In this document: in pieces, positions 1-64,000 of the stretch | Position numbering within the stretch: the stretch's first letter is position 1 | How the letters are laid out: the number at the start of each line of letters is the position of its first letter | Origin: Octopus vulgaris | Lineage: Eukaryota | NCBI GenBank assembly: GCA_951406725.2 | Contig: OX597816.1 | Span: forward strand, 78,306,001 to 78,370,000 | Direction of reading: 5' to 3' | Length of the DNA: 64,000 nt | The notes under the pieces: generated by a model | The model's input: the letters and a program-made list of their open reading frames with translations, nothing else | Told to the model about the DNA's origin: nothing | Databases searched by the model: none | Program-made: the position numbers and the translations under genes

Positions 1-600
1 GGGAAGAGTTTCGAAAAATTCCCATATTGGCAGGCTTTGTTTCTTCGTATAATTTTCGGTAAATTTATAGTTTTACACCAGACCCAATATCGGTACTAAA
101 TAATTTTTCCCGCGTTTTTTCTTTTTTTGGTGCAATCGTCTTAGTTGATCTCGTAAGCTGTTGGAAAAGTAAGATTTAAAGGAATGGGTGAAAAGGCCAG
201 GTATTTATTTATCTCTGCTACAGAAAACAAACAATTGCATGAATTTCTTATTGAGGCAGCAAAATTACATACACCCCTCCCGGATCGCCAGTAAGGAATC
301 AATCCCAGCACAAATCCGGAGACAAGATATACAGGACTGCCCTAGGTTCTGCCTCACCCCATCCCCTCCGTTTTCCACAGACAAAATGCATTCCCCACAC
401 TTCAATTAAGACGATTGCAATGAAAAAAAAAAAACGCAGGAGCCTGGGTTGGGAAGGGGAATTTTCGAGGTTCTGCCCCCACCCCTTCCGTTTTTTGTGG
501 GAATAATGCATTTCCGACTGCTTATGAGGTGAAGTAAAACGATTGCACCCCGCAAAAAAAAAAAAAAAACTGGGGAAAAAATTATCTCTACCGAAATCGA
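1..600. promoter_or_regulatory. CpG-retaining, repeat-free segment; candidate promoter or first non-coding exon
   Basis: By eye about 21 CpG in 1-600 versus about 3 in 601-1200. Donor-like motifs GTAAGC (153) and AAAA|GTAAGA (169). No credible ORF. Confidence 0.4.
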
Positions 601-954
601 GTCTGGTGTGAAACTAAATTTACCAAATTTTCTACATATATGCTTCAGATAGTGAGTGTATGTTTTCATTATGTAGGAATTTGTTGGGTGAAATAAAAAA
701 CTGGTAAAATAATGAAAGAAATATGTAATCAATCTACTGTCTATACACACACATGCATGCATATATATATATATATAAACATATACAAAACAATCATGTT
801 CATCATTGCCTTGTCATCATCAACTCTGAGTGGTTATTTTTGTTATATTCTGGAACATTTTCACAAAAATTATAAACATCATCGTCATCTAACATACATG
901 TTCCTTGCTGGCATGGGGTGGACAGTTTGAAAGGATCCAATATATCCAAGGACT

Positions 955-1370
955 GTAGCTGTGGTAAGAAGCTTGCTTCCCAACTACATGGTTCCAAGTT
1001 CAGTCCCACTGCGTGGTGGCACCTTGGGCAAGTGTTTTCTACTATAGCTTTAAGCTGACCAAAGCCTTGATAGTGGATTTGGTAGACAAGCCTGTTGTAT
1101 ATATATGTAAACACACCAATACCGGTTGTCAAGTGGTGATGCAGGGACAGACACAAAGACACAGTCAGATACATACAGACACATATATATGTGTGTGTGT
1201 GTATCTGTCTGTACCTGCATCACCACTTGATAACCAGTATTGGTGTGTTTTTACATCCATGTAACTTAGGCTTAAAAAATAAGTCTTGGGGGCGATTTGT
1301 TGACTAAAATCCTTCGAGGTGGTGCTTTAGTATGGCCACAGTCAAATGGCTGAAACAAAAGAATAAAAAA
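955..1370 (+). mobile_element. tRNA-derived SINE, family A, with internal (CA)/(TG) microsatellite
   Basis: Head TGTGGTAAGAAGCTTGCTTCCCAAC...AGTTCAGTCCCACTGCGTGG..CACCTTGGGCAAGTG. Homologous to 27258-27635, 31040-31120 and 50970-51090. Confidence 0.85.
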
Positions 1371-2359
1371 AAAAGTGTGCATGGTGATCCTTTAGAGATG
1401 GTACCACCAATCTGAAACTAAAACTTGTGCTATTTTACCCATTTGGCAATCTCTGTAAAATTTATTTTCAGCTATACATACATAAATATGCACACACATA
1501 CTTTTTTGTAATACTGTAGTGTTTGAAGCTGTTGAATTTGTTCCAATTTATACTAAATCATTCGTTTGGAGCTGAAGTCATTCTGTTTATTTTTTGCATT
1601 TGTTTCATAATGCTTAATGAAATAGTTTAAAAATTTTTTCGAACGAAGAATGCTGAAGGATACATTTCTGTTAGCATATTTTTACAAAACAAATTATCAA
1701 AGTGTTTCTACTCTCTTGATACAACTGTCTCTACTTATTCTGTTTATCTTTGTATGTGAAAGTTCATTCTTAATGCTCGACTAATTTTATCTTGCATATA
1801 ATGAAATACAAAGTGTTTCACATAGATTATGCTAGCAAAAGGAAAATAAAACTGGGAGTGAGTGACAGAGATGCTAAATGCAGGCAAACTGTGATATGTT
1901 TTGCTCTGAAGTGGTTGGTATTTTTAATCAAAATGAAACTCAATTTTATTGTAAAATATATTTATTTTATCAAATAAACAATAGTTGTGAGTGTCACTGT
2001 CATGCAAGAGGTGTTCTTTGTTTTTAGTCTTCAATGTAATCATGTTTGGGCATGGTGAAATATTATCTTACTTGGAAATAGGTAAGGGTTGGTGATAGGA
2101 AGGGCATCTGATTGTATGAAATCTATTTGATCCATGTGTGCTGAAGTGGATGTTTCACATATGTGGATGACACTTTCAACTGAGACATTACAACTGTATC
2201 TGTTCATGTGCTTCAGATCTGTGTATGTACATATATTTTACTTGATAGCTGACATTTATCAATTGTTTCTCCCATTGTTTTCATGCACCATTTTCTATCA
2301 TTAAAAGATAGCATTTTTGACAACACAGGCATGCTAATACACATACACACACACATATT

Positions 2360-2697
2360 CATCCTTTCAAGGTTAATAAAAGAAGTGCCAGTTGAGCTCT
2401 AGAGTCAGTATAATTGACTTAACTCTTTTCCTGAGCTTGCTGGCCTTGTGCCAAAATTCAAAATCAATATTATTTATGTTTAAGGTAGTGAGCAGAATCA
2501 TTTGCATGCTGGGCAAAATGCTGTTAAGCACTTTGTTCATCTTTATGTTCTGAGTTCAAATTCTGCCCAGGTCAGCTTTGCCTCTGATCCTTTTTGGGGT
2601 TGATAAAATAAGTACCAGTTGAGCACTGGGGGTCAATGTAATTAACTTATGCATTTCCCCATACTTGCTGGTCATGTGCCAAAATTTGAAACCAATA
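2360..2697 (+). mobile_element. SINE family B (3' fragment plus a near-full copy)
   Basis: GAGTTCAAATTC B-box-like motif, then CTTTGCC..ATCCTTT..GGGGTTGATAAAATAAGTACCAGTTGAGCACTGG..GTGCCAAAATTTGAAACC. Recurs many times in the window. Confidence 0.85.
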
Positions 2698-3289
2698 CTG
2701 CTTATGTTGAAAGGAAAAATGCTAAGAGTGCATTTACCATTGTTAAAGCAATGAAATATTAATTCTTTGTAGAATGCTGGCAAAGCATGCAACAGTTGAA
2801 AATGTAAAATTTAAAGCAGAGACCTATAAGATGAAATATTGCAAAGCAGTTGTTAACAGAATGTGCATTTAATATTAAAAAACAATGATGTATAAATGAA
2901 GAATATTCACTGAAAAAAAGACTGAGACATAAGATGTAATTATAAGTGTGAATCCTACTATTGAAAATGTGTCAGCAACACACACAGGTTTAATACAAAA
3001 CATTAGTATTAATGAAGCAAGAGGAAAATACACACTAATAATGATGTGTAAGAATAAAATTATGGAAATTTTTTAATGACTTATATCATAAACAAATTGC
3101 AAATGAAGCTGTAGAGATATTCAAACATGCAATGTTTGCCAAATAGAAATTCAAATAAGAGGTTGTGTTAGTGCAGGTACATAAACTGTAGTTTGGTCAT
3201 GAATACTTTACTACCAGAAGTCCATAATAAAAATATACTCTTAAATAATATTGAAGATACATTTTTTATATTTTTTACTGGTTTCAAGT

Positions 3290-4050
3290 TGAGGCCGTGC
3301 CGGAGCACTTCAATGTGATTGGGTTTCTTTTCTGCATTTCTTCTGATAGAGCTGCTCTTCTTTGTGCCTCCTGCCACAATAAATTTGTTCAGATGTTCTT
3401 TGAAGACCTCCATATTTACGCCTTGCAAATCTCTGAGGCTGTTAGGCAGAATGTTGAATAGCTGTGGACCTTTGAAATCCAAGCTGTTACAGTACTGGAC
3501 CCTCATTCTAGGTTGGAGAAGACAGGAGCTTTGGTACAATGCAGTGCTGACCAGTTTGGTGGTTGGCATAGCTTCCAATTCCAAAGCTGGGAGCTAGAGC
3601 TTCCAGGACCCTCCATATGTATATCATTGCATATCTGTCATGCTTTCTCTCTCAGGAGTAGAGCTTCAGTTCCATTAGATCTCCCAATAGCTCATCTGTT
3701 TCACTGAATCAATCTTTGTGTAGTGTTTCTGGATTGCCTCAAGTTCCACCACCAGTTTGATGCTCTGCAGTGACCACTGTTAGGAGCAGTAATCCAGATG
3801 ACTGAGAATGAAACTTCTCCAGAGGAGTAGCATGATATTTTTTTTCTGGTTCTGAATGATCTCAGAATCCATCCAGTTATTTGCCTGCACTGTGTTGCCA
3901 TCTTGGTAATACACATGGAATGTGTCATTGCTCATTCCCAGGTGATGCACCAACTGTGACTCTGTGATTGCACTACCTCTTGGTCCTGCGTATTCTGAGT
4001 ATAGTTTGTTTCAGAGTTGATAATGAAGTGCTTGAAACCTCTCAGCATTG
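3290..4050 (-). mobile_element. CR1/L2-group LINE ORF2 3' fragment, degenerate
   Basis: Peptides ATQCRQITGWILRSFRTR and NSLDFKGPQLFNILPNSLRDL in shifted frames are typical of the post-RT C-terminus of CR1/L2-group LINEs. Confidence 0.75.
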
Positions 4051-4329
4051 AACTGCATGCTATTTTCATCAAGCTATTTATATATACAGAAATCTGGTGC
4101 AGGCTTCTGCCTGGCCAGCTCCTGTCAAACTGTTCCACCCATGCCAGCATGGAAGGTGGACGTTAAATGATGATGATTATGATATATATGGCTTGCACAT
4201 AATTCCTTTACACCTTAAAAGAGTTAAAATGGTATTAGTGTACACAATTGCAAATGTGAATTATAACAGATATTAAAAAGCCTGTGAAACAAATTTGGGT
4301 AAAATAGTTCCGAGAGAATCTTTTTTAGT

Positions 4330-4535
4330 ATAAGCAGAAAGCCTGAATTTTTGCGGGTGGGGCATAGTCAATTATCCTGACCCCTGTACTAAACTGGTAC
4401 TTATTTTATTGACTTCTGAAAAGGATGGAAGGCAAAGTGAACCTTGTCTGAAATTTAATTCAGAATGTAAAGATGGATGAAATGCTGTTAAGCATTTTGC
4501 CTTGCATACTAACAGTTCAACAAGCTCACCACGTT
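4330..4535 (-). mobile_element. SINE family B
   Basis: Reverse complement of 2482-2697 (CTGGTACTTATTTTATTGAC..AAAGGATGGAAGGCAAAG). Confidence 0.75.
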
Positions 4536-4929
4536 AAAAAGATAGGGTTCCTAGATAATAATTTGGTAATGAGGTATATTAGGCTAAAATATGTTAGTGG
4601 CATTTATTTTCTTGTCATAGTCAAATTTTCACATGAGAAAAGAATTGGAAGTACTTTATATATCTCTGTTTTGGTTCCAATTTTTTCCTTGACAAACTAG
4701 TTTTAACATGTTTACATATCACATGACAGTTAATGTACTTAGAACAGTAAAAAAGAGATGTTCAAATTTGAGATTTATCAATTAGACATAGAAGTAAAAA
4801 GATATCTATTTTAGTTTTACAGTTTTTTTACCTACTAAATTCCATTTAGAAAGTATTGGTTACTCTTATACTATGGTAAAAGGTGCTTACACAGTTGGAT
4901 TGAACATGGAACACTATGACTGCAAAGTA

Positions 4930-5133
4930 AAGGCAGCGAGCTGGCAGAATTGTTAGCACTGTGGGCAAAATGCTTAGCCACATTTTGTCCATCTTCACGT
5001 TCAAATTCCACCAAGGCCTTTGCCTTTCATACTTTTGGGGTTGATAAAGTAAGTACCAGTTAAACACTGGAGTCAATCTAATCAACTTACCCCTCCTGCC
5101 GAACTTGCTGGCTTTGTGCCAAAATTTGAAACA
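4930..5133 (+). mobile_element. SINE family B
   Basis: AAGGCAGCGAGCTGGCAGAAT..GTTCAAATTCC..GTGCCAAAATTTGAAAC. Confidence 0.85.
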
Positions 5134-6299
5134 AGTAAGAATGCAAAGTGAATTTCTTACTCACACGGGCATCATACTTAATCCCAAGGTGGTGAAGTAC
5201 AGAACAATTCTATTTGAGTGAGTGTCCATGCTATAACCCATTGGAAATTTTGATCCCTACACTAAATGAATTACAATGGTGAGATGTTTATCTTTATGCC
5301 AGCCCAGTAGTAGCATTCCAGTTAAGACCAAAGCTGTGGAGTTGTAAGCAATTATTAGGTTACTGGAGCTGGTACAAACTCTTGATTTAATGTATGTTGT
5401 AATATAATGCATTAATTTCCAGTTTGAAAGATACTAGTTTATTTTCTGCACTGAGAATAATCAAACTACAGTTACTACATAGCAAAACAAAAAAAGGGAA
5501 ACCAGCTAACAATAAAAAGAGTTGATATGATGTTGTTGATGTTGTTTGCTACTTCTTTACCTTATGGAGTGAGACAATTAAATTCCTCTTGGTTTCCACT
5601 AATTTTGAGATATCATGGAAAGGATATGCTGGACTGTTTGATATGTGATGCTAGGTATAGAAAAGTCCATTACCTTCAATATCAAGTGCTACCTACCTAT
5701 GATATTTACACTTGCTGAACTGAATTGGTGACAAGGGAAGAATAGATGCCTTTGAAATTTCTTGTCTTAGCTAACTGATACTAAGCAAAGGTAAGCCATA
5801 AAAGTTAACCCATCATAGTAGACAGAAACAAAGATACAGAAAGTGTGAACATTAACAGGGAAATCTTTACCATTATTTCCTGGCTGGTTTTTTCCACGTA
5901 TGTATATCATTTCTCTAAAAAGCTGTTCCTGGAGAAAATGAAACAAAGAATAAAAGAATTAGTTCAGTTGATTATATTTTTTTATTGGAGATATATTACA
6001 AAGAAGAGCACTGGAGTCTGCTGAGATTTTTGATAAACAAAATTTCATTCATTTCGTGCACACACACATAAACGATTGTTGCTTAGAATGATAAAACAAT
6101 ACTGACTTCTAATGTCGTTCGTCCACCGTCTCAGTTGACCAACTCCATTTGTGACTGTCAATGCTCTCTCTACTGTGTCCCAAAACTCTGTTTAGTATTC
6201 ACAGTGTGTCACTGGAGCCTATTGAATGCGAAATCATGATTGGTGAAATTTTGTTGATCATATCGGCAATATTCTAGCGAATCGCCAATGAAATTTTCA

Positions 6300-7090
6300 G
6301 TCACGGTGAATTGAACGAAATAATAAGAACTAATTTAAAGACGAACGAGTGGTAGGTATTCCAGCCAGTTGCTGTTGTCATGATAAGCTCTAAGAGCGGG
6401 TGTCAGTTGTCGGTCGGACCGTTCCACCATGCTGTTGGCTGCAAAATGGTAAGCAGTTGTGGGGAACCTTTTTACAATCTAAGAGGCGAGTCAATTCTGA
6501 GAAGAGATGTCTGTGTCTGTTGTAATGGTAGATGTGCCAAAATAGGCAGTCCAATATTAAAGAAGAGCTTTAGCTATCATTTCTGCTGTGGTATCACAAA
6601 GAGGGACGCCTTCAGGCCAGTGAAAGAAACGATCCACACAGGCCAAAAGGTATATGCAATTTTGAGACGGTGGCAGTGGGCCGGTGATGTCTATATGCAC
6701 ATGTTGAAAACGTACATTTGGTAATGAGAAAGTTCCCTGAAGCGATTTGACAAAATTTCGCTTTTTGACAAGGGACGCAACTCTTGGTGAAGTCCCTGAC
6801 ATCTTTGTCGATATCAGCACACATAAATCGTGCAGCATTTAACTTCAGGGTGGAATTTACTCCAGGATGTGATAAATTGTGTAGAGCAGAAAAAAGAAAA
6901 GAAAAGAAATAAAATAAAGGCATATGTCTATGCTTTTTTTGGAACAGAGGGACGTTCGTGCCCAGTAGAAATGTAGCACCAAATATAACAAGTTTGAAAG
7001 AGAGAGAGAAGAATTTTGAAGTTTGAGAAGTTCATCGGTTTTCTGGCCGGCGGCTAACTTTTGGAGATTGATAGAGGCAGTAGTGTGTAA
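6300..7090 (-). mobile_element. Ty3/Gypsy integrase fragment (H2C2 zinc finger plus rve core), degenerate
   Basis: LHNLSHPGVNSTLKL..CVPCQKAK (6612-6923) and RFQHVHIDITGPLPPSQNCIYLLACVDRFFHWPEGVP (6557-6838), split by frameshifts. Confidence 0.9.
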
Positions 7091-7096
7091 TTGTGA

Positions 7097-7372
7097 AGGA
7101 GTGTGGCTTAGTGGTCAGGGCATTCTACTCACGATCGTAAGGTCGTGAGTTCAATTCCCGGCGACGCGTTGTGTCCTTGAGTAAGACACTTATTTCACGT
7201 TGCTCTAGTTCACTCAGCTGACAAAAATGAGTAGTACCTGTATTTCAAAGGGCCAGCCTTGTCACGCTGAATCTCCCTGAGAGCTACAAGGGTACATGTG
7301 TCTGTGGAGTGCTCAGACACTTGTTAATTTCATGAGCAAGCTGCTCCGTTGATTGTATCAGCTGGGACCCAG
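7097..7372 (+). mobile_element. tRNA-derived SINE, family D
   Basis: A box TGGCTTAGTGG, B box GAGTTCAATTCC, then TGTGTCCTTGAGTAAGACACTT core. Related copies at 36122-36360 and 44638-44932. Confidence 0.85.
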
Positions 7373-7561
7373 CTTATTTACTGTATTAAATGGGTAAAGG
7401 TAAAGAAATATTTTACCATTAATTTATAATACAAATTAAATTATAATGTATATATGTATGCTATTAAGGTTCTCATTTTTGTTAAATGAATAAATAAGTC
7501 AACATTCTAATATCCGAAAGCTGATGAACCAACTAAATTGTTTCTCCATTTTTCTTATTTG

Positions 7562-7630
<69 letters not shown>

Positions 7631-8365
7631 AATATCAGGTATGTGCCATCAGTAATTATTCAGGATAGGCAGTTGTTGACCTTTATGTAGTAAAACACAC
7701 AAAAAAATAAGTGAAGCACAGGCACACGACTGAGTTGAAGGCAGATTTACTTCTACCTTTATAGCATGTAAAGAAAATGGTGTTATAAGAGTGTACTCAG
7801 CATGTGTACTACAGTAATACCAAGCATAGCTTAAATACTGATATTGAAAAGCAGGGGCAAAATATGCCTACCTAATCTACAAACAAATAAAATATTTTGC
7901 ATGTTATGCATAGTAATCATAATTGTATTGAATTAGGCACATATTTTGCCATACAAGTAAAATGTTGCTATCAATCTATTTTATTCAAGGTAGGTACTGC
8001 TTACCTTGCCTACCTAGGTGGCACGTTCTTGATATTCATACACACACACACACAAACAAGGAACTGGAAAAATTGGGTAAATTTTAAATTCCACATTACA
8101 CATGTTTCATTGCATGATAGGAGTTACATGCAGAAAAACATGTATAGGATTTCCTATCTGTGATTCTCCAGATAAATTACTCAGTAATTGATCTGCAAAC
8201 AGAAATCACCAGAAATTTCAAATGCTATGTGCTTTATCTGTAATAAAACATTTATATGCATACATTTGATTACTGCAACATGTAGATATGCTTCATGTAG
8301 ACAGAACTTGGTTTATAACCCCTTCTATACATTATATATTTATATATCACTCACATATGTAATGC

Positions 8366-8960
8366 CATCATCATCATCATTTAATGTCCATTCTTCATGT
8401 TGGCATGGGTTGGATAGTTTGACAGGAGCCAAGAGAGCTGCCAAGGCTCCAGTTGTCTGTTTTGGCATGGTTTCTATGACTGGATGCCCTTCCTAATGCC
8501 AACCACTTTATAGAGTGTACTGGTCACTTTTATGTGGCTCTAGCATGGGTACTTGTACATGGCACTGGCACAGGTGCTTTTATGTATCACCAGCACCTAT
8601 GAGCTTGCAAGACTAGGACCCCTCAGCTGAGAAAGGGATGTAGAGAACATACCTGTATGTAAGGATACTTCATACCGTGTCTTCCTGTGCCTACCCCTTC
8701 CACATGTTTCTTTCACAATTAGCACTTCTTGATGCAGTTGTCCCCTTCCATGCTCATCACATGACCATACCAATGCAGTCTTCTCTCTTGCACACTACAT
8801 CAGATGCCCCATATACCCATTTTTCATCTCAAATCGCTTACACTCTGTTGTACCTGCATATTAGCATTACTCATCAAGCAGAGCATGCTGGCTTCATTTC
8901 TTTCAAGTCTTTGCATGTCCTCAATAGTCACAGCTCATGTCTCACTGCCATGTAGCAAAA
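8366..8960 (-). mobile_element. RTE LINE 3' end with (GAT)n-tailed RTE-type terminal sequence
   Basis: Minus strand reads GSETx-AVTIEDMQRLERNEASML (RTE C-terminal motif) and ends in ..CATGAAGAATGGACATTAAATGATGATG. Confidence 0.75.
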
Positions 8961-9084
8961 CACACACACCACCATCATCATCATCATCATCATCATTATC
9001 ATCATCATCATCATTTTCTCATTATCACAGGTTTTGTTGGAGCTCCTGGAGTTTTCCATGCATAGCGGGCTTACTACCTGCAAC

Positions 9085-9275
9085 CCTCGGTATCATGCTA
9101 TTTGTTCTTTTCAGCTATCTAATACTTTCTTGATTGTTCTGGCTATGCCAAGGAGGCAAACCTTTGTAACAGTTCTACTGGGTACTCTATTCCAATTTCC
9201 TTTATATTCCTCTTAATGCCTTCTGATACTGATCTTAAGGACCCAACAATAATTAGCACTGTCTTCACCTTCTAT
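9085..9275 (-). mobile_element. R4/Dong-like REL endonuclease C-terminal fragment between triplet microsatellites
   Basis: Minus strand VLIIVGSL..GIEYPVELLQ resembles the PIVIGALG..LQK C-terminus at 57433-57822. Flanked by (ATC)n and (ATT)n. Confidence 0.55.
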
Positions 9276-9459
9276 AGTAGAAAGGATTATTATTGTTATT
9301 ATTATCATTATTTCACTTAGGCATAGTGGTACTAATAACCTAGTATTAGAACTCAGCATGCATCAGTTGAGTACAACAGAACAAAACATCAGTTGAGTGC
9401 AGAGCAGTAATAAGAAATTAAAATGATGAGAGAAAAATGTCTGCCGTAAAATGCAATGC

Positions 9460-12400
9460 GCTTGTAGTTGAGTGTGTAGGTGCAGTTATCTCCCCTGACA
9501 GCGGCTGCCAATGGAGGGCACACGCAACATTAAGGTTCAGACACTCACCTCTTCTTTCGGCATCTAGATGTCAGACATTGAAGACATAATCTAGTTGGCT
9601 CTCTCACAAACGCAGCAACTAGCAGACAGGAGGTAATGCACAGAAGAGGATCATGGCCTCCATGAATCAAACCATTTCCATTTATCATTCATCTTGTATA
9701 TACTCGTATGTGTGAGGTTGACATTAAAGGTATTTAAGGTTACAGCCTTGTTCTATGTATTTCTTTGTATCATGTTCCTGTCAAATGATATTGCAGCCTT
9801 CTGAGTAGAGTCATATTTAGATGGCTCCACAACCCTGATTCAAACCACCATCTAAAATGGTGACCCAATGCAGCACACATCACAATTTCTTCTAAAGTGG
9901 TGAATCCCAGACGAATTCTGACCAGTGGATACGTATTCCTTTTTCTCCTTCTTGACTTCATCTATTCGACCAGACCGCCATTCCTCATATAGGAACATAC
10001 CACTGATATCTCTCGTCTCCATATTGTCTACTTCATCACAAAAGTTTGGCGTCATTTTCAAGCAGGAAACTGCACATCATTTTTCCTTGTGCTGTAACTG
10101 AATATACAACTTGGTCCTTCGAAGACACAGCATCCCAGGAGAATTTCTTCTTGCGTGTAAAAAAAAAAATTCATCTGGAATTTTCTCCAGAATTCACATG
10201 GATAACAACTTTTCCTATATGAGTTTCTTTCTCTCAATCCCACCTGGATTATCCACATGTTGGATATGTTTTCTTCTTCATCTGTTGGCAAGGACTTCTC
10301 CTATTTCATCCTCTCCTACTGAAAAATAAGAAAATCCTAGTTTGATGCTCGTCGTATCTTCTTTCAACTAGAGTGTTTGACTGCTATTTCTAATGGCATT
10401 TCTTTCAACAAGCTTGTTCTTTGTGGCATTCTGTTTCCTATTATCATCAAGATGAGTCCTTTTTCTTTGTCTCAATGTGCTTCTTCATCCTCCTCTTGAG
10501 CTTGTACTTCTGCTCCAGACGATACGCAATCCTCCGAAATCATGCAGGCCATTGGAGAACTGACCCATCAAGTCACACACTTGTGCAGGGACCGTTCTTT
10601 TTCATGGAATCATTCTGCAAGTAGAATCGGACGTCATCCTTTCTTGCACAGATGCTTGCCTCTTGATCCGTCAGTTTGCTGGTACCATAGGAAATTCAAG
10701 GACCAGGCTGAAAAGTGTAAACAGCCCTGCTCTTACTCTTCTCAGGGAAACTAGGCAAGGAGGCACTGGGCACAACAGTAGTTTCCCCCATCGATTCATC
10801 TTACCATGTATTTTTCATCCGAGATGCTATTTCTTCAAAGTCCTTTAAGGTGGACATGGGTGCCAGCATAAGCATTTGGCCTCGAAGGTTTACTTCCACC
10901 AATCCTGGTCTTTCTGACATCTCTCTCTACATGGTGAAACACTCCATCATCAAAACTTATGGACAAATCTCTCTTATCCTGCATTTATCACTCTGTAGGG
11001 ATTTCAAGTGGATCTTCATCATTGCGGACCTGCCCTATCTCATTCTTGGTGCTGAATTCTTACATCACTATTCTCTTCTTCTGGACGTTAGAAGACACCG
11101 ACTCATTGATGACACCACTTCACTCACTGTCTCCAGAAAGAATTCTTCTGTTCCAGTTATGAGCCCTTCTTTCTTTGTGGCTGCTTCGGGTGACTCCTAC
11201 CACCAGTTACTCGCTTTGTTTCCAGAGTTGACTGATTTGTCATTTCATCCATTGAATCTAGCCCCTTTCCACAGGACATTTCATCACAACTAAGGGACCT
11301 CTAGTTTTTTCCTGACCATGCCCCTTATCTCCAAAGAAAATCTGGATCATCCAGGCTGAGTTCAAGCACATGCTCCAGAAAGGCCTTATTTGTCCCTCCA
11401 CAAGCCTGTGGACAGTACCTTTACACATGGCTAAGAAGAATGAATCTGATTTTCGACCAGTTGGAAATTTTAGTCGTCTTAACACTCTCTATTGCAGATC
11501 GCTATCCCCTACCAAATGTGCAGGATTTTTCGTCTCACCTGCATGGCTGTAAGATTTTTTTCTAAAATTGACTTGGTATGCATATACCATTAAATCCTTG
11601 TCAATCCTGACGACATTCCAAAGACAGCTGTCACCACGCCTTTTGGAGTGTTTGAATTTTTGTCTATGCCGTTTGGTCTTCACAATGTGGCCAGCATGTT
11701 CCAAAGGGTCATTGATGAGGTCAGTCGTGGGTTAGATTTTGTCTTCACATATTTCAATGACCTTCTGATCACCAGTGATACTCCAGACCAGCACCTCCAA
11801 CACTTAATCCAACAGTTCAAGTGTCTACTTTCCTATGATGTGAAAATCAATTCAGCTAAGTGTGTATGCGGTTCTACCAGCTTAGAATTCTTGAGGTGTC
11901 TCATTGATGCTGTTGGTATTTGTCTGCTTCCCTCTAAAGTGGAAGCCATCAAAAAACGCTTGTCTCCTCTGTTTTCTTAAAACAACTCAGAAATTTTATT
12001 GGTTTAATTAATTGTTATTGTCGTTTCATCCTGTGTGAAGAAGTTGCTTCCCTTGACCCAGCTCTTGCAAGATCTACGGAAAGAAGACTCCCCGATAGCG
12101 CTGTGTCCTATAGCCATCCAAGCTTTTGAATCTGTCAAAGTTGACCTTGCTCAAGCATCTTTCCTCGCTCATCCTATTACAGATGCAAAATTGACACTCA
12201 CTGTCGATGTCTCATCATCCGCTATTGTTGCAGTTTTAGAGCAATCTGTCAACAGCCAAAGCCAGCCATTAGCCTTCCTTTCATGCCAGTTGAAAAATGC
12301 CAAATTTAGATACAGTGTGTTGGGTAAAGAACTATTAGCAATTTACCTGGTGTTGAAGCATTTCTCTTATCTTCTCGAAGGTATAGATTTCATGATTTTC

Positions 12401-13380
12401 ACCAACCACAAACCGCTAACTTTCACTCTCTTTGCCAAAATGGACCGGTACTCACCCAGAGAAACAATGCATTTAGACTTCATATCACAGTTTACTAGGA
12501 ACATTCGCCACATTGTTGGCACTGACAACATCCCCACCAATGCTTTATCTCGTCAATGCATTGTTGACTTCTGCTTCAATTGATTGATGTGGTTGCTATG
12601 GCTATTGACCAACCCTAAGGAACCATTCTCTGTGATGTTTCTACCGGGTCACCTCGACCCCTCATTCCTGGACATCACCGTTGTGCTGTTTTTGAAGCAC
12701 TACATTCATCCTGGCGTTGCACCCACAGTAAAGATTATCTTTGCCTGCTTTTTCTGGCTGAATATGCATCGGTCTATTACTGCTTGATCATGTGCCTGTC
12801 TACCATGTCAGTGTTCCAAGGTGCATCGTCATGTGAGAGCACCTTTTGGGCACTTCCAGCCACTGGACACATACACATTGGTCCTTAGCTGGTCAGTTGC
12901 AGATTTACTTATATATTGACCAGCATTGACCCGTTTCTCCAGATGGCCTGCAGCCATCCCTCTTGTGGACATTTCCGTGGAAACAGTCACCAGAGCACTC
13001 ATCTTCAGGTGGATATCTTGCTTCAGAGTACTCTCTAGAATTACCACTGATCGTGGATGCTAATTTGAAGCTTGTCTGTTCCATGAGCTTTCGAGATTAC
13101 TCAGAGTTCAGCACATCCACACCATAAGTTACCATCCCACCGCGGATGGTATAGTGAAATGATTCCACTGCCAGCTTAAAGCCACTATTGGCGTGGCTCC
13201 TGATCCTCATCATTGGTCCGAGTTTCTCCCCATTGTTTTCCTGGGGTGCAGTTCAGCTGTCAAGGAGGATTTTGGCTACTCCTCTGCTGAGCTCCTGTAT
13301 GGCACCACCTTAACACTTCCTGGACAGATGTTGGTGCCCATCGACTTACTGAATGCGGATCCCACATCTTACGTCAAGAA
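9460..13380 (+). mobile_element. Near-complete degenerate Ty3/Gypsy LTR retrotransposon (PBS-gag-PR-RT-RH-IN); 3' LTR absent
   Basis: PBS-like TGGTGACCC (9858). Gag C-term CWYHRKFKDQAEKCKQPC. Protease VDMGASISIWP..ILGAEFL. RT MPFGLHN..FQRVID..YFNDLL. RNase H LTVDVS..KELLAI..FTNHKPL. Integrase through 13380. Many stops and frameshifts. The 5' boundary is a guess. Confidence 0.93.
10745..10751 (+). promoter_or_regulatory. -1 ribosomal frameshift slippery heptamer G GGA AAC at the gag/pol junction
   Basis: Directly precedes the gag stop TAG (10752-10754). The -1 frame runs open for 33 codons from 10751 into protease ORF 10850-11293. Confidence 0.85.
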
Positions 13381-13579
13381 TTTTAGGGATAATCATTACA
13401 TACAATGGGCATGTGATTTAGGTAGAGGTATACTTTGGCTGTTACTTTTAGCGTGTTGAGCGACCAGGTAGAGGCTCTTTCATTGGTTCGATTGTGTGAA
13501 GAAATTTGTTTTATACATATATGTAATATGTATATATATCATCAGCAGAAGTTAGGGAGTAAGTCAAAAGCTGAGAGTT

Positions 13580-13980
13580 TCATGTATTGGCACTCATGAA
13601 ACATGAATTTATCCATTGTCACTCTGTAACTTCTGACAAAATAACTTCTAAAATACAAAATTTTGTCAAAAACATTAAGAGTAAACTCTGTTCTATGTGA
13701 CACATTCTACCAGTATCAGAAGTTTGAAAGTGTTTAGTTAAAAAAAATTAATTAAATAATCTGTATGTCTAATTGAATAGATCTGAAATGGATTAAAGGC
13801 AAAGTCAACCTTGGTGGAATTTGACTCAGAACGTAAAGACAGACGAAATACTGCTTCTAAAATGCAAAATTTTGTCAAAAACATTAACAATAAACCGTGT
13901 TCTATGTGACATATTCTACCAGTATCGGAAGTTTGAAAGTGTTTAGTTAAAAAAATTTTATTAAATAATCTGTACATCAA
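13580..13980 (+). repeat. Tandemly duplicated (~120 bp) terminal arm of a MITE-like family
   Basis: 13645-13765 resembles 13853-13975 (CTTCTAAAAT.CAAAATTTTGTCAAAAACATTAA..GTTAAAAAAA). Same family as the arms at 25107-25365, 26650-26730 and 27061-27258. Confidence 0.75.
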
Positions 13981-16945
13981 AGTTGATCTCGGCAAAATTT
14001 GAACTCAAAAACATAAATACAGATGAAATACCATTAAGCATTTCTGCCAGCTTGCTACCTTAGAAAGTAAACATTCATTTTAGAAATATATTCTTTATTC
14101 TTATTGCTGCAGCATTACTCCCTTACTTACTGACATGAAATTTCGTAACATTTTACCTCATAACTATTTTTCTACTAATTTTTGTTCAATGCGACTAGTG
14201 ATTCTGAATTCCACATGCATTTTTCTATCATTTAAGCCCAAGAAAGGTATACTTTTAATTTAAAATTTTAAAATTTATGTTAATTGAAGATGCATATCTG
14301 CCTTACTGCCCCCCTTGAAGTCGCAGATATTTTGTTGTAACACTTTTCTACTGAACTAAATCTCAAACTATTTATGCCAAAGTATAGCTGAGGAGGTGTC
14401 CTCTTTAAAACTATTAACAGTTTGCAATTTAGTTGAGAACTGAATTAGTGGTGAAGCTTGGAAGCTGCTGCGATTGACGAAATGGTGGACTTGAGAATAT
14501 ATTCAACCACTGTAGTGGTTGAATGATTCTACTTAGAGCATACAAATAACTTAGCTTAAACAAGCCTATCTTTTTTGTTTTACATTTGTTTGATTGTGGA
14601 ATAAATTTTATTAAATCAAGTAACATTGCAGTCAGGCTAATCTTTTTTTTTATTGCTAAACATTGAATTGAAATAGGAGTGAAAAACTGTTTCATTAGGT
14701 AAACACACATGTTTTATCTAGATAGACAAGTTGTATGTGGTATGTACACTGTAATCAAATTCTCAGTGATTCAGCACATTTACATCAGCAATTACTTTGG
14801 GATATTTAACAAATACGCTTGATATGACTATGCTTTTTGTTTCGCTTAGTCTTTACATAGGTTTACATTCATACACATAAACACATACACACACACACTT
14901 GCATACACTAAATTTTAACTTAGTAAAAATACTGACTTACATCTATATAGTTTTGTATTTCTCGCCATGTGTCTGTAATAAGAACAAAGGTGACAGTTAA
15001 AGAATAGCATAAAATAATCGAATAAAAAATTGTTTAACTACAGAAGAGTATTGTTATGTTGAGTGTCCCGAATGAATGAATGGATAATGCTGTCAAAATG
15101 TCTCCTAACTCATGACTCATTTGCTAATGCTGTACTTGCATCTATGCATTTTGTTAGATTTTAGTAAGGGCTTGAAATCAACTCATGCACATAACCTTCA
15201 AAAAGGTATGCATATTCATGCAGAGAGACATTAAGTAGTGTCTGTTGTTGTAATACCTGGGATAAGATCCAGGTATGTTACAACTATGTTATACTTTCAA
15301 ATGAACATATTTACAGCCTCCTGAGGAGGCTACTGTGAGCTAATTCTTGTATTCAGTTTCTTTGTGAAGCATATGGAAGAGAATTCCATATGCTTACATT
15401 GAGGTGTCACCTCCACTAATTAGCCATTTCTGTAGTTTATAGTGATAGCCATCTGATCAAAGTAAAATATATAGATTGTTCAGAAACACAATAGAATTCT
15501 TGCACAGGATTTGAACTTACAAACAAAGTGTCAGTAGCTATTGTTTGCATAACTGAAAATTAATGAATGAACATAATCTACAGATAAGATAACCCAAGTT
15601 TTAGTTTTTGTATAACAGATTAATTAATGTTCCATTTGAAAAGATAAAGGTATGTTTTCAGAGTGACAACCTGAAAATCTACAAAGGAGTTCTAGATGAT
15701 AGTTCTTTGAGAGAAATGTGATCAAACTACATAGTATGCATTCTGCAGAGTTATTACAGGTTGTATATCAATACTACAAGGGTATTTAAGTTGACTCCAG
15801 TAAAAATAGAAATTTGCATTCTATGAAACTTATTAAGTTGCCGTCAATTTATTTGCCTTATCATTTAGCTCCATGTCAGTACTGACAGAGCAAATGCACA
15901 TCATATGTAAGGTTTTTCTAAGTTTTATTCAGACATAGTGTACCAAGGACTACATCATCCAATGTATTCTTCCTTTTCTAAGAGAGTGGAGAGGTTTGAT
16001 CACTAAACATGCTCACATGATTGTTGTAAATCATGTGAGCATGTAGCAGCTTAATGATATGGTCTGCTTAAACACTGGATGATGGGTCATCAGCTATGGG
16101 ATTGTTTACTAACATTATGAATTCATTATACCATATTAGGTTTGCACTGGCAACACTACAATAGAAAAAATCCCTACAAAACTGAATCTGTTACTGGACA
16201 ATTAGAAACTTCCCTTGATGCAATGATGTACTCTGCTGGAAACATAATAATTTCTCTCCATATGCATAATGAATTATAGAATCTAGTGATTTGATTATCT
16301 CAGTGAAGGATCTGGTTCATGTTTTATGAGGGTATACCCCAACACAAGCAGGTTTGTAGGACACATATCTTGAGACCAGCCCTCCTTTGAGTCGTCCTGA
16401 TATGCTTTAGTCATAGAATAAGTTTTTGCTATTTGGTCCATAACTAGAACCTTTGACAAAGCCAGAATTGACTGAGAAATAGTGGTGACAAAAGGGGTAA
16501 CTCCATACTTCCCCAAACTCCTAAATACCCTAACTGGAGTGTCACCACCAGATGCAGTTTGATGCTTTGACAGGATCTAAGTCTTACTGAAATGATTAGG
16601 ACTGGTAGTTTGAAGTTAAGTTCTAAAGAAGTTTCCATTTTTATTTTTCTAGGGATCATAAATAGATTCAATCTTAGTACTTGTTACAACAGTAAATAAT
16701 CATTTTTTGGTATACAGCTTGGTTGACCGGGCTTTTGAGATACTTGAAATGTCTTGGCCATGGTGCTAGAAAGAGAATATAAACGTACCGATACTTTCAT
16801 TGAAAATAAGGTGCTCAATTGAAATCTCTGTCTCTTGGAAATGGAAGTGTAACAGGATAAAACATGCAAAATATTATTTTATGATTTGGAAGCCTGTCAT
16901 ATTTGTATATGAAGAACCTGTTAAATGTATGTTATTCCCTATCCC

Positions 16946-16976
<31 letters not shown>

Positions 16977-16992
16977 TGTATGTATGTATGTA

Positions 16993-17027
<35 letters not shown>

Positions 17028-17107
17028 ATACATGCATGTATGTATGTATGTACATATATATATATGAGGGGTGGTAACATATATATATATATATATATAT
17101 TGATATA

Positions 17108-18365
17108 TTGGGTCGTCCCATAAATAAAGTAGTTCTTTTATACTTTTATTTTTCAAAATTAAGATAACAAAGTTCTTTCTTTTACTCTAGAATATACTCC
17201 CTTTCATTTTCTACAATGCTCTTCCATCTATCTTGTAGACTTGCAAGGCCCCCTGTTCCAAAATTCACTTGTCTTTGATGAAAAATACTCCTCCAGTACT
17301 GTTCTGACGTTATCTACAGAGTTCATATTTTTTCCATCCAAATGATTTTGAAGACTGTGGAATAATAATCAGATGGGATAATGTCCAGCAAATATGGTGG
17401 GTGGGACATTGATTCCCATTCAAACTACTCCAGCCTTTGGAATGTCATCCTCGCTGTAGGCAGTCGAGCATTATCCAGATAGAACACCTTTTGTCCTGAA
17501 ACCAAAAATGGTCATTTTTCTTCTAATGCTGACTTAAGCTGTTCAAGCTGTCCACACTAGATCTCTCTTGTTATCGTTTGGTTTGCTTTTAAAAGTTCAA
17601 AGTAGACTAAACCTTTCATATCCCACCAAACAGATAACACCTTACATGAGTGAAAACCTTCTTTAGCCTGGAGTGCCGGTGTTTCTCCCCTCCCTACCCA
17701 CTGTCTTTGGTGCTTGACACTTTTATAGAGAACCCATTTTTTGTCAAAAGTCATTATTCGATCCAAAAGAGGTTCATTCATGAGATGTGACAGCAAAGAA
17801 GAGCATACATTCACCCTCTGCATGCAATTAGACTCGGAAAGTTTGTGAGGAACCCATTGTCCCAGTTTGCTGACTTTTCTGATGGCCAAAGGTATCGATG
17901 AATTGTTGAATGACCAAATCCAAGATTTTCTGCTAGTTCCTCAACTGTTATGATGAGATTTTCTTCCATTAGGCTTTGCAGGATATCCTTGTCGAGATTT
18001 ACAGATCTTCCAAGATGATGCTTGTCTTCTAGGCTGTAGTTTCCAGCTCAGAATTTCTGGAACCATGTTGACACTGGCTTATCCTTATTGCTCTGTCCCT
18101 ATATACTGCATTAATATTCCTCATACTTTCCATTGTGTTGTTGTCTTTATTGAACCCATAAAGTAAAATATGCCAAATATGCTCCTTTGTCACTTCCATT
18201 ATTGCTTTGAAAAAATAACTGTTAAAATCAAACTGCACTGTTCAAACCTTGCAATAAGAATAAGTACAAGGTAAAATTATTATCTGCTTTTATAGCAAGT
18301 TGATGCAGGTAGTTTATCCTGTCCCTCACGCAATTGAAAAAAAACAGCATTATATATGGGATGTC

Positions 18366-18369
<4 letters not shown>
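17108..18369 (-). mobile_element. Full-length mariner element (~1.26 kb) inserted in a (TA)n tract
   Basis: Imperfect ~30 bp TIRs TTGGGTCGTCCCATAAATAA / TTATATATGGGATGTCCCAA, TA on both flanks, transposase remnant inside. Confidence 0.93.
17182..18199 (-). pseudogene. Mariner DD34D transposase, disrupted
   Basis: MEVTKEHIWHILLY start, WVPHKL, MTFDKKWVLY, DNARL, PPYLLDIIPSDYY (decayed YSPDLAPSDY), EYILE-stop. Several frameshifts. Confidence 0.9.
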
Positions 18370-18413
<44 letters not shown>

Positions 18414-18420
<7 letters not shown>

Positions 18421-19180
18421 TAAGAAATGGAGTCAAATGCAGGTGTTATTCAAATCTTTATCACTTCCAATATATGTTTCGAAGAAAACATTCATATTAT
18501 TCCAGAGGGAATAAAATGATGTAAAACAATGCAATCATCTCGCCAGGGAAAAAAGAGAAACAAAGCTCATCAATAAGCCATTTTAACCGAATGTGATTAC
18601 CGTGTATATGATGAAGGGGAATGCTGGCAAATTATTCTTTAAAAAACCATTAATAGATTTAACATCAAAGGCAATTTAGGGAAAGAAAGAAATTAACAGA
18701 AAATAGAGAGTGGAGAGAAATATAGTGTGATAGATGAATGGGAATAAAGCTTAAAAGTGTGAAATGAAATGTAAGAAGACAGTTAAAGGTAAAATTTTAT
18801 AGACTGGTAGAAATTACTTATAGGAACTAAATGTATGTTTTTACCAATATTTGCAGCAATAAGTGCATTCTTTAAAGGTGTTTACAAGAGAATTCTCAGA
18901 GAACAGAATGAGAAATTGTTCTTTGTTACAGCGTGGACAAAAAGATTTGCTTTTATCATATGGGAAGGAATTCCACCGCGATCTAGATCCAAATCAAATT
19001 CTTATCTATAGCTTCATGAATCTGGCAAGGGAGGTTGGATTTGATCTGCTTATCATATGGAATTATCAACCAAACAGTTTTACTAGGACACACCTTGTTA
19101 TTAGGGTAGTTATCTTTGAAAGTCCTAGGCTTATTTTTATTACATATAAAGAGACATAAAAAATGGTTATATCCCTTACA
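18414..19180 (-). mobile_element. Penelope-like element (Naiad-type) 3' portion, left copy of an inverted pair
   Basis: Reverse complement of 19900-20090 plus 20540-21135. Lacks about 450 bp present in the right copy. Confidence 0.88.
18465..18550 (-). ncRNA. Degenerate minimal type I hammerhead ribozyme, inverted copy
   Basis: Minus strand TTCC-CTGGCGA-stem II-CGAAAC ATAT ATT-GGAA. Its mutations differ from those in the right copy. Confidence 0.6.
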
Positions 19181-19899
19181 CTAATTAATAATTAATAATT
19201 TCTTGATTAATATTAATAGTAACAACAACAACAATAATAATAATAATGATAGTAGTAGTAGTAGTAGTATTAGTAGTAGTAGTAGTATATCAAAATGATG
19301 GTATTGATGATGATAGTAATGAAGCTAATGTTGAAAGAGATGGTGATGGTTATGATGATGATGAGGAGGAGGATAATGGTATGGGATTATGATGAAGAAA
19401 ATTATCATGATGACAGCTACTACTGCGTTTGCTATAAATATTGTCGTTGCTGTTTTTGTTGACAATGATGGTGATGATGACAATAGTGATGATGAGAATG
19501 ATGGTGATGATGGTTTGATAGTCTAGATAGCGATGATAGTAAGGGGAAGAACAAAGGTATTGTTTGCCCCAACAATAACAACAACTACAACAACATCACT
19601 AACTAAACAACAGCAGTAACTAAATGAAAAGTGCCAGCAGGAATGATAATATTGTTATTGTAATTGGAAAGATGGAGAAAGATAATGATAACGTTGAGGA
19701 CGACATTGATTATGGTGACTAAGTCATTGAAGAAGGAAGAAATTGATAATGAGAATCATTATCATAGCTGTCATTTACATCAACTGGAACAACAACAATT
19801 GCAACTACCACAACCACAACCACCTTAACGTCAGCCTCCAACCATCACTACCACCACCACAACTACTACCACTATCCATTATGGACACACCACCACCAC

Positions 19900-21240
19900 A
19901 GCATAAAGGAAATAACCGTTCTTTATGTCCCTTTATATGTAATAAAAATAAGTCTAGGACTTTTAAAGGTAATTACTCTAATAACAAGGTGTGTCCTAGT
20001 AAAACTGTTTGGTTGATAACTCCTTATGATAAGCAGATCAAATCCAACCTCCCTTACCAGTTTCATGAAGATATAGATGAGAATTTCACCAAAAATTCAA
20101 GATACCATTCCATTATTGGTTCACACCGAATTAGAATAGGGTTTTCAACTACCAAAAACCTTTAAAAAATCATCTCCTTGCATAATAATAAGTTGTTAAA
20201 TACAAATTCAATTAATGAAAATAATAATATTGATATTATTAGCACTAACCATTCTTTGAACAATAATAACAGCAATATTAATATTTCTGATATAAATTCA
20301 AATCGTATTCATTTCCTTAGCAGTAATTCTAAGGCTAGAAACTCTGTTTATCAATAAAAATTACTTCCAGTTCTGATTCTTTTTTTTACATATGTAATTC
20401 ATCATCTGAGTTGTCAAAAAGAATATCTAACCATTACTCTACATTTAGACATATCAATAAATGCAACAACACTGGGCTTAGTAAATTAATTTGGTCTCTA
20501 AAGGAACATAATAAACAATTTAATTTGGAATAGAATATTCTATCTAGATCCTTCCCATATGATAAAGGTAAATCTTTTTGTCTGCTCTGTAACAAAGAAC
20601 AATTTCTCACCCTGTTCTCTGAGAATTCTTTTGTAAACATGTTTAAAGAATATGTTCATTGTTGCAAACATTGGTAAAAACATACCTTTAGTTCCTATAA
20701 ATAATTTCTGCCAATCTATAAAATTTTACCTTTAACTGTCTTCTTACATTTCATTTCCACTACATATATCTATTTTCACACTTTTAAGCTTTATTCCCAT
20801 TCATCTATCACACTATATTTCTCTCTTAATTTTCTATTAATTTCTTTCTTTCTCCTCCTTCTCTTCCTCTAAATTGCCTTTGACGTTAAATCTATTAAAG
20901 GTTTTTTAAAAAATAATTTGCCAGCGTTCCCCTTCATCATATACACAGTAATCACATTCAGTTAAGATGGCTTATTGATATGTTTTGTTTCTCTTTTTTT
21001 TCCTGACGTGATGATTACATTGTTTTACATCATTTTATTCCCTCCGGAATGATATCAACGTTTTCTTTGAAACTTATGTCGGAAGTATAAAGCTTTGAAT
21101 AACACTTGCATTTGACTCCATTTCTTAATTTATTTATGTCATACAAAAACATTTCACTTAACCCTGGAATTTCTACCTTTATAAGTAGGCTGTAATATCC
21201 TTGGCACTTAAGTGAAGTTTTGCTACTCTGGTAACTGTTT
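19900..21240 (+). mobile_element. Penelope-like element (Naiad-type): linker, GIY-YIG endonuclease remnant and 3' UTR
   Basis: TVWLITPYDKQIKSNL..ENFTKNSRYHSII..IGFSTTKNL linker; NSVYQ..FYICNSS..KRISNHYSTFRH..GLSKLIWSLKE..YDKGKSFCLLCNKEQ..CCKH. The CxxC and CxH motifs in GIY-YIG fit the Naiad clade. Confidence 0.88.
20999..21084 (+). ncRNA. Degenerate minimal type I hammerhead ribozyme in the PLE 3' end
   Basis: TTTC-CTGACG(T)-~60 nt stem II-GAAAC TTAT GTC-GGAA. Core A9 is mutated to T in this copy. Confidence 0.65.
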
Positions 21241-21280
21241 ATTTACTTTTTTAATGTTATTTGTACACATTGAAAAATTC

Positions 21281-21313
<33 letters not shown>

Positions 21314-21349
21314 TGTATGTATGTATGTATGTATGTATGCATCCATGTA

Positions 21350-21545
21350 TGCATGCATGCTACTGGTAACATGTAACCCAGTACAACCTGTTGCATGGTC
21401 GGGTCGTCGGCGACTAAACTGGCAACCCCACCGAGGAGGGTGTTTATTGGACACCCTGCGGGATGAAAAACAAAACCCGTCAAAGGGCGGAGGAACTCTT
21501 GAGAGTCAACAGCCACTCAATAAATTCACTCCATGCAAGCACTGG
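21350..21545 (+). mobile_element. Isolated 5' UTR of an R4/Dong-like non-LTR element
   Basis: Aligns by eye to the reverse complement of 61370-61540, the 5' end of the Dong-like element at 59416-61545 (GGCAACCC..AAAAACAAAA.CC.GT.AAAGGG.GGA.GA.CTC..AGAGTCAACAGCCA). Confidence 0.65.
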
Positions 21546-21685
21546 GGAAAAATAACATGCAAAGTAATAAAAGCAAATCAGTACATACTTCTTTTTTTCT
21601 TATTTCGTCGGAATCTCATATGTGGTTTCTGTAAAAAAAAAAGAAGTTATATTAGTAAGGTGCACTTAATATTCCTTTACTGGCT

Positions 21686-21887
21686 AAGGTGACAAGCTGG
21701 TACAATTGTTAGCATGCCAAGTAAAATACTTAACAGCATGTTCTGAGTTCAAATTCTGTTGAGATTGTCTTAGCTTTTTATCCTTTCAGAGTCAACAAAA
21801 TAAGTTCCAGTTGAGTACTGGGGTTGATTTAATTGAAATACCTGCTTCCCCAAAATTGTTGGCCTTGAGCTAGAATTTGAAACCAAT
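21686..21887 (+). mobile_element. SINE family B
   Basis: AAGGTGACAAGCTGG..GAGTTCAAATTC..AATTTGAAACCAAT. Confidence 0.75.
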
Positions 21888-22581
21888 AATTTTTTTTCTA
21901 GTCACAGTCATTAGATTCATGCTGATTGATGTTTCAATTCCATCTTCAAGGATCTTATTCAATCTTATCATCCCTGGTGTCTATTCTATTGATTTATTTT
22001 GATTGGCTAAATTATCTTTTGATGTAAAAGAATGCAGCTTATCACTTGTGTATCCAACTACAAATATGCATATTGTCTACTAAATTCCACTCATAAAGAA
22101 TTGATCAACTATAACAAAAGGTTTTGAAAATAAAGTCATCTTTCATTACTACTATATATCCATTTATCAATGAAAATAATTTGGATTTTGGGCTTATAGC
22201 CATAATGTTGTGGGTTCAATTCTTCTACCAGGTAATGCATTGTATCCTCGAGCATAGCACATCATTTCATGTTGCTCCAGTCTACTTAGTAGAAAATGGG
22301 TACCATCCTAGTGCTGGTGCAGCACTCTTTCCTCTAGCTGTCACACCCTTGATGTTCTGTAGAACAAAGGTGAGGAAAGACGAGAGCCAATATATGCTTG
22401 CTTGCAACTGCACAGGTATCTAAAATAGTAAAAGCATGGTACTAGCTTCTATACTTACTTATGAGTGAAGGCTAAGCATATATATTAATGGCATATCAAA
22501 AGGAATGGATGGAAGAAATATGAGCATGTATAACTAACATTAGAGAAATTGTTTTTGCTGCTAGATGATATTCATTACATA

Positions 22582-23136
22582 CGAGTAAAATGCCCCCATC
22601 CAATGGACGGTGCTGTGTTGTCAAACATTTAAACCAAATTTTCTCAAAACAACATGTCCGACCGTCCCATAGGCCCCCCCTTTGAGAAACACTGATTTAA
22701 CTTAAATTTGAGACACCAGCAAAAGAAGAAATAATGATAGACTTTTTTCTATTCCAAAGAAAAACGATTTTATTCCACACAAATATGCAACCGAAGAGTT
22801 TAAAGTACCAGTAATGATAAGGCTGTTGACTGGGAGAACACAAACGTAGTTTAAACAGTAAGCTTGGCAGGAAAGAAAGATGCCTTTAAGTAGTACAAAA
22901 ACAACAAAAAATGGAAGGTGCAGTTATGTACAGGTTGACGGAAGAAAAGCAGGACAAAAACGGCTTTATCGATCACATTCTCACCTGAAATCGATTTTTG
23001 TAACTTTTTCAAGACTTATACATGCCCTGATACCGTCGGTATCTACATATCAAATTTGAGCGCAATCGGATGGAGGATGCCTGAGATTCGAGAAGACACA
23101 CACACAGACAGACAGAACGGATTTTATATAAGAGAT
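22582..23136 (-). mobile_element. Non-autonomous Helitron-like element (Lep1-type layout)
   Basis: CAAATTTGAGCGCAATCGG..(CAGA)n..TTTTATATAAGAGAT at one end; short hairpin CCATCCAATGGACGG about 12 bp from the other. Confidence 0.5.
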
Positions 23137-24079
23137 GAAGAAAGAGTGGAAGCTAATGTCATTTAAGTAAATCGAAACAAGCACTGTAATAAGTATACCT
23201 TGCTGAGAGAGATGACAATGCAATGGCTCTGGTATAGTGATTTGTACTCATGAACATATAACTGGTCATCCTGTACCTAAACCTCACAGGTAAGGTGTGT
23301 ATTGTGTAGCTTCAGATCAACTCTGATCAGGCTCTAGAAATAGCTATCAAAACTCATTTAAAGTTTACACTACCATCTTATAAAGAAATACCTCTACTGG
23401 ATAACTGAGTCATAGGCTTTTGTTTTGAATCATGCGAATATATTTTAAAATATATTAATTAGCAGGATACCCTTCTTTATATTTTTGAAACTGTTTGAAA
23501 TACCTAAAAGTCAGTGAATCAATTAACAAAGTTTAATCAAATGCTTGAAATTTCTTGTCATGTGGTGGGATGAAACAATAATTTTTTTGTAACAGTATCT
23601 ACAAACTAGTTTTATTTTCTCTTTAAAGTCATGATACTTATGTACTTTGAAAAGACCTACCTCACAACTTCCTTTTCATATCTATATAAAAAATAGTTTA
23701 TTTACATCTTATCTTCTTAGTTATAAGACAATTACCATCTCTCACTTGACCTGTCTTTCTTATATTCCAGAATATATAAAAGAGCCTTTTTTTAAAATTA
23801 TAATCCTATGATAGGCATAGACAAGATTCTGTGAAGTTTGCTTCCCTATCATGTTTTTAGAGTTTAGCGAAATTTTCCAATCCTGCCCACATAAAAAGCA
23901 ATATGTGCTTGGATAATAGAGTAAGAACTTCCTCCACTATCAGTATTTCTCATCAATACATTATATACTTCTTTCAAAATTCTTATTTTATTTTTTTCAG
24001 GCATTCACTTGTGTAGTTTGCACTATGTATAATGTTACAGAAAGAAACTTAGCTGCTTCTTGTAATAGATGCATCTAAA

Positions 24080-24205
24080 GCAAATTTTTTTCATGGACCT
24101 CTAAAATACTACTGTGGCTCCCCAATTCATTATTTTGCTTGTGTGGACCTCTAAAAATATTATACTGAACTCTTGGGGTCATATGGACCCTGGTTGAGAA
24201 CCACT
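24080..24205. mobile_element. hAT/Charlie-type MITE end fragment
   Basis: Terminal GGACCCTGGTTGAGAACCACT with repeated subterminal GGACCTC motifs. Confidence 0.5.
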
Positions 24206-24545
24206 ATCTTACATCATGAAAATATTCACTCTTGTGCAAGGGACATCACTCTAGAAGAATTCTCCTCTGAACTCTTCAACACAGGTTTTTTTTATTCTTC
24301 TTTTTCCCCAAACCTACAAGATAGATGATCTCAAGTAGTAGAAAGTTGTTGCCATACTTTTCATACTAGCTCTTCTGGTGAGCAACTAGTATTAGGATTC
24401 CTCCCCAAACTAACGTGCAAAATAGATTGGTAAAATCAGCTGAATTGGATCTGTTAATACTGTATTTTGTGTGAGTGTGTGTGTGTTTATAGTCATGTTT
24501 TGAGTTCTGTTTTTCTTATTTGCATTATATATATATATATATCCC

Positions 24546-24580
<35 letters not shown>

Positions 24581-24730
24581 GTATGTATTTCGTTTTTGGA
24601 TTTGGTTTGCAAGATTCTTTATATGAGTTCATGTGTTGAAGCATATTCTATTGTGTCCGGGGAGAGTCATTTTCTTTTTGTGCCTTATTATTTAACACAC
24701 TCATTATAGGGGTGTCTATTTACTTCTTTC

Positions 24731-24773
<43 letters not shown>

Positions 24774-25399
24774 ATACATTAAAAGTCAGTTTCAATCTTG
24801 CTTGCTTACAATGTTACCCAGCCAAACTGGGCCATTATGGGAAAATACCATGAATTAAGTTTACCCTGAAATGTTAATACGAATGAAATGAAACAAGTTT
24901 CATGTAAATTGGAGCAGTAGTTATTGAAATATTTGGGGTTTGGGTGAATAAATACCCCAAAACAGTGCAAAATGGGAAAATGTAAAGGAACTCTAACCTT
25001 TCGATTAGACTGATTTAACAACAAAAAAATACAATTTGTTTTTTTTACAGTAAATATACATACATACAACCTTTGACAGGGTAACATTCATATATACAAC
25101 GAATCTATTCAATCTCAGTCGCAGATTTTTTAATTAATTTTTTTTAACTAAACGGTTTGAAACTTTGGATGTTGGTTGACTGCCTCACGTAGAACATGGT
25201 TTACTCTTAACGTTTTTGACAAAATTTTGTATTTTAGAAGTTATTTCGTGTTAAAGTTGTCATATTTGGGTAATTTTAACCAATCAATGATGTGTATTCA
25301 GCTGAAGAAAGTTACTGCTGTTTGCGAAAGTAATGGAAATGCAACAACTTCTGGGTCATCAGGTCATCTGTTTTGGATGCTGCATACATATAATATCAT

Positions 25400-25595
25400 A
25401 ATATCTTTACTACCCACAAGGGGCTAAACACAGTGAGGACAAACAAGGACAGACAAACAGATTAAGTCGATTACATCGACCCCAGTGCGTAACTGGTACT
25501 TAATTTATCGACCCCGAAAGGATGAAAGGCAAAGTCGACCTTGGCGGAATTTGAACGGCAGACAAAATACCACTAAGCATTTTGCCCGGCGTGAT
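25400..25595 (-). mobile_element. SINE family B (young, CpGs retained)
   Basis: CTGGTACTTAATTTATCGACCCCGAAAGGATGAAAGGCAAAGTCGACCTTGGCGGAATTTGAAC. Confidence 0.85.
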
Positions 25596-25822
25596 GCTGC
25601 ATAAAATATATGTACATAAATACACAGACACATGTATACATATATATATACACACAGACACACACACCAATAAATACACACATCCATCTCCACACACACA
25701 CATGTAAAACTGATAAAACCCCAAATAGAAGCAAGGAAAAGGAGAGGGTTTAATAAATCAATATGCAGTGGTAGGGGTTTGGTAAATTTATATAAGCTGT
25801 CATTCAGATCGGCAATACACCA

Positions 25823-25874
<52 letters not shown>

Positions 25875-25974
25875 CCCATCCCTCACTCTCTCTCCAATTT
25901 GTCATGTGAAAAATATCAGGCGCAATCACTAAATGAGTTAACTGAAAGCGATTAAAACATAGGCAATCCTTCAT

Positions 25975-26592
25975 TTTTGACTTGAAAAATGTAAACATTC
26001 AATTCCATAGTTTCTGTGACCACATGTTGACTTGTCAACTGTCAGTTGATGTATCGAAATGGGAAGAGAAGCAAATGGGTTCTTCAGGCTTGCTTGTTCC
26101 TCTCTATGTGTGTGTGTGTGTGTGTGTGTGAGCATGCTTGTTCCTCTCTCTGTGTGTACATGCTTGTTCTTGTTCGTGTGTGTGTGCTTGTTCTTTTGTG
26201 TGTCTGTGCACGTGATTGTTGCTCTGTGTGTGTGTGTGTGTGTGTGTGCGCGTGCGTGCGTGCGGGCTTATTCCTCTGTGTTACATGCTTGTTCTTGTTT
26301 GTTTGTGTGCGTGTGTGTACGTGTGCTTGCTTGTTTCTCTGTGTCACACACATGCACACACACACACAAACAGAGGAACAAGCACACACACACAGAGGAA
26401 CAAGCAAGCACACACACACACACACACACATACACACACAGAGGAATAAGCACGCACACAAACAAGAACAAGCATGCATGCACAACCCATTCGCTTTCTC
26501 TTCCCATTTCCATACGGCAACAGACAGTTGACAACTCAGCACATGGTCACAGAAACTACTGAATTGAATGTTTACATTTTTTTTAGTCAAAA
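25975..26592. repeat. ~620 bp fold-back palindrome with mirrored minisatellite
   Basis: 25975-26081 is the reverse complement of 26484-26592. Inner GCTTGTTCCT(GT)n units flip to (AC)nAGAGGAACAAGC at about 26345. Confidence 0.9.
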
Positions 26593-27257
26593 CTGGGACC
26601 TTTTCAATCTCATGCACAGATTCTTTAATTAATTTTAATTTTGCCAAAAAAGCTAAGAGTAAATCGTGTTCTACATGACACTTTCAACCAGTATCCAAAA
26701 TTTCAAACTGTTTAGTTAAAAAAAATTAATTATATTGAACAGATCCTATTTGTGTGTATGTACATGTATGTATGTGTGCATGTATGTATGTGTGTAAGTA
26801 TGTATGTATGTGCATATATGTATGTGTGTGTGTGTGAGAAAAGATGAGAATCTGTATAGTTGCTTGACCTGCTGGGAATAACAGCCAAATCTCTCTCATT
26901 GTCACATGCTAACATTACATAAACAAAAGGACACATTGTATAAGATGGAAAAAAAATGCACACACACACATCACCCATTTCCATAAAAGAACTTTCTGTT
27001 TTTCTCACCTGCCTTTCTTATTATTTATACTTTTCTCCCACCTCTCTCTCTCTCTTTCATAACCTGATGACTCAGAAGTTGTTGCTCTTCCATCACTTTC
27101 GCAAACTGCAGTAACTTTCTTCAGCTGAATACACATCATTGATTGGTTAAAATTACCCAAATACGACAACTTTAACATGAAATAACTTCAAAAACGTTAA
27201 GAGTAAACCATGTTCTATGTGACACATTCAACCAATATCCGAAGTTTCAAACTGTTT

Positions 27258-27635
27258 ACTCTCTTTACTTGTTTCAATCATTTGACTGCGGCCATGCTGG
27301 AGCATCGCCTTTAGTCGAGCAAATCGACTTATTCTTTGTAAGCCTAGTACTTATTCTATCGGTCTCTTTTGCCGAACCGCTAAGTTATGGGGACATAAAC
27401 ACACCAGAATGGGTTGTCAAGCGATGTTAGGGGGACAAACATATACACACACATACATATATATATATATACATATATACGATAGGCTTCTTTCAGTTTC
27501 CGTCTACCAAATTCACTCACAAGGCTTTGGTCAGCCCGAGGCCATAGTAGAAGACACTTGCCCAAGGTGCCACGCTGTGGGACTGAACCTGGAACCATGT
27601 GGTTGGTAAAAAAGCTACTTATCACACAGCCACTC
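27258..27635 (-). mobile_element. tRNA-derived SINE, family A, full length
   Basis: Reverse-complement homolog of 955-1370; interrupts the MITE arm. Confidence 0.88.
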
Positions 27636-28254
27636 ATTAATTAAAAAAATCTTTGACAGAGATTGAATGAACAGACACACATATCAGTACATAAACATAC
27701 GTTTACATACACATATACACACGCAGACACATCTACACACATGTAAATACCTACATACACACATATATACATGCATACATACATACATGCATATATACAT
27801 GCATATGCATGTACATATGCATACACATGTACACATGCATATGTACATGCATACATGCACACACACGCATACATGCATACATACATACATACATACATAA
27901 ACACATATATCATGAACTTCGTAACCTCGGTGTGAAATAGTTTTTTTCATGAGGTTTTTTTTTTAGTGTATTCAACGTTATCTCATCTCCAAAGATTTGG
28001 CTGCTATTTTTAGCACACCCTGCTACCATGTGACAGCTATTTGTGGTAAAGGATCCAACGTACCTGTTACGTGGTAACAGGGTGTGCCAGAAATAGCTGC
28101 CAAATCTTCCCTTTCCTGGGAGAAAGGAGCTGTTCACACGTGATTTCGATGTCACATTAATTGAAAGCATGCGAAATAACCTCACAAAACAAAACTCCGT
28201 TGCTGGGAAAGTTTCTCAGTGACTTAATGGGTCATGGGTAGTCTAGTATACATA

Positions 28255-28775
28255 TATAACGTCCGTTTTCCAAGCTGGCACAGGTTGGCCAATGGGACAA
28301 AAGCTGATCAATTGAAGGGCTGTTCAAGCTCCATGTCTGTTTTTGCGTGTTTTCTACAGCTGGATGCTTTTCCTAACACCAACCACTTTACAGAGTATAC
28401 TAGGTGCTTTTACACAGCACTGGTAAGGGTGCTTTTTACATAGCACCAGCACTTACGAGCCCACAAGATTAGTGATGTTCAGCTGGAGAAGGTTGCAAAG
28501 GATGAATCTTGATGCAAGGGCAACCACACTTTACTTAGCTTGGCATGTCTTTTCAAGCACAGCAAACTGTCAGGAGTCTTGGTTCCCTGTCATGCCATTT
28601 GTGAGTCCCAATGTTTATAGATCATTTCTCACCACTTTGTCCCACGTCTTCCTGAGTCTGCCTCTTTCACATGTTCCCACTACAATTAGTGATTGGCACC
28701 TCTTGATGCAACTGTCCTCATTCATATGCATTACATGGTCATATCAGTGCAGTCATCTATCTTGCATACTACATC
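28255..28775 (-). mobile_element. RTE LINE 3' fragment with RTE-type terminal sequence
   Basis: Minus strand RGRLRKTWDKVVRNDL (RTE GRPRKTW motif). Homologous to 8366-8960. Confidence 0.75.
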
Positions 28776-28782
28776 TGATATA

Positions 28783-28845
<63 letters not shown>

Positions 28846-29328
28846 ATAATATGATAAACACAAGATGCAGTTTATGCCATCTGTTGCCTATATACACCTC
28901 TCAGTAACTTGGGTGAATGGCTCCTGCCTCCCCACCAATTACATCCTTACCATCTTCTCTCTCATCTATCACTCTTTTCTCTCTCTCTCCACTTCCCCCA
29001 CTTGAAGTAACAATGTTAACCCCTTTAATGCAAGACTCCTTTTTCTGTCCATCAATACTATTCTCAACCTCAATTGTGAGGTCTTCTCTTGCTGTTGGTA
29101 CCATGTAAAATGCATAGGGCATCCAACTGTAAAACCATACCAAAGCAGACAGCAGAGCTTAGTGTACTCTTGTGACTTGTCAGTTTCTGATGAACCATCC
29201 AGCCCATGTCAGCATGGAAAATGTATGTTAAATGATAATGATGAAATGATGATGATAAAGATGGTGCAAATTTAATGAATGCCTAGAAATCCTCTAGTTT
29301 GCTCATCAGTTAGTATTTGTAAATTATC

Positions 29329-29535
29329 CAAGGCAGCAAGCTGGAAGAATTGTCAGCATGCAAGGAATTTCATCCATCTTTGTGTTTTGAGTTCAAATTC
29401 CACAGAGGTCAGCCTTGCCTTTCCTCCTTTCAGAGTGGATAAATAAGTACCAGCTGAGCACTGGAGTCGATGTAATCAATTACATATATAACCTCCCCGA
29501 AAGTGCTGGCCTTGTGCCAAACTTTGAAACCAATA
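29329..29535 (+). mobile_element. SINE family B
   Basis: AAGGCAGCAAGCTGG..GAGTTCAAATTCC..GTGCCAAACTTTGAAACC. Confidence 0.8.
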
Positions 29536-31211
29536 TTTGTAAATTATCTGATAAAACTTATCTGATAAAAATTATTTTTGAAAGGATTTTGGGTATGAAG
29601 TTGGGTTATTATTAACTGAAGAGATAATGATTTCTAATGTTGGTACAAGCTGACATTATTTTAAGGAATAAATATTGTTGACTGAACCAACACCAATATA
29701 AGGTTGATGCTTTTTTTTGTATCAATCTTGGAAAGAATAAAGGTAAAGTCAGTTGTGGCATAATTCAGATGTAGAATGTAGAGGAATGAAACTAATACTG
29801 CATGGCATTTGTACTGATTATGTCATTTCCCTGCTCTGACTGAAGAGATATGATCAATTTAGATCAATAGATCACTTTCAGCTCATTATAGTTTGAGATT
29901 TCAAAGATCATTATTTTGATATCAGCTGTGACAGGAAAGTTGTTACATATTTTATATAAGTTAAATATTCTAATGAAATGAAGGATAGTTAGAGTAGTTC
30001 TGTGCTAAAACAGCAAGGTTGTAATTTCATGATGCAGGTTCTATTAGTCTCTTACACTCTGGGTGCTGATGCATGTTTATATACTGGTAATTTCTTGAGA
30101 ACAGAAGATAAGCTCTTAAGTAAGCTGAAACCTTTCAACAAACTTTATTACTAAATTTAGTGACTAAGACCTTTGGTGATATGCCATGCTTGAGAAGACC
30201 TCTCAAGCCAAGTGATATTGTAGTCGTGGTTGATACCAGTGTAACTGGCACTTGTGCTAGTGACACATAAAAGGCACTCTTTGAATGTTGGGAAATATGA
30301 GAAGACCTGTTAAGCCAAGTGAAATCATAGTTGTGGTGATGATGATGATTAAAATATTGCCACTTGTATACTTATTTTCTATGTAATTAAAGATTTCTAT
30401 TTATATATTACATGTAGCATTAAAATTGTGTATAGACAGGCATGTAGACATGGTCTAACTTTTAACTCTAATTCATTTTACATAAAGCATCTTATAGCAT
30501 TGTTGAAATAGTTTTCATAAACCTTCCTAACCCATTAAGCAAATAGCACACTTAAAAGTGCATTGTACCTCTCACATTTATTCTAGCTTGCTTTAACAAT
30601 TATTGATTCATGACTATTTTCCCTTTCATTACTTTAATAGTTTACTATTGACAGTATGAATGTTACTGTGTAATATCTATGTTTCAGTTAATTAAATCCT
30701 TGATCTATTTTCAATTCTTAGCTGGAAACATCTTATCCTTTAAAAAGGTGGGAATATTATATTGCTCATTGATGCTTAGATTTAAGAACAGAAACAGTAT
30801 TATGCAAATGTAGTAAATTACTGCTCTTATTTTTATTATAGAATGAAACTCTATTCTCTTATCACCCCTATTTCTAGAAAAGTGTCTAATCTTTGCAGTT
30901 TTCTGTAGACAAAACTTCAAGGTCAACCATTCTCTGTATTATATTTATCACTCTTACCTATTAAAAAAATTGCTAAAGAAGAGAACTTCTCTCTCGTTAT
31001 TCCAAGTCTCCTTTTCTTTTTAACCATACAGACCTACTAGCCATATGCATAAGCATGGCTGTGCAGGTAAAAAGTTTGCCTCCAAACCACATAGTTTCAG
31101 GTTCAATCCCATTGCATGACACTGCTACTATAACCACGGGCATATACATACATACATGCATACATACATACATACATACATACATACATACATACATACA
31201 TACATGCATAC

Positions 31212-31642
31212 ATAGTATATGCTGAAGAAGAAAATGGAGAGTTTTAACAGATAACATCAATATTGTCAATTTACATTTGGTTACCATTGTTTCCATATCC
31301 AACTCATTCAAATTACAAATTTATAAATTAAAATTGCATTTTGAAAATTGTAAGTTAAATATTTCTTCAAAGCATAAACTTGACACAAAAGGAATTATAT
31401 CTTAATTGATTGAGTTTTCTCATGAGTCTTGAGAAAACTCAATCAATTAAGATGTAACTTCTTTTGTGTCAATTTTTTGCTCTGAAGAAATATGTAACTC
31501 GCAATTTTCAAAATGCAATTTTAATTTGTAATTTGTATGAGTTGGATATGGAAACAATTGTAGGCAAATGAAAATTGACAATATGTTAAGAAATTGCTGT
31601 TATCTGTTAAAACTCTCTATTTTCTTCTTTAACATATACTAT
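31212..31642. repeat. ~430 bp near-spacerless palindrome (fold-back/MITE)
   Basis: Termini ATAGTATATG / CATATACTAT. Centre ATCTTAATTGATTGAGTTTTCTCA-TGAGTCT-TGAGAAAACTCAATCAATTAAGAT. Confidence 0.92.
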
Positions 31643-32229
31643 ATTAAAATATACCAATATATATTGAAGTGAAACAATCATCCATTAAAATATACTTGAA
31701 CTCTGCAATGTGTTTAATGTTTGTGCCAATTATTAAATAATAAACACCAATACAGCAAGTAAAACATGACTCGTGAGTATTTCATAGAGATATAAGATTA
31801 AACCAGTCTGGTGCAGCCCCTCAGCTTACTAGCTCTGGCCAAACTATCCAACTCATGCCAGCATGGACAACAGACATTAAATGACGACAATGGTGGTGAT
31901 GATGATGATGATGATGGTGATGATTTCAAATTTTGGCTCAAGACCAGCAAGTTCAGGGGAGGGGCTAAGTTGCCAGTGCTCAACTGATACTATAATATTT
32001 TATCGACCCTGAAAGGATGAAAGGTAAAGTTGACCTTGGCAGAATCTGAACTCAGAAGATAAGGACAGGGAAAATGTCATTCTTATGTTCTGAGTGCTAA
32101 AGGTTCTGCCAGCTCATCACCTAAATAACAACAACAACAATGATAATAATAATAATAATAACAACAACAACAAAAACTACAACAACAGCAGCAACAACAA
32201 CAATAACAATGCTTTCTTTATTTGCCACT

Positions 32230-33495
32230 AAGGGTTAACGAAAAAACTTTGGAGATGGTAGTGGGCAATACAATGTGGGGTTCCATAAATAAAAGAGTGT
32301 AAATGATAAATAATGGTAACAAACTCTTACAATGAAAAATTCCCCAAAAGTGTTAAACTTCCTAGGACTGTTTGTAAAACTCCACAAAACCATGGCCATC
32401 CTGACCACTAGGGCAAGCGTCCTCTCCACACTGTCTTCCTTCAATCTACAGGTGCATTCTTAGAGTAGGCCCTTTCATGTGGACCACTGGTGCCACATTC
32501 ACTCATCTTCTGATAAAATTGCTGGGAGGCAGCACTTCCCTCTCCATCTTCACCTTCTTTTCAAGTGAAACTTGAAAAGGCTGAGGGCTTGGTCAAAGAG
32601 GAAAGTTTCTATCTTCAACCCTTTCAATCTAGTCCACCAAATAACTTCTTTTGCTAATGACACCAAACTCTGCCTGCCCTTCCTACCAAAGGAAAGTAGC
32701 AGGATGATCTTCACAATGGACTCAGCCAACAGCCAGATTCATCCTACACAGCAGGTGTTGAACATAAACCCACAAGTCAGTAATGCTCAGGCACTAGATG
32801 AGAGTGTGCAGAACAGTTTTGTTACTCTGTGCACATCTTGAGCAAGCCTGACTGATGACACTTCCATGCCTGTACAATTTATTCTGAATTGACAATACTC
32901 TCCTCGTAGCACTGCCATGCCAGGGATTTCTGGAAATTATTATTCCCCCTGGCCTGAAAGCCCTCTGGAACAGACCAGCCAGTTGATTCTCACTGATGCT
33001 CAGAGTTTCCCTAAGAACACTGTCACACTTACCTACCACTAACCCTCTAGAGAATGCCAAAGTAGAACTTCCACTGATCACATTGCCCAACTGACAGACA
33101 ACTGTGAGCACTTTATGATACTCTAGGTACTTGGTGCTCTGTTGCGGTCTATGCTTAATCCAGAACTGCAGCTCAATCAAAGAAATGAGCCTTGGAAGAG
33201 CAAGTCTTACAAATAGTGACCACACCTGATTACGATTAAGGAAATATTAGAGATGTCTGCACATCAGCACCCATGACATCCCCAGTCCTCCAGTCAGTGA
33301 ATGTTGACAATGAATAAAGCACCCGACCAGTGGAAAATGTCCCTTCCACAAAAAGTGGAAGAGTATGTGCTCTAGTTTGGTCAGGCATAAACTGGAGCAA
33401 GGCACAATGGCCAGGTGGTTATATACGACAGTGTATGCATTTATCACCCCTGCCCAACCTTTAAGAGGCAGCTTTCTCTCAGCTCATTTCTTGGA
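32230..33495 (-). mobile_element. Tx1/L1-clade non-LTR ORF2 3' fragment, degenerate
   Basis: LEHILFHFLWKG..TGGLGM and KLYRHGS..CSRCAQSNKTVLHTL (zf-RVT-type CCHC region). The 3' end abuts an (AAC/AAT)n tract. Confidence 0.8.
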
Positions 33496-33680
33496 GAGAG
33501 AAATCAAAAGAATGTGGAATCTCAAAGCAACAACATTATCTATTGTTATTGGGACACTTGAAATGATATAAAAAAAATCAAATATGTAGACTAAATTCCT
33601 GGTAACCCCAAAATAAGTGAATTGTAAACGATCATACTCATTGATACTGCACATAGTTTACATAAATTCTCTCTAGGTAA
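33495..33680 (+). mobile_element. R4/Dong REL endonuclease C-terminal fragment
   Basis: EIKRMWNLKATTLSIVIGTLEMI matches EISKMWYLKTKAIPDVIGALGMI at 57433-57822. Confidence 0.75.
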
Positions 33681-33999
33681 ATGCAATCTTATACAGTCAG
33701 TTGTATTATTAATTTTATAAAGAGAATTTTTTTTGTATAAGATGCAGACAATATTTTCAGCTGCATGGTGCCTCTCCAGTCTGCATCTTTTGATGCCAAA
33801 GAACCTCTTTCTCTGGATGTCTCTGGTTGAGACTTGGGTGCAGCTTGTGTGAATTAAAGCATGGAACCACTTGAATACTCTGGAAGTTACTTAAAAAATA
33901 AGAGGTGTTACCTTAGTTCACTGGTAGTGAACAGCTGACACCGTAGTACATCAACATTAGAAGCTATACAAAGGTAATAATAATAATAATAACAACATT

Positions 34000-34435
34000 A
34001 TTTTGTCTCGGTATAAAAGATGGGCTACAGCAAATATTCTGCTCAATACCAGATTTGCTTGTCAGTTGCTTGATCTTAACCAGTTGAGCATGTCCCTTAG
34101 TGGCTGATGATATGTGCATCTCTGATCACAAGCAGAAGTAGTGAGGGAGCACCATAGCCATATGTTGAAAGGAATTCTTTGCGGTTTGGATAATTCACCT
34201 CTGGAAATATGGGTGTTTCATTCAACATCTTTAAACAACTCTTATTCAGGGACCTTTTGAGCAGGATGGGCTACACAACCTGAAAACATTCTAATTTGGC
34301 CCCATGTGCAAGGTCATGCACTGCTAATCTTGATATGAGATCATCATGTCGTGCATGGGTAGTCCTGACAGATATACTGGGCTTCGTATATTTTACTCCA
34401 GTGTCACTTTGATGGCATGCACTGCTCTCTCACTC
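34000..34435 (+). mobile_element. Non-coding (AAT)n-tailed retroposon 'X', copy 1 (5' truncated)
   Basis: Homologous to the reverse complements of 56799-57316 and 58861-59372. Ends CTGCTCTCTCACTC(AAT)n. Confidence 0.8.
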
Positions 34436-34448
34436 AATAATAATAATG

Positions 34449-34498
<50 letters not shown>

Positions 34499-34511
34499 GA
34501 TGATGATGATG

Positions 34512-34550
<39 letters not shown>

Positions 34551-34555
<5 letters not shown>

Positions 34556-34690
34556 ATGTACAAAACCAAATATATGGCACTCTAGGCATAACACCAGCAT
34601 GAACTTCTAACTTGTCTCTTGAGGTCTCTAGGTGAGACTTGGAGCCAACTTGTACAAATGTAAAGCAAAAGTCAAACATAAAATAATAAT
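34551..34690 (+). mobile_element. R4/Dong 3' UTR fragment ending in (AAT)n
   Basis: Reverse complement of 57335-57465 (GGTGAGACTTGGAG..GCAAAAGTCAAACATA). Confidence 0.75.
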
Positions 34691-35921
34691 AATAAAAATG
34701 ATAATAGTAGCAATGTCTATTATTGTCTGTAGGGTAACATAAGGGGATAGATGAAAATAATATAGGACAACAAAGAACAACCTTTGAAGTTGATTAATAC
34801 TACTATCACCACTGCAACTGTCATCAGTAGCAGCACAAAAAAATAAACAATGATAATATGAAAAGAAATATCAACTCACTGCTTGAGTTATATTCTGTTG
34901 CTGTATTCCCACAGATCTACTTGTATTTTCTGCAATGTTGTTATTGTGATTCAAGACTACTTCATACACTGGTTGCACTTTATCCTGGATTTTCAGTTGC
35001 TGGAGCCTATCTGAAAGGTTTATCACACACCATTGCAAATAGCCTATCCATGCTAGCAGCACGATTAAACTTACAAAGAAATATCTGTGGTTATCTGAAG
35101 CATTGTTGCTATATATTGCTTGTATATGCTTCTTTAACAACATTTTGCTGGGATAATTTTACCTGGATCCCATTTGGAATGAAATCAAAATAAAAAGAAA
35201 TGCAAATATAAATAAACCAGTTAAGTAGTAGTCGAAGTACAACCAGGAACCTCGAGAAGCTATTGACCAATCAGAGTTTTACTTTTACAAGTAGCTGAAC
35301 TATTCATCCTTGACCTGATTGTATTTCTTGGAAGATACAAAGGTATTCATAGAAACGTAAAATAGAGTTTACACAAATACACGCACAGACATTGGTGTGT
35401 GTAATTATACATTTATACATATATGCACAAATACATACATGCATACATGCATATACACATATGCACACATATGCACACATAATACATATATGTATGTATG
35501 TGTGTGTGTGCTCAGGTATATTTACACACTCATACATATGAATTTTTATTTGGGTTTAATATTTTGATGCAGTTAGAAGACCACAACTTATTCATATGTT
35601 ATACTTCTGGGGTGGTTTCTATGGCGAGATTCCCTTCCTAATACCAATCACTTTACAATGTGTTGCATGTTATCATGGCTAGAGAAGTTGCTGTGGCTCA
35701 GCTCCACATCTTTGCTTGCTCATTAACCCACTTTGCAAAATGATCTGTGTGGATTTATAGTGGTACCATCTTTAGTGCTGTTGCCTTATACCTATAAGAT
35801 CAGAGTGCCCTCATCACTCTAATGTATTCATTTACTCAAGGCTCTGTGACTGAGGAGGCAATTAGGAAAGACAGCAATGACAAAAGAACCAAGATGGTGA
35901 CATCCCTAACTGCACTGGAAG

Positions 35922-36043
35922 CAGGGGCGAACTGGGCCATCAGGGGCCCACACTCTACATGTTAACTCTACTAAAACACACATTCAAAGGGGCCCAGTAA
36001 ACAGTTATGTCCGAGGGCCCTTAATATTCTCAGTCCACCCCTG
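35922..36043. mobile_element. 122 bp hAT-type MITE with a perfect 8 bp TSD
   Basis: TIRs CAGGGGCGAACTG / CAGTCCACCCCTG (11/13). ACTGGAAG duplicated at 35914-35921 and 36044-36051. Confidence 0.9.
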
Positions 36044-36121
36044 ACTGGAAGCATGGATATAGTGAGGAGGAAAGAGAGTCACTGTCATCCTTAGTTATAT
36101 GAATAGCATAATATAGTGGTT

Positions 36122-36360
36122 GAGGCACATGGCTTAGTGGTTATAGTGTTGGGCTCATGATTGTAAGATTGTGGTTTTGATTCCTGGACTGGGTGATGCA
36201 TTATGTTCTTGAGCAAAACTCTTTGTTTCACATTGCTCCAGTCCATTCAGCTGGCAAAATCTGAGTAATCCTGTGACAAACCAGTGTCTCATCCAAGTGG
36301 GGAATTTATATGCCATGGAAACTGGGAAACCAGTTCTTATGAGTTGGCATGACTTGAGAA
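36122..36360 (+). mobile_element. tRNA-derived SINE, family D
   Basis: GGCACATGGCTTAGTGGTTA..TTCTTGAGCAAAAC..TTGCTCCAGTCCATTCAGCTGGCAAAA. Confidence 0.8.
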
Positions 36361-36682
36361 CTTTTTACCATAATATGGTGAGAAGGAAAAGAAGGTGAAA
36401 AGAAGAGTGAGATGAGTGATAAAAGTATAATTAACAGAGAGATAAGTGGTATAAAGGATGGATGAGTGATACCATTTTAGAGAGATGAGAGGTTTCAAAG
36501 ACACAGAAAACATAGGCTTGATAATACACACACACACACACACACACATACACACACACACACACACACATACACTCACATGCACACACATACATGTACA
36601 TGTACACACACACACATACAGACACATGCATGTATGTATATTTTATGGTTATACATGTATGTACATTATTGGTCACTCATAC

Positions 36683-37215
36683 ATAGTGTATGTGTTTTGT
36701 GTATATGCCAGTTTGCTGTGGGGTAGCATCCAGAGAAAAATCTCTACATGACACCAATTGTTAAAGAACATTGTATGTCATAGACCAAGCAAGACAACTC
36801 ACTCCAAAGGTGAACAAGAATGATAGATATCAATATTTCACTATCATTTCAGCTCTTCAGTATTGTATACTCAAAATGAAATGAATTGCTGGTCTGTGAC
36901 ATATATTCAAATAGTGTAAAATCTATTGGGTGATGTGCTGTGGCATAGCACAAGTGAAAGAAAATTAAATACACTATTTGCATAAATGTCTCAGAACAGT
37001 GATTTATTTCATTTTGTGGTGAGATGAGTATAAGATACTGAAGAGTTAAAATGATAGCTAAATATCAACATCTGTCATTCTTGTTCACCTTCAGAATGAG
37101 GTGCCTTGCCTAATCTGAGACACGCAGTGTTCTTTAACACTAAGCATTGTGTAGGGATTTTTCTCAGGATGTTGTCCTGCAGCAAAGTGACATATAAATG
37201 AAACACATACTCTAT
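36683..37215. repeat. ~530 bp diverged palindrome (fold-back/MITE)
   Basis: Termini ATAGTGTATGTGTTT / AAACACATACTCTAT. Internal pairs include AAGGTGAACAAGAATGA / TCATTCTTGTTCACCTT and CAAATAGTGTA / TACACTATTTG. Centre about 36942. Confidence 0.88.
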
Positions 37216-38121
37216 AAATGTTTAACTGATAATGTGTACATTATTAGAGCCACTTTTAATTTGAAATATCATCATCATCATTTAGCATCCGTGTTCCATG
37301 CTAGCATGAGTGGGATGGCACTGCAAGAGCCAGCCAGGCCAAAGCCTGAACCAGACTTCTGTGACTGCTTTGGCAGGATTTTTACAGCTGGATGCCCTTC
37401 CTAACACCAACCACTCAGCAGAGTGGACTGGATGCTTTTAAGTGGCACTTGCACAGACAGGGTCACCAAGAACTTGCAAAACATAAAAAAAAAAAAAAAA
37501 CTTTTGGGCAGAGAGGAGGCATTGGAGGGTGTTGATGAAAAGGTTATAGTGAGACAGATACTGATATCTTGTTTTAGAGGAAGTACAAGGTTACCCAGCT
37601 GGATAGAGAAAAATCAGGAATGAAGACAGAAATAGGTGTGTTACTGCAAAGAAAATAAATGGTTGCTCAACCTGAGGGAAGGGCAGGAGAAGAAGAGAGA
37701 GAGTGGGAGACCGCAGTATGGAGAGGGTGGCAAAATGCTGGACATACTCATAAGGAACGGGGTGGGGGGTCAGAGTATAAATGAGATGGTTGAGTAAAGG
37801 AAGAGAGACATATAGATAGTGGCAAGAGCCAGGGCATACCCTTGAGGTTCAAATGCCATAATATAAGTGACAGGATATTGTGAAGGGAGTGCAATTAAAG
37901 AGTGTGAGTAAGTGACAAAGGACGTGGGTATATATATAGCAAAGATACAGATGAACAGATGCATGAGGAAAGGATTGGAGAGTGAGAGCTAAGCATAGTG
38001 AATGAGGAGGAAATGCAAGAAAGAAAAGAAATGTAGATTGGTTTGTTGGGATAGGGTGAGGTAAAAGTTTTCTTGTGTATGCATAGAACAACCAGGTCGG
38101 GGGGGGGGGGACTAGCAGATG

Positions 38122-38129
<8 letters not shown>

Positions 38130-38166
<37 letters not shown>

Positions 38167-38267
38167 TATATATATATACATATACACATATACACATATA
38201 CATATACAAATATATATACATATATATATATATATGCACATATATATATATATACATATATGTATAT

Positions 38268-38316
<49 letters not shown>

Positions 38317-38335
38317 TACATACATATATATATAT
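38130..38335. repeat. Compound (TA)n/(CA)n microsatellite; other long simple repeats at 7566-7630, 16947-17100, 21283-21340, 25826-25870, 27700-27900, 28777-28841, 34436-34550, 38697-38755, 48820-48880, 58751-58860 and 61951-62013
   Basis: Directly visible simple repeats. Confidence 0.95.
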
Positions 38336-38694
38336 GTGCCACCGGCACAGAAGCCCCGACCGGCTTCTGTGCCGGTGGCACATAAAAAGCACCATCCGAA
38401 CGTGGCCGATGCCAGTCTCCAATGGCACCTGTGCTGGTGGCACGTAAAAAGCACCCACTACACTCGCGGAGTGGTTGGCAAATTTGCTTCCATTTCTTGC
38501 CGGGTGTCTTCCCGACTCCTAGGGCAAAGAAACTCATAGTATACATTGGTAGGCCATTAAACCAAACTCAATAGTTCGTTCATTTAAAAAAAAATTTTTT
38601 TTTAAGTTAAATTAAAATACATGAGCAGCAACAGTTCTCACATCGACAATGCCCTTCTCAATACGTGATGTACCAGTTAAGATGTGATGTACCA

Positions 38695-38758
<64 letters not shown>

Positions 38759-40697
38759 GTGTGTATGTATATATATATATATCTGTTCTACCCATGCATG
38801 CATGGAAGATGGATGTTAAACGATGATGATGATGATGCACCACTGGGGACCATCTCTGCCAATTTCTCTTCATGACATTTCCACCAAACATCATCTCTCT
38901 CTTACTGTAGTATTATGCTGATGTAATTAAATACCAGTGGAACTGGTTACTTCACCAACGTACCATACTACCCAGAACCTTTTTACCTGATGCCTATCCT
39001 TCTTCCTTAATACTGTCCTCTGTCCTCATAGCCTATTTTTACATTGATTGCTGTCTTGAGCTGCCAAATTATATCCTCTCCACTTCCATATATTTCTCTC
39101 TCTCTTTTCATTTACTACAGTTACCACCACACTCTTTCTATCATGTGATTGTGAAGTAAACTTCTTATGACACAGCCATGTTTTGTCAGCATGCTGGGCA
39201 AAACGTTTAGCAGCTAATCTTTCAGCTTTTTACATTCTGAGTTCAAATTCTGTTGAGATTGACTTCATTTCATCCTTTCAGGGTCGATAAATTAAATATA
39301 TCTCTAGAGCACTGGGGGTCTATATAATTGATTAGCCTCTTCTCCCATAATTTTAGGCCTTTTGCCTTAGTAAATAGGATTATTATTATTGTTGTTTTGC
39401 TGCTCTTCAGCCCACTTTTATCACACTCTAAGTTATCTCCTTTCCCTTACTACCGCAGCAACCATGTGTATCATTGATCACCCTTCTCTTCCCTTTTCCT
39501 TACCTTTCCAATTTATCATCCCTCATAATATTCATCCCTCATAATATTCCTCCCTCATAATATTCTCTCCCTCACTTGTGCTTCTTTACATCCTCCCTTT
39601 CCTAACTCAAACCAGTTCTCACTCTGCCATACATGCTTACAACCTCAACTTACCTACCACACACTTCTTGTCTCCTGCGCCCACTCACTTCCACTATTTT
39701 TATCTCTTTTGAGCTCCACCCACTGTTCTTTTATGTGAGTAGATATGTAGCATTTTTACAGCAAAAACTTGTTTTGGCTCTTCCTCTCACACTCTAACCC
39801 TGGATCCTCTAGCATAAATCCACCTCCCCACTACATTAGCCCCATTCAGTTAAAGAGAATCTTAGCCTTACAAGCTGTATGGTTATCTCACTAGTACTGG
39901 TGCTATGAAAAATGAACCCAATAAATGTTGTAAAGTGATTGGCATCAGAAGGGCATTCAGCCATAGAAACCATGCCAAAATAGACATTGGAACATTATGC
40001 AGTCTTTGGATCCATTGGATCCTGTAACACTGTTAAACTCATGCCAGCATGAAACACAGACATTAAATGATGATGATGACCATCTCTATATATATATTGC
40101 AAAATCTCTCATTACAGCTCACTGTAACGACAATTCTTTCATTTACATCATCATCATCATTATCATCATCACCATCATCATCATTGTTTAACATCCGTCT
40201 TCCATGCTGGCATGCGTTGGGCGATTTGACAGGAGCTGGTTAGGCAAGGGACTGCATTGGGCTTCTGTGTCTATTTTAGCATGGTTTTTACAGCTAGATG
40301 CCCTTCCTAACACCAACAACCCAGCAGAGTGGACCCAACTATCCAGCATTTAATATTTCCATTTGTCATTCACTCTCTCTCCGTCTGTCGTTTCAGACAT
40401 CTCTACTAGGGTGATCATGTGCAAAAACACACAATAAATTATTTTATGTGATTAACATATATAAGTATGTCATTATGTCTATATGTATGTATGGTTGTTC
40501 ATTTGTTCATTCTGTTTTAGAGGAGTTATCTATAAATTAATGAAATGGGGATTCTTTTCTAAAACATTATGTCTGTAAAATATTTGCTCTGTAGTTATAT
40601 TTAATTTCAGATTTCTGGTCACTTTGATCTTTAATTCAAGAATCTTCCTATAATATTCATCATCATTTAATCTCTGCTTTCCATGCTGGCATTGGTG

Positions 40698-40740
<43 letters not shown>

Positions 40741-40759
40741 AAGTTAAATAAGGCTGATT

Positions 40760-41430
40760 TATGGAATTACCTTAGATTTCATGTCCATAAAGAGCTTGGC
40801 TTTAAGGCGTGTCATCAACTCCCAAAACCTGTTGGCTAAAAGCCTTTCTAGCAAGTGGCCTCTCTAGAATATGGAGGAGGAGGAAAGGATCCCGTTACTT
40901 AATGTCAACAAAGGGGATTGTCTTCTCATGGCTTTTGATTGCTGATATCAACAAAAGGGGTTGTGTCCCTTTGTCTATCGATTGCTGGTGACCCTATTAT
41001 CCCATGGGTTCCAATAGGTTAGCAGGAATTTCCTGAAATGTAAGCATGGTCTGAAGACCTCCATTCTGGAGTTCAGGATGTTCCCTGCGTCAAGGGAGTC
41101 TTTTAAGATCCTCACCTGTTCCACTATGCATAATTTACAGCAATTGGTCCTGCTGATATAGGGGGCACGGATTTTCTATGATTCTCCATGATATTATGTA
41201 TGGAATCCCGTTGTCTATTAGCTGCCATACATGGCTAGCTAATGACATGATGAATCTCCTTTCCTGTATCCTGAAGGAGAATTTGTGGTTGGAGAGGTGT
41301 TGCTTAAATGAGTTCCTGGAACAGCTGATGTATCTCTGTGGTCAGGTGTTGATGGTGGTGTGTCTGTTGGTGTCAGCGTCGCTGCAGCTGCTGTTGCTGG
41401 AATTGACACTGTTGGCAAGGTTGATAGAAC
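40760..41430 (-). mobile_element. Second Naiad-type PLE: GIY-YIG C-terminal fragment
   Basis: Minus strand NSFKQHLSNHKFSFR..SLASHVWQLIDNGIPYIISWRII..PYISRTNCCKLCIVEQVRIL..ILNSRMEVFRPCLH. Confidence 0.8.
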
Positions 41431-41439
41431 AATAAAAAA

Positions 41440-42700
41440 GAAGAGACAGGCTTAGAAAGATTGGAAAGAAAGTGGCATCAGTAATCTATACCAGGTAGCT
41501 AGAAGGAATACTAAGTGACAGGTGTACTTATTGATGGGAGAAGCAGAGTATGAGAAGTTTACCCATGTTTTACAGTGTAAGGATCAGAGGCATGAGATAT
41601 TTCAGATTGCTAGATAATCTAGAGAGAATCAAAACATTGTAAGAGATGAGTATGGATAGATAATGGTACTCTTGTACCTAGTGATTCTGAAAAGAAAGAG
41701 GCTTGGAAGTACTATTATGAAAAGCTATTAAATATAGAGAATGTATGGGAGAATCTTTTCAGCATAGACTCAGCTGAAGGACCAGCCCTTTTAGTAAAGA
41801 GATAAAACAATTAAGGATATGATTGCAGAAAAAAATCCCTGGCCAATGAGAGATTACCCTGAGAGGTTTAAAACAACTAGTAGACTAGCAAATGGCTTTA
41901 TGAGAGGTAATTATAAGAGTAGCAAATTGCTGAACTAAATCATGAATGTCACAGGAAGCCATAACTCAATTGATTAAGCAAAGGGTTTGCCTAAATGAAA
42001 TGCTGTTCAGTTTTGTGCTAGGGAGAAGTACTGCTGATGTCATGTTCCTAGTGAGACAGCTATGGGAAAAGTACTTAGCTAAGAGAACGATATTGTATGT
42101 AGCAGTTGTTAACCTGGAAAAGGCCTTAAAAAGAGCCTCTTGCTAACACTAAGGAAGCTAGGAGTAAGTGAATGGCTTGTGTGATCCATCCAAGCCATAT
42201 ACATGATGCTGTCAGCAAAGTGAAAGTTAGCAATGAGTACAGCAACAAGTTTAATATATAGGTAGGGATCAACTAAGTTCATTGTCAGTTTGGCCATTCA
42301 ATATCCAGGATCTCGAGGCTGTGATGATGGACTGAGAAGTGTGGCAGATGGACTTTGTTTCTGCAACCTGGGTTGTAACCTGGCCATAATAATAGGTCCA
42401 TTGCTCAGTCCTCTTCTATTTATCATAATCCTTCATGCTTCAACAGAGGAGTGTAAGACTATATTGTGGGAATTCCTATATGTTGAACCTCATTTTTATA
42501 GCTAAATTTGTTGTAAGGTTAGAGTAGATCTTTTAGGTGTGGAAACAAAATCTGAAATGAAAAGGCTTCAAAGTAAACTTAGAAAAGACTAGAATATTAG
42601 AAAGTAGAAAAACAGACAGGACTCTGTTATTGCCTGGCTCCCTTGCTTAATATGTAGAAATGTAATAGATAGAAATGTACTAAATCTAAAATACAAACAC
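41440..42700 (+). mobile_element. RTE LINE RT fragment, heavily degenerate
   Basis: LNEMLFSFVLGRSTADVMFLVRQLWEKYLAK..VNLEKA; LLSPLLFIIILH. Confidence 0.8.
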
Positions 42701-42989
42701 ACAAAAGGGGCACTGGAATCATAAGCAGTTAAGCAGAAACCATCATCCATTTGCACTGCTTGAACAGATTCTTGTAACTTTTTTGTTGCCATTCATTTCT
42801 TTCATTTATCACATTTGGCAGGCCAAAGGGATTGCAATCTATGTCATCACAAATCTGCTTGATATAAATCTTGATTTGTTGTCCTCTGCTAGCTCTTCCT
42901 TTGGTAGGCTCTCACAGAAGACCTTCACTAGCAATTTCATATTTAGCTCTCCAGAAATGCCTTGTGAATCTGATTATACTTTTTATGAT

Positions 42990-43278
42990 ACAGTTCTATA
43001 TTTAAGAGATGAGGAATTATGTACATTGTTTACATCATTTACATTTGACAGGCATATGGCGTAATGGTTAACTCCAAGATTCCGAGTTCAATTCCAGGCA
43101 GTGACCTGAATAATAATAATAATAACAACAACAACATCGAAAAATGCATTAGGAATGAGAACCCAGGTTCGAAATTTCCACAAGAAAGGCTGGAGGTTAT
43201 ATCAGCTGAAATGCTGTGTTAACAACAAACAAAATGAGGACAAATATCCATCAAATGTAAATAATATAAATAATGTAC
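42990..43278 (+). mobile_element. Inverted-repeat-bounded cassette with a tRNA-like Pol III head and a hammerhead half-motif
   Basis: 29 bp IRs at 43021-43049 / 43250-43278 (25/29). A box TGGCGTAATGG (43057), B box GAGTTCAATTCC (43084). AAGGCTG-N10-CAGCTGAAA at 43186-43211. Confidence 0.65.
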
Positions 43279-43789
43279 TTTTTATGTTGTCTGATACTGG
43301 ATGAAGGTTCCTGCACAATCACTCATTGGTTAGATGATCTCTCCAAGTGACATTCAGAGTCATTCTTTGCATGCGAGTGTAGGTATCAAAAGGTTCCCGT
43401 ACTAGTTAAGTTTAATAAAAGATAACTTATTTATCTGTTTTAACATCATCACCTTTGAAATAGTCACCTTGCACATACGCTGGTCCCAGTGTTCCTGTCC
43501 CTTTTGGAATTTGGCCTGGAAGTCATTTACTGTTAGTGAGTCAAGGACCTTCTACTATTTGCTTGGGATCTCAACAATGGTATTAAAATAGCAGTTATTG
43601 AGGTGCATTTTCATCTTTGGGAAGATATATGTGGTGTAAACAATATTCAGGAAACAAATAAAATTAATGGAGAGAATATATGCTCATCTTTATGTTTGTG
43701 CCAGGTTTCTTTTGTGGTGAGAGGTTATTTGATTCTGACACCATATTATGGTGTTTGATAGTGATTTATGTAATTAGATAAATTAAGAT

Positions 43790-44970
43790 GAGACTTCACA
43801 TGTAGTTCAGGGCCATTAGAGCAAAGAAACAAGTCTGAAAGAGTAGTGATAGCAAGGAATTGTATGAGGTAGCAAGAAAGGAAACTAGGAGGCGGGTATA
43901 CCTAGCCAAGTGTGAAGCAGAAAGGAAGAAGTTTGCCAATGTTCTGCAGCATGTGGACCAGTGGCTTGAAGTGTTTTGGTTTGCAAGACAATGTGTCAGG
44001 GAAAATTGTGATGTTGGAGAGATGTGAGTTTGCATGGATGATGGTTTGCTTGTAGTTAGTGACTTTGCATAGAAAAAGGCTTGGAAGTGCCACTGTGAAA
44101 ATGTTGAGAACTCATAGCAGAAGGAGAGTCTTTGTAATGTGGATCCAGCTATTTGAATAGACAATAGCTTGGTAGATAAAGCCATGAAGAATATGATGAT
44201 GGGGAAAGCCCATGGCTCATCAGAAATCACTGCTGAGATGCTTAAAATATCTGGCAGTGTGGGTTATGGTCTAGTTACCTGTATAGTCAAACAGGTTGTA
44301 CACGAGGGAGTCATATCCAGTGACTGGTGTAGCAGCACCATAGTCAAATACTAAAAAGGCAAAGGTGATGTCTTAGACAAAAATAATTACAGAAGTATCA
44401 AATTGTTGGATCAGGTAATGAAAGTTGCGGAGACGGTCATAACCCAACTAATTAGGAAGAGAGTTAGTCTAGATGAGATGCAGTTTGGTATTGTGTCAGG
44501 GAGAATCCCCAATGATGCTACATTCCTGGTAACACATCTGCAGGAGAAGTACCTAGCCAAAAATAAACCTTGGTATTTGGCTTTTGTTGACATGGAAAAA
44601 GCCTTCAACAGGATTCCCCTCTCCCTTATCTGGTGGTGTGGAGGCACATGGCCTAGTGGTTAGAGCAGCAGACTTGTGGTCGAGAGATTGTGGGTTTGAA
44701 TCTCACACCAGGCGATGTTTATGAGCAAAACACCTAAGCTCCACCCGGCTCTGGCAGAAGGTAATGGCGAACTTCTGCTGACTCTTTCACCACAACTTTC
44801 TCTCACTCTTTCCCCCTGCATCTTGCAGCTCACCTGCAATGGACTGGTGTCCCATCTAGGTGGGGAACCTATACACCAAGGAAACTGGGAAACCAGCCCT
44901 TATAAGCCAGGCATGGCTCGAGAAGGAACAAACTTACCTGGTGGTCATTGCAGAAACTAGGGATAGAGGC
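43790..44970 (+). mobile_element. RTE LINE RT fragment interrupted by a SINE
   Basis: GKAHGSSEITAEMLK; LDEMQFG..LQEKYLAKNKPWYLAFVDMEKAFNRIPLSLIWW; resumes WWSLQKLGIE after 44933. Confidence 0.88.
44638..44932 (+). mobile_element. tRNA-derived SINE with a 13 bp TSD
   Basis: A box TGGCCTAGTGG, B box GGTTTGAATC. TSD CTTATCTGGTGGT (44625-44637) / CTTACCTGGTGGT (44933-44945). Confidence 0.9.
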
Positions 44971-45139
44971 CATCTACCTGAAGGGATTTGCGATTAGTCT
45001 GCCTTCCTACTTATTAAGATTTTGGTTTTTACTAGGTTAACTCCAAAGCTCTTGCTTCCATATCTGGAACTTCATCTCATCATCATCATCATCGTTTAAC
45101 ATCTGTTTTCCATGCTGGCATGGGTGTAAAATTGGTTCA

Positions 45140-45620
45140 CATACAAATGTGAAGGGAACAGTGTATGTATCCTGCAATCAAAACAAAGATCTTGATCTAC
45201 ATGCAATGAAGTGGTCAAAGATGAATTTAGTTGAGGATTTCAGGCATCTTGGTAGTTGGGTAAACAGTTCTGATACTGACAACATCAGAAAAGCACAAGC
45301 TTGGACAGTGTGCCACAAATTCACTCTTGAGAATATGCAAGTCAAGACTGTCAAGGGAAATAAGAATCAGGCTTCTTTACTACTGTTGAGTTAGTACTGT
45401 TAAGTAAGGCAGTGAAGCATGGACACTTATCAAACAAGCAAAGAAGAATTGAGAAGACTGCTTCACAAGGACACTGTGAATAGTCCTAGATAAAAAATGG
45501 CAACAATACATGCCCAATGAGCATTGGGTATGTATTGGAAGCCTTCCAAAAATGACTAACAAGTTCAGAGAACGATGTCACTACATATGAAGTCATTGCA
45601 TGTTGCACCAGGAACAAACA
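45140..45620 (+). mobile_element. RTE-clade LINE fragment (RT thumb and C-terminus)
   Basis: LVEDFRHLGSWV..IRKAQAW, followed by GSEAWTL. Confidence 0.7.
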
Positions 45621-47339
45621 TCAAAGCTTGTACTCTGGAATTGACAGCACAATACTGGCAAATGTGAGAGAAGTCATCTTACATTTATTGACAATCTGAA
45701 GGAGGACATAGGATTGGATTCTATTCACAAACTGAAGGTGACAATGATGGATCAAGATGTTTAGCAAAATGGCTTGGTCTTTGAGGACAGGATAGGAGAT
45801 TGATAAAAAAATGAAACCCATGATCAAGTTATTCATTATATTCATTCATTTATAGAATACCAATGCAAAGTTTGAAGAAAATGTGGTTGCTCACTATTTG
45901 GTCAAACGACAGCATAAAAATTCTCTCATTGTTTGTATTTACTACTTTTTTATTGCTGTTAATGTTGCTTTACTTTTGCTGCAGTAAGCATCAACTCTCA
46001 TAGTCCCTTCAGCAGCTACAACACACTACTACAACTCCATCCTGAAAACGCTTTCTCTTTCCTTCATTGAAGACTAGGGGTGTGGAACTCTTTAATCATG
46101 GGCAAAATGTCAATGGTATTCAAATTAGAAACCATTTATAAATGAAGTCTCTTAACATCCATTTGTAAAAAGTTTAAACCAGCCATCAATCTATCTTCCC
46201 TGCTTACTATTTCTGGGAGGCTCATGAGGGTAGAGTCCTCAGACACTCCCTTCAAGAGGTCCTATTGGAAGTAATTATAATTAGACTTTCTGCATTCCTA
46301 AACATGGCCACTGAGATTATGGATATTACCCAACCAGCTTATTCTTGGTCTACCCCTAGATCTCCTGCTGATTGGCTTGGCTTGAAGGAGCTGTCTTGCA
46401 ATTGTTTCCTGTGACATTCTAATCCCATGTCTGTAGCTAAGGAGAGTGCTTCTACATGTTCACTTGACCTGTTAAAAATAGCAACCTAATTCCTCTTAAA
46501 CCACATCATACCAGCTTTAAAGAGGGAGGATATATTTGATAGTCTTGGGTATATTGTTTGAATATTAGATAAACTAGACATGGCTGGAATGCTTTGATCA
46601 TTGGTCAGTTTGACAAGTGCTGACTGGGGTTGGCGTGGTGGTGCTGTCAAACCGCAAGAGCAGGTGTGCAGAAATAGATTGAATTGAGGAGAGAGTATAA
46701 CATGTCCAGACTATCACATTGCACCCCATGCAATTTCCAAATGTGCAATGCTATCTTTAACAAGGCATATTCAAGGTTTATCAGAAGCTATCTGTGAATT
46801 ATATCTAATTATTTGACTATTGTGCTGGGTAAAGATTTGCTGAATCAGGGCTGACTTTGGGTTAGATATCAGCAAGAACAATAGCAACAATGTTTTTCAC
46901 ATAACTAACAACTATAATCAGTGCCTTAGTCATACTCAAGTTCTATATTTAGAAAATATCTTTTATATCTGGTATATTGTTTCAGAGGGTATCTGTGTAA
47001 TGAATAGTCTACACATGATATTCTCTCATGTAATTCTACACAGTATAAAAGCTAATGTTATATAATTATAGCTCACAGGTAGAATGTGGTTGCATACCAT
47101 AGCTTGCTAGAAAAGTGTCACACGAAAGTTGTTATAGAGATAAAAAAATGGACTTTATTTAATTAAAAGTACACTAAACAATAATGATTACAATAAAATG
47201 GGTACATTTATGTTTATACTTAATATGCTTGTGTATACTCAAATGTGGAAAGAATTCCACTGTGGCAAATGTCTTGGAAGAGAAATTCTCCTTATAGACA
47301 ATGTGTGTGTGAAACCACACTGAACTGAGACATCAGACC

Positions 47340-47378
47340 GTAGGAGACATTTCTGCATTGTTAGCCTTCATCAGCTAC
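47340..47378 (-). ncRNA. Degenerate minimal type I hammerhead motif
   Basis: Minus strand GTAG-CTGATGA-AGGC TAACAAT GCA-GAAA TGTC TC-CTAC. Stem I GTAG/CTAC is intact. Confidence 0.5.
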
Positions 47379-48389
47379 AAACACTGAATCCATCATTTAT
47401 AACCCACTAAGAACTGCCTATCTTATATGTACACAGGAAAAAATTAATTTACTGGCATGTGCAAAGCTTTGTTAAGCTGGAATTAATTAATGAAAGGTAC
47501 TCAAAGCAGTGATCATTAAAATAAAGCTGTGTAGATTCATATTTACTGTGTTAATGTACACATAAATGTAGGAATTTTCTTGAAGTAAATGTGTTTGAAA
47601 ATACACCAAGTTAAGTTATGAATGATGTCAGATTGTGGAATGCATTTATTTAGCTAAAAATTATAGGGATAGAATGTAGTTAACATGGAATACAACAAGA
47701 CTTCTTTCAAAAGCAACTATATTCCTGTTGATTAACTATATTCAACCCTGATTGAACTTGACCCATGATAAAAGGTATTCCAGCTATAACCAACCCTTTG
47801 TTGTTTTTGTTTTCAAGCATAGTGCATCTAGGATGCTATGTGGTCAAACATTCTAAACTGAGTCAAGAGAAAAGTCACTTGACTGATTTGATCAATTGCT
47901 AATGGACATGTTTCAGCCTTTGGTTTACAAGAGTACTGTCATCTCTGTGTCTTTTCTGTCACTACTATAATGGACTCTGTTCTTGGGATCAGGCTAGTCT
48001 CATACCTCCTCCACTTAAACACTCTCTCTCTCCACCCATCTCTCAACCTTTTATCACCCTTGTTACCACCCAGACTGCAATGTTCAGTCCTTCCTCCCCA
48101 GAAAGTTGTCTTTCTGAAATCTTTTCCCTGCTTGTAGCTTTCCTGAAAATGTTTACCTGCAACAGTTTAACATTAATGGCACCAAGTACACCAATGTAGA
48201 AGGATCTGCAAAAAGCCATATTACGGGCACTGCCCTTTCTTTCAGATTGAACATGTAAAATATGAAGTACCGTATGTATCTAATGTGTCCCTCCAATTTT
48301 TTGAAATGGTAGGTTAAGTTCACACTTCTTACTTTAGCTTAGTTATCACAATACATCAACTTAAAAGTTTAAGTAAAATCCATGAATGA

Positions 48390-48800
48390 CATCTTCATCA
48401 TCATCATTTAACATCCACTTTCTCATGCTTGCAAGGGTCAGATAGAACAGGCTGAGGCAGATTTTCTATGGCTGGATGCCCTTTCTGTCACCAACTCCCA
48501 CCTGCTTCCAAGCAAGATAATATTTCTCCAGGCATGGCCATACATGTAAGATATTAATTTACCTCATCATCATCACCATCACCATGATTGCTTTAACATT
48601 CACATTTCCATGCTTGCATGGGTTGGATAGAATTTGTTGTGATGGATTTTCTATGGCTGGATGTCCTTCCTGTCACTAACCATCATCTGTTTCCAAATAA
48701 AGTAATATTTCCTCATGACCAGACATGTTTTCATGGAAGATTGGAACACTGCTTGCATGATGGTGGCACTCATTTACTACTATCATGCAATTTTAAGACA
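48390..48800 (-). mobile_element. Two tandem (GAT)n-tailed RTE-type SINE copies
   Basis: 48405-48540 resembles 48593-48730 (TTTAACAT.CAC.TTT..CATGCTTGCA..GATTTTCTATGGCTGGATG). Further copies at about 2020, 4085, 29060, 31800, 37267, 39880, 40190 and 51350. Confidence 0.75.
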
Positions 48801-48816
48801 AAGAGACAGTAACACA

Positions 48817-48869
<53 letters not shown>

Positions 48870-48934
48870 ACACACACACCACACATACACATGTCTGTAT
48901 GTGTATATGTGTGTGTGTACTTCTGTGTGATTTA

Positions 48935-49468
48935 CAGAGTGACCCCCACCCAAACAAAGAACCCATAAAAATTTTATTAAATCCTACAAAGGTCCAGCAA
49001 GCTTCTTGGAATTTGTTGGACTTAAACTTTGGTCTGTGTAGGATCATTCCCTTTACATAAAAGTCATGTTCTTTTCAAAATATGCTCCAAATGGCATACA
49101 TCGCGCAAGCACTTGCATACATTGCGCAAAATTGTCAATTACTCAAACACATTCCTCTTTGGAGATTTCCCTGATTTCTGCTGTGATTACTGTCTTCAGT
49201 TCACCAATCGTTTGAGGGTTGTTCTGGTAAGTATCATCCTTGAGACACCCTAACAGATAAAAATCTGTGGGGTTTAAGTCTGGTGAATATGGTGCCCGCT
49301 CAACATCACACTTCCTGCTGATCAGTCTCTCTTGACATTGCTCTCTCTGTCAGGCTAAGAAGTCATTTGATGCGGGTGGGGGTGGGGGGTGAGGGGCATC
49401 TTGCTGGAACCACTGTTCATCTCTATCTATCCCTCTGCATTGTGGGTTCTTTTTTTTTGGTCACCCTG
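48935..49468 (-). mobile_element. Internally deleted Tc1/mariner element
   Basis: TA|CAGAGTGACC ... GGTCACCCTG|TA termini. Minus strand APYSPDLNPTDFYLLG. Confidence 0.85.
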
Positions 49469-50214
49469 TATATGTCTGTGTGTATGTCTGTCTGTGTGTA
49501 TTTTTGAGTGCATGTGTATGAGTATACATACATATATTTCTGGTATTAAATCTAACTACTTTTTGGATATACACTTTTTATACACTTTTTATATGCATCA
49601 GTACTGACTTTCTCACAGGTAATGTCTTCCCCATATATTGCACAAATGTAATTCTTTTTTCGAATTACACTTCATATTTGTGACTGTTGAAGTTATAGAA
49701 TGTTATTCAGACACTCAACTGCATCCACTGCATCTTATAGCAGAAACAGCTGTAAGTTTATGAAGTTCATAACAACCGTTTTTTTCGTGTGTCATCTTAT
49801 TTTCGTATTACTGCTCTATACTCATCTAAGAATTTATTCTTAAGCATATGTATATTGAGTTCTACATCAGGTTATTAGTCTTGCAATGCCTAATTGATAT
49901 GTATACATACACTACTATCTAAAAGTTTAAGAGCACCTAAACTTACTTTGAAAAAACATCTACAAAATGGAAATAACTGAGAGATTCTGGTGAAATATTT
50001 TATTAATACATAGCGGTTCGGCAAAAGAGACCGATAGAATAAGTACTGGGCTTACAAAAGAATAAGTCCCGGGGTCGAGTTGCTCGATTAAAGGCGGTGC
50101 TCCAGCATGGCCACAGTCAAATGACTGAAACAAGTAAAAGAGAAAGGAGAAAGAGTTGCATTCAATGAATGACATAGTTAACTCAGCAACTAAACAAAAC
50201 TGAAAAAATCAGAG

Positions 50215-50560
50215 AAAAACTCTAAATCTTAGACTCATCGAAATATTTGCCCTAGGCCTTGATCACTATGGAGCACAATCTGGACATTCTTTTGACCAAT
50301 GAAAGCAGATATTAGCTGGCTACATCTTGCCACTCCTCTTGTAAGAGTGTCCAGAAGGTTTCTGCACTACTTGGTTGTCACTTTTTGACTCTGTGATCCA
50401 ATTCATCCCACACAATTTTGATGGGATTGCAATTAGGGGATTGGGTTGGCCGTTCCATTACAGTGAATATTTTTCATCCATTTTCTTCTGTAAATAGTTT
50501 TTGCATAGCTTAGAAGTATGTTTAGAATCATTATCTTGCATCAGCACGAAATTATTACTG
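50215..50560 (-). mobile_element. Tc1-like DDE transposase C-terminal fragment
   Basis: Minus strand LMQDNDSKHTSKLCKNYL..ERPTQSPNCNPIKIVWDEL. Confidence 0.8.
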
Positions 50561-51851
50561 TTCTGATGGTGAGGTTAAAGAAAGAGAGAGAGAGAAAAGA
50601 GAGGAGGGAGAGAAAGTGGAGAGAGAGATGATAATAGTAGTGGTGATGAGTGTTTAGTGAAAAGTGCATTTTTTAATATCACCTATCACTCAATGCATGC
50701 ACAGAAGTGCAATTCCTTGAAATATTCATGCTCATTTACATAGCGGATACGTACAATTTAACTAAAGGTTGTATCATATGTACAGTGATTTTTTTTGTTT
50801 ATGGGAAAAATGGAAAAATAAGAGTGAATATTTATTTTATGAGTGCCGTGTTTTAAGTCTATAAAATTGTGCATGTAGTATATAAAGTGTATATATAAAG
50901 TGCATTAAGTAATCATTGTATTCCAATTGTAAAAGCATAGCTTATATATATATAAGCTATGCTTTTACATTTTCCATTTACCAAATCCATTCATAAGGCT
51001 TTGGTTGGCCCTGGGCTATAGTAAAAGACTGTTGACCAAGGTGCCATGCAGTGGGACTAAACTGTAAACCATGTGATTGGAAAGCTGAACAACATGGTGT
51101 GACTCACAAATCTTTCACCTTGATTATACCATGTTCAGTTGAGGACAACACTGAAAAGAGCCCAGCATAGAGCCAAATCCAATATATCCCCCAAATGATG
51201 GAGTCCACTACTGAAATCAGATCTGAATTCCCACATGAGATGACATAGCAAAACTGAACTATGGACACTGTGCAGTTGTGTCCTGCTGAACCCTCATTCA
51301 TCAAAAGTGATAAATTAAAAATAAATAAATAAATAAAATAAAAGACAAAATTAAGGTGGTTGGTGTTAGGAAGTGCATTCAGCTGTAAAAACCTTGCCAA
51401 AACAGACAGTGAAGCCTGGTGCAGTCCTCTGATTAGCCAACTCCTATTAAACCATCCAACACATGCCAGCATGGAAAAAGGATGTTACATGACGATGATG
51501 ATGATGAATATTGATAGACTATCAAGTACAAGCAGCAAGAAGAATACTGTAGAAGTGAAAAGATCATGCATTTTCCATTTCATCATTCTGACTTTTTTAC
51601 TACCATGCCTCCCCTAGGAATTTGTCCTTCTCTCCACACCCACGCACCTTGCATTTATGAATAAAATTCCCTCTCAGATTTTAAATAAAATCTAAAATAT
51701 GCTTTTAGTCTTTTTATTGAATATGAATTAGTCACATTATACAAAATATGTATAATTTTATATATAATCACATTATACAAAAAGTAAGGTACTTAACACT
51801 GCTTCTTAGCAAAAAAAAAAATGTGTTTTTATTCAATATGAATTAGTCACA

Positions 51852-53620
51852 TTAATGAGATATTTGACACTGCTGCCTAGCTGAAAGATCTTGAATGCGT
51901 GGTTGAATGCCAGAGAGTGCACAATGTAAGTCCCTTTCAACGTTCAGCCTGTTGTTGTACTTGGTCTTGACAACAATGAGCGTGGAAAATGCAGCTTCAC
52001 AAAGATATGTGGATCCAAACATAGCTAAAATCTGAAGAGCCTGATGTGAGATCAGAAGGTAAACAGGAAGTTACTTGATCTAGAACGTTTCAAGATCCAG
52101 TTCTTTGAAGTCTTCCTTAGCTGGAGAGTTGAACTTCAGCTCAAGAAATTCCTCTTGCACTTCATCCAAAACATCAGTCACCTCACACTGAAATGGGTTC
52201 CTGATGAATTTCCAAGCTTCATGCTTTTCATTTATATTTGGGAAGTATCTGATGAATTCTGTTTTCAAGTCTGTTTGATGAGTGATTATTTGTTTCTTTA
52301 ACTCAGAATGAAGGTTACCGTGAATGAGAGCAGAATCAAAGTAACTAAAAGTGGCTTTATTTCCCAGCTGAATTCAACATCTACAGAGGTTGAGTTTGGC
52401 CATGACAGTTCGAATAATGTCATGGTGTGTGAAAATGTTGATGTTTCCCTTGTAGTTTAAGGTTGAGAGCATTCAACACTTTGAAGATGTCCACTTTGTA
52501 AGCTAGAGATAGCTGGAAGCCTTCAGACTGGAACTTATCATGAAGATCTGTCTTCTGCTGAAAATCAAGAAATATTGCTATTTCTTCTTGTAGTTCATAA
52601 AGCCATCCAAGCATGTTCCCCTTTGATAGCCATTGTATGTTTGTGTGAAAAAGCATTGCATCATGTTCAGATTCCATATCTTTACACAACAGTTTGAAAA
52701 GATGACTGTTTAAGGCTCCACCTTTAACAAAGTTGACAACCTTGGTAGCCACATTTAGGATATTTCTCATTTCAGTAGGTAAGGTTCTGGATGCTTCATG
52801 GTCAAGTATGCAGTGTGCACCTACAATAGATGGATTTTTTTCTTTCACCCTAGTAATGAATCCAGACTGCAGACCAAGCATGGCTGGAGCTCTATCAGCG
52901 CACATCCCTACCAGTGAATCCCATGAAAGTTGGTTTTCCTGAAAGAAGTTTGATACATCACGAAATATAGCTGTTGCTGTTGTACAACTATCCATAGGGT
53001 GACGGAACAACATTTCCTATTTTACACAGTTACTTGACACAAAACGAGCATATACCACTAGCTGAAAACACTGAGCGATATCAGTCATTTCATCACACTA
53101 GATGGCAAAGACAAGAGAATCTCTTACTTGATCGAGAATTTGATCTTTGATGTCTTGAGACAAGTTGTTGATCTTTCTCTTGATTGTATTGTTTGATAGT
53201 GAAATCTAGGAAAGCTTGTTTATGCTATCTTGCCCCAGAATGAGTTCTGCTGCATGGAGTAGACTTAGTTTTATGAGAGACTCTCCTATGTTAAGGCTCT
53301 TCTTGCTCTTTGTAATCAATATGGTGACCTAATATGAGGCCTTAACAACCATTGAAATTTGTTGCCAAAATGCCCCATTACTGTCCAACTTAGCTTGCTT
53401 CAAGGAATGTCTTTTTGTTTCAAAGAATGCCTTGGGCTTGTCTGTAAGAGCTGGATGTGTTGTACTCAAGTGGCATTATAAGTGTGAGGGTCGCATTGCA
53501 TCATTGCTCAAAGTTTTGTAACATATCACACACTGGGGGACTTCTGTGTCACCCTTTTGGAAGGACATGAATCCAAATCGAATATATTCGTGAAGATACT
53601 TCCATTTCTTTGCACTTGTT
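51852..53620 (-). pseudogene. hAT (Buster/Charlie; ZBED8/FAM200-like) transposase, near full length but disrupted
   Basis: N-term KKWKYLHEYIRFGF..PQCVICYKTLSNDAMRPSHL*CHL. Core CADRAPAMLG..HCILDHEA..HTNIQWLSKG. C-term FGSTYLCEAAFS..SH-stop at 51852. In-frame stops and frameshifts. Confidence 0.92.
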
Positions 53621-56331
53621 GTGAACTATTTGATGTGCAGTGGACAACACAGATATGTGAACAAAGGATAAGGCATGTGTAAGGTAAAGTCAAGGCCCAA
53701 GTTAGAACACTTGGAGTAAAAAGTTCTGAAAAAAATTAAAACAAAAAAATTTGGAATAAAAGTTAAATTAAATGAAAAATTTGTACAATAAAATATTGCA
53801 TTTATTTGTATGAAAATATATAAAAAAAAGTTTCTTTAAAAAAGAAAAAAACTTTGCATAGCTTTTAGTTTTACCTAGTACTTTCTAAAATTTTAAAATC
53901 AGGACTTTAGTTTAACATTTGGCTCTGTATAATAATCTTTTTTTACAAAGAAAAATTACTATATTTTCAACATTAACATTTAATATTAAAAATTTTGGTT
54001 TTATTGTTAAAGTTTTTTTTATTTTTCCAATCTGTGTTTTAATTTTTTTGAGACTTTATTAAATTGAGCAATAGTAGAACTTATTACATACATTTTGTTT
54101 TATTTCCTATTTTTAAATATATCATACTTTTCCTCTTGCTAAAATTTAAAACTAGTTCACAATTTTTTTAATTAAGTTAATATTTCTTAGTGTGTTACTA
54201 TAATGATTTGATAATGTTTCAGCACATCTCTTGATTTTTAAGAACCACATTATTTCATATATATGAAAACTGTGGATCAAACTTGTTTATAATCTATTAA
54301 CTAAAAAAGATGTTTGTCTTTACATGATAATAATATCTAAGCTTTATACCAGTGGTTCTTAACCTGAGTCTTGTAACAAAAAAAAAAAAATTACAAAATA
54401 AAGGAAAATGTTAAAGCTACAATTCAGAGTTAGTGAGGGTTTTGAGGGATATGAAGGGGGTTCAAGAAATACAGAAAATGGTAAGTGGTACTTAGTAGAA
54501 TAAGAAAACTAAAGGTATAAGGCGATACTTTTTAATTTTTTCATAAAATTATTATTTGACCATGCTCTTATTAAGAGAATAACAAATATAATTGGAAAAA
54601 TTCCTGCTTTTTCAACATGACTGTCCAGTGTTATCTCACTTTTGTGAGCTGTCTTTATCCCCACTATGTGATATGAAAGATATTCAGTTGTAAAAACTAT
54701 ACAAGGAAAACAACACCCTCTCCAACAAATGAAGGAAACTTGGGCTGCTCAAGCTGCATTGCTGACAATCCATCTAGGAGAAAAGTAACTCCAAATAAAA
54801 TCTCATATTTAGCAGAGGAAGCTCTTTAGTCTTGCTGCAGACAGCCTCTCTTGTAGTATGGTAAAGCCACTTCATGCTACAAAGTGAGTGAGATGCATTG
54901 AGACCTGTACGACCCATGCAAGTATGGGAAAGGGATGCTTAAATGGTGATGGTGACAATGTAGCATAACTTTCTGAAGACTAGTCTAAATATCTCTTCAT
55001 AAATTTCACATCCCTTAATTCTACTTTGTATAGAGTGGATACAGAAGTGGCTGAATGGATATTGTAGTGAGCCACCAACCAATAGGTTGTGATTTCAGCT
55101 TACTGCAGGGGTTTTAATGTATATCTGGTCAGGACAATTCTACATTCTTATTCCACCTTGTTGGAAATAGTAGATCAGCTGGGAGTATTACCTGAGATGA
55201 ACTAGTGTCTTATTCAGAGAAATCCAGAGAAAAATCTTTTATCTGTTTTATGAAACTGGTTTATAGTACCAGTACTTAAAATCCCTTTGAATAAATTCTA
55301 TACTGTGTAGAGCTTTATAAGTACTACCTTACCTAACATCAAGGCTATTTCTACTTTTAACATAACTTGACAACCATCCCTTTGAAGTGTGAAAATAATC
55401 CACCAACTTTGTTTATGCAATCTAAGTAGTTTAATAATATTGAATAAACTTAAGTTTCTATGAGATCCTGCTCAGTCTATTGTGATCCTTATTCATTGCA
55501 TATCTTGATTGCTATGCATACTCTAAAGATTTTTTATGAGTCATATCTTTAACACTTAATTTTCTAAATCTCTACTAAGATATGATATGTAAACAAACCA
55601 GCTACTATGTGAGCCTCTATATGATCACACATTCTGTTAGAAATAGCAGCCAAATCTCACGTAAATGAGACCCTACTGGGTTATGAGTCATGGGTACATT
55701 GTGCCCGAAAATAAAAGAATTGTAATGACTGAAATATCTTTATTCATAGGTTTGCTTGCTCTAGAGTTAATCAACAGCAACAACAATATATGTGAACAAA
55801 CTGAGACAACAAATGTTATGTTTGAGGCAGTAGGCATGTATATATGGTCAAGATGTGTGCTTCATAACAACATGGTTTGGGTTTGATACCACTGTGCTAC
55901 ACATTGGACAAGAGTCTTCTATCATAATCTTAGATGTTCCATCTCACTTCACTAGATAAAAGTGTAACAGATATAACCCATACTGTGTCAAACCCTGCAA
56001 GCCCCACACAGAGTTTTATACCCAAGTCTTTCTCCCCTGAATATCAGCAGTGTGGAGTTCCCTCCTTGCACATGTCTTTTCTGCTGTTGTTCAAGAAGAA
56101 CATTTTCAGCTTTGATCTCACTGTTCTTAGAGGGTTATGAATGCCAAGGGCTTAGTCACTTCTTTCAGACCAAACCCTGTAAGTTAAATACCTTCTCACT
56201 TTGATACTCAGAATATCTCAGCAATTATCTCCAGTCTATTGCTAAAATCTGTAATTCCTTTCTATGTTAAGACATGATTACTTTCTATTGATGCTATGTT
56301 TATTTAATACAAACATGTCTAAATACAATCT

Positions 56332-56530
56332 ACAGGGGATGGACTAAATAATGGAAACACCTTAAAATTTCAAACAAATTAATTTTAATATGGGATAGGA
56401 CCGCCTTTGGCAGTAATTACAGCTTGAATTCTATGAGGTATGGACTCGTACAAAGTTTGAATTGTTTCCAAAGGAATTTTTGGCCATTCTTCCACTAAAG
56501 TAGTCTTCTGCTAAAGTCTTCCCATTCTTC
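56332..56530. mobile_element. Tc1-like terminal fragment
   Basis: TACAGGGGATGGAC.AAATAATGGAAACACC terminus followed by CCGCCTTTGGCAGTAATTACAGCTTG subterminal sequence. Confidence 0.55.
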
Positions 56531-56564
56531 TGCTAAAATTTATAATCTATTCATGCTATTGTTA

Positions 56565-56768
56565 AATTTTTCTTTCCAGATTTTATTTAATTTAGAACTG
56601 CTTTGTCTATGTATAATAGATCATGTGTTCCTCTGGCCTTCTTTCTGCAACCTTTCTGTTCTTCAGGTAGTAAATTCTGGCTGTCATGGTGCTCATAAAT
56701 GCTTTCTGAAAGTATTCCTATTAACAGCTTCCACACTAATGGTAAGCAAGTGATTGCTCTATAATTAT
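56565..56768 (-). mobile_element. R4/Dong RT N-terminal fragment
   Basis: NYRAITCLPLVWKLL..LLPEEQKGCRKKARGTHDLLYIDKAVL. Confidence 0.85.
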
Positions 56769-56798
56769 TTGTTGTTGTTGTTGTTGTTGTTGTTGTGT

Positions 56799-57316
56799 GT
56801 GTGAAAGAGCAGCACATGCCATTAAAGTGACACTAGGGTAAAATATATGAAGCCCAATATACCCATCATGACTACCTGTCTGATAAAGGAGAACCAGGCA
56901 CATGCATCACAATCCTATGTGCACGACATGATGATCTCATATCAAGATTAGCAGTGTATGACCTTGCAGGTGGGGCCAAATTAGAATTTTCTTCAGGTCA
57001 AGTAACACATCCTGCTCAAAAGGTCCCTGAATAAGGGTTGTTTAAGGATGTTGAATGAAACACCCATGTTTCCAGAGGTGAATTATCCAAACCGCAACAA
57101 ATTCCTCTCAACACATGGCTATGATGCTCCCTCACCACTTCTGCTCATGATCAGAGATGCAGATATCAAACAACTGACAAGCAAATCTGTGGCATTGAGC
57201 AGAATATTTGCTGCAGCCCATCCTTTGTATCAAGACAAAACATGTATATGATAACACTTCCAATCAGTTAACATCAGAAGCTATGAAGACTTGTGCCTGG
57301 TACTGCATCAAGGCAT
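56799..57316 (-). mobile_element. Retroposon 'X', copy 2
   Basis: Homologous to 34000-34435 and 58861-59372; flanked by (TTG)n and (ATT)n. Confidence 0.8.
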
Positions 57317-57334
57317 ACATTATTATTATTGTTG

Positions 57335-58750
57335 TATGTTTGACTTTTGTTTAGCATTTGTACAAGATGACTCCAAGTCTCACCCAGAGACCTCAAGAGA
57401 CAACAAGTTAGCCATTCAAGTTGGTGTTATGACTAGGGTGCCATATATATGGTTTTGCACATAGTTCTAGAGAATGTTTGAGAAAACATAAGAAAATTAT
57501 AAGTTTGTTTTAAAATTTGGGAATACATAGACAGTATTTTACGTAGGATGTAGGCAGTTCCCATGAACACTATTTTTTGAATTTCTGCCATTTTTGGATT
57601 TCCTGGTATCTGAGCTAGGTAGCAATCAGCCTCTTTTACTATCATTCCTAGGGCACCTATGACATCAGGTATTGCTTTAGTCTTGAGGTACCACATTTTG
57701 CTAATTTCTATTTTAAGATCTTTATACTTGCTCAGTTTTTGGTAGGTCTTGACTGGTACATTTATGTCGATTGGGACAGTTATATCAATGAGGAGGCATG
57801 ATTTTTGTCTGAAGTCCTTCAATATAATGTTTGGCCTAATTGCATCTATTTTTCTGTCCAGAGGAGTGAGATGTGGTTATTTTCAAGCACTGGAAGTGGT
57901 TTACGTTCCCATCAGTTTTTATCATGGTGCAAGTCCAAAGTCTTTGCAAATTACCCAGTGAATATCCTGCACTGTTCTTTCATGCCTGTTGAGATACTCT
58001 GTAGGTGCAAGAAGACTGCACATGGAGACACTATGATTGATGGTTTCATTTTGTTGTTTACATACACAACATGTTGGGCTATTGCTGTTCTTTAATGTGT
58101 TGGCCTGTTAGTTCCTTGTAGGTTAGCATTGATCTTGGTCTGCTATGATAAATCCTTCTGTCTCTGATTTTAAGCCAGAAGACACTAACCATTGATAGGT
58201 AAGGGCTTTGTCAATATTGGTATTATTAGTTCTCTTTAGGTATTTGCTATTGAAAGGTTTTTCTTGCCATTTACCAGTCAGAATATCTAAGGCAGAAGTT
58301 TTAGCACGGGTCTTCATATGGTTAGCTTTTTCTGTGCTTGTTTCCACTACGTCTAATTCTGGGATTTGTTGTATTTGGTATTAACTTAGATATTTCTTTG
58401 TCTGTTTGTTACTGAGTATGATGTTTTCTTGTTTTCACACTATAAGACAAGTTTTAACATCCAGTCATCAGAGTTTTTCAGGTAGGTGTTTAGGCCAATT
58501 GTGGCAATCTTCATTGTTAATTGAAGTTGTAAAAGTCCATGGCCACCCTCTTTTCTTGGCAGGTAAAGTTGTTCTATATCTGCCTTAGAGTGGTGCATTC
58601 TCTGCATTGTCAGCAATTTTCATATTTTTCTATCAAGATTACATATTTCAGTAACTGACCAGTTGAAACTGTAAGTCATGACCAGTATGGCTAAAGTATT
58701 GATTGTTTCAATCCTGTTTCTTGCATTTAGCTCTGTCTTGAGTATTGCCC
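57335..58750 (-). mobile_element. 5'-truncated R4/Dong non-LTR element (CCHC finger, REL endonuclease, 3' UTR)
   Basis: LKTELNARNRIETINTLAI; GLKSETEGFIIADQDQ; CCVCKQQNETINHSVSMC; CLLIDITVP..KLSKYKDLKIEI..VIGALG. (ATT)n on both sides. Confidence 0.92.
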
Positions 58751-58808
<58 letters not shown>

Positions 58809-58812
58809 CATT

Positions 58813-58860
<48 letters not shown>

Positions 58861-59372
58861 GAGTGAGAGAGCAGTGCATGCCAATATACCCATCATGATA
58901 CCCGTCTGGTAAGGGTACACCAGGCACATGCATCACAACCATATGTGTGTGACATGGTGATTTCATATCAAAATAAACAGTGCATGACCTTGCAGGTGAG
59001 GTTTCCAGTTAGAATTTTCTTCAGGTTGAGTAGCCCACCCCACTCAAAAGGTTCCTGAATAAGGGTTCCTTAAGTATGTTGAATGAAACACCCATGTTTC
59101 CAAAGGTGAATTATCCAAACTCCAAAGAATTCCTCTCAGCACATGGCTATGATGCTCCTCCACTACTTCTGCTCATGATCAGATATGCACATATTGTTAG
59201 CCACTAAAGGACAAGCTCAACTGATTATGGTCAAACAATTGACAAGCAAATCTGTGGTACTGAGCAGAATATTTGCTATAGCCCATCTTTTATACCAATA
59301 CAAAACAATGTACATGATAACACTTCTAATCAGTTAAGATCAAAAGCCATGAGAGCCACTGCATCAGGGCAT
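58861..59372 (-). mobile_element. Retroposon 'X', copy 3
   Basis: Homologous to copies 1 and 2; flanked by (ATT)n and (ACT)n. Confidence 0.8.
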
Positions 59373-59415
<43 letters not shown>

Positions 59416-59416
<1 letters not shown>

Positions 59417-61545
59417 TATGTTTTGACTTTTTCTCTGTATTTATACAAGTCCTCATCATCTGGAAGTTGTACTCCATTGCTGTTGACTTTTCTCTCTCTC
59501 CTCAGTTCTGTAACAGTGTATTTCTCTACACCAAATGCCATCTGGATGTCTTGAGAAAAAATTTGTACAGACTGGATAATGGAATCCAATTGACTGCTGC
59601 TAGCTCCATAGAGCTTCAAATCATTTATAAACTGTAGGTGATTGATTGGTCTTATGTTTTAATAATAATAATAATAATGAAATTATTGTATACAGTGCTC
59701 TGGTGCACCACAACTTGTCAGAAAGTGCGTATAGAGTATATGCAGTAATGTACAAATGTCTGGAAAGCGAACAATGTATGAGTCAGATACATGCTTGTGT
59801 GTGTATGGAGGGGAGAAAATCAGGTGTAGTGTTGGCGAATCTCAGAAAGCATGGAAGTTTTGAAGGATGCAGTGCTCCGACAACTAACAACTGATGCCGG
59901 CAGTTTGTTCCATGCTTCAGCAACTCTCAGCGTGAACTTGAATTTGTAACCAACTTCCATCTTTCTCAGAACCATGGAGAGTGGTAACATACAAACAATA
60001 ATAAACAGTAAGGGTGACGCTGAATCTCCCTGAAAAATTCCCCTTGGGATGTCAACTTGTCCAATACCACTTTTCATACTATTTTTGAACAAATATATTA
60101 AATTTTTCACTTCACTGACAATCTCTAGGAATTTCAGAATCTCCTCCATCCAGAGGCTCACAGAACAGCTTCTGATTTGTTCTAAACAGTTGATTTTGTT
60201 TAAAATGTAGATATCTATCTTCATATCTTTTGATCTTAACTCTGCTTACTTTGATCTTTTGTTTTAACATATTTGATATAAGTAAAGTGCCCTTATCAAC
60301 CAGGTGGTATTTCTTATTCACATGATGATGATGATGATGATGATGTAATTCTACTCTCTTTCATTGAGCCTCATGTTACTTCTTACTTCTTTAGTCTTAC
60401 TTAAATCCTTCCACCATGTATTGATACTTACTTTTATTCTCTTTTACCAGAATGTTTCTTGTTTCTTTGTACTTTCTTTTCTCTAAACATTCTCATCTTC
60501 TCTGCGATGGCATTTACAGTGGCATATATCAAAGAATTTTACTCAATGATATCCTTAATCAAAATTTTCATGACAACTTCATTCACTTTCTTGTGTTCTG
60601 ATCTTAGTTTTGCTCTATCACATGACTTTAATAACCCTTTCCTTGCATCATGAAACATTACTTCCAGAATTCTATCACTGAGAGTAACTAGTTCTGGGCT
60701 AATATCTTCTGGTGACTCTCTAGTTGGAGATACACTCAGGTCTTCTATATATTTTAGATGTCTTCCCTACATGTCCCAACTTTGTAGATTCTTCTCTTCA
60801 ATGTGTATTTCTTTTGGACCAGTAGCCCCTTGCAGGTTCTTTCTAACTTCCATTATAATCTCTTGTTCCATCTTCCCTAACCACATTTTGGTTAATTTGT
60901 CTAATCTGATCAGCTGATCTTTGTTCACGTACATCCTTCAGTTCTTCATATTGATACTATTTTTCCTATATTTTCTTTTCTCTGGACCACTCCTAATATA
61001 ACATGCCAACAACAATTTGTTGTTTTCCTTTGTTCATTTAAATCTCCTTCACTACTGAGGTTCAGCAGTAGCTTGATTATGACCAGGTCTGCACTACTCT
61101 TCCACTGGACACAACTCATTCTCTACACAACTTCTCTAAATGCTTCAGCCTCGACAATATTATGATTACTTCTCATCATTAACATTTCTTTCATAATTGA
61201 GGTATGTGTTTTAAGGTTACCACCTATGAGTAATTATGTCGTGTTATCATCACTATACAGGTTGTTGGCCAAGACTTCTGAGAAGCCTATCTGCCCTCAT
61301 TTAAGCTTGTTTACCTATACTGGTCATTACCTCCAGTATTTATGCTTGTAGTATTTAAAGACTCATATAGTGGATGGCTGTTGACTCTATTGAGATCATC
61401 CACCCTTTAACAGGCTTTGTTTTTTGTCCTGGAGTGAGTCCAACAAAAGCCACCCTCTTTACCAGGCAAGCACTTGGTAGGGTTGCCATGGATGGCCTTA
61501 CTATGAATCAGATTGTACTAGATGACATCTTACCAACGGCGCTAA
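59416..61545 (-). mobile_element. Internally deleted R4/Dong element retaining its 5' UTR
   Basis: LKQKIK..KIKRYE..QNQLFRTNQK; RGIFQGDSASPLLF; INHLQFINDLKLYG..FSQDIQMAFGVEK. Dong-type tail AAAAGTCAAAACATA. 5' end next to (ATT)n. Confidence 0.85.
59659..59936 (-). mobile_element. CR1 LINE 3' end inserted in the Dong RT
   Basis: FTLRVAEAWNKLPASVV plus 3' UTR, homologous to 62985-63260. Confidence 0.88.
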
Positions 61546-61619
61546 AAGTTATTATTACCATTATTATTATTATTATTATTAGTAGTAGTAGTAGTAGTCT
61601 TATTTTTATTGTGTTTCTT

Positions 61620-61950
61620 GGGTGTGTACCGTAATTCATTTTGGTGTTGTTATTTTTACTAAACTGAAAGTGCTCAGGATGTGCGCAGTACCTACCAGTG
61701 CTATTTTCTGTGTTATATATATTCTCATAAACCTTGGTGTTTTCGTTTATGCACTAGCCTGTATGTTTTTTGACAACACCTAAAGCACCTATTATTGTTG
61801 AGATTGTCTTTGCCTACAGGTTTCACATTAGGGTTATTCCAGATCTTTGTACTTTGAGAGCTACATCATTTCTTTTAGAGATACATTGACATCTGTTGAA
61901 ACTCATATATCAATTAGAAGGAATTTTTTGTCTTGGTGGTCCCCGACAAA

Positions 61951-62013
<63 letters not shown>

Positions 62014-62310
62014 GTTTGGCTCAGATTTGGTCTTATTCCTAGTAGAAATTATGTGGGTAACGGATTACTACCTGTAACTTTAAGTCACCACAAGTTTTCA
62101 GCAGTTTTTCAATTGCTTAGAACTCCCTTCATAATCCTTGTTGTCCCTAAGAGACAAACTTTCTGTAGGATTCTACCAGGCATTCTTTTTCAATCTCCTT
62201 CAACCATTTGTCAATATCCTTGCTTTCTGTTTCCAATGTACCAATTATTATAGGCATGACCGTTACTGTTCGCATGCCTCAAATTCTTCCTATTTCAAAT
62301 TTTAACGGAT
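61620..62310 (-). mobile_element. Two further R4/Dong REL C-terminal fragments separated by (ATT)n
   Basis: Minus strand TIIGALGVV..IQKIALVGTAHIL (61670-61900) and VTVMPIIIGTL (62200-62310). Confidence 0.7.
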
Positions 62311-62984
62311 TGTATTTTTTTTTAGCAGTAAAGGTAATATTATGACATTATGTTTGCTGCTTTTTCCTTATTTCTAAATTGTCAGAATATATATCTCAAT
62401 TCACAGAATTAGTTAAGTATGACAAAAGAAGTTGATATTCCTGGAAAAATATAGAAATCTTTTGTATGATTTGTCAAGGTAAATGCTATAGAGTACAGCA
62501 ATTTGTAAACAATTTTACAAATGTCATGCTTTTGTAGACGAGTGTTGAGTGAATAGTGATCTGATTGCATTATTTCTAAAGCCTTTTGTGTGTGTGTGTG
62601 TGTGTGTGTATGTGTGTGTGTACATTATAAAACACAAATATTATGGATATATTTCTAAAGAATTACATGCATATAAATATTATGTGTCAATGTGTGTGCA
62701 TGTGTAATACCTTTCACATGTTTACTTTTGAAGTGTTATATAACATAAGGTATAAAAACATGAAAAATGTATGTACAATATAAACATATCAACATATATC
62801 ATCATCATCATCATCATCATCATTATTTTATGTGTGCTTTCCATGCTAGCATGAGTTGGATAGGTCATCATGATCAGAATTAGCATGTTTTAGAGGGGTA
62901 CTACTTATCTACATGAATTAGGGGTCTTCATTTCACATTTTTGTCTTTTCTTTCTTTTTGTAATTTTTCATTTTTGGCATTTAA

Positions 62985-64000
62985 TAATATTGAAATTATT
63001 GTGTATAGTGCTCAGGTTTACTAAAACTCATCAAATGTGCATGTATAGTGCATAGAATTATGTATAAATGTCAGAAAAGTGAACAGTGTATGAGTCATGA
63101 TCTACATGCATACATGCGTATGGTGGGAGGGGTGTGATATCAGGTGCAGTTTTGGTGAATTTCAGGAAGTATGGAGATTTTAAAGGATGCAATGTCTTGG
63201 CAGTTAACAACAGATGCAGGTAGTTTATGCCATGCTTCAGCAACTCTGAGTGTGAAAAAATGTTTCTGAAAGTTATGGGAGCTGTGCTTTTTTCTGACTT
63301 TGTAGGCATGCCCATGTATGTTCGACACATGGAGTTCAAAAAGGTGCTCAGAGTGGTTGTTGGCATGATGGTTAATAATTTTGTGGGTGTTTACCAAATC
63401 AGTTGCCAGACATCGGAGCTTCAGCGTATCTATGCCCAGGGAAACAACGCTTTCAGAGTATGGTAGATGCCTGATGGAGGGTATTTGCTTGGTTGCATGT
63501 CTCTGAACAGTTTCCAAACTGGTGGGCTGCACTATAGCCATTTACAGCCTTAAATAGATAGTTGGAGAGTGGCTGACACAGGTATTGCTGAGTGATGCCA
63601 AGACACCCTCAGCCTTCTTGACAATTTTAGAGATGTTCTTTGTCCAGTGCAAATCGCTGCTGACAGTAATGCCCAGGTCACGTTCACAAGAAGACTTCTT
63701 GATATTAGTGTTGTGGAGGGAGTATGTGGATGCTGGGTTTTCCTTCCCAAAATGCATGGTGGTACACTTGTCAACAGCCAACTTGAGTTGCCAGTATGTG
63801 ATCCATTGTTGCATTGTGTCCAGGTTCAATTACAGGAAAGATCTATAGTGTTCAGGATCTGTCCTTTTTATCTCAAGGTACAGCTTGATGTCATCTGCAT
63901 ATTTCAGCATTGGCATTCTTTAAGTTGTCATCTATGTCATTAATGTTTGCAACACACAAAAGGGAACCAAAAACAGATCCCTGCGGTACACCTGATGACA
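62985..64000 (-). mobile_element. CR1-clade LINE (RT C-terminal half and 3' UTR); runs off the window end
   Basis: SGVPQGSVFG; YADDIKL; WQLKLAVDKCTTMHFG..ERDLGITVSSDL; LETVQRHATKQI..FFTLRVAEAWHKLP. Confidence 0.92.

What the first reader, a model, noticed from the sequence alone, without database searches (positions are those of the whole stretch)
20999..21084. Two complementary-damaged copies reconstruct an intact minimal hammerhead with an unusually large, possibly branched stem II
Seen: the right copy reads CTGACGT..TGAAACTTATGTC-GGAA and the left copy (minus, 18465-18550) reads TTCC-CTGGCGA..CGAAACATATATT-GGAA. Merging them gives TTCC-CTGACGA-[~60 nt]-CGAAAC ATAT GTC|GGAA, with a full core, a 4 bp stem I and a palindromic stem III (ACATATGT). 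The stem II insert holds two sub-hairpins (GATG..CATC and TTATTCC-CTCC-GGAAT(A/G)A). Known: minimal PLE type I hammerheads with palindromic loop III cleave as dimers and usually have a short stem II. Inference: this may be an unreported structural variant that standard descriptors miss.
Basis: partly seen in the sequence, partly recalled or inferred. Interest (0 to 1): 0.72.

Follow-up and report, generated by a model that had tools for sequence, protein, structure and literature searches.

The report
Long-armed hammerhead in decayed Hydra retrotransposon
The two damaged motifs are the back-to-back ends of one decayed Penelope-type jumping gene whose family carries a complete hammerhead motif, predicted to cut its own RNA in pairs, with an unbranched second arm two to five times longer than in published relatives of its group; these two copies are likely dead.

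Summary
Both motifs are ends of one two-armed insertion of a Hydra-clade Penelope-like retroelement. The majority of 77 family copies has the full core, a 4-bp stem I and the palindromic stem III. Each window copy has a core lesion. Sister families in this genome, some young with intact ORFs, share a 47-59-nt stem II domain. Its basal helix shows double-sided changes in 7 of 13 pairs and is recovered blind by RNAalifold. The arm is one interrupted hairpin. Published Hydra arms are 10-24 nt; 51 of 77 metagenomic relatives show 10-29 nt. A 53-nt arm is already listed for a spike-moss element, and arm length varies from 10 to about 100 nt in this genome. Cleavage is untested. This scan has noted the same long-armed class before on other DNA (14 notes, at least 3 genomes). 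Verdict: a real structural variant of a known pairing, not found in the papers searched, seen here as a fossil.

The parts
19899..21281 (+). Main arm: 5'-truncated Hydra-clade Penelope-like element (end of ORF, 3' pseudo-LTR, tail), ending in a (TATG)n microsatellite
   Evidence: 85% identical over 1379 nt to the copy in L143, which runs in tandem into a second pLTR and an RT start
19899..20704 (+). Broken ORF end: linker and GIY-YIG-type endonuclease with CxxC and CxH motifs, in-frame stops
   Evidence: tblastn to the intact 775-aa sister protein of L145: 49% and 63% identity; translation
20999..21084 (+). Type I hammerhead motif, right copy; A9 and C11.1 changed, palindrome broken; predicted cut site of the intact family after 21080
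21010..21068 (+). Stem II domain, 59 nt: basal helix 21010-21022 with 21056-21068, one-sided internal loop, inner hairpin
21035..21052 (+). Inner hairpin of stem II; its ATTC/GAAT core is conserved in sequence across sister families
   Evidence: 97.6% of cells paired, no double-sided change
21072..21079 (+). Stem III and loop III, an 8-nt palindrome in the family, one change in this copy
21138..21281 (+). Tail between the two preferred 3' ends (T1 near 21137, T2 near 21280); holds the 5' strand of a conserved helix that closes just before the start codon in full-length copies
18411..19182 (-). Inverted arm of the same insertion: starts at the same element position as the main arm, lacks about 460 nt internally, ends at T1 in a (TA)n/(TATC)n run
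18465..18550 (-). Type I hammerhead motif, left copy; A6 and G16.2 changed
19183..19898 (.). Low-complexity triplet-repeat spacer between the two arms, origin not determined

Best explanation
The two motifs are the decayed 3' ends of one back-to-back insertion of a Hydra-clade Penelope-like retrotransposon, and its lineage carries a complete type I hammerhead with a long, unbranched, structurally conserved stem II that likely cut the element's multi-copy RNA as a dimer, probably with help from the element's protein. Shown: element identity, two-armed layout, intact family core, covarying basal helix, two preferred 3' ends. Inferred: a tandem transcript brings two motifs together, the 8-nt palindromes pair in trans to form stem III, and the cut falls after C17. 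The long arm is kept paired because its base must close the catalytic junction, while its length is free to drift. Reverse transcription would start about 57 and about 200 nt past the cut site, on uncut or re-ligated RNA, and write the two arms into a TA-rich microsatellite. The two copies in the window are predicted inactive.
For: Hydra hallmarks in the family and its sisters: DKT, CxxC and CxH, (TA)n flanks. Majority core intact in 77 copies. Basal stem II: 7 of 13 pairs with double-sided changes, 87% of cells paired against 35-48% for slid partners, covariation score 0.303 against 0.176 +/- 0.017, 0 of 500 shuffles; 7 of 12 pairs without families A and B; the same 11 pairs found blind. The long arm sits in young families with 778-908-aa open frames and in a three-unit tandem array. 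These families form one clade, support 1.0. 54 of 60 alignments end at T1 or T2 and none within 10 nt of the cut site; 7 of 9 two-strand loci pair one T1 arm with one T2 arm. Palindrome duplex -6 to -10 kcal/mol. Copies decay at equal rates in core and insert, 5.2% and 5.1% outside CpG. Dimer cleavage and protein-assisted cleavage are reported for other PLE hammerheads (PMC4209133; PMC11167929).
Against: No cleavage was measured. The shuffle control ignores relatedness, and the count of covarying pairs alone was not clearly above it (64 of 500; 25 of 500). The family-A majority has three U-U mismatches in the basal helix; its predicted G10.1-C11.1 pairing probability is 0.07 and the active fold costs 5.1 kcal/mol, so even the dimer is not favoured (+3.3). 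Sister motifs cost 0.7-6.5. Family B has U4 changed to C in many copies with intact ORFs. Family A has no intact protein in the tree; L142 (84% DNA identity to the arm) stands in. In the anole element, ribozyme mutants still inserted in vitro.
Confidence: 0.78

Rival explanations
1. The long arm is a dedicated module: its conserved inner hairpin binds the element's RT/endonuclease or makes a tertiary contact that switches cleavage on.
For: The TATT core of the inner hairpin is invariant in 15 of 15 aligned inner regions while the flanking helix bases swap. Arm length stays at 53-59 nt in 19 of 20 motifs. A PLE hammerhead that needs its protein is known.
Against: One copy has lost one side of the internal loop (L156, 47 nt). 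Related lineages in the same genome have arms of 10, 16, 44, about 70 and about 100 nt with unrelated sequence. No binding data. Conserved sequence without compensatory change can reflect common descent.
Confidence: 0.25
2. The motif was already catalytically crippled in the master element of this family; family A spread without a working ribozyme, or used one only when refolded by protein.
For: 58 of 77 copies carry T at the third stem II position, where the pairing base A is found in all 17 non-A-family rows but one. The predicted fold of the majority buries the GAAA box (83% paired).
Against: All core positions are intact in the majority. The common variants at one stem II pair are all pairing-compatible (A-U 27, G-U 27, G-C 16, A-C 0), although copies are not independent. 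Folding energies ignore tertiary contacts and magnesium.
Confidence: 0.3
3. Stem II is a branched junction made of the GATG/CATC helix and the inner hairpin.
For: Both helices appear in the minimum-energy fold of the family majority.
Against: It excludes the G10.1-C11.1 pair, has no covariation above shuffles (60 of 500), and is absent from the blind consensus fold. In one search the inner helix was out of register for non-A rows, so that call understates the inner hairpin, but not the GATG/CATC helix.
Confidence: 0.04

Closest known systems
Hydra-clade Penelope-like elements and their hammerheads (Craig et al. 2021, PMC8557442; seen: abstract, passages, sections 6 and 11, supplement parts 1, 2 and 52), including Hydra-1_Obim
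   Same: C-terminal endonuclease with CxxC and CxH, DKT motif, (TA)n targets, inverted 5'-truncated arm, tail at one end, type I hammerhead in the 3' repeat
   Different: Listed Hydra arms are 10-24 nt (22 nt in Hydra-1_Obim) against 47-59 nt here. Stem III is a 2-bp stem with an even palindromic loop, not 3-4 bp. The CxCX5C linker is lost in this clade. The tail is about 145 nt, not 30-40.
Minimal and palindromic-helix-III PLE hammerheads (Cervera and De la Pena 2014, PMC4209133; seen: parts 1-2 of 4 of the text, supplement text)
   Same: Type I topology, short helix I, G10.1-C11.1, palindromic helix III predicted to need a dimer
   Different: Their descriptor allows stem II of 3-7 bp and a loop of 3-10 nt; the motif here has 11-13 bp plus an inner hairpin, and no unpaired base between A9 and G10.1.
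PLE-X1_sMoe hammerhead of the spike moss Selaginella (PMC8557442 File S2, marked as deviating from the canonical structure)
   Same: PLE-borne hammerhead with a 9-bp stem II and a 35-nt loop, 53 nt in all
   Different: Unrelated plant clade without endonuclease; a single listing without covariation analysis in what I could read
PAc Poseidon element of the green anole (PMC11167929; seen: passages)
   Same: Hammerhead upstream of two RT start sites that define the genomic tail
   Different: Different clade and short stem II; activity was measured there and needed the protein; nothing was measured here

Membership tests
Type I hammerhead ribozyme | Core boxes CUGANGA and GAAA, and NUH cut triplet | tested here: met
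   Met by the family majority and 29 of 77 copies; not met by either window copy
Type I hammerhead ribozyme | Stem I open-ended and paired around the cut site | tested here: met
   4 pairs, 95% of cells paired, one pair with a double-sided change
Type I hammerhead ribozyme | Stem II closed by G10.1-C11.1 | tested here: met
   G-C in 16 and G-U in 4 of 20
Type I hammerhead ribozyme | Site-specific self-cleavage after H17 | not testable with these tools
   Only assembled contigs were available, which cannot show RNA ends
Type I hammerhead ribozyme | Loop I to loop II tertiary contact of canonical motifs | not tested
   No systematic search; PLE motifs are reported to lack it
Dimer-dependent PLE hammerheads | Short stem III with palindromic sequence | tested here: met
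   8 of 8 self-pairs in 9 of 9 non-window motifs; 6 of 8 in each window copy
Dimer-dependent PLE hammerheads | Short stem II (3-7 bp, loop 3-10 nt, as in the published descriptor) | tested here: not met
   0 of 20 fit
Hydra-clade PLE | DKG changed to DKT in the RT | tested here: met
   SDKT in the family-linked RT of L100 and in sister proteins
Hydra-clade PLE | C-terminal GIY-YIG endonuclease with CxxC and CxH around the conserved E and N, no CCHH | tested here: met
   read by eye against section 11 of PMC8557442; Pfam gave no significant family
Hydra-clade PLE | RWK motif near the N-terminus | tested here: inconclusive
   RWL in this clade; RWK in the short-armed family L297
Hydra-clade PLE | CxCX5C linker | tested here: not met
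   Cysteines absent in L145, L150 and L160; present in L293, L297, L299 and most outside relatives. The clade is therefore filed as a derived branch nested among Hydra-like proteins, not as a typical member.
Hydra-clade PLE | Insertion in (TA)n and tandem or inverted layout with a tail | tested here: met
Hydra-clade PLE | Placement in a tree with the published Hydra proteins | not tested
   The published sequences were read but not used in any computation; the tree used database relatives only

The most novel reading that the evidence does not exclude
A recently active retrotransposon clade has turned hammerhead stem II into a 55-nt regulatory module whose invariant inner hairpin is a handle for the element's own protein, so that self-cleavage is switched on only inside the ribonucleoprotein and after dimer formation.
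Probability: 0.2. Interest if true: 0.72.

Novelty: new variant of a known kind. Interest (0 to 1): 0.42.

Why it matters
Length-limited descriptors cannot see these motifs, so published ribozyme counts for such genomes are likely too low. Young families with intact ORFs and identical motifs exist in the same genome, next to short-armed relatives. That gives natural matched pairs to test the open question of what PLE hammerheads do and whether they need the element's protein. The copy in this window is itself a fossil and adds only an older branch of the series.

Tried and rejected
Rfam scan of the window at E up to 5: no hammerhead family among 130 matches, mostly microsatellite noise. Rfam at gathering score also found nothing in 8 loci, 5 of which hold short-armed motifs, so the miss cannot be blamed on the arm. 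A short-spacer pattern gave 6 matches in the window against 2.9 expected, none at the finding. Single-sequence folds of family-A copies are not unusually stable (z -0.4 to -2.3). RNA evidence: no RNA holder listed on record; four contig sets covered the young L160 unit but cannot show ends, strand or level, and showed no canonical splice joint. A protein search for longer relatives of the endonuclease piece found none. Pfam named neither RT nor endonuclease. A 5'-UTR intron was considered from donor-like and acceptor-like motifs in family B; the same bases form a covarying helix and no acceptor was seen before the start codon in families C, D and G, so it was set aside. The ATG at the start of stem II in family A opens only 13 codons and is absent in sister families. 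A link between the long arm and loss of the cysteine linker was rejected: lineages that keep the linker also have long arms nearby. In the tree, 12 near-duplicate proteins were dropped, and row L245 was a wrong frame and was ignored. Lunse et al. 2017 was not held; it may list long-armed variants that I could not see.

Full report
What is in the window. Each has a change at a core position: A9 in the right copy, A6 in the left. Self-comparison shows that they belong to two inverted arms, 19899-21281 (+) and 19182-18411 (-), 85-91% alike, which start at the same element position and are separated by a 716-nt low-complexity spacer. The left arm lacks about 460 nt internally.

What the element is. 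The + arm encodes the broken end of an ORF that matches an intact 775-aa protein from the same genome at 49% and 63% identity. A 281-nt query gave 1474 first-look candidates in the 2.8-Gb genome G000, of which 40 were scored. The copy in L143 is 85% identical to the arm over 1379 nt and runs in tandem into a second end repeat and an RT start. The proteins carry DKT, CxxC and CxH, the marks given for the Hydra clade of Penelope-like elements in section 11 of PMC8557442. They lack that clade's CxCX5C linker, and Pfam names neither domain. The host is likely an octopus-like cephalopod. This is inferred from recalled repeat motifs, from one close protein labelled Argonauta hians and from earlier AI notes, and was not tested.

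Layout and ends. Of 60 distinct alignments from loci L001-L060, 31 end at T1 (about 57 nt past the cut site), 23 at T2 (about 200 nt past it; the query stopped at 21285) and 6 elsewhere; none ends within 10 nt of the cut site. In 7 of 9 loci with copies on both strands, one arm ends at T1 and the other at T2, as in the window. Most ends abut TA-rich microsatellites. This matches the inverted arm and one-sided tail described for PLEs and the two RT start sites measured for the anole element (PMC11167929). Because both ends lie past the cut site, the template was likely uncut at this motif or had been re-ligated; this is inference.

The family motif. The majority of 77 distinct family-A copies has both core boxes, G10.1-C11.1, a 59-nt stem II domain and the 8-nt palindrome; 29 of 77 copies keep both boxes. 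These copies were chosen by similarity to the window, so the counts are not genome-wide. Outside CpG sites, core and insert differ from the majority at the same rate (5.2% and 5.1%; CpG 28.6%), as expected for decay after insertion. A model built from 11 sister-family motifs alone finds the two window copies as its best hits.

Structure of the arm. An RT query found many sister families, some with identical copies and open frames of 778-908 aa, and one three-unit tandem array. Their motifs have 47-59 nt between the core boxes. In an alignment of 20 motifs, a 13-pair basal helix has double-sided changes in 7 pairs; 87% of all cells pair, against 35-48% when partners are slid, and the covariation score exceeds all 500 shuffles. 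That control ignores relatedness, and the number of covarying pairs alone is reached by 64 of 500 shuffles. Without families A and B, 7 of 12 pairs covary (25 of 500). RNAalifold, given no structure, returns 11 of these pairs and nothing else. An inner 4-bp helix pairs in 97.6% of cells but shows no double-sided change. The arm is therefore one interrupted hairpin.

Predicted activity. Opening the family-A majority into the active fold costs 5.1 kcal/mol, and its GAAA box is predicted 83% paired in a competing hairpin. Sister motifs cost 0.7-6.5; the window copies cost 15.3 and 5.8 and also have core lesions. Adding the palindrome duplex makes the dimer favourable for 6 of 8 sister motifs but not for the family-A majority. 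These are nearest-neighbour estimates without magnesium or tertiary contacts. Family A may have had a weak ribozyme. No RNA data could test cleavage.

How unusual is the arm. File S2 of PMC8557442 lists Hydra arms of 10-24 nt, including 22 nt for Hydra-1_Obim, but also a 53-nt arm in a spike-moss element. Among 77 metagenomic loci with related proteins, my scan found a motif in 51, with arms of 10-29 nt; it allowed 120 nt but slightly favoured short ones. The long-arm model found no full-length match in them. In G000 itself, a typical Hydra family has 10 nt, another lineage 16 nt, and candidates of 44 and about 100 nt lie near related ORFs, linked by proximity only. A second family in the window has about 70 nt. 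In a FastTree tree of 59 proteins the 47-59-nt families form one clade with support 1.0. Arm length is thus labile in this wider lineage, which argues against an essential role for this particular arm, while pairing at its base is kept.

Literature. Six full-text searches found no description of this variant. Seen: PMC4209133 (parts 1-2 of 4, supplement text), PMC8557442 (abstract, passages, sections 6 and 11, supplement parts 1, 2, 52), PMC11167929, PMC6765202 and PMC13725137 (passages), preprint 10.64898/2026.07.22.740005 (part 1 of 5; its supplements are closed). Lunse et al. 2017 was not held, and supplement figures are pictures I could not see; either may bear on novelty. PMC8557442 also notes Naiad elements with core halves 35-50 nt apart. 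This scan has 14 earlier notes on long-armed Hydra hammerheads in at least 3 genomes; they are unchecked and are not counted as support. None matched this family by sequence.

Verdict. A real, structurally conserved variant of a known pairing of ribozyme and retroelement, present here as two dead ends of one old insertion. The branched reading is rejected. Interest 0.42.

Noticed in passing
window 31214-31640: A second fold-back insertion of a different Hydra-like family (about 40% RT identity to L145). The + arm holds a near-intact hammerhead at 31479-31565 with a 62-nt arm (about 70 nt in the majority of 27 copies) and an A-G juxtaposition where G10.1-C11.1 is usual.
   Followed up: partly
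window 8085-8183 (-): A third hammerhead-like motif with a 56-nt arm that holds two nested helices, palindromic loop III and A6 changed to G; family not examined.
   Followed up: no
L117, L137, L143, L152, L154, L160: 110 nt before the start codon; window 21230-21281: A conserved three-way junction just before the AUG. Its 11-13-bp closing helix has different sequences in families A/B and C/D/E/G but stays paired, and the T2 end of insertions maps to its unpaired linker, like the RT start stem-loop of the anole element. Covariation was not counted.
   Followed up: partly
L145, L150, L160 proteins: This clade has lost the CxCX5C linker cysteines but still sits in (TA)n, against the proposed link between that linker and microsatellite targeting.
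   Followed up: partly
L144-L146, L148, L115, L118, L122, L133, L134: Family B copies, several with intact 778-aa frames, share a U4-to-C change in the first core box.
   Followed up: no
L297, L298: A young, typical Hydra family (727 aa, linker intact, tandem copies) with a 10-nt stem II; a natural control for the long-armed families.
   Followed up: partly
L300:about 5019 on the element strand: Candidate hammerhead with a 100-nt stem II near a related RT.
   Followed up: no
window 40999-41338 (-): Weak matches to Hydra-like endonuclease pieces, likely another PLE remnant.
   Followed up: no
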